64,000 nt of DNA from Chiloscyllium plagiosum. Its lineage: Eukaryota. The stretch spans positions 16,165,831 to 16,229,830 of the forward strand of contig NC_057749.1 in assembly GCF_004010195.1 (NCBI RefSeq), read 5' to 3'. Shown piece after piece: positions 1 to 64,000 of this stretch. Position numbers and translations under genes: made by a program. Below the pieces are notes generated by a model that was given only the letters and a program-made list of their open reading frames with translations, was not told the origin of the DNA and ran no database searches. How positions within the stretch are numbered: the stretch's first letter is position 1; every line of letters starts with the position of its first letter.

Positions 1-1195
1 TGACCAAGCATGTGGATGAGGTTAGGGCAGTTGACATGGTATACATGGACTTCAGTAAAGCCTTTGATAAGGTTCCACGTGATAGGCTGATGGAGAAAAT
101 GCAGAGGCATTGAGGGTGATTTAGCAGTTTGAATTAGAAACTGGCTTTCTGAAAAAAGGCAGCGAGTGGTGGTTGATGGAAAATATTCAGTCTGGAGTCC
201 AGTTACTAGTGGTGTGCCACAAGAATCTGTTTTGGGACCACTGCTGTTTGTCATGTTTATAATGAGTTAGACGCAGGCATAAGTGAATGGATTAGTAAAT
301 TTGCAGACGATACTAAAGTCGGTGAAGTAGTGGACAGTGTGGAAGAATGTTGCAGTGGACTTGGATAAACTGCAGAATTGGGCTGAGAGGTGGCAAATGG
401 AATTCAATGCGGCTAAATATGAGGTGATGAACTTTGGGGAGAATAACAGAAAAGCAGAGTACTGGGTCAATGGAAAGATTCTTGGTAGTGTGGATGTGCA
501 GAGGGATCTTGGAATCCATATACATAGATACCTGAAAGTTGCCACCCAGGTGGACAGTGCTGTTAAGAAGGCATATGGTGTGTTAGGTTTCATTGGTAGA
601 GGGATTGAGTTCCGGAACCGCAATATCATGTTGCAACTATACAAAATACTGGTGCGGCCACACTTGGAATATTGTGTACAGTTCTGGTCGCCCAATTACC
701 GGAAGGATGTGGAAGCATTGGAAAAGGTGCAGAGGAGATTTACCAGGATGTTGCCTGATCTGGAGGGAAGGTCGTATGAGGAAAGGCTGAGAGACTTGGG
801 TCTGTTCTTATTGGAAAGAAGAAGGCTAAGAGGGGATTTGATAGAGACATACAAGATGATCCGAGGATTAGATAGGGTAGACAGTGAAAGACCTTTTCAT
901 AGGATGATGACATCAGCTTGTACGAGAGGGCATAACTACAAATTGAGGGGTGATTGATTTAAGACAGATGTCAGAGGCAGGTTCTTTACGCAGAGAGTGG
1001 TAAGGGGGTGGAATGCCCTACCTGCCAATGTAGTCAACTCAGCCACATTAGGGAGATTTAAACAATCCTTAGATAAGCACATGGATAATTTTGGGATAGT
1101 GTAGGGGGACGAGCTGAGAATAGTTCACAGGTTGGCACAACATCGAGGGCCAAAGGACCTTTCTTTCTTGTTCTCTGTTGTATGTTCTATTTTCT
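1..1195 (+). mobile_element. CR1-clade LINE, 3' part of ORF2 (RT C-terminus) plus 3' UTR; decayed, runs off the left edge
   Basis: FADDTK RT motif at ~300. ORF 337-957 contains the CR1 signatures WQMEFN, RPHLEYCVQFWSP, LEKVQRRFTRM and RRRLRGDLIE. Ends in a TATGTTCTAT-type tail. Frameshifts are present. Confidence 0.92.
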
Positions 1196-1604
1196 GTATG
1201 AATATAGGGGAGGGTTATAGGAGGATTAGAGTTATAACTAGCAGAGTCTATATGGATTGTTCATAATCATTTATCTGTAGTTAAATTCTATTTATTTATA
1301 ACAAATAGTAACCCTTGTTAAGCACAGATACCTCAGGATTAGGCTTTCTGTAAACCTGGGTCTAGAATGATCGTCAATTGGGAAACTTTATGTGCTTTTT
1401 AAAATCTTTAACTTCAGTGATGACCCCAGGAATAGTGAGGCTTGGTTTCCAGTGCGCTACCCCAGTGAGGTGCAACATCATTTAATACTAAATTAGCAAA
1501 CCTTTAGCTTGTCTGAGCACAGTGTAAATTACATAGAATCCAACAGAGGACTCCTGTTAAATTATTGATTTTGAAGTTGATGGAATTCAGGTCAATCTGC
1601 AATT

Positions 1605-2150
1605 ATAGGGTCATAGAGATGTACAGCATTGAAACAGACCCTTCGTTCAACTCGTCTATGCTGACCAGATATCCCAACCCAATCCAGTCCCATCTGCCAG
1701 TACCTGGCCCATATCCTTCCAAACCCTTCCTATTCATATATCCATCCAGATGCCTCTTAAATGTTGCAATTGTACCAGCCTCCACTACTTCCTCTGGCAG
1801 CTCATTCCATACATGTACCACGCTCTGTATGAAAAAGTTGCCCCTTAGGTCTCTTTTATATCTTTTCCCTCTCATCCTAAACCTATGCCCTCTAGTTCTG
1901 GACTCTCCCACCCCAAGGAAAAGACCTTGTCCATTTATCCTATCCATGCCCCTCATGATTTTATAAACCTCTATAAAATCACCCCTCAGCCCCCAACGCT
2001 CCAGGGAGAACAGCCCCAGCCTGTTCAGCCTCTCCCTATAGCTCAAATTTTCCAACCCTGGCAACATCCTTGTAAATCTTTTCTGAACCCTTTCAAGTTT
2101 CACAACATCTTTCCAACAGGAAGGAGACCAGAATTGCACGCAATATTCTA
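1605..2150 (-). mobile_element. 5'-truncated CR1 LINE (3' end)
   Basis: ORF 1603-2139(-): QFWSP...LERVQKRFTRMLPG...LRGDFIEVYKIM...TRGH...WNELP. Confidence 0.9.
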
Positions 2151-2976
2151 ACAGAAAAGTGTTTTAAAGTATTCCTTTGTACAACAGAATAATGAAAATA
2201 ATAAGGCTTGAGGCTGAAAGAGCTTGGCTTGCAGAGCTTTTTGGAAGGAGGATCAGAAAGAGTATTGTTACAGTATTCCTATTGATAAAAAAAATTCAAA
2301 CTTCTCTATAGCCACAAAGTTTATGCCAGCAAAGTTGGTTCCTTGTTCCATCAGTCACAACAATAGAGTTTCACTGTTAAATAGATTACCTGTTGGAATT
2401 TGGTAATGTGGATCCAATCAGGTTACAGCAAAGTTGTTGCAACGCCTCAACAATTTTTCGCGTCCTCTCGATTCTTTACTCTGTCCACCTCAGCAACTGC
2501 GACTCAACATTGATTAAGGTGAGAGATTATCTTAATTAAATCGGTCAATCATTTTTAAAACTTAATACACCCTCTGTCTGATGATCCTTGGCTTATTGTG
2601 GTGTTGTGTTCTGACTGGAACATTGTTACTTTCAAATTCATTTAATTCTCATTACGTTCTTCCTGCTTTGTAATCAAAGTACTTTGTTTACCATATTTGC
2701 TTAATTCTTTTAACATTATTGTTCCTTGTACTCAAACATTAAGGAAAAGAGAGAAACATACGAAATCAAAGCTTTATCATTAATTTATAAATGTTTTAGG
2801 GTTGTAAGATATTTGTAAACGTTTTAATTCCAAATTAATTGGCACATCAACTTCAAAATCCATTTAACAAATATTTCCTTCTGGTTATTTTCCTCTGATT
2901 TACTTCTGTGTTTAAACTTCCTGAAGCTTTGGCAATTTTTTAAAAGTCATATAGATTTTTGATTGCATTTTAAATC

Positions 2977-3350
2977 ATGTCATAGAGTCATACAGCATGG
3001 AAACACACTCTTTGGTCCAACCAGTCCATGCTGGTCGTATTCCAAAACTAAACCAGTTCCACCAATCCACACTTTGCCCGTATCCCTCCAAATGTTTATT
3101 TGTGTGCTTACTGAATATTCAAATATGTCTTTTAAACATTGTAACTTTTAAATGCATCTGTCACATCCTCTGGAAGTTTATTCCACACATGAACCACTCG
3201 CTGTGTCAAAACATTGCCTCTCATGTCATTTTTACGTTTTTCTCCTCTCACTATAAAATATGCCATCTAGTCTTGAAATCCCCCATCTCAGGGAAAAGAC
3301 ACATGCCATTCACCTTACCTATTCCCTCATGATTTTATAAATCTCTGTAG
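2977..3350 (-). mobile_element. Degenerate CR1 3' fragment
   Basis: Nucleotide similarity to 1605-1970 (gtcatagagtcatacagcatggaaac...ccctcatgattttataa). Confidence 0.75.
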
Positions 3351-3935
3351 GGAATTTAAAAACTAGCTTGTGGCTGGGAACTGGCAAGTATCCGGAAGGA
3401 ATTATCCAAACTGGCACTCCTTTGTTTGCACTCTGTGTTGTACAGCTCAACGGTTATGTTGCGAAAGGTTTGACAGCTGAAATTGAAACTGCAAAGGTTT
3501 CACCTCCTGAACAAATGATTGCTGCTGGAATGTGGAAGGTTAAAGTCCAGGGCTAGATTTATCAGAGGTGACTGGGCTCACTGAGTGGTCTGCAACTTCC
3601 CTCACTCCATCCACCTATGAACCATTTCTACAGAAGAGAAGGTGAGGACTGACCAGACTGTCAGCCTGAGTACTGTGAGGAGCAGACTGGCTCTTTAATC
3701 CACTCGCTGAGGAATTCTCCAGGCAGCCTCAGCTTCCAGCAGGTCGTGGGGCCACTTTAAGAGCTGAAGACAGTCAGGCCAGAGGGCCCAGATTCATGGA
3801 TCCTCAGATACTCTGTGCCTGCCTGAGTGAAGGAGCAACCAAAGCCTGTCCTGTGAAAGGGCTCTCTCCAGCTCCCACTCCATGTATTCCATCCCCAAAC
3901 CCCATCCTCAACCCGCACCTCCACTGTCCTATTCC

Positions 3936-4128
3936 TGTCATGAGGGTCTCATACAATATAAGTTCCCTAATTGGGGTTGTTAACCTCGTTCAATCAGGGA
4001 GCCCTGGCTGACAGATAAAAGCATCATGGATATTGACTCTAACAAGGCTGTTCCTGAGTCAAGGACTTTCCACGTGTAACTAAGGGATAACTTGGTGACG
4101 GGATGCCAGCCTCTCTGGAGTAATTTCA
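3936..4128 (+). mobile_element. 5' LTR of a Gypsy retrotransposon
   Basis: TG...CA termini. Followed by tgacaacgag, a decayed TGGCGACGAG-type PBS. Homologous to the inverted solo LTR at 25697-26538 (shared cctggctgacagata, cttggtg, taatttca). Confidence 0.65.
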
Positions 4129-5748
4129 ATGACAACGAGAATGTGTTTAATGATGTAACCATGTACAAGCGCCTACCAGCTGAAGCTCAACTGAACTTCA
4201 AACAGGCACTAAACTGGCTTTGTCATTTGAAAATGCGGCAAGTGGAGCTATAGAATTGTAGGATATTCCAATGGAAAGTAAGCTTGGGGAACACCACTTG
4301 AGAAAAGGCAATTGCACAGCCTCACTCAGGACATATCCTGAACAGAGGGAGTCCAGGTCAGCTCACACCAAAACCCCAAAACAAAGCCAGCCCTCGGCCA
4401 AATGGTTAAAATTTTCTTCAGGATCGAGGCCAGCAAGCCATTGGAGTTGCTGCCTGTGTGCAGACTCGAGACAGCAAAAGAGTCCCACTAGACTTAAATT
4501 GAATCAGAAAACTCATAAACTGGTATTCAGGAGAGAGTACACCTCAGAAAGTCCACCTAGATCTGGCTTGGATCAGTTAAATTGCTTAGCAATATACAAA
4601 CAGAACCAATCAAAATAATCGAATTAACTGGTCACCCAGTTCAAAGGGAGATCGACACTGGTACAGCCATTACAGTGATTACAGAACCAGTCTTTAACCA
4701 AATTCACTTTTGGACTCCAATCCTTAAGTTTGCACAAGACCTCAACCAGACTATATCAGGGAACTTTTACAGATTAAGGGGACTACTTATGAGAAACACT
4801 GGTTCAGTTACCACTGATTGCAGTAAAAGACTTGGACCCAAGTTTGATGGGGCAAAATTGGTTGAGAAACATTCACCTTTCCAATTAGAAAATGGCTGCC
4901 TGAGTTATGTCCTAATTAAATACCCAGACATTTTTCAGGAAGGTTGAGGAACTATCAAAGGAGCCAAGGCCACCTTGCATCTTGACCAGGAAATAAGGCC
5001 CACGCATTGCCATTTGCCTCAGGGGCCAAAGTAGAGGCAGGAATCAGAAGGCTGGAAAGGGAAGGAACCATCAAACCAGAACAGATTACGGAATGGGCAG
5101 CACCGGTCATACCGACTGTGAAGCCTGACGGGTTGGTTTGCCTTGGTGGGGATTTTAAACAAATGGTAAATTGCCTTTCACAGCTGAATAAATATCCAAT
5201 CCCTTGCATAGAGGATTTATACACAAAGCCAGTGGTGGTGGTGGTGGGTGGGTTGGGGGGGAGTGGGGAGGCGGGGGGATCTGTCTTCATGAAGCTGGAC
5301 ATGGGCCTTGTGTTCTTGCTAGTGTGGTTAGATGAGGATTCCCAGAAGTATGCTACAATTAATACCCATAAGGGTTTGTACCAAATAATGAGACTGCCAT
5401 TTGGGGTATCATCAGCCTGTCCAACTTTTCAGTGGGTGATAAAGAACATTTTACAAGGTCTACCCCAGTCACCATTTTTCAAGATGACATGCTACTTGGG
5501 CTAAAGTAGTTTTAACAAGACTGGATTACACCTCTTGGAAGATAACATGAGGGCAATCAAAAGTGCCACCGATCTCATGTCTCTAATAGAGTTTAGGTCT
5601 TTACTTGAGCTGGTGAATTATTACGGAAAGTTCACACATAACCGGCCCCCATCCTTACACCTTGCACCAACTTCTAAAAAGGGGTCGGCCTTGGGAATGG
5701 TTATGTAGCCATCCATAATTTTCAGAGAAGTGAAGGACCAGCTATCAC

Positions 5749-6045
5749 GGCACGGTGGCACAGTGGTTAGCACTGCTGCCTCACAGCGCCAGAGACCTGG
5801 GTTCAATTCCCGACTCAGGCGGCTGACTGTGTGGAGTTTGCACATTCTCCCTGTGTCTGCGTGGGTTTCCTCCGGGTGCTCCGGTTTCCTCCCACAGTCC
5901 AAAGATGTGCAGGTCAGGTGAATTGGCCATGCTAAATTGCCCGTAATGTTAGGTAAAGGGGTAAATGTATGGGTGGGTGGTGTGTTGGTGTGGACTTGTT
6001 TGGCTGAAGGGCCTGTTTCCACACTGTAAGCAATCTAATCTAATC
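5749..6045 (+). mobile_element. HE1-type tRNA-derived SINE inserted in Gypsy pol
   Basis: A-box/B-box head ggcacggtggcacagtggttagc...gggttcaattccc, V-domain-like core gtgtggagtttgcacattctccc...gggtttcctccgggtgctccggtttcctcccacagtccaaagatgtgc, and (TAATC)n tail. Confidence 0.9.
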
Positions 6046-6532
6046 ATCCTCTAGGATGCTGAGACATTATGATCCCAAGCGAGATCTGGTATTGGCATGC
6101 GATGCCTCCCCGTACGGCATCATGGTGGTTATTAGCTTATAGTTGGCCCAATGGAGAGGAACGCCCAATAGCGTATGCATCCAAAACTTTGGCTAATGCA
6201 GAGGGTAAGTACATCCAGATAGAGAAGATAGGTTTGGAGTCAGGAAATGCCACCAATACCTTTCCGGGCATCAATCTGTAATAATAATGGATTGCGAATT
6301 CCTGTCAGGTGTCCTTAAAAAGGCCAAGGCAGTGCCACCCATAGCTTCAGGTCGATTTCAGCAGGGGGCTCGAATTCTAAGTGTGTATAATTACAAGTTG
6401 GAACACCATCTGGAAGGCCAAGTAGCAAATGCGAATGTATTAATCTGCCTCCCGCTGACAGACACAGGAAACTGATGACAGGTGCACCACTGGAAGAGTC
6501 CATAATGGTCTCTTAAATTTTCTGGACATATT

Positions 6533-8142
6533 CTGGTCACGGTCGAAAAGTGTAGTGCTGGAAAAGTATAGCCGATCAGGCAGCATCTGAGGAGCAGGAG
6601 AATCAACGTTTCAAGCATAAAGCCCTTCATCAGGAATGAGACTTGTGGCCCAAGGAGACCTCAGGTTTACCTGGATCATCTCGACCCCTCCCTTCCCTTC
6701 CTGGACCTCTCTATCTCCATTTCCGGCAACTGACTCAACACAGACATCTTCTACAAGTCACCGACTCCTGGTCACGGTCGAAAAGTGTGGTGCTGGAAAA
6801 GCATAGCCGATCAGGCAGCATCTGAGGAGCAGGAGAATCAACGTTTTGAGCATAAAGCCCTTCATCAGGAATGAGACTTGTCGCCCAAGGAGACCTCAGG
6901 TTTACCTGGATCATCTTGACCCCTCCCTTCCCTTCCTGGACCTCTCTATCTCCATTTCCGGCAACTGACTCAACACAGACATCTTCTACAAGTCACCGAC
7001 TCTCACAGCTACCTGGACTACACCTCCTCCCACCCTGCCCACTGTAAAACTGCTATCCCTTATTCCTAACCCCTCTGCCTCTGCTGCTTCTGTTCCCAGG
7101 AGGATCAATTCCACCATGAACATCCCAGAAGGCCTCCTTCTTCAAGGACCGCAATTTCCCCTCCCACATGGTCGACAATCTCCTCCACTTCCTGCATCAC
7201 CTTCCACCCCACCAATCTCTGTACACATCACATCATCCTCTGCATTTACGCCACCTACAAACAGATCCCACCACCAGGGATATATTTCCCTCCCCACCCT
7301 TATCCACATTCCAGAGAGACCATTCCCTCCGCTACTCTCTTGTCAGGTCCATGCCTCCCACCCTCCCCCCCCCGCACCCTCCCCTCCCAGCACCTTCCCC
7401 TCCCACCACAGGGAGTGCAAAACCTGTGCCCACACCTCCCCCCCTCACCTCCATCCAAGACCCTAAAGGATCCTTTCACATCTGACAGAGATTTACCTGC
7501 ACCTCCACACACATCATCTACTGTATTCATTGCTCCCAATGTGGTCTCCTCTACATTGGAGAGACAGGACACAAACTTCTGGCACATTTCAGAGAACATC
7601 TCTGGGACACACACACACATAGTAACCCCACTGCCATGTGGCCAAACACTTTAACTCCCCCTCCTAATCCACCAAGGACATGCAGGCCCTCCGCCTCTTC
7701 CACCGCCAAACCCTAACCACCTGATGCCTGGAGGAAGAACGTCTCATCTACCGCCTTGGGATCCCTCAACTACACAGGGTCAATGTGGATTTGACCAGTT
7801 TCCTCATTTCCCTTCCTCCCACTTTATCCCAGATCCAACCTTCCAACTCGGCACCCACTCTCTCGAACTATCCTACCTGTCCATCTTCCTTCCCACTTTT
7901 CTGCTCCACCCTCCTCTCCGACCTATCATCTTCACCCTATTATCACATTCCCAGCTACCTTCCCCCCCCAACCTCACCCTCCTCCCATTTATCTCTTGGG
8001 CCATAAGCCTCATTCCTGATAAAGGGCTTATGCTCAAAATGTCCATTCTCCTGCTCCTCGGAAGCTGCCTGATGGGCTGTGCTTTTCCAGCACCACATTT
8101 TTCAACTCTAATCTCCAGCGTCTGCAGTCCTCCCTTTCTCCT
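6533..8142 (+). mobile_element. 5'-truncated Penelope-like element (RT C-terminus + GIY-YIG + pseudo-LTR) with an inverted pLTR at the 5' end and a 235-bp tandem duplication
   Basis: LPFLDLSI, TDIFYK.TDSHSYLDY.SSHP, CKTC and FTC.S..IIYCIHC....LYIGETG (GIY-YIG) recognisable across frames. 3' pLTR ~8005-8142; inverted pLTR pieces at 6540-6640 and 6775-6875. Confidence 0.88.
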
Positions 8143-8607
8143 GTAATCCAGTCACAGCTGCTAAAATTAGACTTTGGACACAGAATGATCCAATGCTGGC
8201 AAAACTGAAGCAGCTGATGGCAATGGGGCCATTACAACCGGAATTGGAGTCTTTTTGGATCAAGTCAGAGGATGGCATATTATTACAGGGAGCAAGAGTG
8301 AATGTCATGAGCAAAGGTCACTGACAATACTGGTTGAACTCCACCAGCATCATCCAGGGACTTCCAAAGTGGAGATATTGTGAGAAGTTATGTCTGGTGG
8401 CCAGAATTGGATGCAGATTGCCATGTTGGTGGGGCAATGCCAAGGTGCCAACAAAGACAAAAATTACTGCCAGGAGCTCCATGGAAATGGCCAGGCAATC
8501 CCTGGACTCAGTTACACATCAACTATGTAGGTCCTTTCATGGACTCAATGTTCTTAGCCATTGTGGACGGCCACTCAAAGTAGCTGGATGTGCATAGTCT
8601 TCATTTA

Positions 8608-8922
8608 GGGTGTAGGTTTGCTCGCTGAGCTGTAGGTTTATTATTCAGACATTTCATTACCGGGCTAGGTAACATCATCAGTGGCGACCTCCAAGTGAAG
8701 CGAAGCCCTTGTCTCCTGCTTTCTATTTATATCTTTCTCCTGGATGGGGTTCCTGGGGTTTGTGGTGATGTCATTTCCTGTTCATTTTCTGAGGGGTTAA
8801 TAGATGGCATCTAGATCTATGTGTTTGTTTATGGCGTTGTGGTTGGAGTGCCATGCCTCTAGGAATTCTCTGGCATGTCTTTGCTTAGCCTGTCCCAGGA
8901 TAGATGTGTTGTCCCATTTATC
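8608..8922 (-). mobile_element. 3' fragment of a second Penelope-like family with a hammerhead motif
   Basis: Minus strand encodes WDNTSILGQAKQRHAREFLEAWHSNHNAINKHIDLDAIY (GIY-YIG C-terminus). Flanked by the 12-bp direct repeat AGTCTTCATTTA (8596-8607 and 8923-8934). Confidence 0.8.
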
Positions 8923-9314
8923 AGTCTTCATTTATCAAATACGGGGATGATGATAGAAAAACTGCATGCATCTTTTGCAATAGATGGACTGCTGGAGGTG
9001 TCGGTCACAGATAACGGACCATCGTTTACCAGCAAGGAATTTGAGTATTTCCTAAAGTTGAATGGTATTCAACACATAAAGACAATTGCATACCATCCAT
9101 CATCAAACAGAAGGAGCAGTCCAAACTTTGAAGGCTTAAAGAGACAGCATACAGCTTCACTAGATACCAAACTGCCCCGGTTCCTATTTGATTATAAGAC
9201 CAGCCCTCATGCAACAACAGGGATATGTTCAGCAGAGTTGCTACTGGGGAGGAGACTCCACACCAGGCTAAATCTGATCTTCGCTGCCCTGTGGGAGAGA
9301 ATACAACATGATCA

Positions 9315-9625
9315 GGAACTCCATAATATTTCCCTTCCCTTTCTCTGTAACCTCCTTCAACTCAACAATCCTGAACAATCTCTGCACTGCTCAAAATCTA
9401 GTCTTCAAAGCACTCCTGATTATAATCCCTCCAGTAATGGTGAAGACATCTTCAGTTGCCTGAATCCTGACTTAGGAATTCCCTCCGTAAACCTCTTCCC
9501 CTCTTTAATGTTTTCTTCCCTTAATACTTGCCAAAAAATCTATCTCTTTGGCCGAGCCTCTCACTCACTCAACTTGCAATGATTTGTTATGTGAAAGGCA
9601 CTAGAAATGTGAGTGGCTGTTGTTT
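9315..9625 (+). mobile_element. Old L2-like LINE 3' end
   Basis: Similar to 52975-53315 (ctccat..ccctt..tctctgtaacctcctt..ggaattccctcc.taaacctct..tctctttggcc.agc..ttgttg tail). Family call is by recognition only. Confidence 0.5.
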
Positions 9626-10804
9626 TAGACTGTAGAGTATGTTAGTTGTTGGATGTGTTGTATAGTGATTGAATAATGGGAGTACTGGCAAGGTGAAGAA
9701 AGGTGGAAGGGACTAAGTGGACTGTCATTATTTAGCAGAAAAAGCTTTGCAATTAAGGACCTACCATGTTGGGATAGAGGTACTTTTGCATCTCAAGTAA
9801 GACAGACAGAAAAAGAGAGAAAGTCATTGAATGGCTTGGGGTGAATGTGTTCTGAAATGGGATGAGCATTAAGTCTGAATGGATAATGCCTCCATCTTGT
9901 ATGGGATTTAGATTGAGCGATTTCAATGTTGTTGTTTAATTGTTATATAATGGTGTATGAAGGGAGACCTACATTTTACCTGCTGTTAGGTTTCAATAAA
10001 ATGGCATAAGATCTACAGGCAGCAAAGGCCATTCGACCTCTCTGGTCAATGTTTTGCTTATGCTCCACACCAACCTCCTGCCAGCTTATTTCATCAAAAT
10101 TCATCGGTATTACCTTGAATTTCTCTCTCCTTCATATACTTATCTACATCCCCCCTAAATATACCTGTGCTGTTCACCTCAACTACTCCATACGCCGGTA
10201 TATTGCACATTCCGGGTGGACACAGCTGGTGTTGGGAGGAGGTAGTGGCAGAAAATAAAATTGGAGTGGAGGGATATTTGGGTGGTGTAGGACACCGGGA
10301 AGGAGAGGGAGTTCGGGTAAATGATGTGGCCTTTGTTAGGGGGAATCGCTATTGTATATTTGCAGAGCTTTGAATAACTGGAGAGCTTCGTGTCTGTTGA
10401 AGGGAACGATTGGATATCAGGCCCCATGTTGTACAGAGAATTGAAAGACAGCAGTACCGATGCACTCAAGCGGAGAGCGTACTGGTGAGGTGTAACATTT
10501 TGGGATTGAGGGTGGCCGGCGTGTTATCCTGTATTTTATCCTGACTCAGCTTGTGTTGTCGGTAAGAGGAGGTCTTGGGGTTGAAGGCAGAGCATGTGGG
10601 GGCAGTCACTTCCGTGAATTGTTGTATTGCACCTAGAGGAGATAGAACTGTTGCCAATTAAAGGAGTCGCCTGCCGTTAGTTGGACGATTCACCGCCTCA
10701 CCGTGAGATGATTTGAGTCGGGTTAGTGTTAGGATTGGTTTGGGGAGTGTCCAGTGTATATATGTGTGTCTGTGTGTTGGAGGGCGCAGACTAGCAGGGC
10801 TGAA

Positions 10805-10960
10805 AAGATAAAAAACACGACAGAACTGCGGATGCTGTAAATCAGAGACAAAGGGTTCCGAGGAAGGGTCACTCGACCCGAAACGTTAGCTCTGATTTCT
10901 CCCCACAGGTACTGCCAGACCTGCTGAGCTTTTCCAGCAATTTCTGGGGCTTTGTTTGTG
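10805..10960 (+). mobile_element. Penelope-like pLTR remnant with a near-intact hammerhead core
   Basis: CCGAGGA-a-GGGTC-actc-GACCC-GAAACGTT (10858-10887), followed by ctgccagacctgctgagcttttccagcaatt. The same family is inverted at 59785-59920. Confidence 0.7.
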
Positions 10961-11121
10961 CGTGAGAAATGAGAATATTTGTCGACAATCTCAGCATACT
11001 TGAACAACTCTCCAACCGATCATCAAAGCTCAGCGGGCGGACGCTGGGAGCTGTCCAGATGCCGCGGTGCTGAAAGCTAGGCTGGAGGGAGCGGTGCTTT
11101 CCAGACTTCAAGTTGCCACTA

Positions 11122-11312
11122 GCTGGATTAGTGATGCTGGAAGAGCACAGCAGTTCAGGCAGCATCCGAGGAGCAGCGAAATCGACGTTGTGAAGGGCTT
11201 TTGCCCGAAACGTCGATTTTACTGCCTCTCGGATGCTGCCTGACCTGCTGTGCTCTTCCAGCACCACTGATCCAGAATCTGGTTTCCAGCATCTGCAGTC
11301 ATTGTTTTTACC
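11122..11312. mobile_element. Fold-back (inverted pLTR) Penelope derivative
   Basis: Inverted arms ~11123-11189 and ~11208-11275. TSD TCAAG(T/C)TGCCACTA at 11108-11121 and 11313-11326. Confidence 0.85.
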
Positions 11313-11886
11313 TCAAGCTGCCACTACACAGGTCATTTTTTGGAATGTACTTTGAGTACCACCCACACAACAAATAAACCAACGTATTCAAATTAAAGGA
11401 TTATAAATTTGCAAACAACATTCCGCTGACAATAACTTACTACGTGCATAAAGGGGTGGGGGAAATGCGATCGTATTGATCGCTGCGGGTCAGTAGGAGC
11501 TCATTGGTAGGAGAAGGGGTTAATGAGAGGATTAGTGTGACAAGAGGCAAGTTATATTCGTTTTGGAAAAGCCCAGGGAAGGCGAACTCAGGACATATTA
11601 GCATCGCATCGAGTAAAAAAAAGAGTTATTTGATGTGGTGCACTGGTAGATGGGTGTGTGTGTGTATCGAGGCTGGCATTCAGTGCCAGTGCCAGCCGCT
11701 TTAGTTGGCGAGGGTTTAAGGAATGCGTTCACTGCGGCATTCTGAGCGCGCACGCTGCTGCTGCTGCTGCTGCTGGCGGCCCGGTGCTCACTTCACTTGC
11801 TCCGGGATTCACATCACGTTCCGTCCTTCTGCCCTCAATCCTCTCGCTGCCGTTCTCCCCGCAGGTTCCTCGGGCTCGCTCTGAAG

Positions 11887-12035
11887 ATGGCCAGCACTTT
11901 GTCCCGGTTGTTGACCAGCAGGAAGACCCGGGGTATCCTCACGCTGGTGGGGGCCGGATCCCTGGCCGCGGGTTTTCTGTTCTCCAGGGATTATGTGAAA
12001 GCGGGGAGCAAACAGAGGAAACTGTACCCCCCCAG
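11887..12035 (+). CDS. CKMT1: Mitochondrial creatine kinase (U-type), coding exon 1 (transit peptide)
   Basis: [49 protein letters not shown]; Arg/Ser-rich presequence with [10 protein letters not shown]; donor CAG|GTAAG; 149 nt. Confidence 0.95.
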
Positions 12036-12251
12036 GTAAGAATGGCCGAAACCAACTGCTCTCATCTTGGGGCGGGGGGGAGAGGAGTGTAACCGTTTGC
12101 AATGGAATGAATCAATTGATTATTCGAAACCATTTCAACAAGTTGCTGGCAAAATGCTTTCCTCTGGGTCGATGGTCGATTGCTGGAAAGGAATTTTTGG
12201 TCGTTGCCCTGGCGTTGCAAAACTGTATCTTTGCTAAATTCTTGAGGCGGG

Positions 12252-12265
12252 TGACCTCAAGGTCA
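12252..12265. promoter_or_regulatory. Candidate ERR/nuclear-receptor element (TGACCTCAAGGTCA)
   Basis: Perfect ERRE TCAAGGTCA (12257-12265) overlapping an everted AGGTCA half-site, in intron 1. Motif match only. Confidence 0.4.
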
Positions 12266-13369
12266 ATCAAATAATGCAGCAAACCAGCCAGCGCTACTTT
12301 CCTGTCCACACCCGCCCCCCTTCCACCCCCACCCCAGCCCTCCCTGATCGAGGCCCTGAGGTCTCACGTTTGGGGACCACCCAGCATCTCTAACTGGTTT
12401 CATCAGCGGCAACTTTCTGAGCTGCTAATAGACCGCGGTTCGGTGTCGGCTGGAATCAGCCATGTTTAACCACCTTCCAATTCTTATCCGAGAATCTATC
12501 TGTCAGAGTGTTAACTACAACACGCCAACCCCAGATCCAAACAGAAAAACACTCTGAACATTGGCCATTGCTGACTTCTGAATTAAAGCTTTTCTTTAAA
12601 ACAAATCATGGCGTGGATTTAGCCCACCGGATCTTTCTTTATTTAGTGGGTGCTGACTGTTTGCCGTTGGGAGGACTGTCCCAATGCTCTGCCTTAACAT
12701 CTCATGATTGACGTTGTTCGGAGACCTCCCGTGGTTCGGACAGAGCTAGGGACAGAAGTGCAGCACACCGAGCTGCCACGGGCATCAGTAAATAGGTTCT
12801 GCAATGCCAGAAAGGAGGGCTGAAATTTTACATACTGGAAATCCAATTGTAACATTTGGGTGTCAGAAAGAGCATCAAATAGAAACTTCAGTGAGTTTAG
12901 ACTAAAATGTCGATAATTAACCTTCTGGCCATCTGTTTCCTTACAGATCAATTGGTTTAAATCTGACATACCAGCATTAACCTGGTATTAAACCTTGCAA
13001 TCTGGAGTAAGTCGTGGGTTAGATTACCTGCTATAAATATCAGTCAGATGTAGAAAATTGAGCAAGGTGCTATATTGTCCTGGGGTTTATTTAGGGTGTA
13101 AAACCATTCAGTATTGCGAATATTGCAATGTAATATTGGTTGGCATTTTTTGTAACTCATTTCTGATGATTCTCATGACTAATGAAACACCTACAGGTCT
13201 CTCATGATAATGATAATACAATCCATAAGCTTTTTTCAAAACAGAATTCACAGGATGCTGTCTGTAATTACACCTCACTTTTTTTTACAATACAAGTGAA
13301 AACTGTAAAGTTTCACAGCCTGTTTTTACATATTATCAAATCCAAAGTTCATTTTTAGAACTTCTCATG

Positions 13370-14635
13370 TAAGATGTCAGAAGAAATGTCATTTGAACTA
13401 TGCCTTGATTAGTGTGATATTGCAGAGTGTTGAAAGAAGTGGCCACAGAGATAATGTATTTCTGATAACCTTACAAACTTCTACCGAATCTGGAACAATT
13501 CCTGTAGCTAGCAATGTCCCCCCACTATTTAAGGAGGAAATGAGAGGCATAGATGAGTTGGATCTGTTTCCATGCAGTACAGCTCTATGACGACATGAGA
13601 GAGTAAACAGGGAGCCTTAGGTCAGAAGTAGGGAAGTTATTAGAATCTACTATAAAGAATGGGATAAATGGATAATAATTGTCTGGCTGAGTACAGTCGG
13701 CATGGGTTTGTGAATAAGAAATAAAGTTTGGTGTTCTTGAGTATTTTGAGGATTTTGCTCACAAAATTGACAGAAGGACGTTGGTGGAAGTAGTGCACTT
13801 GGATCTTCACAAGAGTTTTGCTAAGGTCCCCCACAGGAGGTTGGTTAGCAAAATGAAAGCCCCTGGGAGGGAGGTGATTTACTGACATGGATGAAGGATT
13901 GGCTAACAGACAGAAAACAGAATTGGGCTATTGTCACAATAGCAAGAAGTATCAGTACTTGGGTCCAAGCTGTTCCCAATTTATATCGATGATCTGAATA
14001 TGGGGACCAAATGTAATATTTCCAAATTTGTGGAAGATACAAAGGGGAATGTATGTTTTGGAAAAGATAAAGGCTTCAGGAGGATTTTAACAGCCTTAGT
14101 GAGCAGGCAAGAACAAGGCAGATAGAATATAATGTGGAAAATTGTGAGGCTATCCACTTTAGTAGAAAGAATGGATGTGCAAACTACTTCTTAAATGGTG
14201 AGAGGTTGGAGAATGTAGATATATAAAGGGACCGAGGTATCCTCTACTGAAGCTAACATGCAGGTGTAGGTTTAGCTGCTAGAAAGGATAATGAAAAATT
14301 AGCCTTTATTGCAATTTGGGTTGAGAACAGGAGTAGTGAAGTCTTGCTTTAATTGTACTTAAGCTTGGTTCGACTGCATCTAGAGTACTGTGTGTGCAAT
14401 TTTGATTTCCTTATCTTAGGAAAGATATTATTGCCACAGAGGGAATGCAACAAAGTTTCCCCAGACTTGTTCCCAGGATATTGGACTGGCCTGTTGAAGA
14501 GATATTAGGCAAACAGTGTCAGTATTCTCTAGAGTTTTGAACAATGAGAGGGAAAACCTACAAAATACTTTAAGGGATAAAAAGGATAGATGGGGGGTGA
14601 GTTTTTTTCCCTGTTGGAGAGTTTAGAACCAGAGA
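13370..14635 (+). mobile_element. Old, heavily decayed CR1 ORF2
   Basis: Recognisable NVPPLFK, HGF, LDL..FAKVPHRRL, ISKF..DTK and LEYC remnants. Confidence 0.75.
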
Positions 14636-14639
14636 GACT

Positions 14640-14965
14640 GCAAACATTTGCCCAAGGTCCTTAGATAACACCTTCCAACCCCATGACCTCTTCCATCTGA
14701 AGGCCAAGGGCAGCAGATACTTGGGAACACCAGTCCTGCAAGTTCATCTCCAAGACACTCACCATCCTGACTTAGAAAAATATCACTGTTCCTTCACTGT
14801 CACGGGGTCAAAGTCTTGGAAATGCACATTGTGGACCTTCCTACAACATGTGGATTGCAATGATTCAAAGAGACAGCTCACCATCTCCTTCTCAAGGGGC
14901 AGCCAGAGATGAGCAATAGATGCTGACCAACAAGATGCTCATGTCCCATGAGAGAGAAAAAAGCA
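14640..14965 (+). mobile_element. LINE 3' end (same family as 54700-57367)
   Basis: Shares caccttccaa..aagggcagcagatac.tgggaacacca..catcctgactt..aaatatc..cagctcacca.c.ccttctca with 57060-57360. Confidence 0.7.
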
Positions 14966-15714
14966 ACTGTTTTGCTATTTCCCATCCTACCTCCCTCATC
15001 TCCCTGTTCATAGAAAACTAACATTTCATCTGACTCCAACGCTCCTTATTTTGTCTCATCTTCTTCACTAAGGGGCTAAACTGAAAATCTTGCTAGTTTA
15101 TCTGGAAGTTACACATTTACAATTAAATTGAGCAAAGTCAAGTCACATTGAATAACATATTGATTTCTGGATGACCACCTGCCGATCTCAATAATTGACT
15201 TACCAACAAATAACATACTGTGACCCGTGACAATGTACTAAATGCTGAATGAAGCACACCATGCCTGAGTTAACTGAGGATTATTGACTGTACCTCCTGA
15301 GGAACTGCAGGGAGCCTGATTAAGACACAGATTGATGTCAAATGATCAATATACCTGCAGCAAAGTCTCAGGAGTTGGCCATTCAGCCCATCAAGCCTGA
15401 TCTGTCTGTTAATGCAACCACGGTTATTAAACATTTCAATGCCTTTTACCCAGACTATTCATACCCTTTACATCATTGGTAATCACAAATCTATGATCTC
15501 TAAACATTCTCAAAAACTGGGCTTCCACCACATCTGGTTATAGAGAATTCCAAACGTTCACAGCCTTCTGAGTCAAATAATTTATCTTAATCTCAGTCCT
15601 AAATGGCATTCCCCTAATTTGTAAATGGTGCCCTCTGGTTCCCCAACCAGGGGAAAAATCTCACCCCCATCTATCCTCTTTATCCTTTAGAGTATTTTGT
15701 AGGTCTCCCCTCTC

Positions 15715-18090
15715 ATTTAGATTTAGGATGCATAGGATGGGGAAGGAAACTGCAGGGGACGGACGCAATTGCAATGTGGAGCGTATTCAAGGAACAGCTA
15801 CTGCGTGTCCTTGATAAGTATGTAGCTGCCAGGCAGGGAGGAAGTGGTTGAGCAAGGGAGCCATGGTTTACTAAAGAAGTTAAATCTCTTGTCAAGAGGA
15901 AGAAGAAGGGTTATGTCAGGATGAGATGCAATGGCTCAGTTAGGGTGCTTGAGAGTTACAAGTTGGTCAGGAAAGACCTAAAGAGAGAGCTAAGAAGAGC
16001 CAGGAGACATGAGAAATCATTGGCAGGTAGGATCAAGGAAATCCCTAAGGATTTCTATAGGTATGTCAGGAATAAAAGAATGACTAGAGAATTATTATCA
16101 ATGATAGTAGTGGGAAGTTGTGCATGGAGTCCAAGGAGAAACGTTAAATGAATATTTTCCGTCAGTATTAATATTGGAAAAAGACAATGTTGTAGAGGAG
16201 AATACTGAGATACAGGCGACTAAACTAGATGGGATTGAGGTTCACAAGGAGGAGGTGTTAGCAATTCTGGGAAGTGTGAAAATAGTTAAGTCCTCTGGGC
16301 CAAATGGGATTTATCCTAGGATTATCTGGGAAGATAGGGAGGAGATTGCAGAGCCTTTGGCTTTGATCTTTATGTCATCATTGTCTACAGGAACAGTGCC
16401 AGAAGACTGGAGGACAGCAAATGTTGTCCCCTTGTTCAAAAAGGCAGTAGAGACAATCGTGGTAATTATAGACCAGTGAGCCTTACTTCAGTTGTGGTTA
16501 AAGTGTTGGAAAAGGTTATAAAAGATAGGATTTATAATCATCTAGAGAGGAATAAGTTGATTACTTGTCAACATGGTTTTGTGAAGGGTACATCGTGCCT
16601 CACAAACTTTATTGAGTTCTTTGAGATGGATGAGGGTAAAGCGGTTGATATGGTTCCCCACAGTAGGCTATTGCACAAAATATGGAGGCGTGGGATTAAG
16701 GGTGATTTATCGGATTGGATCAGAAATTGATTAGCTTAAAGAAGACTGAGGGTGGTAGTTGATGGGATATCCTGGAGTTCAGTTACTAGTGGTGCACTGC
16801 AATGATCTGTTTTGGGGCCACTGCTGTTTGTCATTTTTATAAGTGATCTAGATGAGAGCGTAGAAGGATGGGTTAGTAAATTTTTGGATGACACTAAGGT
16901 CGGTGGAGTTGTGGATAGTGCTAATGGATGTTGCAGGTTACAGAGGAACATAAATAAGCTGCAGAGATGGGCTGAGAGGTGGCAAATGGAGTTTAATGTG
17001 GAAAAGTGTGAGGTGATTCACTTTGGAAGGAGCAACAGGAATAAAGAGCACTGGGCTAATAGTAAGATTCTTGGTAGTGTAGATGAGCAGAGAGATCTCG
17101 GTGTCCATGTACATAGATCCCCGAAAATTGCCACCCAGGCTGACAGGGTTGTTAAAAAGGCATACAGTGTGTTCACTTTTATTGGTAGATTTTTTGATTT
17201 AGATTAGATTACATTACAGTGTGGAAACAGGCCCTTCAGCCCAACAAGTCCACACCGACCCACCGAAGTGCAACCCACCCATACCCCTACATTTACCCCT
17301 TACCTAACACTACGGGCTATTTAGCATGGCCAATTCACCTGACCTGCACATCTTTGGACTGAGGGAGGAAACCGGAGCACCCGGAGGCAACCCACGCAGA
17401 CACGGGGAGAACGTGCAAACTCCACACAGTCAGTCGCCTGAGGCGGGAATTGAACCCGGGTCTCAGGCGCTGTGAGGCAGCAGTGCTAACCACTGTGCCA
17501 CCGTGCCGCGTAGAGGGATTGAGTTTTGGAACCATGAGGTCATGCTGCAGCTGTACAAAACTCTGATGCAGCCACACTTGGAGTATTGCATAAAGTTCTG
17601 GTCACCATATTATAGGAAGGATGTGGAAGCTTTGGAAAGGGTGCAGTGGAGATTTACCAGGATGTTCCGTGGTATGGAGAGAAGGCTGAGGGACTTGAGG
17701 CTGTTTTCATTAGAGAGAAGAAGGTTGAGAGGTGACCTAATTGGGACATATAAGATAATCAGAGGGTTAGATAGGGTGGACATTGACAACCTTTTTCCTC
17801 AGATAGTGATGGCTAGCATAAGGGGACATAGCTTTAAATTGAGTGGTGATAGATATAGGACAGATGTCAGAGGTGGTTTCTTTACTCAGAGAGTAATAGG
17901 TGCATGGAACACACTGCCTGCAAGAGTAGGAGACTCGCCAACTTTAAGGGTATTTAAATGGTCATTGGATAAACACATGGATGAAAATGGAATATTGTAG
18001 AACAGATGGGGCTTCAGATTGGTTCCACAGGTCAGCGCAACATTGAGGGCGGAAGGGCCTGTACTCCACTGTAATATTCTATGTTCTATG
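15715..18090 (+). mobile_element. Long CR1 ORF2 remnant (RT domain) with 3' UTR, interrupted by an HE1 SINE
   Basis: GPNGIYPR, VPEDWRTANVVPLFKK, SLTSVV.KVLE, QHGFVKG.SCLTN, GPLLFVIFISDLD, FLDDTKV, PHLEYC; TATGTTCTATG tail. Confidence 0.93.
17190..17510 (-). mobile_element. HE1-type SINE nested in CR1
   Basis: Reverse complement of 5749-6045; (TTAGA)n tail at left; short GTAGA duplication splits the CR1 sequence ATTGGTAGA|GGGATTGAG. Confidence 0.9.
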
Positions 18091-18510
18091 TTTGCACTCC
18101 TGAATTGTGCCTTGTAGATGGTGGACAGGCTTTGGGGAGTCAGGATGTGAATTACTCAGTGTGATAGTCCTAGCCTCTTACTTGCTTTGTATTTATATGG
18201 TGAGTCCAGTTGAGTTTCTGGCCAATAGTAACCCCAAGATATTGATAGTGTGAGCTTCAGTGATGGTAACACCATTAAGTGTCAAGGGGTGGTGGCAAGA
18301 TTGTGTCTTGTTGGAGATGTCTGGCATTTGTGGTGCAAGTGTTGGTAAGGAGGACTTTACAGTGTCAACAGGGCTGTTTTTGTCCTTTTTCTGGTGCCTA
18401 GATCGATGCCAAGTAGTCTGCCGGGTTTCATTTCTTTGCTGAGACTTTGTAGTGATAGACACAAATGAATGGCTTGATCTGCCATCTCAGACAACAGTTA
18501 AGAGCCAACT
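18090..18510 (-). mobile_element. Old LINE fragment (54700-57367 family)
   Basis: Minus strand ISNK....HHPLTLNGVTITE..TINILG matches 55325-55420. Confidence 0.55.
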
Positions 18511-18804
18511 ATTAATTTCATTGCAGTGCAACCCCACAAAAGGTAAAAAGAGTGCAAGATACCTTATTTAAATTTTCTCGTGAAACATGTGAGTAAAGTC
18601 CAGAATGTGGGTGATAGCAGGACAGGCAAAACAGAGACAAGAAGTGTTGCAATAGCAATCTTGAAAGATGAAAGGAAAGAGAATGATTACCTGCCAAGAC
18701 ATAAACTATTTTTAGTGTTTAGTCCAAGATTTGAAAATGATCCAAATTCCAAATAATGTCAACAAGATTGAAATCTTGGACCAATTTTTGTTTTGGAATA
18801 AATA

Positions 18805-19160
18805 AGTCATAGAGTCACAGAGATGTACAACATGGAAACAGACTCTTCGATCCAACCCCATTCATGCTGACCCAGTTTCAACCCAATCTAGTCCCAGCTG
18901 CCAGCACCCGGCCCATATCCCTCCAAACCTTTCCTATTCATATACCCATCCAAATGCCTCTTAAATGTTGCAATTGTACCAGGCTCCACCACTTCCTCTG
19001 GCAGCTCATTCCAAACACGTACCACCCTCTGTGAAAAAGTAGGTCTCTTTTATATCTTTTCCCTCTCACCCTAAACCTATTCCCTCTAGTTCTGGACTCC
19101 CCAACCCCAGAGAAAAGACCTTGTCTGTTTATCCTATCCACACCCCTCATAATTTTGTAA
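18805..19160 (-). mobile_element. CR1 3' end
   Basis: Near-copy of 1605-1970; ORF MRGVDRINRQGLF..ESRTRG. Confidence 0.88.
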
Positions 19161-20491
19161 ACATAACATTACTAGAGGGAAACAAGGTGTTTCTTTAACA
19201 AATGGGAAAATATTTTCTGTCAGTTTCAAAGCAGAGGCGATGTCCAGCTTTGATACAACTGGACTTTAAAGTAAAATCTGAAAATAAAACAGGAGACAGT
19301 TTTTGGTTGGATTTGTGCAAACGAGAGCAATTGTATCTGCAAAGAATAAAGAGAAACAAAATCCTCCTTGTATTAAAATTGCAGAGAAAATGTGATGATT
19401 TAATGATTCAGCTACTGTACTTGTGAAGGAAATGAATGTTGTATGTACTGAACATATAATATGAAGGATGAAAAAGAGTTTAAGTCCTAATGTAAAAGAT
19501 AATACCTCTGACAGTACAGCATTCTCTCAGTACCGCTTTGGCAGTCTTGCCCTAGAATATGGTGCTTAAGTACTTGGAGTAGGGCTTAAATCCACCAGCT
19601 GTGACTCAGGCATGGTGCCAAACATAAATCTAATATCCACCTGTGACTGTACAGAAACCTAAGATTTAGACCAGTGAAACTTTCCACAGGCATTAGGTAA
19701 GTCCTCCAAATAAAATAGTGTTGGATATACTGATCAAGTACACTGGAAGTTAAATCAATATAGGAGGAAATATTTGGGGAATTAAAACATTCATTGTCAA
19801 TCCCATGCAATTTTTGATAAAACCACAAATGCCCATTGATCACCTTCACTAAATTATTAAAAACTAATTTGGTGTCACGAGGTACACAAAGCACTCTTCT
19901 CAAGCTAATGTAATTTTTAAAAAATAAGAACACTACCAGCTTTATTAATGCAACTGTGATATCAGCGTTTAGATACAGTTCTCACATTAGTATCAATACT
20001 TGCTGTATATCCTGCTTTCTGCTTATACAGTCTGTATTGAATGTCCATATGGTCTGTCTGCTCCGATTGTCTATGAGGAGAAATATCTCCTGTGGACATT
20101 GCTTTCGATATTATCATCCACCAACTTGACACTTGGTCTGTGTATGATCTGTCAGTTGAGATGGGATTGAGTTTAGATGTCACCTGTGAAATGTGATTTC
20201 ACCTGAACATACATCAACTGCCGGGGGTAATTCACTGCAGTTTTGCTCATAGGTTCATCTCTCCAAGCTGTCCTTAGTCAATAAGGCTTCATGACCTCAT
20301 TTCAGACACTTGTCAAAAACTATCTCTTTGACAATTTATTTCTGCTGATCCTAACAGCTCTTTCTTTAGCTCAATGTCTGCTCTTGTTCTGATTATGTTT
20401 CTCAAAGTTCCTTTTATTTTGCCACATTAAAGGCACTATATAAATTCAGTCAATATCGCAGGCATACACTCATTCTGCTTTATATTCTCAG

Positions 20492-20690
20492 CGCTGACTA
20501 CCCTGACCTTCGAAAGCACAACAACTGCATGTCATCTTGCCTGACCCCGGCCATCTATGCCAAACTTCGAGACAAGACTACACCCAGTGGCTGGACACTG
20601 GATCAGTCCATCCAGACCGGAGTGGACAATCCCGGGCACCCTTTCATAAAGACTGTGGGCATGGTTGCAGGGGATGAAGAATCCTATGAG
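20492..20690 (+). CDS. CKMT1: Mitochondrial creatine kinase, coding exon 2
   Basis: (S)[13 protein letters not shown]...[24 protein letters not shown]; tctcag| acceptor, |gtaagt donor; 199 nt. Confidence 0.97.
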
Positions 20691-21761
20691 GTAAGTAAGC
20701 CAGGGAATGATTATAGATACAGAGGAAACATGGAAGGGGCTCATTTATTACAAAATGCATTTATGGTCTGATGCAGGCGCTTGACTATCAGTGATGTCCT
20801 GATCTTACCTGTATATGCTCAGGGTTACAATAAGAAGCAGGTTAAGATAATCAGTTGAGCTTGTAATGTGGTTTATTTACACTTGCTAGAAGCAACTTAC
20901 ATTCGTATGCAGGGATCCAGTCTCTGAAGACAAAAGAAGTATCCTTAAGCCTTGCAATGTTTTTGAATTACCCAGTACCTTTGGAAAGCCTTTAGATCCC
21001 CAGTTGCCAAGGCTTCACCTGAAAAAAAGCATCCCAAATTTACTTCGCAACCAATCAGCACCCATTCCTCTTGTAGTATGAATTGTTGTGATCATCTGAA
21101 AATTTGAATTTCTTGCATTTGTCCCGCTGAGTGCAAAATGAAATGTTTCAGCAAAAACTCTCTTTTCTGCATTAATCTAGACTCTGAAAACCCAGACTTG
21201 TGCTCGACAAGCATGTCCACTTCTGTTGACTTGTTCTCTTTCACACTCCTCCTGACCTCAGCACATCCCTGAACCCTCATTTGGGAACATATGAATATTT
21301 AAATGGATCCCTTTTTTATGCTCCACACCAGCCACAATAGAAGGCATTTTGTCTCTTCTATGAGTTACTGGGGAGGGGGGTGTTGCTGGTGAGGGGTTGG
21401 AATGATCCACAGAACAGTAGCTCACAACCAATATGTATTGCATTTCTTTGGAATTGATAATTCAGTCACAACTAAGGGGTGAAGGGTCACAAAGGAGGCT
21501 TGAATCATTGGAATAAGAGCATTCTGTTATAACGCGCATTTTGCCAATGCAAATCGGCTATAACGCAATTGAAGAATTGTGAACACTGTTTCTTTAACGA
21601 TTTTCTATAGCAATCTTCTACAACACTTTTCATAGGATGATCTTCTATAGCGCAAGGTTGCAAGGGGACGTTACTGTGGCCTGATAGCAGAACGACCTTA
21701 TCAAAAGTGCCTGAATTATGAGCAGGCAAGTGAGATTCTGTGAAGTGGAGCACTGTGAAGT

Positions 21762-22104
21762 GGGCGGCACGGTGGCACAGTGGTTAGCACTGCTGCCTCA
21801 CAGCGCCAGAGAACCGGGTTCAATTCCCGCCTCAGGCGACCGACTGTGTGGAGTTTGCACATTCTCCCCGTGTCTGCGTGGGTTTCCTCCGGGTGCTCCG
21901 GTTTCCTCCCACACTCCAAAAATGTGCAGGTTAGGTGAATTGGCCACGCTAAATTGCCTGTAGTGTTAGGTGCAGGGGTAAATGTAGGGGAATGGGTCTG
22001 GGTGGGTTGCGCTTCGGCGGGTCGGTGTGGACTTGTTGGGCTGAAGGGCCTGTTTCCACACTGTAAGTAATCTAATCTGTAAGTAATCTAATCTAAAAAA
22101 AAAA
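21762..22104 (+). mobile_element. HE1-type SINE (young)
   Basis: Full head, core and tail; CpGs retained; duplicated ctgtaagtaatctaat tail plus A-run. Confidence 0.92.
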
Positions 22105-22659
22105 ATTATCTCAGACCTGCATCTTTCATAATATGAACTGAAAGCATATTAAAGCCAATAAAATGAGCAAATGATTAATCTAACCAGAGATTAAACAAAC
22201 AGAGGTTCCAATCTGTACTGTTTGCCAGCAGGATGATAGGTGCTTATTATCCAAGATGAAATATTAATATGTAATTTTCACATCAGCGTTGTAAATCAGT
22301 TACATCCTGAACTGGGTGTGTTACCAGTGATTCAGTATTTCAACAACTAGACTGTTTTAACTATTTGACATTGATTTCATTGCAGTTTCCACGGCTGGAT
22401 ATCAAAAACGAAATCACTCACATCACATGAATGTATTACCAGACTCTTCTAACAGAGACCAGACATATCACACAGTAGTTGTTACAAAGGTGAATAGGCT
22501 ACATCAGTAGTGGGGAGAGTTTAGATAAGAATGAGTTAGACATTGACATTTCACATTGGTACTGCGGGTCACATCCAACCCAGACTATTGACATCAATGA
22601 CAACTCTAATTACAAGGAGAAACCTGAATATGAAATGGGTGACAGTAATCTCAATGTTG

Positions 22660-23080
22660 AAGCATTTGATGGGTACAGTGTCGAAAGAACTCAACTCTAT
22701 CTAACACTATGTTGTACCAATCTTGTGAGTGTTTGTTGAGGAAACTGTACAGAGTGTCTTACGTTGTAACTAACCCTGTGCTACCTTTGCCTGAGAGTGT
22801 TTGATGGGGACAGTATAGAGCAAGCTTTACTCTGTATCTAACCCCATGCTGAACATGCCCTGGGAGTGTTTAATGGGGACAATGTAGGGGGGGGCTATAC
22901 TCTGTATCCAACACTGTGCTGTATCTGCCCTGGGAATGTTCAATTGGGACAGTGTAGAGTGAACCTTACTTTGTAGCTAACACAAGCTGAAACTGTCCTG
23001 GGAGTATTCGATGGGATAGAGTTGAGGCAGTTTTACTCTGTAATTGATTCCGTGCTATACCTGACCTGGAAATGTTGATG
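22660..23080 (+). repeat. Degenerate ~60-bp minisatellite
   Basis: Units of gggagtgtttgatggggacagtgtagagggagctttactctgtatctaac. Confidence 0.8.
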
Positions 23081-23256
23081 AAATTCTCTGCAGTTGTAAG
23101 GAAACATTTCTTTGTACCCATTCTGAAAACTCTTCTTAATGAGTTCATCACATTCTCTCAACAGTATCCCACTCCTTTAATGTGCTGTACTCTTTGATGC
23201 TGCTTGACCTTACCTTCAGGGAATACTACCTAATGATGTCTGTTCACATTATGCAG

Positions 23257-23352
23257 GTCTTTGCTGATATCTTTGACCCTGTGATTATGGAAAGACACAA
23301 TGGATATGATCCTAGGACCATGAAACACCCCACAGATCTGGATGCAAGCAAA
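23257..23352 (+). CDS. CKMT1: Mitochondrial creatine kinase, coding exon 3
   Basis: [32 protein letters not shown]; gcag| acceptor, |gtgagc donor; 96 nt. Confidence 0.97.
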
Positions 23353-23696
23353 GTGAGCAGCAAATATATACTAACATAAAATAGAGAAAAAAAACAAACT
23401 TGTTGAGCAATGGCTGAGGCTAAATATCTTTTAACATGGTAGAATGTTCCAAGGTGACGGGGGAGAGTGTACATGGGCTGGGGAACAGGGAGATTTAATG
23501 GATGGGTAGAGACAGTGGGGGAGAATGGGACGAGAATGTATGGAGGTGGGGGCTGCTGTGGGAGGGGATTAAATGTGGAAATAGAGGGAATTAAATGGGT
23601 GAACAGTGGAAATAAAAATCAGGTAAGGTTCACTATTGTCTCCTCTTCCTAGTTAAGCACAAACTATGAAGTTTCCTATCTTTGTTTCCTTTACAG

Positions 23697-23918
23697 ATTA
23701 GGAATGGACAGTTTGATGAAAACTATGTTCTTTCCTCACGTGTCAGGACTGGTCGAAGTATTCGAGGACTCAGCATGCCTCCTGCCTGCACTCGGGCTGA
23801 GAGGAGAGAGGTGGAGAGGGTGACTGTTGAGGCATTAGCTGGATTAAAGGGAGATCTAGCTGGAAAATACTACAGTCTGAGCAGTATGACAGATAAAGAG
23901 CAGCAACAGCTCATTGAT
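23697..23918 (+). CDS. CKMT1: Mitochondrial creatine kinase, coding exon 4
   Basis: [31 protein letters not shown]...EQQQLID; tacag| acceptor, |gtaaga donor; 222 nt. Confidence 0.97.
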
Positions 23919-24179
23919 GTAAGACAATGAACCACAATTCATCTTGGTTAGAAGGAACTGGCTGGTGCAGTGACTAGTGGCTTCCACACTAGCATTTCCA
24001 ATGTGTCCTGAATGTTTCTTATATCTGCAAGGATTCAATATTGTAAGATTTTGTTAAATATTCACCAAGCTCCTGGGACCCTGCAGTATCGCACTGTCCC
24101 TCATTCTATGCGAATTGACAATCACAATTAGAGTGTTTGGAGACTTACTCTCAGTCTGAGTTTGAGGGACATTGTTGGT

Positions 24180-24838
24180 TAGTACAGAGAGAGCTTTACT
24201 CTGTCAGCAAATCCATGCTGCCCCTGCCCCAGGAGTATTTGATGGGGGCATTGTAGAGGGAGCTTTACTCTATATCTAATCCATGTTACTCCTGTCCTGG
24301 GAGTATTTGTTGGGGACAGTGTAAAGGGAGTTTTACACTGCATCTAATGCCATGCTGTCCCTGTCCTGGGAGTGTTTGATGGGGATAGTTAGAGGGAGCT
24401 TTACTCTGTAACTAACACCGTGCAGCCCCTGTCCTGGGAGTGTTTGATGGAGACAGTGTAGAGGGAGCTTTCCTCTGTATCTAATACCCCATGCTATCCC
24501 TGTCCTGGGAGTGTTTGAAGGGGATAGTGTAGAGGGAGCTTTACTCTGTAGCTAATAGCATGTTGTCCCTTTCCTGGGAGTGTTTGATGGGGATAATGTA
24601 GAGGGAGCTTTACTCTGTATCTAACACCATGCTACCCCTATCCTGGGAGTGTTTGATGGGGACTGTGTAGAGGGAGCTTTACTCTGTATATAATGGCATG
24701 TTGTCCCTGTCCTGGGAGTGTTTGATGGGGGGAGTGTTTGATTGGGGGAGTGTTTGATGGGGATAGTGTAGAGGGATCTTTACTCTGTATCTAACGGTGT
24801 GCTGCCCCTGTCCTGGGAATGTTTGATGGGGGATAGTG
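24180..24838 (+). repeat. ~59-61-bp tandem minisatellite (~10 units)
   Basis: Repeated tgctgtccctgtcctgggagtgtttgatggggacagtgtagagggagctttactctgtatctaac. Confidence 0.93.
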
Positions 24839-24951
24839 AAAGTTAGAAACTCAAGTCCCAAATCACTTTGTGTCTCAGTGAACACAAGTGCAATCACTGA
24901 GCCCGAGTTGTCACTGGTTGCTGCCTGTGTGTTGCTCTGCTCGGTCCCTGA

Positions 24952-25077
<126 letters not shown>

Positions 25078-25696
25078 TGAGTTAATCAGTATAACTCCTA
25101 TCCCATCATCCTGCCCTAATTCTAGGTGTGAAGGGCTAACAGTGGGAGCCCTGAAATCTAGCCTTGAGGTATAACATCAGGACTGCTGCGCTTTTCCAGC
25201 AACACATTTTCAGCGAACACATCAGGACTGCCTACTTTGGGCAAAGGATAATGACTTTGGAGGGAGGGAGCTCGACTGAACATTCCCAACTTGAGATTGA
25301 TTAATCTTTGACAGACGGGGGAGGGGGGGGTTTACAGAACCAGGATAGAATGTTGAAGTGTTGTTGTGGGGGGTGGGTGGGGTGGTTTAGAGAGAAGTCT
25401 GATTGGAGGATATTAGCTTGGTTGACACGACAGACACAGAGCAGGAGCAACTCACTGTAAGACACTGAACACTTAATCTTAATTCATAGATTCACAGAAC
25501 GCGAGAGGAATCTGGTACAGTGGCTTCCATTTTGAAAATGGTCTTGAATTCAGCCCAGATTCCAGGATAGAAATCTCTGATACCTTTAAGTTCAGAGCTT
25601 GGGATTCCAGTGAGGGGAAACGGTCTCAATATTTTCAGTCAAGCTGATAGCAAGAAATGCATTGGTTTCCATCTTCCCCCCTCCCCCGATCTGGGG

Positions 25697-26538
25697 TAAA
25701 ATAACTGCATAGAGGTCAGTCTTCCCACACCAAGTCACTCTTTATTCACACATGGAGAGTCCTTAACACTGATCCAGCTCCCTCAGAGCCAGCTCTCAGA
25801 GTGAACAAGGTGTCTGACACTCCTATTTATTTATTTATTTATTTATTTGTTTTAAAATAATTTAACCCCCACACTATCACCTAAGTGCGGTAGTGCTTAT
25901 TTTTTCCCCAGCACCCATGGTGTGTGTGTGCAGGTGTGAGACACAGTGAAAGATACAAAGTGCACCAATCTTTATTTAATTTCCACCACCAGGAAGATAG
26001 GAAAACACCCGGGTGGCCAGTGACAAGCAGTGCCCTTCACATCGAAGGGCAATGCTGTGTGATCAAACAGTGAAGGGGAGGGTAGGGACTAAATCAAAAT
26101 AGAGTTGGAGGGGGAACACTCCTATTTATTTTCTTTCTTTTTTCTTTTTTTTTTGTTTTTTCTTTTTTTTCTTCTTTTTTTCCCACCTAAGTGCGGTAGT
26201 GCTTATTTTTTTTCCCAACACCCATGGCGTGTGTGTGCAGGTGGGAGACACAGTGAAAGACACAAAGTGCACCAATCTTTATTCAAACTCCACCACCAGG
26301 AAGATAGGAGAACACCCGGGTGGCCAGTGACAAACAGTGCCCTTCACATCGAAGGGCAATGCTGTGTGATCAAACAGTGAAGGGGAGGGTAGGGACTAAA
26401 TCAAAATAGAGTTGGAGGGGGAACACTCCTATTTATATCTGTCAGCCCGGGTTCACTGATTGAACCAGAATAACAGCCTCAATCAGAGAACTCATTTTCT
26501 GTGAGGTCCAGCTGGCTGGCCTCATTACAATCATTACA
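25697..26538 (-). mobile_element. Solo Gypsy-type LTR, split by a double insertion
   Basis: 25697-25830 plus 26437-26538 rejoin into a sequence homologous (reverse complement) to the LTR at 3936-4128. Confidence 0.7.
25831..26422 (-). mobile_element. Two tandem copies of a ~290-bp A-tailed retroposon of unknown family
   Basis: Copies at 25831-26115 and 26130-26422. ACACTCCTATTTAT occurs three times (25817-25830, 26116-26129, 26423-26436). T-rich tract at the left of each copy. Confidence 0.85.
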
Positions 26539-27574
26539 CCAGGGTTTATCCTGTCTCCCCCAGATTCCCCAGTTCCCTGGTGGACAGATCTTGTTACTTT
26601 CTCTGCAATGGCTATCAATGCAAAGTCATAAGCAAAAAGACCTGAGGACAAAGGGGATCTGAGCTTCATCAAATAAATGCAACATTTATAAAAATCATAT
26701 TAAGGCAGGAGCATGTAATCAGGTATTGCACAATTCCATGTTATGTGATCAGAACATGACATGGACAAACCTCCATAAATAGCTCCAACCAGACTGACCA
26801 ACTTCATGTATCAAGCACAAAACCACACTTAACATTTTAGCTTGAAAGAGTAGTGTGGGTTAAAATTGAGAGCCAGTAGTGAATGTCTGCAAATCGGCTG
26901 AATATCTGTGTTTTAAATCTCACGTCAGAGGCTGGAGTTTGACTTTGTCCGTTTGCATAATCACTTATCCCAGTTTCCATCGTTACCGAATAGTGTTTCC
27001 AGGCAACATGACAACAGACTGCAGAACTATGCAGGGTAAGCCTTACCCATAACAGATCTGTTTAATCCCCAGTCAGCCATACTCAGATTGGATTAGTGGA
27101 GGCTCAGTATTAGTCTGGTGGAGTGGAGTCTGTTCAATTATCATTACATTGAAGCAAGGCCACAGGATAAACAATGGCCCAAAGCCAAGAGATTCATATT
27201 TCAAACAACCTGAAGGAAACACACAGTAAGGCAGGAACCAGCTGCGAGAAAAAGCAAGCTGGCATTGAATAATGACTTAAGAACTCAAAAATCTGTCAAA
27301 GAATTTGCCTCAAAAGCAGCCCTAAGGCAGCTGGCCAAAAGCTTCATCCAAGGGGTTAGCTTCAAGGAGGAGGGAGAAGCAGGGAGTTTCAGCAAGGAAA
27401 TTCCTGAACTTTACAGCCCAAGCTGGTGAAACGGCTGAAATAGGAAACATGGAAGGTGCCCAGATTTAGAGGAGAAATATCTCAGTGGGTCAAGGTGCTG
27501 GAGAACATTGCAGAGAATGGGAGGGAGGGGTAGTGGTCTTGTGAGGAGTCAGTGTGAGCTCAGTGTAAACAGAG

Positions 27575-28925
27575 GCGTTCGACAAGGACCCTCATGGTGG
27601 GCTTATCCATAAATTAAGATGTATGGGATCCATGGTAACTTGGCCACATGGATTCAGAATTGGTCTGCCCATAGAAGGCAGAGAGTAGCGGTGCAAGAGT
27701 GTTTTTCAGGCTGGAGGTCCATGACTAGTGGTATTCCGCAGGTATCCATACTGGAACCCCTGCTGTCTGTGATATATATATATATATGATTTGGAGATGT
27801 CGCTGTTCAACTGGGGTTTACAAAGTTAAAAATCACACAACACCAGATTATAGTCCAACAGGTTTAATTGGAAGCACTAGCTTTCGGAGCATCGCTCCTT
27901 CATCAACCACCTGATGAAGGAGCAGCATTCCGAAAGTTAGTGCTTCCAATTAAACCTGTTGGACTATAACCTGGTGTTGTGTGATTTTTAACCGTGATAT
28001 ATATAAATGACTTAGATGAAAATGTAGACAGTGGGTTAGTGAGTTTGCAGATGATACAGAGATTGGTGGAGCTGTGGATAGTGTGGAAGTTGTCAAAGGA
28101 TACAGTGGGATATAGATCAGTTGCAGATATGGATTGAAAAATGGAAAATGGAAGTTATTCCAGGTAAGTGCGAGGTGCGGCACTTTGGGAGATCAAATGT
28201 GAAGGAAGGTATACAGTCAATGGCAGGACCCTGAACAGCATTTATCTACAGAGGGATTTTGGGGTTCAAATCCATAGCTCCCTGAAAGTGGCCACACAAG
28301 TAGTTAGGGTGGTAAAGAAGCTGTATGGCATGTTTGCCTTTATTGGTCAAGGAATTGAGTACAAAAGTCAGGATGTCATTTTGCAGCTTTATAAGACTTT
28401 GGTTCAGCCTCACTTAGAGTACTACGTTCAATTCTAGTTGCCACATTACAGGAAGGAAGAGAAGGCTCTGGAGAGGGTGCAGAAGACATTTACCAGGACG
28501 CTGCCTGGGTTAGAGGATATGAGCTATAAGGAGAGGCTAGAAAAACCTGTGTTGCTTTCTCTGGAGCGGCAGTTGCTGAGGGGAGACTTGATAGAAGTCT
28601 GTAAAATTGCGCTGCATAGATAGGGTTGATGGTCAGAATCTGTTCGCCAGAGAAATATCTCGGGTATGCATTTCAGGTGAGGGTAGAAAGTTCAAATGAG
28701 ATGTGAGGGGCAAATGTTTTTACACAGAGAGAGCTACGAGTCTGGAACACACTGCCAAGGGGAGGTGGTGGAAGCAGATATGAGAGGGGTGCCAATGAAT
28801 ATGCAGGAATTGGGGGGGGGGCGGTTATGGACCCAAGGGCAGGAAGAAGGGATTAGTTTAATTTGGTGGAATGGTCGGCACATTGGGGGCTGAAGGGCCT
28901 GTTCCTGTGCTGTACAGTTCTATTT
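27575..28925 (+). mobile_element. CR1 ORF2 3' part and UTR, interrupted by a fold-back element
   Basis: FADDT.IGG, RDFGVQIH.SLKVATQV, PHLEYYVQF, LERVQK.FTR, LRGDLIEV. Confidence 0.88.
27825..27992. mobile_element. 168-bp near-perfect palindrome of two inverted Penelope-type pLTR ends with hammerhead motifs
   Basis: gttaaaaatcacacaacaccag...ctggtgttgtgtgatttttaac; centre cacCTGATGAaggagcagcattccGAAAgttagtg. The host CR1 sequence gtgatatatata..atga appears on both sides. Confidence 0.85.
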
Positions 28926-29459
28926 CTAAAAGCAGAATTTAGGGTAAATTCGGGTTTGTGGAGGACTGAGGTCAGTCAGGAGTGCTTTAGAATAGTCTGA
29001 AGTAACAAAGACCCAGATGAGAACTTCAGCAAAGCAGATAAACTAAGGCAGAATACCATGAGAAAAGGCCCTTCCATTCACCATCCCTCCCCACCCAGCA
29101 GCTTTCATTTATTTTTAAAATAATTCCCCGATTTTCATCCTCGTTATTCTATTTGGGAGTTTTTCCCCATCGTGGTCGCTGTATGAAGAACTGTTAGTGG
29201 TAAAGCTGATGAGTATGTAATAATCCTCAGGTGGTAAGCACTAACTGAGGTACAGACTGAAATAGTGATTGCTGAGTTTGGAGGTCCATGTTTTTAATGT
29301 ACATGACCATGAATAAAAGTTTAGAACCTGGGTAAGGATGGGCTCCTTTTCCATCAATCACTATTTATTATCTACGAAAGAACAAAATCTTCCTGTTACC
29401 AAATTCACCTGGTATCGGTTTTGAGCCCTTGCTCCTGGTCTCATCTGTATATGTAAAAT

Positions 29460-29750
29460 AATAAGATCATGGATAGAAAGGAGTCTAAAACTAGAAGCTG
29501 TAGGTTTGAGGTGAGAGTGGAAAGAATTAAGGGGGATCCTTTCCAGACAGACAGTGGTGCATATCTGGAACGAGCTGTAGGGGAAGTGACATTTAAAGGT
29601 ATTTGGGCAGGTACATGGATTGGAAAGATTTACAGCGATATGGGCCAAATGCAGGCAAATGGGACTAGTTCAGTTTAGGAAATCTGGTCGGCATGGATGA
29701 GTTGGGCCGAAGGGCCTGTTTCCGTGCTGTATACCTCTATAACTCTATAA
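29460..29750 (+). mobile_element. CR1 3' end
   Basis: Same family as 1605-2150; ...gggcctgtttccgtgctgtatacctctataactctata tail. Confidence 0.75.
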
Positions 29751-30289
29751 CTAGAGTAAAAGAGCAAATTTTCTTTTGAGCAGCAAGTTGTGATGATCTG
29801 AAAATGAGGGATGGAAACAAGTTGAGTAGTAATTTTCAAATGATGATTCAATGAACTCTGGAACAAGCAAAACATTGGCAGGGCTGTGCTAGAAGAGCTG
29901 GGGAGTGGGGCTAATTAGACTGCATTTCCAAAGAACTGTGATAGAGATGATGGGCTGAATGGCCTGTTTTTGTGCTCTATAGATCCACAAGTGACTTTTT
30001 CCATTTTTTATACAGCATCTTTGATGTTGGAAAATATCCCTCTGCGTTTCACATAAATTTAAAAATATGGCTCTCAAACTTAAGGAATGAGCTGTGAGGG
30101 TGATGGGGTGGAGGTGACTCAAAGCTGGATTAACATCCTGGGTTTTAAGGTCTCTCTTGAAGAGGACCATGCAGCTCAGAGTTTATTGTGTGAATTCCCA
30201 GAGATGGCAGATATAGGATAAGACCAGGAAGAATCCTGTGTTCAGGAAATCTAGAAGCAACACAGATCAAAGAAGAATAACCAACTTAA

Positions 30290-30538
<249 letters not shown>

Positions 30539-30754
30539 TAAGAATGTTGTGCTAGTAATCCAACAATCCCTAACTTTCCAGAGCCCTTAAACCGAACCCT
30601 GATTTAGCACAAGTCCAATTTTGATTGGGAAATTTCAAACCTGCTTCAAGGGGAACATATGAATAAGGAAAGTGAGTAGCCCACTCAGCCCCTTGAGCCT
30701 GCACTGTCAGTGAATAAGGTCATGGATTATCTGATTACTCCATATTTCCAGCTA

Positions 30755-31830
30755 CCCATAAGATATAGAAGCAGAATGATGCCATTTGGCCCATCATGTC
30801 TGCTCCACCATTCAATCATGGCTGATAGGTTTCTCAGGAGAAAGTGGGGACTGCAGAAGCTGGAAGTCAGAGCCGAGAGTGTGGTGCTGGAAAAGCACAG
30901 CAGGTCAGGCAGCATCCAAGGAGCAGGAGAATTGACATTTTGGGCACAAGCCGAATTCCTGATGAAGAGCTTATGCCTGAAACATTGATTCTCTTGCTCT
31001 CCGGATGCTGCCTGACCTTTTTCCAGCACCACACTCTCGACTCTGATTGGTTTCTCAATCTCATTCTCCTGCCTCCTCCCCTTACTAATCAAGAACCTAT
31101 CTATCCCTCTCTTAAATACACTCAATGACTTGACCTCCACAGTCTTCTTTGGCAATGAGTTTCACAGATTCACCCCTGTCTGGCTGAAGAAATTCCTCCC
31201 CATCTCAATTCTGATGTGTCATCCCTTCATTCTGAGGCCATGCCTTCTGATCCTAATCTCTCCTAAATATCTTCTCTATGTCTGTTCAATCTGGGCTCTG
31301 TAAGTTTCAATCTGATCCCCTCCCTATCCTTCTAAACTCCATTGGGTACTGACCCAGAGACCCTCAACTGCTCCTCATATGGCAAATCCTTCATCCCTGG
31401 GATTATTCTTGTAAACCTCCTCTGGACCCTCTCCAACATCAGCACATCCTTCCTTAGATCCGGGGACAAAACTGTTCATAATATTCCAAACGCAGTGTGA
31501 CCAGAGTCTTATACAGCCTCAGCAGGACATCTCTGCCCTCATATTCTGGCCCTTTTGAAATGAATTCTAACATTGTAATTGCCTTTCTGTGTAATGGCCC
31601 TCTGTGTTAGCCTTAAGAGAGTCATGAACTAAGACTGGCAAGTCCCTTTGTGCTTCCGATTTCCAAAACCTTTCCCCATTTGGAAAGCAGTCTACACCTC
31701 TGTTCTTCCTACCAAAGTCTATAGCCTCACACCTTCCCACATTATATTCCATCTGTCTCATCCTTGCCCACTTTCCCAGCCTGTCCAAGTCCTTCTTGCA
31801 GCCTCCCCACTTCCTCAACACGATCTGTCC
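30755..31830 (-). mobile_element. CR1 3' region, interrupted by a fold-back element
   Basis: ORF 31567-31836(-) DLDRLGKWA..QMEYNVGRCE..FGRKN; SLSVFKRGIDRFL. Confidence 0.8.
30837..31042. mobile_element. Fold-back Penelope derivative
   Basis: Inverted arms around ttcCTGATGAagagcttatgcctGAAAc. TSD CTGAT(A/T)GGTTTCTCA at 30822-30836 and 31043-31057. Confidence 0.85.
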
Positions 31831-31879
31831 CTCCAAGTTGCTAGTTGCTCTCCAATCCTGAGATTATTACCTATTGGTT

Positions 31880-32560
31880 CTGCTTTATACTTTAACTCCT
31901 AGCTGCTCATACTCCCTCACCAGAACCTCTTTCCTCTTTCTACCCATACTGTTGGTACCTACATGGACCAGATAACTGGAATCTCCCTTCCCACTGCTCT
32001 GCAGCCCAGATGAAATATCCTGAACCCCAGCACCAAGCAGGCAACACAGTCTTCGGGACTCTCAATCCTGGTCCCAGGGAAGTGTCTGTTCCCCTGACTA
32101 TGATATCCCTGATTACAAATGCATTTCTCTTTTCTCCCGCCAGTTTTGAATGGCCACCTACACCATGGTTCTCTAGTCAGTTTGCTCATCTTCCCTACAG
32201 CCCCTACTCTCATCCACACAGGGAGCTAGAATCTCAAACCTGTTAGATAAGCTCAAGGGCTGAGGCTCCCTCAGCACTACCACCTGCATCCCTCTACCAG
32301 CCTCGTTCGGAGGCACACCCCTGTCCCTGATGACGGGCCGGATTCAAGGTAGTTAATTAAAGGGGTGCGACTACCTCCCGAAACATGGCGTCCAGGTAAC
32401 TCTCCCCATTCTTTAATGAATCAGCTCAGACTCCAGCTCATCAAGCATTTCCTCCAGCAACCAGCTCTTGCTACAGATGTGGTCACTCTGAACCACAGTG
32501 GGGTCCAGCAGCTCCAACATCACACAGGTACGACACATCTCTTGGTCCTGCATGTATGTT
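31880..32560 (-). mobile_element. CR1 ORF1 remnant (esterase-type)
   Basis: Minus strand VHVGTN (~31950-31970), C-L-L-G-A-G (~32030) and HICSK (~32470) motifs, typical of CR1 ORF1 SGNH-esterase/zinc-finger. Confidence 0.6.
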
Positions 32561-33129
32561 TTATTTAGTTAGGTCTTAATTTTATTTTTAAAAATGTCCC
32601 ACTGGTCTTTTATTTTGTAACCTGTAAATATTTCCCCTATTTACCTTCAGTCTGAAAGTAACCTTTAATAGATGGTCAAAGTAGCAGCAAATACCAACCA
32701 ATGAAATTACAGTTTACCTGTGTCACTCTTATCTGCAACTTATCCTTACACCTTACAAATCATGAGCCAAAAATAAGCAAGCAAATAGCACCTCTTCTAC
32801 TCTGCGCTGATTTCCTACAGTGCCTCCAAATTCCCCAAATAATGCACGCACTCATCGTTCACTCTGGATGTAATCTCTCCTTCCTGCCCAGGCACAGCTT
32901 CCTGGTCACACTTTCTTAAACAGAGCTGAGATAACTTTTACTGCAGGTGATCGACTGATAAGGAACCTCAGTCACTGGATTAACCTTTCAACCAGACGAC
33001 TAAAATTTAAACTGTTAAGATGGGGAAAGAAAAGAAAGATTTACCATTTCTTTTCCCACATTGCCTCTAGATTCCCTGAACTGTGTATTCACTTGGACTG
33101 TGTCTCACACTGGGTGTGATCTCTCCTTC

Positions 33130-34170
33130 CTGACTGTGTGCAGTTTACTGATCCTAAGAAACTCTGAAGTACTGCTGACTCTGCTTCTAACCTTTCACCC
33201 CCTGGCTTGCTTAACAAGAATTGATCAACCTCTGCCATAAAAAGTTTCTGTTTACACTTCCTTTCAAGGAAGAGAGTTCCAAAGACTTTCCTCCCTCTCC
33301 CTGAGAGCATTTCTCCTTACCTCTGTTTTAAATGGGCAACCCCTTATTTTAAACAGTGACTCCTTATTCTGATTTCTTTGAAAACAGGAAACATCCTGTT
33401 TACATCCTTTACTGGCCCCTCCCAGCAGTTATATTTCAATCAAATCACCTCTTATTCTTCTAAACTCCAACCGAGCCAATCGATTCTTTTATCATGAGGC
33501 AACCCATTCCAGTTATTAGTTAAGTAACCCTGATCTGAATGACTTCCAATGGATTACATCTTTCCTTAAATCAGGAGACCAACTCTGTACACACTCCTCC
33601 ACATGTAGTGTCACCTGTGCCCTTTGTAACTAAAGCATAATCTCCCAACCTTTTTTATTCAATTCTCCTTTACAGTAACTGAGAACATTTTCCTTGCTTT
33701 CCTAAATGCTTGCTGTACCTGCAAACTAAGCATTTGGGATGCACTCACTAGGACACCCAGATCCCTCTGCATCCCAGAGCTTTGCAATCTCTCACCTTTT
33801 AGATGCTTTGCTTCTTTTCCTATAATCTTCCTGCCGAAATGGACATTTTCCCACTTTCCCACATTTCAGTCCATTACTCAGATCTTTTCCCACTCACATA
33901 ACACATCAATGTCCTTTTCTAACTTTCTTGTGTTCTCCTCACAACTTACCGTCCTACCTTCAAGACATGTTTTTGTCATCAGCAAGTTTGGCGCGTGTAC
34001 TTTCCAGCCCCACCTCCAAGTCATTTGTATAAACTGCAAAAAAGCTGAGAGTCCAGCTCTGCTCACTGGGGTATTCCATTTGTTATATTGTGTTAACCAG
34101 AAATTAAAGCCATTTATGGCAGCCTCTGTTTCCCATTAACTGGACAATCTTTTACCCATCCTGATAAACT
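33130..34170 (-). mobile_element. Old CR1 ORF2 fragment
   Basis: VHFGRK...GERLQ...QRDLGVLV (33659-33862). Confidence 0.75.
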
Positions 34171-35329
34171 ACCCCATATAACATATCCTTTCAATATTCA
34201 GGAACCAATTCCTGTGGCCATGTCCCCATAGTGAGTATTCAGTTGTACCAATTTATTCCTATTGATGTGCTCAGTTCACCTGCTTTGCTTTGAATGCATT
34301 CAGATACAGAAGGTTTTGTTTTATCTTTTAATTATTTTTGTAACATTTACCCTTATCTGCTGCCTTTATCCCATCCTGATCTGTTTATCATTTCACGTAT
34401 TCATCCATTTATCTTTTTCCTTCACTCTCCTCTTTGATTTACCATGTCTTCCCAAATTTAATCCCTTGCCCCCACTACTTTGTGTCAAATCCTCTCTATT
34501 TCCCAATATGCAGTTTGCAAGAACACTGTCAGTTCAGGTGGAGACTAACACATCCATACAGTTTCTACTTTGCCCAGTTCTGATGCGAGTGCCACACGAA
34601 TCGAAACACACTTAGAGTCCGAGAGGTCGACAGCACAGAGAAAGGCCCTTCAGCCCACTGAGTCTGTGCCAGTCAGAAACAACCACCTAGCTATTCTAAC
34701 CCTATTTTCCAGCACTTGGCATGTTGCCTTGTATACCTTGGCATTGCACATCTAATAACTCAGATGGGCCCAGTGCGGACCTCAAGTGGGCCTTTACTTA
34801 CTTTCCGCAGCAAACATAGAGCCTGGCACCAGTAGGCCCAGCAGCAAAAGATAGTACAGAGGACCGTTGACTTCTCTGTTGGTTGGGTCTGGTGCTGGCA
34901 GTGACGAAGCTGTAGGAGGGCATCCCAGTCACAGTGAGGAGGTGGGCCCAGCATGAGAGGCGAGATTCCAACATTGGTTGGTCCAGTCCAGGTGGCAGTG
35001 AGACAGTGGCTGAGGAGAATTGACCCAGCAACTAAAGATGGTGCCCAAGAATTGGCGACTTTGACATTGGTTGGGTCTGGTGCAGATGGCGGTGAGGCAG
35101 TGCAGGAGGGAACGGCAACACAGATATCATTGATGGTGATGAGCTGTCTCAGGACTGACAGACTCTCTTTAAGCTAAATCTTTCTTTTCCTTATTCTTAA
35201 ATTATTCAAAATGGCGCTGAATCATGACAACAGCTGAAAGCTTTTCTCTGTATTTTGTTGTATTCTCATTGTAAGATAACGTGACAATAAAACCATTCAT
35301 TCATTCATTCAAATATTTCTTAAATGTTA

Positions 35330-35780
35330 TGAGGCTGGGAAAAGCAAGTAACAAAAAGAGGAACTTCTCCCACATCAGGTTTTGATCTATGCATTTATCT
35401 CCCTCTGAGATGGCATGCTCTCTGCCACATGGCTCAGATAATAATGCAGATATTGTGATCTTTGAGATTCTTAAGCTGATACTGAGCTGCTTGGACTGAC
35501 CTCGTTGAACCTCCTTCTTTGTCCTACCTACGTCATTGATACGTTCATAGACCACACTGACTTGATCATAGCCCCACCCCTGTAAGATCCTGTCCAGCAC
35601 TTAGCAGATCTACTACAGCCTGGCACTAGGCAGGCATTGCAGTGTCTAAACTCACAATCTTTGTGTGGGGAATGGTGTCAATACCTCTCATGGTACTGTC
35701 CCCTATTACCCCTGCATTCCTTTATCCACCTCCCACTGGAATGGCATTTCTCCACTGCCTCCTCCTCACTTTTACAAGTT
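35330..35780 (-). mobile_element. Second CR1 ORF1 (esterase) remnant
   Basis: ORF 35301-35600(-) VSVV...INDVGR...ITISALL.EP resembles CR1 ORF1. Confidence 0.5.
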
Positions 35781-36039
35781 GCCTTTTGTTTCAGTCGTTT
35801 GCTCTTGAAATTTCAATTCATCCCGCCTCTCTGTCACCTTTGATCCGAATTGTTTACCATTTCATCCTGGCCTTTCTGTGCCTCGTTGTTGGTCAGACTG
35901 TGGGTGGGAAAGACTGCACTTTTGTTTTGCACGCACACTTTTGAATTTAAACAGGAGCAAAGCTATTGCAACAAAGCTGGCCCTGTTGGTTTTAACCATT
36001 GAAGAGGACTCATGTACAGGAAATTTGGAATTTCCAAAA

Positions 36040-36557
36040 AGACTCTTTATGGAATAACACACTAGAAAGTAGTCTATCTGGATGCATCACAGCTTGGTTC
36101 AGCAACCGCTCTGGCCGGGACCGTAAGAAACTACAGAGAGCTGTGAACACAGCCCAGACCATCACACAAACCAACCTCCCACCCACTGACTCCATCTACA
36201 CTTCTCACTGCCTTGGGCAGGCAGCCCAACATCATCAAAGACCCCACCCACCCCAGTTATAATCTCTCCCCACCTTTTCCATCAGGCAGAAGATACAAAG
36301 CTCAAACACATCTACCAACAGGTTCAAGAACAGCTTCTTCCCCACTGTTATTAGACTTCTGAATGGACCTCTCAGATTTTAAATTTAATGTTGATCTCAT
36401 TCCCTGTGCACCTTCTCTGCAGCCGTAACATTGTATTCCTCACTCTGTTCTATGACCCTAATGCTTTTTGTATGGTATAATCTGCCTGTACTGCACTGCA
36501 AAACAAAACTTTTCACTGTACCCATGTACATGTGACAATAATAAATCAAAGCAAATC
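36040..36557 (+). mobile_element. Rex1/Babar LINE 3' end
   Basis: LESSLSGCITAWF.N....DRKKLQRAVNTAQTIT...PSGRRY...TNRFKNSFFP.VIRLLN; ends tgtgacaataataaatcaaa. Confidence 0.85.
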
Positions 36558-38135
36558 TTACTGTAATGTTCCATCTTTAATCTGGGCTTTTCACAAAAAT
36601 AACCTTACCATCACCAGTATTTGAAAATTCAGCAAGTTAACACCAATAAAAATAAACACTGCACCGTATCTGGGAATTTCTAAACATCTCAAGGATGAGT
36701 GCACCAGTTTACAATAGATTTTTATAATGAATTCATCATTATGATCAAGCTTTCCTTATAGAACAGTATCACAGAGGTCACTTGGAGTAATAGTCCTCTT
36801 CAGTTCATTCCCCTGTACGTAAATGATGCTGACTCACACTGGGCTACAGTATACAGGCAATGAACCCTCTTCTTTGAATTCATGAAGTGACAACTCATCC
36901 ATGTCCTTGATATCTCCAGACTTGACAATTCCAAAACAGTCTTAGTCAGCCCCCATTATCCGCATTCCATTAATGCAACTTATCTGAAATCCTGCTGCCC
37001 ATTCCCAAGTCTGGTTCATGCATCACCGCCATATGCCGGACCAATACAGACTCCCACATCATGGTTTGCTTCTCCCTGGCTCTGGTCACACTGCCAACCC
37101 TACAGCTGCACCCTTCCAATTCTGACCTTGTGGACCCCCCTCTCATTTGCACCTATATTGTTGCCTGCGCCTTCAGCTGTGTTTAGCTTACACTCTGGAA
37201 TGGAGAATGTTATCTTGATGGGGTTAGGTGAAAGGGGGCTGCCTGAACTCCCTCTGGAATTATCTGTCTATCTATCCATCCGTCTGTCTGTCTGTCTGTC
37301 TGTCTGCCTATCTATCTCCTCCTGTAAGGTACCAATGGTTTTGAACACCTGTCCTAGCTGTTATTGGGGCAGGTTTCCAACTGTTATTGTGTCGTTAATT
37401 GTCCTGTGAATTAATGAGACGTTTTAACATGTTAAATGAACTATATAAATGCAAGGTGCTGTTGTGAGTGGAATCACTTATGTAAATCACCCATTGGCTG
37501 GCATCAATTTCGAATTGACTTGAAGGCTCATGAGGGGAAATATTCCGGGAAGAAAACAAGAGAAATATTTCCTAATCAATAGGAACCACTCAATGTCTTC
37601 CAGGTCAATGTTATATTGCTAATATCCATCTAAACGTTAAGACAAAGAAACCGATGATAATTCACTCCTTCAATATGGCATGAGACTTACATCTATATTA
37701 TCACTTAATGTGGCATTTAAGCCACAACGTGTTCCCAGAGGCGAGGATGCTACTGTCTGAGCAGAACTGAAACTGATGTCTTGTTGGTTTAGTCACCATT
37801 ACTACATTTTACAAGAGGTCAACTCATTTATCCAGAGCCTGATGAGAATGTTGAGCATTCACTAACGTATGGAGTGGTTGAGGTGAATAGTATAGATTAC
37901 ATTTCGGGGAAACCGGGTGAACAAACTGAAGAGAAAGGAATGGTGAATGTTAACTTGATGGGGCTAGTGAAAGGGGGCTGGGGAAGGCTGGTGTAGACAA
38001 TAAGCTGCAGCACAAAATCAAATGCCCTGTTTTCATATTGTACACTCAATGTAACTCTATGACTCCATTCATCCTTGCCACTGTTAGAAAAACAGAATAC
38101 AATGCTGAGATTTGAAACAAAAATGTTTTTTCCAG

Positions 38136-38270
38136 GTTGAGAAACTGATCGCTGAGAAAGGCTGGGAGTTTATGTGGAATGAGAGACTTGGCTACATCCT
38201 GACATGCCCATCAAACCTGGGCACTGGACTCCGAGCTGGGGTACACATCAAACTACCCATGCTCAGCAAG
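38136..38270 (+). CDS. CKMT1: Mitochondrial creatine kinase, coding exon 7 (active-site CPSNLGT)
   Basis: [45 protein letters not shown]; tccag| acceptor, |gtacca donor; 135 nt. Confidence 0.97.
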
Positions 38271-38597
38271 GTACCAGCTCAATCTCATTTTCCAACTGGG
38301 CTTCAATTCTAATGGACATCATTTACTCTCCATTGTACATGACGCTGAAATCAGTTAGTCCTGATACACAAAACATTCGCAAACTACATGCTGAGAATAC
38401 CAGTGAAAGGAAAGGGAATAAGGTAGGCCTCTCTCCTTTAGACGATGATAGAACTCCTTGTGAAATTAAGTGACAAATTAGGGGGCTGAGATTCCACAGG
38501 GATTCCTGCTCACAAGAAACAAAACAGAGGCTGCTTTAACATGGAGCAGGACTAAACAGAACCTGACATGAACAGCCCACAGGTTAGCTGGTTTAAG

Positions 38598-39408
38598 AAA
38601 TAGAACATAGAACATTTCAGCACAGTACAGGCCCTTCGGCCCTCGATGTTGCGCCGACCTGTCATACCAATCTAAAGCCCATCCCACCTACACTATTCCA
38701 TGTACGTCCATATGCCTGTCCAATGACGACTTAAATGTACTTAAAGTTGGCGAATCTACTACCATTGCAGGCAAAGCATTCCATACCCTTACTACTCTCT
38801 GAGTAAAGAAACTACCTCTGACATCTGTCCTATATCTATCACCCCTCAATTTAAAGCTATGCCCCCTCGTGCTTGCCGTCACCATACTTGGAAAAAGGCT
38901 CTCCCTGTCCACCCTATCTAACCCTCTGATTATCTTATATGTCTCTATTAAGTCACCTCTCAACCTTCTTCTCTCTAACAAAAATAGCCTCAAGTCCCTC
39001 AGCCTTTCCTTGTAAGACCTTCCCTCCATACCAGGCAACATCCTAGTAAATCTCCTCTGCACCCTTTCCAAAGCTTCCACATCCTTCTTATAATGCGGTG
39101 ACCAGAATTGTACACAATACTCCAAGTGTGGCCGCACCAGAGTTTTGTACAGCTGCAGCATAACCTCATGGTTGCGGAACTCGATCCCTCTATTAATAAA
39201 AGCTAAAACAATGTATGCCTGGGTAACAACTTTTAAGGATCTGTGTACCTGAACACCGAGATCTCTCTGCTCATCTACACTACCAAGAATCTTACCATTA
39301 ACCCAGTACTTTGCATTCTGGTTACTCCGACCAACGTGAATAACCTCACACTTGTCCACATTAAACTTCATTTGCCACCTCTCAGCCCAGCTCTGCAGCT
39401 TATCTATG
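38598..39408 (-). mobile_element. Young 5'-truncated CR1 LINE
   Basis: Open 241-aa frame (38688-39413) ending at the native stop; same subfamily as 1-1195; (ATAGAAC)n tail. Confidence 0.93.
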
Positions 39409-39449
39409 ATCACAAAGATTTTACAGGAGTTCTACTGGAGTAAGGGTCG

Positions 39450-39710
39450 GGGATCATTGAAGAGGACAGTGCAGAAGGAGCTTTACTGTGCATTGTATCT
39501 CATGCTGTCCCTGCCCTGGGAGTGTTTGATGGGGACAGTGTAAAGGGAGCTTTACTCCGTATCTAGTGCTATGCTATCCTTGTCCTGGGAATGTTTGATG
39601 GGGACAGTGTAGAGAGAGCTTAACTCTGTATCTAATCCTGTGCTGGCTCTGTCCTGGGAGTGTTTGATGGGCACAGTGTATAGTGAGTCTCACTGTGTCT
39701 CTAACCTGCC
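39450..39710 (+). repeat. ~60-bp minisatellite (same unit as 24180-24838)
   Basis: About 4 units. Confidence 0.85.
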
Positions 39711-40630
39711 CTATGAGCTTTTGAAATTAAAGTTGGACATTTTGCTGTAATGAACACAAGATGCAGAGAAGAAATTGAAACCTGTCAATATTCAGGTGAC
39801 CGTGCAGGTCCTATCAGCTCACTGCCATTTACTCATCCCCTTCGTTTTTCAGTAAACAAATGACCAGCTTCAGTCAGGAAGTAAATGCAAGCTGTGGCCT
39901 GAGGTAATGTGATGGGTACGGAGTATTCACCATCTCTATGCAGTTCCCAACTGACAGCAGAGTCTTAACTAGAATAACCAGAGTCCTTACATAGAGCAGC
40001 TCATTCGGGGCACTGGGTCCTGGTGTGAGTGAACCCCCTTGTTCCTGAAATGGTATCTTCCTGTGGCACTGTGGTAGTGTTTGGACCAGAAGGTCTGGAT
40101 TCAAATCCCACCTCCCCCAGTCATGCGTCAAGATATGCGTCAACAGGTTGTTTTAAAAAATTAAGGTCTATGATGGAGATGGAAGTTTGTTCCTTATTTA
40201 GATTGAGAGAGAAGAGTCTGTCTCCTTCTTGTTTGGCTGTGAGACAGTGTGATGAAGATGGACATCAACTGACCAATAGTGAGACTGTCCAGGGAAGCTG
40301 ATTAGAGAGAGGAGGTCACATGATAAAATCTCCACGATGTTGCCCAAGTTGACTTGGCAATCTGGCCTTCAAAATGGCTGGTCTCTTCGAACAATCTCTC
40401 CCTTAACAAATGGGGAAAAATATTGTAATCCTGATTTGAGCGCTCTGTGAACTGTTCTATAAAAACCACATCTTCCTTTCCTTGAGACCTCGACATCAGC
40501 ATTATCATTCCAACTCCTGCCCTTCATCACTTGGCCAAAGCATGAGAAACCCCTATGTTTGGATTTTAACCAACAGTTTTCTGTTCGATAGAAGCTGCTA
40601 CTTGTTATCTAACTTGTTTTTCTGATTCAG

Positions 40631-40756
40631 GATCCTCGCTTCTCAAAGATCCTGGAGAACCTTCGTCTGCAGAAACGAGGGACAGGGGGTGTGGACACTG
40701 CGGCTGTGGGCAGTGTGTTTGACATCTCGAACCTGGACCGACTGGGGAAATCTGAG
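40631..40756 (+). CDS. CKMT1: Mitochondrial creatine kinase, coding exon 8
   Basis: [42 protein letters not shown]; ttcag| acceptor, |gtgagt donor; 126 nt. Confidence 0.97.
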
Positions 40757-41038
40757 GTGAGTAACTGTCCTTACCAGCAATGTCCCTGTGTGTGAGACAG
40801 GAAGACAGGCCAGGCCAGAGGGGTGGGATAAGGAAGGGAATGGTTGAGAGAAAGGCAGTGGGAGAGAGGACAGGAAGGGGATTCTGATGCGGAGGGGATA
40901 GGGAAAGACTGGAGGGGAGAGGTTGGTTGAATAGACATGTGCAGCTTTTCTGGAGAAAACAGTGCCAATTATTTGGCATGTATTTCTGATTGCTTTCTTT
41001 ATGACAGTGGTGTAGCAAATAGATAATTATAGGGACCC

Positions 41039-41247
41039 AGGTAAAAACAATGACTGCAGATGCTGGAAACCAGAGTTTGGATTAGAGTGGTACTGAAAAA
41101 GCACAGCAGTTCAGGCAGCATCCGAGGAGCAGGAAAATCCACATTTCGGGCAAAAGGTATTCCTGATGAAGGGCTTTTACCCGAAATGTCAATTTTACTG
41201 CTCCTCGGAAGCTGCCTGAACTGCTGTGCTTTTCCAGCATCACTCTA
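41039..41247. mobile_element. Fold-back Penelope derivative
   Basis: Inverted arms around CTGATGAagggcttttacccGAAA (41163-41186). Perfect TSD AATTATAGGGACCC at 41025-41038 and 41248-41261. Confidence 0.88.
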
Positions 41248-42010
41248 AATTATAGGGACCCTCAGTGCCTGGGTAATTTGCAAAAGGATAGAAGGCAAAC
41301 ATGTTGCTTTTGTTTGCAGAGAATGTGTTTAACTTCAAGCAAATCTAAAGGAGCCATGTTACGAACTTGCTTGAATATGGAAATTGGTTGTTAACTGAGC
41401 TATTGGTGCACTCAGGATTAATCAACGTAAGACACAGGAGCAGAAATTAGGCCATTCAGCCCATCACATCTGCTCAGCCATTCAATCATAGCTGACAAGT
41501 TTCTCAACCCCATTCTCCCACTTTCTCCCCGGAACTCTTGATCGCCTTGATACTCAAGAACCTCTGTATCTCAGTCTTAAATATACTCAATGACTTCACT
41601 TCCACAGCCTTCTGTGGCATTTCCTGTCTATGCACAAAACCAGATTTAACAGGAGATGTTTCGTTTGGATTTTGCAAGTCAGGCTCCTTGAGAAGAGTTC
41701 CATACTTTAGAGAATTTGTGGGAGCGGAAGGGGAAAGGGATAGGATTCTTCAGAGGAGAGGATTGGGGGAGAGCAGGAGGGGATTTGGGCGTATTCAGAA
41801 TGTGGGGAAGGACAGGGTAGGGTGAGGCAAGTCAGGGACTTGGCTGTGGAAGGGCGTTGCGAGGCAGGAGGGGAAGGGGCAGGTTGGAGGTTAAGGGACA
41901 CGGCAGAGAAATGGGATGAGTTTTATTTCCAGCAGAATGGTCAAACTGTTGTGTGTGTCCTTTGTTCAAATATAAAAGATTAAACAGGAATATTGAATTT
42001 CCTTCTCCAG

Positions 42011-42127
42011 GTGGAGTTGGTTCAGTTGGTGGTTGATGGAGTCAACTATTTAATTGAGTGTGAGAAGAGACTCCAGCGTGGACAAGATATCAAAATTCCG
42101 GCACCTATAGCTCAGAGCCGACGTTAA
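42011..42127 (+). CDS. CKMT1: Mitochondrial creatine kinase, coding exon 9 (stop)
   Basis: [38 protein letters not shown]; 117 nt. Exons sum to 1254 nt = 417 aa + stop with consistent phases. Confidence 0.97.
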
Positions 42128-42216
42128 ATCCCCTGTACTCAAACAGGCATCATTGAGGCTGATGTCACATGAAACATGTTCTGAATCTGGTAATCCTTGC
42201 ACCTATGAAGCTGATA

Positions 42217-42222
42217 AATAAA
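42217..42222 (+). terminator. Candidate CKMT1 polyadenylation signal AATAAA
   Basis: First AATAAA after the stop, about 90 nt downstream. Confidence 0.5.
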
Positions 42223-42344
42223 CACCCTGACCATGTGAACTACAAAATGCTGTTGACTCTTTGTCAACCTTATCAAGTGATAGTGCATCCTGAAGTAAAA
42301 TATGGTAATTGTGCCTTTCCCTATTATACTCTGTCCCATCATTG

Positions 42345-42680
42345 TGTGAGGGAATCACAGACACAGACCCCCGTCCTATCACCGTGTAGGGAAATCACAG
42401 ACACAGACCCCCGTCCCATCACCATGTGGGGGAATCACAAAGACCCCCGTCCTATCACCGTGTAGGGAAATCACAGACACAGACCCCCGTCCCATCGCCA
42501 TGTGGGGGAATCACAGACAAAGACCCACGTCCTATCACCATGTGGGGAAATCACAGACCCCCCTCCCTGTCACTGTCTGGAGGAATCACAGACACAGATC
42601 CCCATTCTGCCACTGTGTGGGAGAATCACAGACACAGACCCCTGTCCCTTCACCAATGGGGGAATTATAGATAAAGACTC
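42345..42680 (+). repeat. ~38-bp minisatellite
   Basis: Units gggaaatcacagacacagacccccgtcctatcaccgtgt. Confidence 0.88.
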
Positions 42681-43064
42681 CAGTTCAACAATATGTTTGA
42701 TTATAGAAGATAAAACAGTTTCCGTCACTCTGCCCTAACTGTGCTTGCACTAGAGAGACTCGGCACATCAGTGAGGGAATGTGACGCCTCCCATAGCCTA
42801 TCAGCTTGCAAACACTTGGCATCAAGCCTGACTAAGTCATCTGAACACTGCCCCCAGGAGAAAAATCACTTGAATCTTAATCTTTACAAATTCTCAACAT
42901 CGAGAAATCGCAGAGCCAAAGGGAAACAGCAGACTGGAGTCGGGCTGCAAAGACTGAGGGGGGAGCAGATTTCCAACGTCAACATATTTAACAACACAAT
43001 CCTGGCTTCATAGTTTGAGTCTGATGATCATTTATTCAATTTCTCATCAGTTCTGGGACTGAAG

Positions 43065-43530
43065 ATTTATAAGAATGTTATCAGGGTTTCAGCTATAGGG
43101 AGAGTCTGAATAGGCTGAGGCTGTTTTCCCTGGAGCATTGGAGCTGAGGAGTGACCTTATAGAGGTTTATAAAATCATGAGGAGCATGGATAGGATAAAT
43201 AGACAAGGTCTTTTCCCTGGGGTGGGGGAGTCCAGAACTAGAGGAAATAGGTTCAGGGTGAGAGGGGAAAGATTTAAAAGAGACCTAAGGGGCAACCTTT
43301 TCACACAGAGGGTGGTACGTGTATGGAATGAGCTTCCAGAGGAGGTTGGTACAATTACAGCATTTAAAAGGCATATGGATGTGTATGTGAATAGGAAGGG
43401 TTAGGAGGGATATGGGCCAAATGCTGGCAAATGGGACTAGATTAGATTGGGATATCTGATCGGCATGGACGAGTTGAAACAAAGGGTCTGTTTCCATGCT
43501 GTACATCTCGATGACCCTGACTCTATGCTG
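43065..43530 (+). mobile_element. CR1 3' end
   Basis: ORF 43138-43404 LRSDLIEVYKIM...ESRTRG...FTQRVVRVWNELP. Confidence 0.9.
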
Positions 43531-43550
43531 TAGGTTCCAGTCACCCAAAG

Positions 43551-43610
43551 AACCCCTCATTCAGAGTACCAACCCCTCATTCAGAGTACCAACCCCTCAT
43601 TCAGAGTATT
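43551..43610 (+). repeat. 3 x 20-bp tandem repeat
   Basis: (aacccctcattcagagtacc)x3, last unit ending ...gtatt. Confidence 0.85.
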
Positions 43611-44059
43611 AACAATCTGCAGGAATGGTAAGAAATGTTTTTGGTAAATTAGGAAGCATCAAAGTTTAATTTACCAACAATTGGTTGTTATAGGCTGAGC
43701 ATTTTCATTTGATAATTCACATGCTTTGACCAGAGCGGATATTTCTTTTGCAGTTAATGTCCACGTATCCCTGATATTGGGTCTCGTGTCTGTCAGGTCG
43801 ATCTGTTGAACATTTTTCTTTCAGGAGGATTGAACTATCAGATTAGAAATAATGTCTTAACCGCAGCCACTGGGAAACAGTTCAGATACAGCAGTGAACA
43901 ATCTGTTGGAATTCTAGGCCATTCCCTTTCTGACTTGGACATGTCCTGGTTGGTGAGGTCTTGTTGTATTTTCACATACAGATAATCTCCTGTTACCTGT
44001 CAATTAAAATGATCCCAGTGTTTCAATATCAGAAAACCAATTGCTGGTTGGTGTATTGC

Positions 44060-44230
44060 TGGTGATCAATGCCCATTATTAATGAGCAATGCCCATTATT
44101 GATGATCAATACCCATTGTTGGAGATTAATGCCCATTGTTGGCAATCAATGCCCATTATTGATAGTCAATGCTCATTACTGGTGATTAATGCTCATTGTT
44201 GGTGATCAATGCCCATTACTGGATGGTCAC
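44060..44230 (+). repeat. 20-bp minisatellite (~8 units)
   Basis: ggtgatcaatgcccattatt variants. Confidence 0.85.
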
Positions 44231-45172
44231 TGGCCATTGGTCAGTGACATTTGCCACTGGGGAGAGAAGTCACTGATCACTATGAACGCTGAGTGACCAT
44301 TCTCAGAGATTCCATTCTGTTGCCAGGGCTCACTGACCATTCCCAGGGATTCCAGTCCATTGCCAAGGCTCAGTGACCATTTGCAGGATCAGGTTGGTAT
44401 TGGACTCAGCCTCACAGTGCTGCATGACTGTTATGCCTCTGAGCAGGAACTGTTCTCTGCTGGAAGGATGCTGATCGTGGCCTCACCAGAGGATTCCTGA
44501 AGAGTGAGGAATCCACAGGGAACACTCGGGATGCTGGCTTTGGCAAATCTACAACAAGAAAAAGAGACAACAAACCATCTGCATCAGCTCCTACTCTTCA
44601 ACCTGTTGGGTTTAGAACGAGTAAACATTGTTAAACCTGATCCAGCCTACTTTACGTTGTAACGTGTTCCCTCTCTCTCTCTATTACATCCTTCCCCACT
44701 GCCTTTCTCATTCCGTCTCTCTCTCTCTCTATTACATCCTTCCCCACTGCCTCTCTCATTCCCTCCCTCTCATTATTACGTCCTTCCCCACTGCCTCTCT
44801 CGTTCCCTCTTTCAGTGTTTCTCTCCTTTCCTTGCTGTTCTGAGCTGATTCCCCTTTTCTCGCTCTCCTTTCTATATTCCGAGCCTGCAGCTATCATATC
44901 CTTGTCTGGGATTATCAAGGCCTAGGCAGACAGCAAGATGAAAGGTGCAATGGAGCTGTTTGAAGCTTAGGGAGGAAACAGAGTAGGAAGGGAGGAACCA
45001 AGTGGATGAGAACAATATAGTGTTGCCCTGTCCTGGAAGGTGCCGTCGCTCTGTTGGGCTACAGGACCTATTGTCATATTTCACATAGTGACCCCCCCCC
45101 CCACTCTGTGTGCATTGTGTGGAGACAGCAGTGAGTGGAGTTATCACTTTTTCCTTACCCAATACAGCCACA

Positions 45173-45450
45173 TGTTACATGGGGTGGGGGAGGAGGGGGG
45201 GCTCTCTAAGTTGTGGTTTCTGTATTTTCCCCCTGTGAGGATTTTCCCCTTGAAGAGAGGTTTTAAGACAGAGGTGTAGAGCTGATTACTGAAGCCCATA
45301 AAACAAAACACTTGTGAGGCCTGGAGTTTATTCTTTGAAATTTGGAACAATAAAGGCAGCCTCCCACGGAACCAGGATTTTTAGGTTTAGTTTCTCAGGA
45401 GCTGGGGAATTGAAACTGGGCTTGGAAGCTGCAGTACATCTCTGCCTGCT

Positions 45451-45488
<38 letters not shown>

Positions 45489-45866
45489 CCTCTCAGGGTT
45501 TTGTCTTCATGTTTTCCCTTTTGGACTGGAGAATCATCTGTGAGACAATGTATTTTACTGCATTTGCCTTTGTCAAGGGGGCATTTGTGGGATGTTACTG
45601 CATTGGAACGGTTACCATTTAGTAGCTAAATAATCTATTATTCCGTTAAGATTTCCAATAGAGTTAAGTTTTCCCAACTTCATCTTTCTTTTCTTTTATT
45701 TTAACTAGAGTAGATGAATAAAGTGCTTTCCTTAATGCCGAACAGTTTGACCAATCAAATTGCATCTGGAATGCAATGTCCAGCACCTGCCTTTAAAATG
45801 AGAAAATATTAGGGTCTAGACTATCATCTGGATACAGTTTGAAGGGCTTTGCTCTGATCCATAACA
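45173..45866. mobile_element. Possible solo LTR
   Basis: TGTTA...TAACA inverted termini, internal AATAAA (~45717) and a (CT)n tract. No matching TSD found. Confidence 0.4.
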
Positions 45867-46474
45867 CTCTCAGTCAGAGTTAGGAGTTGCTATCAAGATG
45901 TCTCCAACTGATGGGGGCATGGGGCTATTCCAATTAAGAGGGGTTCTCCACACCCAACAGGGACAACTATCCCATCGGATGACAATCCTTAATTCCAAGC
46001 CAGTGCTCTGCTCACCACATGTGGGAATTGTCTGGATAGAGGATGTCTGGATGCCCTCTACAGGAGTGGGAGGCAGCAACTAGCTGGAGCTGGAAAGCAC
46101 TTCCTGGGAGCATGGAGACAATGGGTCAATCCAGACTTCCAATAGGGAACTTGAGGGATATCTGGAAAGGATGAAAATGTGCAGGGTCATGGCTTACAAT
46201 GGGGGGAACGGCACTGAATGACACCCGCAGAGCAGGTTCAGATCCAATGGGCTGAGTGGCCTCCTCCTGCTTTGTACATTTCAGTGATTCTGTGCGGAAG
46301 CCAATGGCTGACCTATCCCCTAACTTAAGTCACCACCCTCCCTTTAAATCCGGACGCATCGATTGCAGAATAAACCAGTCAGGTGCTGCTGCATCGACTC
46401 AGATTCTTGCTCATTTCTGTCAGAAATGTGAAACTATCTGAAGGTGGACTTGGGCTCCAGCCCCACACTCAGAA

Positions 46475-47695
46475 TCAAACAGGGACAGAGCTACCTCGAC
46501 GAGTGGAGAAAGGGGCTGAGCCATCGCCAACATCAGCCTGGCTTCTGGCGATGCCCCCGTTGTGGGTGGTGCCAGCCAGCCTTGGGGCATCTTCCGAAGC
46601 TTGTTGAGCGGAGAGTCGAAACCAGAGGCGCATGTTCTCCCTGAGACAGTGCCTGAACTGGCGGTTCAGGAGAGCGTAGAGGACGGGATTCAGAGCACAG
46701 TTCACAAAGGTCAGCCAAGTGGCCAGGAAGTCCAGCATTCTGGGAGGTTTACTGTCCGACAGGGAGCTGCAGTGAAAGTTCAGAACGAAGTAGGGAAGCC
46801 AGGTAACCAGGCAGGTTGTTATCACAGCAACTATGGTTTTCGCTGTCTTGGACTCCATCGCTACATCGGAAGGGCTGCTGGCGTTCAGATTAAACGTCGA
46901 ACTGGAAGACATGAAGCTCGCCCACTTCCTTGAAAGACTTGCCTGCAACAGCCTGAAAGACTTCAGTTCACTGGGAATGGAGCCGTCTCCTGACCCAGGG
47001 GACAGGCTGCTGGCGAGACGCTGGGCTTTATACTTCATGTGGTCACGGGTGACCTGGTAGATTAAGTAATAGGAGATGGTGACTATTAGCAAAGAGGTCA
47101 GGTAGATCCAAATGAAGAGGTAGATCCCATACGCCAGACTGGATCCTCCATCAGGCCAACTGAAGTCACACAAATACCTGGTGGGAGAAAACTTATAGAG
47201 CCCAATGCCAAAGAGTGGTGGGATTCCACAGAGCAGCCCACTCCACCACAGGAAGACAATCGTCTTGAGAGCTCTGTCCCGGGTTATGGTGAGGATGAAG
47301 GGCCTCGCAATTACATAATATCTGTCCACTGCAATGCCAGCCACCGACAGGATGGAGACGTTCCTCAATGAGAAGGTTAGGAAGCCCGAGATTTGGCAAA
47401 ATGTCCCACCAAAAGGCCAACTCTGGGCAATGGTTGCTATGACAATGACAGGCAGGCCTAAAAGAGTGATCAGAAAATCAGCCAGGGCCAGGGAGGTCAC
47501 AAATGCATTGGTGATGCTCCTCAACGCTCGACACTTGTAGACCAACAGCAGGACCAGGGTGTTCAACGGAAGGCCAATGATTAGGATGAGTAGATAGAGA
47601 ATTGCCTGGGTGGCGGTTTCTGCCAATAATGGTCGAGGTTGTCCACTGCTGTTGGATCCAAACCCTGATGGGATCCCACTGTGAAGATTGCTCAT
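46475..47695 (-). CDS. Class A (rhodopsin-like) orphan GPCR, 406 aa, intronless CDS; GPR161/GPR135-like
   Basis: Seven hydrophobic segments with N1.50 (GLPLN), LALADF, WPFG..FC, VDRYY, W4.50, ECL2 Cys, TWLPY and NPVLY, plus helix 8 (NRQFRHCL) and N-terminal sequon NSS. The first true ATG is 47695; the ORF track starts at a GTG 12 nt earlier. No stops or frameshifts. Confidence 0.93.
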   Translation of the reverse strand: MSNLHSGIPSGFGSNSSGQPRPLLAETATQAILYLLILIIGLPLNTLVLLLVYKCRALRSITNAFVTSLALADFLITLLGLPVIVIATIAQSWPFGGTFCQISGFLTFSLRNVSILSVAGIAVDRYYVIARPFILTITRDRALKTIVFLWWSGLLCGIPPLFGIGLYKFSPTRYLCDFSWPDGGSSLAYGIYLFIWIYLTSLLIVTISYYLIYQVTRDHMKYKAQRLASSLSPGSGDGSIPSELKSFRLLQASLSRKWASFMSSSSTFNLNASSPSDVAMESKTAKTIVAVITTCLVTWLPYFVLNFHCSSLSDSKPPRMLDFLATWLTFVNCALNPVLYALLNRQFRHCLRENMRLWFRLSAQQASEDAPRLAGTTHNGGIARSQADVGDGSAPFSTRRGSSVPV

Positions 47696-47949
47696 CTTTA
47701 ATGTCACTGGGAGTATTCAATTCAAAACTAGTACTTTCATGAATTCAGTCAGCTCCCTGATTCCCAGTAACCTTGGGGCTCAAGTCATAATCGTCAGCTT
47801 CACTTGTAGAGAGAGTAACACACAGTCATTCCGTTGGAGTTACCTTCATCCTTTCCCAGTGGAATGAGTTGGTCAGCTGTAACCTTTTGCAAATAACTAA
47901 CTGTAGGATGGAGACAGAAAAGCTTACTGCCCACAAACCTCCCTCAGAA

Positions 47950-48340
47950 TCACGACATTCCAGATTCAAATACCATATCAGGGTCTGAACATAGAGATTA
48001 AAGCTGACACTGCAGGGCAGCTCTGAGCGAGTGCTGCATTATCGGAGGGGCAGCCCTGTGGACACGAGGTTAATCCAAGGCTCTAACTGACTGCTCAGCT
48101 CTCAGTGTAGCAAATGGTAACATGGCATCATCTGAAAGAGGAGCAGGGAATCTCTGCCCACTGTCCCGGCCAATATTGATCCCTCGGTTAACATCACACA
48201 AAAGGAAACGATTTTCTGGTCATTATCGCATTGCTGTTGGTGGGATCTTGCTGTGCTCTATTTCCTTCATTACGACAGTGATTACGCTTCATTGGCTATG
48301 AAATTCTGTGGGGCAGCTGGTGAGAAACGCTGAGCTCAGT
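47950..48340 (+). mobile_element. Old Deu-domain SINE (SacSINE1/AmnSINE-like)
   Basis: gctgacactgcagggcagctctgagcgagtgctgca..ggagg..gaggagcaggg..tgtcccggccaatattgatccctc..cattgctgttggtgggatcttgctgtgc. Related copies at 62480-63050 (+), 63720-63940 (-) and 19500-19620 (-). Confidence 0.65.
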
Positions 48341-48659
48341 CTCTCCTTTTCCTTCCGAACCTCACTCAGTGAACAATGCAGTTCTTGAAGGGATTCCTCC
48401 CACCCCTCCAGGCACCAGGTCCCAGTCACCAGTCACTGGTCACCAGTCAGTGATTTCAGATGGTCCCGCTGATCCTGCAGCTTAGTTCCAGCAGCCGATG
48501 ACCAGCCTCGGGAGACAATTGGCTCCTGTCAACCAGAAAACATACAAAGAAATGTGGGCATCTGTAGTTCCATCATTAACATTCCTGCTCAGGACAAGGA
48601 AATTGGGAGACATTTTTATCCCAATATCCAGGATGGAAAGATCACTTAATCTGAACTAA

Positions 48660-48885
48660 GAATATCTTTTCTCCATCAGCACCACTACCCACTATCCCAC
48701 CCTCCACCAAACGATTGCATAAATGCAGTCCCGTCCACACTTCACCAGCTCTGATGAAGAGTCATCTATATTGGAAATGTTGGATGCTCTCTCGTCATGG
48801 ATGCTGCCTGACTCCTTTGGGATCTCCAGCATTTTGTTGATTTTCAGTACAGATTCCCACATCCGCAGTAAGCTGCTCCAACTAA
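48660..48885 (+). mobile_element. Old Penelope-like pLTR remnant
   Basis: ctCTGATGAagagtc...GAAAtgtt followed by ggatgctgcctgac..ctccagcatttt. Confidence 0.55.
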
Positions 48886-49144
48886 GGAATGATCAGTGAC
48901 TGGCAAAGGTCTTCAGTTTGATTTTGTGACAGTGTATTTATGATGATATAAACACTTCAAAATGATGAATGGCGAGGAGTCGGGGTGGGGTGGGGGGGGA
49001 ATTACTCTCACAGACACAACCCCAACATCCTGGTGGCTACATGGAGCTGTGAGCCCCTCCCTCCTCCCATCACTGTCAGACCCAGCCCAGCCCCATCTCC
49101 ACACCATCCATTGCAGAGGGAATGAAAAGGCACTATTGAGCCAA

Positions 49145-49530
49145 CAGTTATACAGAGCACCGGTGAGACCACATCTGGACAGCCGTGTACAGTATAGGTC
49201 CTCTAATTGAGTAAATGCTGTAAATATGTTGGAATCAGCTCAGAGATGTTTACTGTTCAATACCTGGAATGGGTGGAAAGGGAAGGCTGGACAGGCTCGG
49301 TTTGTATCTGCTGGAGGTTTCAGGAATAAATGGCAACTTGATTAAAAATGTATCAGATCCTGAGGGGTCTTGACAGGGGAGATGTGGAGAGGGTGTTTCC
49401 TCCTGTGGGGGTATCTTGAACTGGACATCATTGTCTGAATATCAAGGGTCACCCATTTACTCTGTAAAATCTCTTTCTCTCAGAGGGTCGTGAGTCTTTG
49501 GTACTCTCCATCTGGAAGGCGGCAGAAGCA
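49145..49530 (+). mobile_element. Old CR1 3' fragment
   Basis: LYRAPVRPHLD..VQY; cagagggtcgtgagtctttgg. Confidence 0.7.
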
Positions 49531-49932
49531 GAAAGGCTGAAGGACAGAGCACGGAGTGGGGTGGAAGGGGTGAGAAATGTGGATCTGAGGTTACAGTCAC
49601 ATCAGCTGCAATCTTACAGAGCAAGTCTGAGAGGATGGAAAACCTTTGCCCCTTTTGTTCATATAAAGAGGAAGAGGGAGGGGGAGCGAGCACAAAGTGT
49701 GAGGTTTGGGTTACAGGTCAGAGGGTGGGCAAAATTAATTAACAGAGATAGGCCCATTGTATTCGTAATGAAATGTGCTGTTCACAATTATAATATGTCG
49801 CCATGTAAAGCTCAAATGGTCAAGGTTGTTGGAAAGAAACAAAGTATTTGCTAAAGTAGGTGTTAATGGCAGAATAAAGACAGCTTTGCACAAAAACAAA
49901 TCAGGAAAACATGCCACAATCTGACATTTGGC

Positions 49933-50288
49933 ATAGTGGCTCAGTGGCTAGTGCTGCTGCCTCACAGCATCAGGGACCCGGGTTCGATTCCAGCCTCGGG
50001 CAACTGTCTGGGTGGAGTTTGCACACTCTCTCTGTGTCTGTGTAGGTTTCCTCCAGGTGCTCCAGATTCCTCCCACAGTCCAAAACTGTGCATTTTGGGG
50101 CGGATTGGCCATGGGAAATTGCCCCTTGTGTCCAGGGATGTGCAGGCTGGGTGGTTAGCCATGGGAAATTTAGAGTTACAGGGATAGGGTAGGAGGTGTA
50201 TCTGGGTGAGATGCTCTTCGGAGGCTCAGTGTGGACTCAATGGGCCAGATGGCCTGTTTCCACACTGTAGGGATTCTATGAATCTATA
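49933..50288 (+). mobile_element. Older HE1-related SINE
   Basis: tagtggctcagtggctagtgctgctgcctcacagc..gggttcgattcc..ggagtttgcac..; gattctatg tail. Confidence 0.85.
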
Positions 50289-52974
50289 AAAAGAAAGCAA
50301 ACTGGGGGAACAGAGTTTATTTTCTGACATTGTTCAGACCAATGTTATGTCTAAGCGTCTGATGAGAAAAGGAGGTGCTGATCGTGCCTGTGTTGGGCTT
50401 CATTGAGCTGACTGAGGACAGAGGTGTGAGTGTCACAGCAAAGTGCATTGAAATGACAAGTGGGCAGAAGATCAGGGTCAACGGCAAAGAGGTTCCGTAA
50501 GGTGATTGACTTGCATCCTGCAAAGTGACAATGAAGAGACTCCCCCCCTCACTTTCAGCCTAGGTTCCATGTCTCACTGACAGATGACATGTCCCACGGT
50601 GCAGCAAGGAAAGGGTTAACCCTGAAGCCAAGTGCAGCTCAATCTCCCACTGCTTATCCAACCAGAAGGAAGCATCCATTAGGCCACTGGATAAAGCAAC
50701 ATTATCCAGAGTCTGTGGTCAATAATGAACCAGCCGTGACAGACAATGACCCACACTGCCCAGAGGCACTGCCACCCCATAGGCCTGAGGCAGCTGCTTA
50801 CTGAACCTGGCACACAAGTGGCAACTCCAGTCCCATTCACCCACACCGGGCATCTTGGACTCATCACAACCCCACCGAGACTGCACTGGGTGTTATGCCT
50901 TACCCGTGCGTTTCAATGAAGGACTGGGGGCAATGAATTAATCCAAATGTACACACCCCACAGAAGCTGGGAACATGACTCACATCTGGTCCCGGGGAGA
51001 GAAAGTGGGAGCCTCCCCCGAGGCATCACTGATCAATTCTTTGGAAACATTACAGAATGTTTGCTGAATATAACTAAAGGGAATCTATCATCTATTCATT
51101 TAAACGCCCCAACACGAGGTGATTCCTGAATCCTTGACTTTCAAAAACATAATTCTTTGGAGAAAAGAGTTCACTTCAAAATAAATCCAAGTCGTTTGTG
51201 CCCTTACCAGCTCAACGTCACTGACTCCACTTCACAACAACTGGGATCTCCCACACTGTCAGAAACACGAAGTTCACCTTCACTTGGGTTTTAGGGGAAT
51301 CTCTGCTCCACGTTTTGCCTCGGGTTTCTCGCTGGGACTCTCACCTCTGCCTCTGTCGTCTTCCTCAAAGTGCAGACATTCTGTTTGAAGATGCAGGCGT
51401 CTGTTTCACTGAGGCTGAGTTAAACTCCACCGCTCCCATTGAAGGAAGTGGCGAGTTTCCTGTCTCTGTCCCATGGCTCCTTTATCAAACTAGCTTTGGA
51501 CAATCCCACTTCACCCTCGGTTTGCTGTTAAAAATCAGTTGGACAGAGAAAGGGAAAGGGACAGAGAGAGAGAGAGGAACCCAGACTGTCACGGACCAAG
51601 CAGAAAATCATAAATATATAGGAGCCAGTTAAGAACTAGACACATGCTACACACTCAAAAGCAAAAAGTAACAAACACAGTGGTAGAAAAACAGAAATTC
51701 AGAGGCACAGATATACTGGAGAACACAGAAAACATAATTACCTTGGAGAGAGAGAATCCGTCACTATGTAAAGTGCAGGGATCTGGTGAACACACTGAGC
51801 CTGTGAAATGGGTATTTTATTCAGGAATAGTTTTCCTATTCCAGTGTTGGTTTGCAGTCTGTGAGAGGCAGGCTGCTGTTTGTTGATATGAAATGACACG
51901 CTTTCTGTTCCGGACGGAGGAAGTGGGCTGACATCAGCTCAGCAAGTGCCTGAACCTGGCCAAGTCTCAAAGTTCTCCTTCCCTGCAGAAGGAAAGGGTT
52001 CAAAATAAAGTCAGCTCTCACTCCTGGCTCTGATCAGGTGACTGGAGGAAGTGGGTGTCAGGCTATAATGGGACTGAGCCAGGCTTATTAACCATCAGAA
52101 TGACAACAGGCAACACACAATGTCCAACAGACACCGGTTTGCTGAAATCAAATCAGTGGGTACTGGAGAAACTCAGTAGCTATATCTCTCATGCTACGTG
52201 TCCCCATGGGTTTTCAATTTTGTACATTTTTGCCTATGAGCATATATTTCAGACTGTACGGTTGTTTGTGTGTGTTTAATTAGCTGTCTATGTACATCTG
52301 TACTTCCGCTGGTCTGTAACATCTGTATGTCTTTCTGAGTATGAGTGTGTATGCCCATCTCTCTCTCTCTCTCTTCCCCTCTGTTGCTGTTGTCTCTTTC
52401 TGTGCATTTCTGTCTCTGCCTGCATGTGTTTATGTTCCTCCAGCTTCTCCCTGGTATTTTTCACATTTACTCTGCCCCCTGTGACCAGCTCCCAGCAGCA
52501 GCTGGAGTGCAGTCTGGCTGTTTGTTTCTAGAATTTCCTGTAAGACTCCAGGGAAATCTATCAGTGTTTTCTGGAAAGGACCCAGCCCCTGAGCTCCTGC
52601 TTGGTCTGGCTTCTTCAGCCTTTCCTTTATTTGAATCTTTGGTTTCTATCCCCTCCCGCCCCCACTCCCCCATGACAAACAGCTTTCTCTGGGCAGGCGG
52701 GAAAGGGTGGATTTGTTCCTTTTGTTCTCAGTTCCGACGCTGCTTAAGGTGCGTCTCAAACACCAAAAGCAAGCGGTTAGCACCAGCGGGACAGTCGGCC
52801 CTGGTCAACTCTGGCCAGCCCCTGCTGTTAACCCCAAGGCCGCTCTTTCCAAAAGGACAGTGAGAGCTGGGCTGGGCCTGTTGCAGTGTTTCAGTCCAAT
52901 GCAAGATGCAGGAACAGCACCTCGTTTTCTGCATAGGCCCTTTCAGCCTTCAGAACCTAACGCTGAGTTCAATA

Positions 52975-53315
52975 GCTTCATCCTCATTATCAAAATCACC
53001 CATGGCCTCACCTAGCCCTCCTTACCACTCCTTTAGCCTTGCAACCCTCTCTGCATTGCTCCAATTTTAACCTCTTTGTCATTGATGGCCATGCTTTCAG
53101 CTGCTTAGGCTCCAAGTACTAGAAATCCCTCCCTAAACGTCTGTCTCTCTCGAGATGCTTATGGACCTCTCTGACCAAGCTTTTGTACACCAGCCCTAAT
53201 ATTGCTTGATGTGACTTGATGTCAAATCTTGTCTGATTTATGCCTCTATGAAGCATGTCTGACATGTTTTGCTATATTGTAGGTGGTATGTAAATGCAGC
53301 ATATCATTGTTGTTG
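52975..53315 (+). mobile_element. Old L2-like 3' end
   Basis: Similar to 9315-9625; ends tgtaaatgcagc..ttgttgttg. Confidence 0.5.
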
Positions 53316-54082
53316 CTGGCTCTTTCTGGCCCAGCGATTAACATGTGCCTGAGCACTGGGAATGTGTCACACAGATGACAAGGTCACCAGCTGTGACTAA
53401 GAACAATATTCCAAAGCAACAAATGCAGAAAATTCACCAAAACTTAAGGATTAGAAAATAAAACAGGAATTCCTCTGGCAAACCAGAACATGCTGTCAGC
53501 AGCTGAAGGTAAAAGGCAGCATAATGGCTTCAATGCCAACACCTTTACTACCCCAGAACAACAGCCATAACTTTTGAAGCATTTACTTAGCATCTGATCA
53601 TGCTGAAATATAAACAAAACCTGATTAGAATTCTGTAAGGGCTGTGGACTCAAACAGTATTTTCTGTGTGTGTGTGTCCCTACAGCCCAGGGACTGAAGC
53701 AGTTCGTCGCCAGCTTCTCCAGGGTAACTAGGCTTGGAGAATAAAACACTGGACCAGCCAGTGATACCCATCTTGTCAACAAACTGATCAAAACCCAGAG
53801 TGTCGCATTTATGCTTCAGAGCAAGGAACAAAGGAAGACAGCACCCCATTCCCCACAGTTTCTTAAAGAGAGGGAACTTGGGAAGTGTAGATGAGCAAAA
53901 TGACCTGGTTGGTAGGTAGATAGACAGAAATTTAACGTTACTTGTACGTGTGAAAATATAATAAAACGTGTACAATTTGCCACAAAACAACACCATTTAA
54001 GTACCTAAATTATACACTTTAAAAAATAGACAAAATTAAGACAAATATTATTTTTTGTTCATTCCACAACCTCTTGGTTTCA

Positions 54083-54292
54083 CTGCCAAGGACCAGGGTC
54101 CTGTTGAAATTGTCAATGACCAGTGGAGCCTGTCGAACCTGTCAATGACTGGGGGGGCCTGTCAAAACTGCTGAGGACCGGAGTCTGTCGAAACTGTCAA
54201 TGACCGGGGACCTGTTGAAACTGCCAAGGACCAGGGGCTGTCGAAACCGCCAAGGACCAGGGGCTGTTGAAACTGCCAAGGACCGGGGCTGT
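54083..54292 (+). repeat. Degenerate ~26-28-bp tandem repeat
   Basis: actgccaaggaccaggggctgtcgaa variants. Confidence 0.75.
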
Positions 54293-55606
54293 CTGTGCTG
54301 CTGCTTCCTGCAGTCTTTCCCCATTTAAATAACATCCGGCTCTTCCATTCTCCCTGATAAAGTGCATTACCTCACAATTTAAACTTAATTTCCTTTCAAT
54401 TGGCGTTACTCCTCAAGTTCTCATCCCCCTGACAGGTTGTTTAAACCCACCGCAACAGCACCAGAAAACCTCCCTGTGAAGCTATTAGTTCCAATCTTGT
54501 TCAGATGTAACCTGTCCCAGAACTAGACTCAATGCCTCAGATATCTGATGCTCTCCCCCACCTTATCAGTTCTCTGGCCATATATTCAATCTACTGACCT
54601 TATGCCCATTAGCCCATGGCACTGGCGATCTCCAGTCGCAGACAGTGAGTGAAAGTCCTGAGCCTTGCTCCTGGCCAAACTGTTTCAGCGTAGCTACAAT
54701 ATTCGCAATCACCCAACAATTGTTCATGTATGTTCTGTCCACAAACAACAGAGTAAATCTGTTCCAGTCAATTAATGCCCATTAGTCTACTCACAATCAG
54801 TAGTAAAGTGATGGAAGAGATCATTCAACAGTGCTTTTAAGTGACACTTACTCAGCAACATCTGGTACATTGATGCTCTGTTTGATTCCTGTCCTGCCTG
54901 CTCAGTTCCTGACCTCATTACAGCCTTGGTGCAAACATGAACAAGAAGGTTGAACTCCAGAAGCAAAACAGGAGGGTCTGCCTTTGGTATCAAGGTAGCA
55001 TTTGTCTGCGTGTGGCATTAGGGAGCCCGAGGTTATCTGGAATCAATGGGATTCAGATGGTGAAGTCTCCATTGGTTGGAGTCATACCTAATCTCCAGGA
55101 CACTAAGCAGCAGTTCCTCAAGGTAGTCCCAAACATCTTCAGTTGCTTCATCAATGATCTTCCCTCCATCATAAGGTCAGAAGTGGGAATGTTTGCTGAT
55201 GACTGCACAATATTCAGCACCATTTGCAACTCTTCAGATACTGAGGCACTAAATGCAGCTAGACCTGGACAACATCCAGGTTTGGGAGATTAAGTAATAA
55301 TAACATTGGCACCATACAATGAGTCCATCAAACAAGAGAGAATCTCACTGTTGCCCCTTGATGCACAATGTCTTTTCCTTCGCTGAATTTCCTACCATCA
55401 ACATCCTGGAGTGTACAACAGACCAGAAATGAAACCTGGCCAACTACAGAAATATAATGGCTACAACGTTCTGTAATGGGTAACTCACCTCCTGAATTCT
55501 CAAAGCCTGCCAGCCATCGACAAGGCACAAGTCAGGACTGAGGTGGAATATTCCCCACTTGCCTGGATAAGTGCAGCCCCTACAACACTCAACTCTATCA
55601 ATGACA

Positions 55607-56932
55607 GCACTAAAGTGAGGACAGCAGATGTTGGAGATTAGAGTCGAGACTGCAGTCTGGAATGTCAGGCAGCATCGGAGGAGCAGGAGAATCGACATTT
55701 CGGACAAAAGCCCTTTAACAGGAGTGAGGCTGTCAGCCAAAGGGGTGGAGAGAGAAATGGGAGGGAGGGAAGGCAGCTGAGAGTGCGATAGTTGGATGGA
55801 GGTGGGGGGTAATGGTGATAGGTCAGTGAGGAGGGTGGAGCGGATAGGTGGGAGGAAAATGGACAGGTGAGACAGGTCATGGGGACGGCGCCGGGTTGGG
55901 AGGTTGGAACTGGGGTAAAGTGGGGGGAGGGAAATTGAGGAAACTGGTGAAATCCACTTTGATCCCATGTGGTTGGAGGGTCTCAAGGTGGAAGATGAGG
56001 CGTTCTTCCTCCAGGCGACGGGTGNNNNNNNNNNNNNNNNNNNNNNNNNNNNNNNNNNNNGGGGGAGTGTGGTTGGGGGGGGGAGGGGGCATGGACCTGA
56101 CCAGGGAGTTGCGAAGGGAATTGTCTTTATGGAAAGCGGATAGGGATGGGGAGAGAAATATATCCCTGGTGGTGGGGTAGGTTTGTAGGTGGCGGAAATG
56201 GTGGAGGATGATGCGATGTGTACGGAGGTTGGTGGGTTGGAAGGTGAGGACCAAGGGGGTTCTGTCCTTGTTGCGATTGGAGAGGTGGGGTTCAAGGGCA
56301 GAGGTGTGGGAAGTGGATGAGATGTGCTGGAGGACATCATCAACCACATGGAAGAGGAAAATTGCCATCTGTAAAGAAGGAGGTCATCTGGTGTGTTCTG
56401 TCGTGGAATTGGTCCTCCTGGGAGCAGATGCAGCAGAGGTGGAGGAATTGGGAATAAGGGATAGCGTTTTTGCAGGAGGAACGGTGTGAGGAGGTGTAGT
56501 CCAGGTAGTTGTGGGAGTCGGTGGGCTTGTAGAAGATGTCTGTGTTGAGTCAGTCACTGTTGATGGAGATGGAGAGGTCCAGGAAGGGGAGGGAGGTGTC
56601 TGAGATGGACCTGGTGAATTTAAGGTTGGGGTGGAATGTATTCGTGAAGTTCATGAACTGTTCAACCTCCTCGTGAGAGCACGAGGTGGCACCGATCAAT
56701 GTAGCTGAGGGAAAGGGGGGAATGGCACCGGTGTAACTCCGGAAGATGGACTGTTCTGTGAAACCAACAAAGAGATAGGCATAGCTGGAGCCCATGCAGG
56801 TCCCCATGGCTACTCCTTTCGTCCCTTGGCTCACAGCCTCATTCCTGATGAAGGGCTTTTGCCCGAAATGTTGACTCTCCTGCTCCTCAGATGCTGCCTG
56901 ACCTGTTGTGCTTTTCCAGCACCACACTCTTG
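55607..56932 (-). mobile_element. 5'-truncated Penelope-like element with inverted pLTRs (contains an assembly gap)
   Basis: Minus strand KGVAMGTCMG.SYA.LFVGF.EQ, SLPFLDLSISI, RRLEEERLIFHL.TLQPHGI. Inverted pLTRs at ~55612-55742 and 56822-56932. Direct repeat ACTCTATCAATGACA at 55592-55606 and 56933-56947. Confidence 0.9.
56025..56060. other. Assembly gap (36 N)
   Basis: Run of N next to G-rich sequence. Confidence 1.
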
Positions 56933-57397
56933 ACTCTATCAATGACAAACTTGCCTGATCAACACTGCATCTATCATCTTCCATGTTCAGTCCCACTGCA
57001 CCGAAACACAGGCGTGTCCTATCTACAAGGTGAACTTTTGCAACTCACTAAGACTCCTTCAATAGCACCTTCCAAACCAGCAACCTCTATTATCTAGAAA
57101 ACAAGGGTAGCAGATACGTGGGAACACCACCCCCTGCCAGTTCCCCTCCAAGTGCCTCACCATCCAGACTTGGAAATATATCGCCACTTCCTCAATGTCG
57201 CTGGTTCAAAATCCTGGGGGCACCCCTACAGCACTGTGGGTGCTCCTTCTACCCAAGGGCTACAGAGGCTGAAGGTAGCACCTCATCACCACCTTCTCCA
57301 GGACCATTAGGGATGGGCAATAAACACTGGGTTAGCTGGCAACACACACATCCCGTGAATAAAAAAACATCAACTTTTGAACTCTTCAATCACAACT

Positions 57398-57403
57398 TTT
57401 ATT
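57398..57403 (-). terminator. Candidate STRC polyadenylation signal
   Basis: TTTATT on + (AATAAA on -), about 63 nt after the stop. Confidence 0.6.
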
Positions 57404-57465
57404 TACTTTCAAATACAAATAAAATACTAGGATCTAAAACCGATGTCAATCCAACTTGAGAGAGT

Positions 57466-57560
57466 TCAGGTCCAGTTCTCCACGAGGTGATAGGTAATAG
57501 ATAGACCCAAGAACAGGATAGCCACCTGGGGCCAGGCTGATAGCACTGCATGATTCTTGC
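57466..57560 (-). CDS. STRC: Stereocilin, last coding exon (hydrophobic GPI-signal-like tail)
   Basis: (G)KNHAVLSAWPQVAILFLGLSITYHLVENWT*; acceptor ctttcag|; phase fits the previous exon; 95 nt. Confidence 0.82.
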
Positions 57561-57725
57561 CTGAAAGTTCAAAGAGAGGTAATGTTTAGCTCAAAATTCT
57601 TTCTTCTTCACTCCAACCCCACCAACCGACGATACTGGCTTTGGCAAGGAGCAATGGCCACATCGTGAGAATGAGCTTAAAGAGGATGTGCCTGAGCTAG
57701 CGGTGAATTGTTAACTCAGATGTAC

Positions 57726-57873
57726 CTCTCTGCTCCTGGTGGATCTCCCCATCATACTGTGCAGTGCTGACAGCTCGCCTCTGCTCTGGGCTCAGCTTCT
57801 CGTACTGTTTGCTGGTCACAGCGGATGCCTGGGCACTGCTCAGGGATGACAGCTGATCGGTATTGAATACAAC
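57726..57873 (-). CDS. STRC: Stereocilin, penultimate exon
   Basis: [49 protein letters not shown]; matches the STRC motif QLSSL.SAQA.AVT..Q...[13 protein letters not shown]; 148 nt. Confidence 0.93.
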
Positions 57874-58745
57874 CTATTGGGGGAAGAGACAACTGAGAAA
57901 CCGTTTGTGTATTCATCACCAGACAGGGCGTGGGAGGCGACTGGAGATGATTGTCAACTTGGAATTTGAAGCTCACAATCAATCAGCACAGGAAGAGACC
58001 ATTCAGCCCAGATTGCCAATGCTGGCTGTTTGACAGATCTATCCAGTTATTTCCATACCCACACCTGCTTCTATCTCTATAATTCTGCATATTCTCCCCT
58101 TTCCAGAATGCATACAACTTCCATTGGGAAGTTATTAATGAATCTGCTTTCACTGCCTTTTCAGGAATGCAGCAACATGCTGTATAGATCAAAGAATCAC
58201 TGTCACCTCCACCTCTCATTCTTTTGCAAGTTACCAATGAATGGATCAGCCATTTGGTACAGAGATGAGGAATTCCTTCTCTCAGAGGATTGAGAATCTT
58301 CAGAATTCCCCACCCGAGAGAGCTCAGTTATGGAGTACATTCAACATGGAGGTTGAGAGAAATGTCGGGCATGAATGAAATCAGGCGATACAGCAATAAG
58401 ACAGGAAACAACGGTGTTAGATTGGCCATGACTTTCTGGAATAGTGGACTCAGGCTGCCCCCTCCCCCCGGCTTCACTCTGTATTTTTGTTCATGTGCAG
58501 CATCACTTAAAAAGATGTCATTGGTTTGTTATCACATTGTGGGATCTTGCTGTGTGCTAGACTAACTACTGCATTTCCTACAATACAACAGCAACAATTC
58601 TTCAAAAGGACTTCATTGACTGTAAAGCAATTTGTGGTATCCTAACATCACCAAACGAGGGGCTAAATAAATGCAAGTATCCTCTTTTGCTCTCTGTACC
58701 CAATGTTATTGCAATGGAAAGCGAGTTTAGCATTTGAAGACTTAC

Positions 58746-58843
58746 TGCAAATTTGCTCGGGACGATGAGCGAGATGGCTGAAGGTGTGAGTCCTTCAATC
58801 TGTTGCTCCACTAGCGATGACAATGTGACGTCAGGTAGTCCAG
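58746..58843 (-). CDS. STRC: Stereocilin exon
   Basis: (A)GLPDVTLSSLVEQQIEGLTPSAISLIVPSKFA; cacag| acceptor, |gtaagt donor; 98 nt. Confidence 0.93.
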
Positions 58844-58944
58844 CTGTGAGAGAAAATGATCCAATGGGTTTTCTCAGACACTGCATAGTATCATACAACA
58901 CACAGCCCATGAACTGGACTGACAACAATGAACATCATAAATCA

Positions 58945-59312
58945 GATGACTGTCTGTCTTTGCGTCTGTGTACGTATGTGTCTGTGTCTATGTTTGTCTG
59001 TGTGTCTGTCTGTGTGTCTGTATATGTGTGAGATGAAGAGCTTATGCTGGGAGTGTGTGTGTCTCTCTGTCTGTCTGTCTATGAATCTGTCTGTTTGTCT
59101 GTGTGTGTGTCCCTGTCTATGTGTCAGCGTGTGTCTCCCTCTATGTCTGTGTGTGCGTCTGTGTCTGCGTGTGCATCTGTCTATGTGTGTCTGCCTGTGT
59201 GTGTCTGTATCTCTGAATGTGTCTGTATGTCTATGTGTCAGTGTGCGTGTGTCTGTGTGTGTCTGTCCATATCTGTCTGTGTGTATCAGTTTGTCTGTCT
59301 GTGTGTCTGTGC
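58945..59312. repeat. Low-complexity (TG/TGTC)n tract
   Basis: Direct inspection. Confidence 0.92.
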
Positions 59313-59324
59313 TTGCCATGCACC

Positions 59325-60150
59325 ATAAACCATTAGAAATAAGGACAGGATAAGGCCATTCAGCCCCTTGAGCCAACTCAGCCACGCAACAGCACCATGG
59401 CTGATCCAACATCCCTCACATCCATTTTCCTTCCTCTGTAACCCTTGATGCCTCAACTGATCAAGAATTTCTCAGTCTTAAATATACACAAGGATTCTAC
59501 CCCCACAGATCTCTCTGTGGCAAGGAGTTCCAAAGACACACAACCCTCTGAGAGAAGGAATTTCTCTTTACCTCAGTCTTAAATTGGTGCCCCTTTATCC
59601 TGAGACTGTGCCCTCTGGTCCTAGACTCTCCCATGAGGGGGAGCACCCTCTCAGCATTGACCCTGTCAAACCCCTTAAGAATCTGATACATTTTAATGAG
59701 ATCACCTCTCATTCTTCTAAACTCTAGTTATTAGTCTCAACCTGTTCGGCTTTTGCTCATAAAACCATCCCTCCAGACCAGGATAACGAAACAAAGAGCT
59801 GTGGATGCTGGAGATCTGAAACAAAAACAGAAATTGCTGGAGGAACTCAGCAGGTCTGGCAGCATCAGTGGGAGGAAAGCAGAGTTAGCTCTTCAAGTCC
59901 AGTAACTCTTTATCAGAGCCCCTCCATACTAGGGATCATTCTAGTGATCCTTGTCAGAACTGCCTCTTCTGAACTAATATATCTTCTTAAATAAGGCAAC
60001 CAGAACTACTCCCAATACTCCAGCTATGGTCTCCCCATCATCTTGTACAGTTCCCTATTCTTACCCTCCAACCCCTTGAAATAAAGGCCAACAGCCCATT
60101 GGCCGTCCAGTTTACCTGCTGTCCATGTATGCTAGCTTTCTGGGTTTTGT
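59325..60150 (-). mobile_element. CR1 3' region with a nested Penelope pLTR piece (~59785-59920)
   Basis: ORF 59497-59712(-) MRGDLIKMYQILKG..ESRTRGHSL..FSQRVV.LWNSLPQ. Confidence 0.85.
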
Positions 60151-61013
60151 GAACAAGTAACCCCCATTCCGCCAAGTCCCTAGTCACCAATAGGCTGCTG
60201 CAAAAAAATGATCATTTCCAAAGTAACCGAAGGAAATCACTTTGGGATGCCCAGAGGATATGAAACGCAAGCTGTTCCATTTCCTCCTTCAATTTTTTTC
60301 AAATAGATGCTTGCCCTTAGCAATTTCAAACTGAGAAAGCAGTGGGACTTGAGGCTGAAGCAGCAGAAACCAGCTCAGAAAGAGCTCGTTTCTCTCTGAC
60401 AAATCCTCCCAATGTTGGCCTCACCATGGTAAGTCTTGTAGATATTTTCTCATCAACCCATTCATGGATGTTAGTACACACAGCTCTGATGTAGGTGGGA
60501 CTTGAACCGGGCCTCCTGGCCCAGACGTAATACCACTACCACTACCCCTTGTGAGATCACCCTGATGACACAGTGTCAGAGTTCAACTTGTTGCAGCCCA
60601 GCAACCAATCCACACAAACACACCATCATCCATTCCAGAAAGAGGAACAGGCCACACAATAAAAGCATGATTGATGTGATATTAACCTCAACACTACATT
60701 CCTGCATCCCCCCATCAATCTTTCATCCATTTCATGGGCAATTAGGGATGAGTAACAAGTGCTGGCCTTGTCAATGACATCCACATTCCACAACAGCAGA
60801 AATGGATAAGATTCCAGCTGGGAGGTGTCTGAAATGGACAACGTGAAGCTTTATCCTGTTCCTCCTCAGATTCCCACTGCTCCGTCCAGTATCAGGGAAG
60901 CAGCTTCACTCTATTACCAGGCCCTGGCCACCCCCTCAATGACGAGAACTGAGCAGGGCCCTTCCCAAACTCAGGCTCCATTCCCAATAGGATGAAGACA
61001 TTGATCCCATTAC

Positions 61014-61162
61014 CTGCAATGGAGCCAATTTCGGTGAAGATTTCAGGGCCCCAGTTGCTGACCAGCCCGAAGGCCTGGGGCAGGGTGGTGAGATGGGCCA
61101 GGGCCTCCAGCTGGGCTTCAGAGCAACTCAGCTTCAAACCCCCAAGGAACAAGACGGCCTTA
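61014..61162 (-). CDS. STRC: Stereocilin exon
   Basis: (S)[49 protein letters not shown]; ttacag| acceptor, |gtaatg donor; 149 nt. Confidence 0.95.
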
Positions 61163-61334
61163 CTGTAATGAAGAGAAGCAGCCTGTGAGCCAGCCAGACA
61201 CAGCATCTTCCTGTTTTAATTCACTCAAATTAAAATTTCACCAACATCAAACTTTACTCATTTTGTTAAGAGCTAATCAAGGTGAGGGGTATGAGGAGTG
61301 GTTAAAATCTCATTTTCAAGCTTCAGTGCCTTAT

Positions 61335-61665
61335 TAAACACTCCCAGGACAGGAACAGCACAGGGTTAGGTACAGAGTAAAACTTCCTCTACTGTTCCCC
61401 ACTCCCAGGACAGGGACTGCACGGGGTTAGATACAGAGTAAAGACCCCGTCAAACACTCCCAGGATGGGGACACCATGGTGTTAGAGACATTGCAAAGCT
61501 GCCTCTATACTGTTCCCTATCAAAAATCCCCAGGACAGGGACAGCATTAAGTTAGAGACTTTGTAAAACTCTCTCTACACTGTTCCCCATCAATATCCCC
61601 AGGACAGGGAAGCATGGAGATAGAGACATTGTAAAGCTGCCTCTACACTGTTCCCCATCAAACAC
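61335..61665 (-). repeat. ~60-bp minisatellite, reverse orientation
   Basis: Reverse complement of the 24180-24838 unit (aaacactcccaggacagggacagca..ttagatacagagtaaa). Confidence 0.85.
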
Positions 61666-62081
61666 TGCTGCAGCAGGATTGGATATTTTGTTCCCAGTGT
61701 GGTTGGTGTTCAATTCTGCAGCAGTGTACTGCCACAGGGCAATGGGAGCTTGGTGTCAGTTCAAGGGAAAGGAAGAGTTTGGTTGGTGTGTTCAGTGCTG
61801 ATCCAGAGGGGATGGATGTGATGTTGCAGCCATGAACAATGTGGGGCGTCTGGTATTTACCTGCCCCTCCCAATCCCAGCCGCAGTTTGTGGAGAACAGG
61901 TTAATCTGTTAAACTTCCCTTTCAGCTCTCTTAGCTGAGTGACCCTTCACCCCAGAGGGCAGACAGTCGTGGAAGGAAGATTGAAAAGAACAACAAAAAA
62001 AAAATCCCTTCCATCCAGTGAGGAAATTGAAGTTGAAATGATGAATTGGATAATGGTCCCCACCGTTCCCTTCTTCCTGAC

Positions 62082-62224
62082 CTGAACTCCTCAGGATTGA
62101 TCCTCTCGATCTCAGTGACTGCCATCCCACAGATCAAATGTCCCAGTGCGGTGAGGGTCGTGGCATCGAGCTCTGACACGGACTGCCCTCCCCGTCGGAG
62201 GAAGCTGCTAAATCCTGCCCTTCT
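62082..62224 (-). CDS. STRC: Stereocilin exon (most 5' exon recognised in the window)
   Basis: RRAGFSSFLRRGGQSVSELDATTLTALGHLICGMAVTEIERINPEEF; ttctag| acceptor, |gtcagg donor; 143 nt. Confidence 0.92.
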
Positions 62225-62579
62225 CTAGAAAACACAAGCAGGTGCAGCGTTCAACTGATCAAACATTGTGCTTCACCCCCTGAGAAGGCAAGAGCTGGCA
62301 TTTGAGTTTGTGACATAAGGGCTGCCTCCGCCAGTTTGTTTAAAACCCAAAGCTGTGTATAAACTCTGTCACCGCAAGACTTGAAGCCGGCTCCTGCCGG
62401 GAGGAGGTGTTTTTGTCAGCTGCAGCTCGGTGAGAAGTATCCAGCCAGGAGGTCCATCTCCTGGGACATGACCCCACAATCCAGGGGATGACTCTGTCAG
62501 TGCCATGCTGCAGGTGTGCTGCACTGCCAGAGGTACCATCCTCCAGCTGAGGTGATAAACCAGGGAACCTTCAACCCTG

Positions 62580-62783
62580 GAGACAGTAAGGACTGTGGAT
62601 ACATGAAATCGGACTCAATAGATGTGAAGCTGGAAGGGCAGGCAGCATCTGAAGACCAGGAAAGAGAACATTTTGGGCTAAAACCCTTCATCCTGATGAA
62701 GGATTTCATCCCAAAATGTTGACGTTCCTGCTCCTCGGATGTTGTCTAACCTGCTGTGCCCTTCCAGCTTCACATCTATTGAT
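62580..62783. mobile_element. Old fold-back Penelope derivative inside a Deu-SINE
   Basis: tcaatagatgtgaagctggaagggca...tgcccttccagcttcacatctattga arms around cttcatcCTGATGAagg. Confidence 0.75.
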
Positions 62784-63269
62784 CCTTCCGCCCTTTCAGG
62801 TGGCAGGTATGATCCCATGGTGCTGTTCTGAAAAACAGCGGGGGAGGTCTCCCTGACATCCAGGCCAAATTTAATGCCTCAACCAATACCAGGGTATCTC
62901 ATCATTGCAGTTTGTGGGATCTCCCTGCACACCAGCTGGCTGCTAGGTTTCCTGCTTTACAATGAGGTCTACACCTCAACAGGGTTTCATGGGTTGTATA
63001 AATGCTCTCGGGGGAGGAAATGTCCCGTTCAAACCCTTTCTTTCCATTCTTGCTCAGCAGCAGGAGCTAAGAAATGGCTGGACTGTATCCAGTTCCTTCT
63101 CCTGGCTCCAGTCAGGCAGGATCTGAAACGAAACAGCAGCTTATCACCTCCCTCACAAACAGCTCGGAGCATTGCAAATCCAATTAATTAGCTTCGAAAC
63201 GAAACATCTGCAATCGAGGCAAATGTAGCCGTCATGTCGAGTGCAGCAAGATCCGAGAATCAACCTGGA

Positions 63270-63700
63270 GCTAGGAGGAGAGGCTGGATAGGCTTGGGTT
63301 GTTTTATCTGCAGCAGAGATGGTTGGGGGGGGGATTCTGATAGAGGTGTGCAAGATGATGAGAGGCATCGATGGGGGGGGGGGGATATAAAGCAGCTTCT
63401 TCCCTTAGTTGAAGGGCCAATAACAAGGGAGCATAATTTTAAAGTGAAAGGCAGAAAGTTTATAGGGGATTTGAGAAAAAAAAATTGCTTTCACCCAGAG
63501 GGTGTTAGAGGATCTGGAATACACTACCTGGAAAGGGATTTGAGGCAGGAAACATCACAACGTTTAAAAAATACTTGGATGAGCACATGTAATGTTATAA
63601 CATTCAAAGCTGTGGGCCACATGCTGGATTTAGAAATTTTCTTGTCAGTGTAGACTCAATGGGCTGAAGGGCCTTGTTTGGACAGTTCTATGAGTCTACG
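63270..63700 (+). mobile_element. Old CR1 3' end
   Basis: PLVEGPITREHNFKVKG..F.GDLRK; cccagagggtg..tctggaa. Confidence 0.7.
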
Positions 63701-63944
63701 AATGGTCAACTTCATGATTTCTTTGTGATGTTGGTTGCAGGAGGGAATTTTGGTGAGGACTCCAGGAATAGCTTCTAGTCTGTTCAATAACATGGCAGCA
63801 TTTTTAATGCTCACTTGATCAGGCAGACAGGGGCTCAGTCGAACATCTCAGTCTGATTCACAGTGACCGCTGACAATGCAGCACTCCCTCAGGGTAGCTT
63901 CTCAAGTCCTGGTTTAAGATCTCGACCCAAAGGCTTTTAATTCA

Positions 63945-64000
63945 AAGAAAGTGAGGACTGCAGATGCTGGAGTAGCAGAGTTGAAAAATGTGGTGCTGGA
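63945..64000 (-). mobile_element. End of a Penelope pLTR (runs off the window)
   Basis: aaagtgaggactgcagatgctgga..gtggtgctgga, as at 30840 and 55612. Confidence 0.7.

Follow-up and report, generated by a model that had tools for sequence, protein, structure and literature searches.

The window analyzed here is a stretch of 64,000 nucleotides from Chiloscyllium plagiosum (RefSeq assembly GCF_004010195.1, contig NC_057749.1, positions 16,165,831 to 16,229,830 of the forward strand), and all coordinates below are counted from its first letter. On the minus strand, 46475-47695 holds an open frame of 406 codons that begins with ATG and matches the Pfam 7tm_1 family with an E value of 8.9e-50 and a score of 170 bits (cut-off 30.5). 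Creatine kinase exons occupy 20370-42222 on the plus strand (stop at 42127, AATAAA at 42217), tail-to-tail with the receptor, and four of the six plus-strand open reading frames tried from the kinase region matched ATP-gua_Ptrans families in Pfam; we take this neighbor to be CKMT1 rather than another creatine kinase, to judge by the human protein. On the other flank, at 57398-62224 on the minus strand, lie the last exons of a stereocilin-like gene that ends in a hydrophobic, GPI-signal-like tail (stop at 57466, AATAAA at 57398-57403). The name of this gene, presumably STRC, likewise goes by the human protein; searches of Pfam, the Atlas and the PDB returned no stereocilin name for these exons. 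An open reading frame at 51839-52033, considered as an STRC exon, was dropped, the actual last exon being 57560-57466.

The original prediction had placed the receptor about 10 kb downstream of STRC, in the same orientation and amid decayed transposable elements. This picture holds, as the stop at 57466 is about 9.7 kb from the receptor ATG, exon 1 of the receptor lies ~6 kb past the STRC-like polyadenylation signal, and LINE and LTR remnants are found around the gene. Elsewhere in the window there are many LINE fragments, and decayed LTR-retrotransposon pieces occur at 4561-5504 and 8863-9582, with reverse transcriptase and integrase matches below the Pfam cut-offs. Degenerate tandem arrays with periods of 40, 20 and 26 are found at 42333-42665, 44055-44381 and 54082-54293. 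In human, where CKMT1 and STRC were said to have no GPCR between them, probes for CKMT1B, STRC and CATSPER2 are the only ones named for the deleted block in the accessible part of PMC10668944.

Gene Structure

The frame had been described as a clean 406-aa seven-TM ORF; the open frame and the seven TM helices are borne out but the length is not, the true protein having 445 residues. Relatives are ~445 residues long and diverge from the 406-aa reading at residue 401, and residues 401-406 of that reading are intron read-through beyond a GT donor at 46494, after codon 400. A tblastn search with the tails of the relatives located a further coding exon at 44548-44412, preceded by a polypyrimidine tract and an AG. 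The gene has three exons, of which the 406-aa ORF represents one. Once spliced, the coding sequence (445 aa) is identical to RefSeq XP_043536385.1 from C. plagiosum, labeled 'GPR161-like', and the database model GCC33810.1 (406 aa) contains the same intron read-through.

All parts of the gene are on the minus strand. Exon 1 is non-coding and covers 51208-51308 or beyond, with a GT donor at 51207 and a 5' end that may lie further out. Intron 1 (48526-51207, 2682 nt, GT-AG) is followed by exon 2, consisting of a 5' UTR part (47696-48525) and a coding part (46495-47695) for residues 1-400, which include the seven TM helices, helix 8 and the start of the tail. Intron 2 (44549-46494, 1946 nt, GT-AG, phase 1) begins with the bases that were misread as the final six codons and the stop of the 406-aa frame. 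Exon 3 encodes residues 401-445 and the stop at 44412-44548, a 100% match to the tail of XP_043536385.1, and continues into a 3' UTR (44411-43552, at least to 43552) that holds two degenerate 20-mer tandem arrays. The leader made up of exon 1 and the UTR of exon 2 is at least 931 nt long and contains 16 upstream ATGs. At 47696-47716, three relatives are modeled with a seven-residue N-terminal extension, the upstream ATG of which reads ATA here. In the tail exon (44412-44548), missing from the 406-aa reading, an RxRxxS kinase-type motif is present in 10 of the 20 chondrichthyan rows scanned.

Transcript Evidence and Sequence Constraint

Four sequencing runs, the tissues of which are coded, were compared with 43400-52200; one of these, X5, comes from a relative that is ~3.5% diverged. 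A single 2979-nt X5 contig spans 48526-46495 and 44548-43552, including the 5' UTR part of exon 2 and the 3' UTR of exon 3, with intron 2 absent at the predicted bases, and in a second contig 51308-51208 runs directly into 48525 with a GT-AG intron left out, the skipped stretch ending in CT..AC on the plus strand. The RNA status of X5 is listed as a guess, but intron removal this exact shows it to be RNA. The near full-length contig has a word depth of 22.8, in a bulk-type run, and shows that the receptor gene is expressed in some tissue of the X5 relative. X1 and X9 yielded nothing but short pieces at low depth, some of them intronic, and the single-cell run X16, sampled at ~2%, gave 707 reads on the region and 0 on the coding exons.

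Since two GT-AG introns are spliced out the gene is not a retrogene, contrary to one of the origins first suggested for it, that of a lineage-specific retrogene. Orthologs are present, moreover, in chimaera and amphioxus, and no paralog that might be a close parent gene exceeded 76 bits in a single-sequence protein search. In eight chondrichthyans, TM1-4 are 66-93% and TM6-H8 63-90% identical to the window protein; beyond the closest relative the figures drop to 13-65% for the N-terminus and 20-56% for the tail. In the C-terminal half at least 16 coding differences separate the window from X5, those listed comprising 11 non-synonymous and 5 synonymous changes; the resulting pN of 0.021 and pS of 0.030 are weak evidence of constraint in this half.

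Distribution of Orthologs

A single-sequence search returned 26 matches, 14 of them chondrichthyan (58-96% identity, 355-862 bits), with the next match at 76 bits. With cluster members included, the orthologs come from 21 named species of cartilaginous fish, of which 13 are sharks, 7 are batoids and one is the elephant shark, and in 20 of the 21 the model is a full 7TM protein, that of Rhinoraja ending in TM6. The names attached to these orthologs conflict, ranging over GPR161-like, No18, somatostatin, histamine H2, octopamine, tyramine, 5-HT1E and LPA receptor, with substance K also among the automatic names. Because each copy carries a different misleading name the group is invisible as a group; the receptor is already modeled in databases, yet unrecognized as one family.

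In a profile scan of 1.84 billion representatives, three chondrichthyan rows were followed by Branchiostoma at 336 bits, four tunicate orthologs (Styela, Phallusia, Clavelina and Ciona) at 223-271 bits and the ENA protein P0049 at 248 bits. After these six non-chondrichthyan family members, all well above the GPCR background, came DRY-less proteins, mostly unnamed, in a group that includes the soft coral Xenia, and mammalian GPR161 scored 127-131 bits. The shark receptor is 42% identical to the amphioxus protein versus 29% to marmoset GPR161. The scan gave 147 new matches, of which 20 are named and 127 unnamed; 137 were placed by tree and 10 longer than 700 residues were omitted. Word-indexed searches missed amphioxus even with amphioxus in the query, and in a representative-based scan of this kind an ortholog of ~50% identity could hide inside the shark's own cluster. 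An Atlas search with the receptor returned generic class A clusters only. P0049 and a second ENA protein, P0201, are family members called whole on long metagenome contigs and could extend the family beyond chordates; a search for relatives of P0049 gave 4 matches, none named, and of 110 pattern matches obtained in metagenome contigs from the family alignment 0 were confirmed.

No bony-vertebrate or cyclostome copy rose above background in four protein searches, all of predicted proteins. It had been suggested that an ancient receptor lineage was kept in cartilaginous fishes and lost in mammals. The first part is substantiated and, with the amphioxus and tunicate orthologs and a cnidarian-containing sister group, extended; the absence from mammals also holds for the predicted proteins searched, but not its restriction to them, as these yielded no copy from any bony vertebrate. 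Because the protein searches are empty for both bony vertebrates and cyclostomes the loss would fall on the bony-vertebrate line, before mammals, and the receptor was probably lost in bony vertebrates. We regard it as unlikely, though worth keeping in mind, that the gene persists unannotated or over-diverged in some bony vertebrates or cyclostomes, with a later and patchier loss; such a history draws support from searches confined to predicted proteins, and from a family member, P0049, that is without a named relative, and is countered by the 0 bony-vertebrate rows above background when chimaera and skate proteins of 58% identity were found immediately.

Phylogeny and Identity

Trees were calculated with FastTree from 150 rows and with IQ-TREE from 50 chosen rows and 265 columns. 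The chondrichthyan, amphioxus and tunicate proteins together with P0049 form one 12-row clade (100/99 in IQ-TREE, with FastTree in agreement), and its sister consists of five DRY-less rows including Xenia (96/98 in IQ-TREE). GPR161 from mouse, marmoset and Saccoglossus falls in another clade, next to an invertebrate sister group of its own (99/98), amine and peptide receptor rows are separate clades as well (100/100 and 100/99 in IQ-TREE), and five opsin-type rows are placed apart by FastTree. Forcing the shark rows together with mammalian GPR161 changes the fit by -110 log units (p-AU 3e-50), and forcing the 12-row clade together with the whole GPR161 group gives an AU p of 0.012, in keeping with the earlier remark that the receptor could not be matched to GPR161 as a one-to-one ortholog. 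The sister group including Xenia (P0052-P0054, P0056, P0099 and P0100), in which the Asp of DRY is replaced (SRY, HRY, YRY) and Trp6.48 is Leu, is probably an unnamed cnidarian receptor family. Two further proteins, P0072 and P0108, form an amphioxus-containing GPCR pair, labeled 5-HT1D-like, that lacks Asp3.32 and has a branch of its own.

Several other identities can be weighed against these trees. GPR161 is the best PDB match by both sequence and fold and several RefSeq names read GPR161-like, but the low identity to marmoset GPR161 compared with amphioxus, the AU test on the shark rows and the two spliced introns make it hardly conceivable that the gene is the GPR161 of sharks or a retrogene confined to their lineage. 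The automatic names (octopamine, histamine H2, 5-HT1E, somatostatin, substance K) point to a receptor for amines, peptides or light, which is very improbable; such receptors do crowd the PDB match lists, but residue 3.32 is Thr here and Asp in 6 of 6 amine rows, residue 7.43 is Phe and not the opsin Lys, and the amine and peptide clades and the opsin-type rows all lie elsewhere in the trees. A slowly evolving ohnolog of GPR135 or GPR45/63, with the amphioxus gene ancestral to both and the fast copy kept by bony vertebrates, is also improbable, if less so. The likeness to GPR135, GPR45 and GPR63 lies in TM2, TM6 and TM7 only, and since none of the tree rows could be identified as a vertebrate GPR135, GPR45, GPR63, GPR101, GPR21/52 or melatonin receptor the tree does not by itself decide against orthology to GPR135, GPR45/63 or GPR101. 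Against an ohnolog of GPR135, GPR135 motifs occur in 0 of the 150 best profile matches; by this check GPR135 scores less than 125 bits, lower than GPR161 and much lower than amphioxus, and a co-ortholog would need a divergence exceeding that of the tunicates. The same motifs were found in 0 of 221 collected proteins, and a degenerate primer for a GPR135 motif had 0 matches in metagenome contigs, so that the GPR135 question comes down to score. GPR45/63/135 are grouped as a set of orphans, and GPR101/161 as another group, in the available text of PMC6504862.

The identity that we favor, and with some confidence, is that of a class A orphan GPCR in an orthology group of its own, apparently a single gene in the chordate ancestor, which was kept by amphioxus, tunicates and all three cartilaginous-fish lineages and, as we infer, lost toward bony vertebrates. 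An ancient orphan family of its own, together with the mechanism proposed below, is in our judgment the likely best explanation as a whole.

Signature Residues

The AlphaFold model (mean pLDDT 65, TM blocks mostly 70-93) has seven helices followed by helix 8, with ECL2 in two strands and the tail disordered, and its best PDB match, by sequence and by fold, is the GPR161-Gs complex. With generic positions read from alignments, these class A hallmarks are in place: N45 (1.50), D73 (2.50), C100/C176 (3.25-45.50), D124-R125-Y126, W151 (4.50), W299/P301 and N336-P337-Y340. The receptor is a class A (rhodopsin-like) GPCR.

The family is set apart by Arg3.36, a pocket residue that is family-specific in the alignments (Arg111, codon at 47363-47365 on the minus strand) and is found in 27 of 29 family rows, with Gln in chimaera and Ciona, versus 0 of 136 outgroup rows. 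Pro5.50, common in class A if not universal, is present in 1 of 14 family rows versus 131 of 136 outgroup rows, and Phe34.51 in 13 of 14 versus 10 of 136. An acidic residue is found at 6.30 in 13 of the 14 rows and at 7.35 in all 14, and Asp3.32 in 0 of 29. Position 7.43 is Phe330; Lys7.43 occurs in 0 of 14 family rows and 5 of 136 outgroup rows, and because this lysine is missing covalent retinal binding is impossible.

The second strand of the ECL2 hairpin, encoded at 47156-47173 on the minus strand, carries Leu175, Cys176 (45.50), Asp177 and Trp180, aligned gaplessly to Met177, Cys178, Val179 and Trp182 of GPR161. Trp180 is present in 29 of 29 rows and the hairpin appears in the AlphaFold model; the match to a GPR161/GPR101-type hairpin, with its end Trp on Tyr6.51, is one of sequence and predicted secondary structure only. 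Outgroup rows also show the trio of ECL2 Trp, Tyr6.51 and Trp6.48 (34 of 136) and Gln/His5.68 (52 of 136); both are weak markers because of this frequency, and the trio is probably ancestral in that part of class A. Position 45.51 is acidic (Asp/Glu177) in 21 of 21 chondrichthyan rows and in 0 of 8 invertebrate rows; of these eight, seven carry Arg3.36. Residue 174 (47174-47176) is Tyr here versus a second ECL2 Cys, two before the disulfide Cys, in 18 of the 21 chondrichthyan rows.

The residues of the GPR161 sterol site, Ile7.52, Trp7.56 and Arg8.51, correspond to Leu339, Leu343 and Arg348, so that the site is not reproduced, and no counterpart of the C-terminal amphipathic PKA-RI-binding helix is predicted, the model having no helix past residue 365 (pLDDT <50 there) and the tails being unalignable with that of GPR161. 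By hydrophobic moment, neither ICL3 nor the tail shows a strong amphipathic helix. Within ICL3 an island at 46913-46963 (residues 245-261), predicted helical, is 82-100% conserved in sharks, far above its flanks, with similar basic-aromatic stretches in tunicates but not amphioxus; it is a possible regulator binding site. A basic stretch at TM5-ICL3 resembles the GPR161 ciliary targeting motif, a likeness too generic for use.

Comparison with GPR161 (PDB 8KH4, 8SMV), the best match in sequence and fold, brings out likenesses as well as differences. The two share the gapless ECL2 with Cys45.50 and a Trp at C+4, as well as Tyr6.51, Trp6.48, Arg8.51 and the lack of the amine Asp. They differ in that they are 29% identical and belong to separate clades, and in that the shark receptor has Arg3.36 for Ser, Leu for the sterol Trp7.56 and no Pro5.50, keeps Asp2.50, Glu6.30 and NPxxY, and has no predicted AKAP helix, at low model confidence in the tail. 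GPR101 (PDB 8W8Q), rank 18 among the fold matches, is comparable in its type II beta-sheet ECL2 relay, as given in the accessible portion of PMC12444479, but is 19% identical in the fold alignment and has Leu as its toggle where the shark receptor has Trp. The opsins share a hairpin lid over the pocket, and the rhodopsins of squid, spider and cattle are among the higher fold matches, but Lys7.43 distinguishes them from the family.

Proposed Mechanism

In the receptor as we picture it, from sequence and model, ECL2 would form a beta-hairpin lid tied down by the Cys3.25-Cys45.50 bridge, with Trp180 at its end packing on Tyr6.51 above the toggle Trp6.48. This is the relay that serves self-activation in GPR161 and GPR101: the contact of the ECL2 Trp with Tyr6.51 above the toggle is described as self-activating for these two receptors in the parts available of bioRxiv 10.1101/2023.05.23.540554 and PMC12444479. 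A real off state would be expected here because Asp2.50, NPxxY and the Arg3.50-Glu6.30 pair are kept, unlike in GPR161. The buried Arg3.36 would place a positive charge in the pocket, for which a carboxylate, sulfate or phosphate is the likeliest partner, and the ligand may be a small lipid-like molecule or metabolite that enters under or beside the lid. A positional analogy is offered by the niacin receptor HCAR2, where the Arg at 3.36, also Arg111, anchors the ligand carboxylate according to the accessible text of PMC10628104, a single-position likeness to a distant, Gi-coupled receptor on another branch and outside the top matches listed. The output would most likely be Gs/cAMP, given Phe34.51, His/Gln5.68 and a long TM5, and the long leader, with 16 ATGs upstream of the coding sequence, suggests that translation is low and regulated. 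Tentatively, as a proposal that may well prove wrong, we put forward a receptor with a lid and a genuine off state, tuned or switched by an anionic small molecule on Arg111 and signaling through Gs.

A somewhat less probable reading dispenses with an outside ligand: the ECL2 plug would activate the receptor as in GPR161 and GPR101, Arg3.36 would pair with Asp177, and control would be exerted through expression, possibly in cilia. The gapless ECL2 match, the retention of Trp180, Tyr6.51 and Trp6.48 and the Asp/Glu at 45.51 in every chondrichthyan row speak for this reading; it is harder to reconcile with the eight invertebrate rows, non-acidic at 45.51, seven of which carry Arg3.36, with Leu343 in place of the sterol Trp7.56, with the retention in sharks of Glu6.30, Asp2.50 and NPxxY, absent from mammalian GPR161, and with a tail in which no helix like the AKAP segment of GPR161 is predicted, at low model confidence. 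Co-expression with stereocilin, be it in hair cells, the lateral line or electroreceptors, finds no support here and is a long shot. The receptor is on the same strand as the STRC-like gene, its exon 1 a short distance past the polyadenylation signal, and its orthologs occur in chordates that possess ciliated sensory cells; this is adjacency only, however, and the receptor has its own first exon.

Building on the ligand-tuned receptor, one can speculate, at a probability well short of even, that the origin of the family predates the cnidarian-bilaterian split. Before chordates radiated it would have acquired the pocket Arg and given up Pro5.50; it would detect an anionic lipid or metabolite by way of its opsin-like lid and use cAMP as its signal, in sensory cells with cilia or in neural cells, in lancelets, sea squirts and sharks alike, and bony vertebrates would have dropped it entirely.

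Concluding Remarks

A literature search by accession, title and start of abstract found nothing on this receptor family, which may still be listed in a table of shark, amphioxus or Ciona GPCRs. The word 'shark' is absent from the main text of PMC6504862 as available, and GPR135 and GPR161 are still listed as orphans in the part consulted of PMC13494238. Surveys of vertebrate GPCRs based on bony vertebrates and lamprey miss the receptor. The ancestor of jawed vertebrates had a receptor that bony vertebrates seem to have lost, which runs counter to the usual picture of bony-vertebrate gain. Lying near GPR161, GPR101 and the opsins, with their lid but with a charge in the pocket and the off-state lock still intact, the family lends itself naturally to testing whether orphans that activate themselves arose from ligand-gated receptors, and the tunicate and amphioxus orthologs make its function testable. 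If an ancient anionic-ligand family is indeed what has been found, it would represent a lost chordate signaling system, open to deorphanization and to knockout in Ciona.
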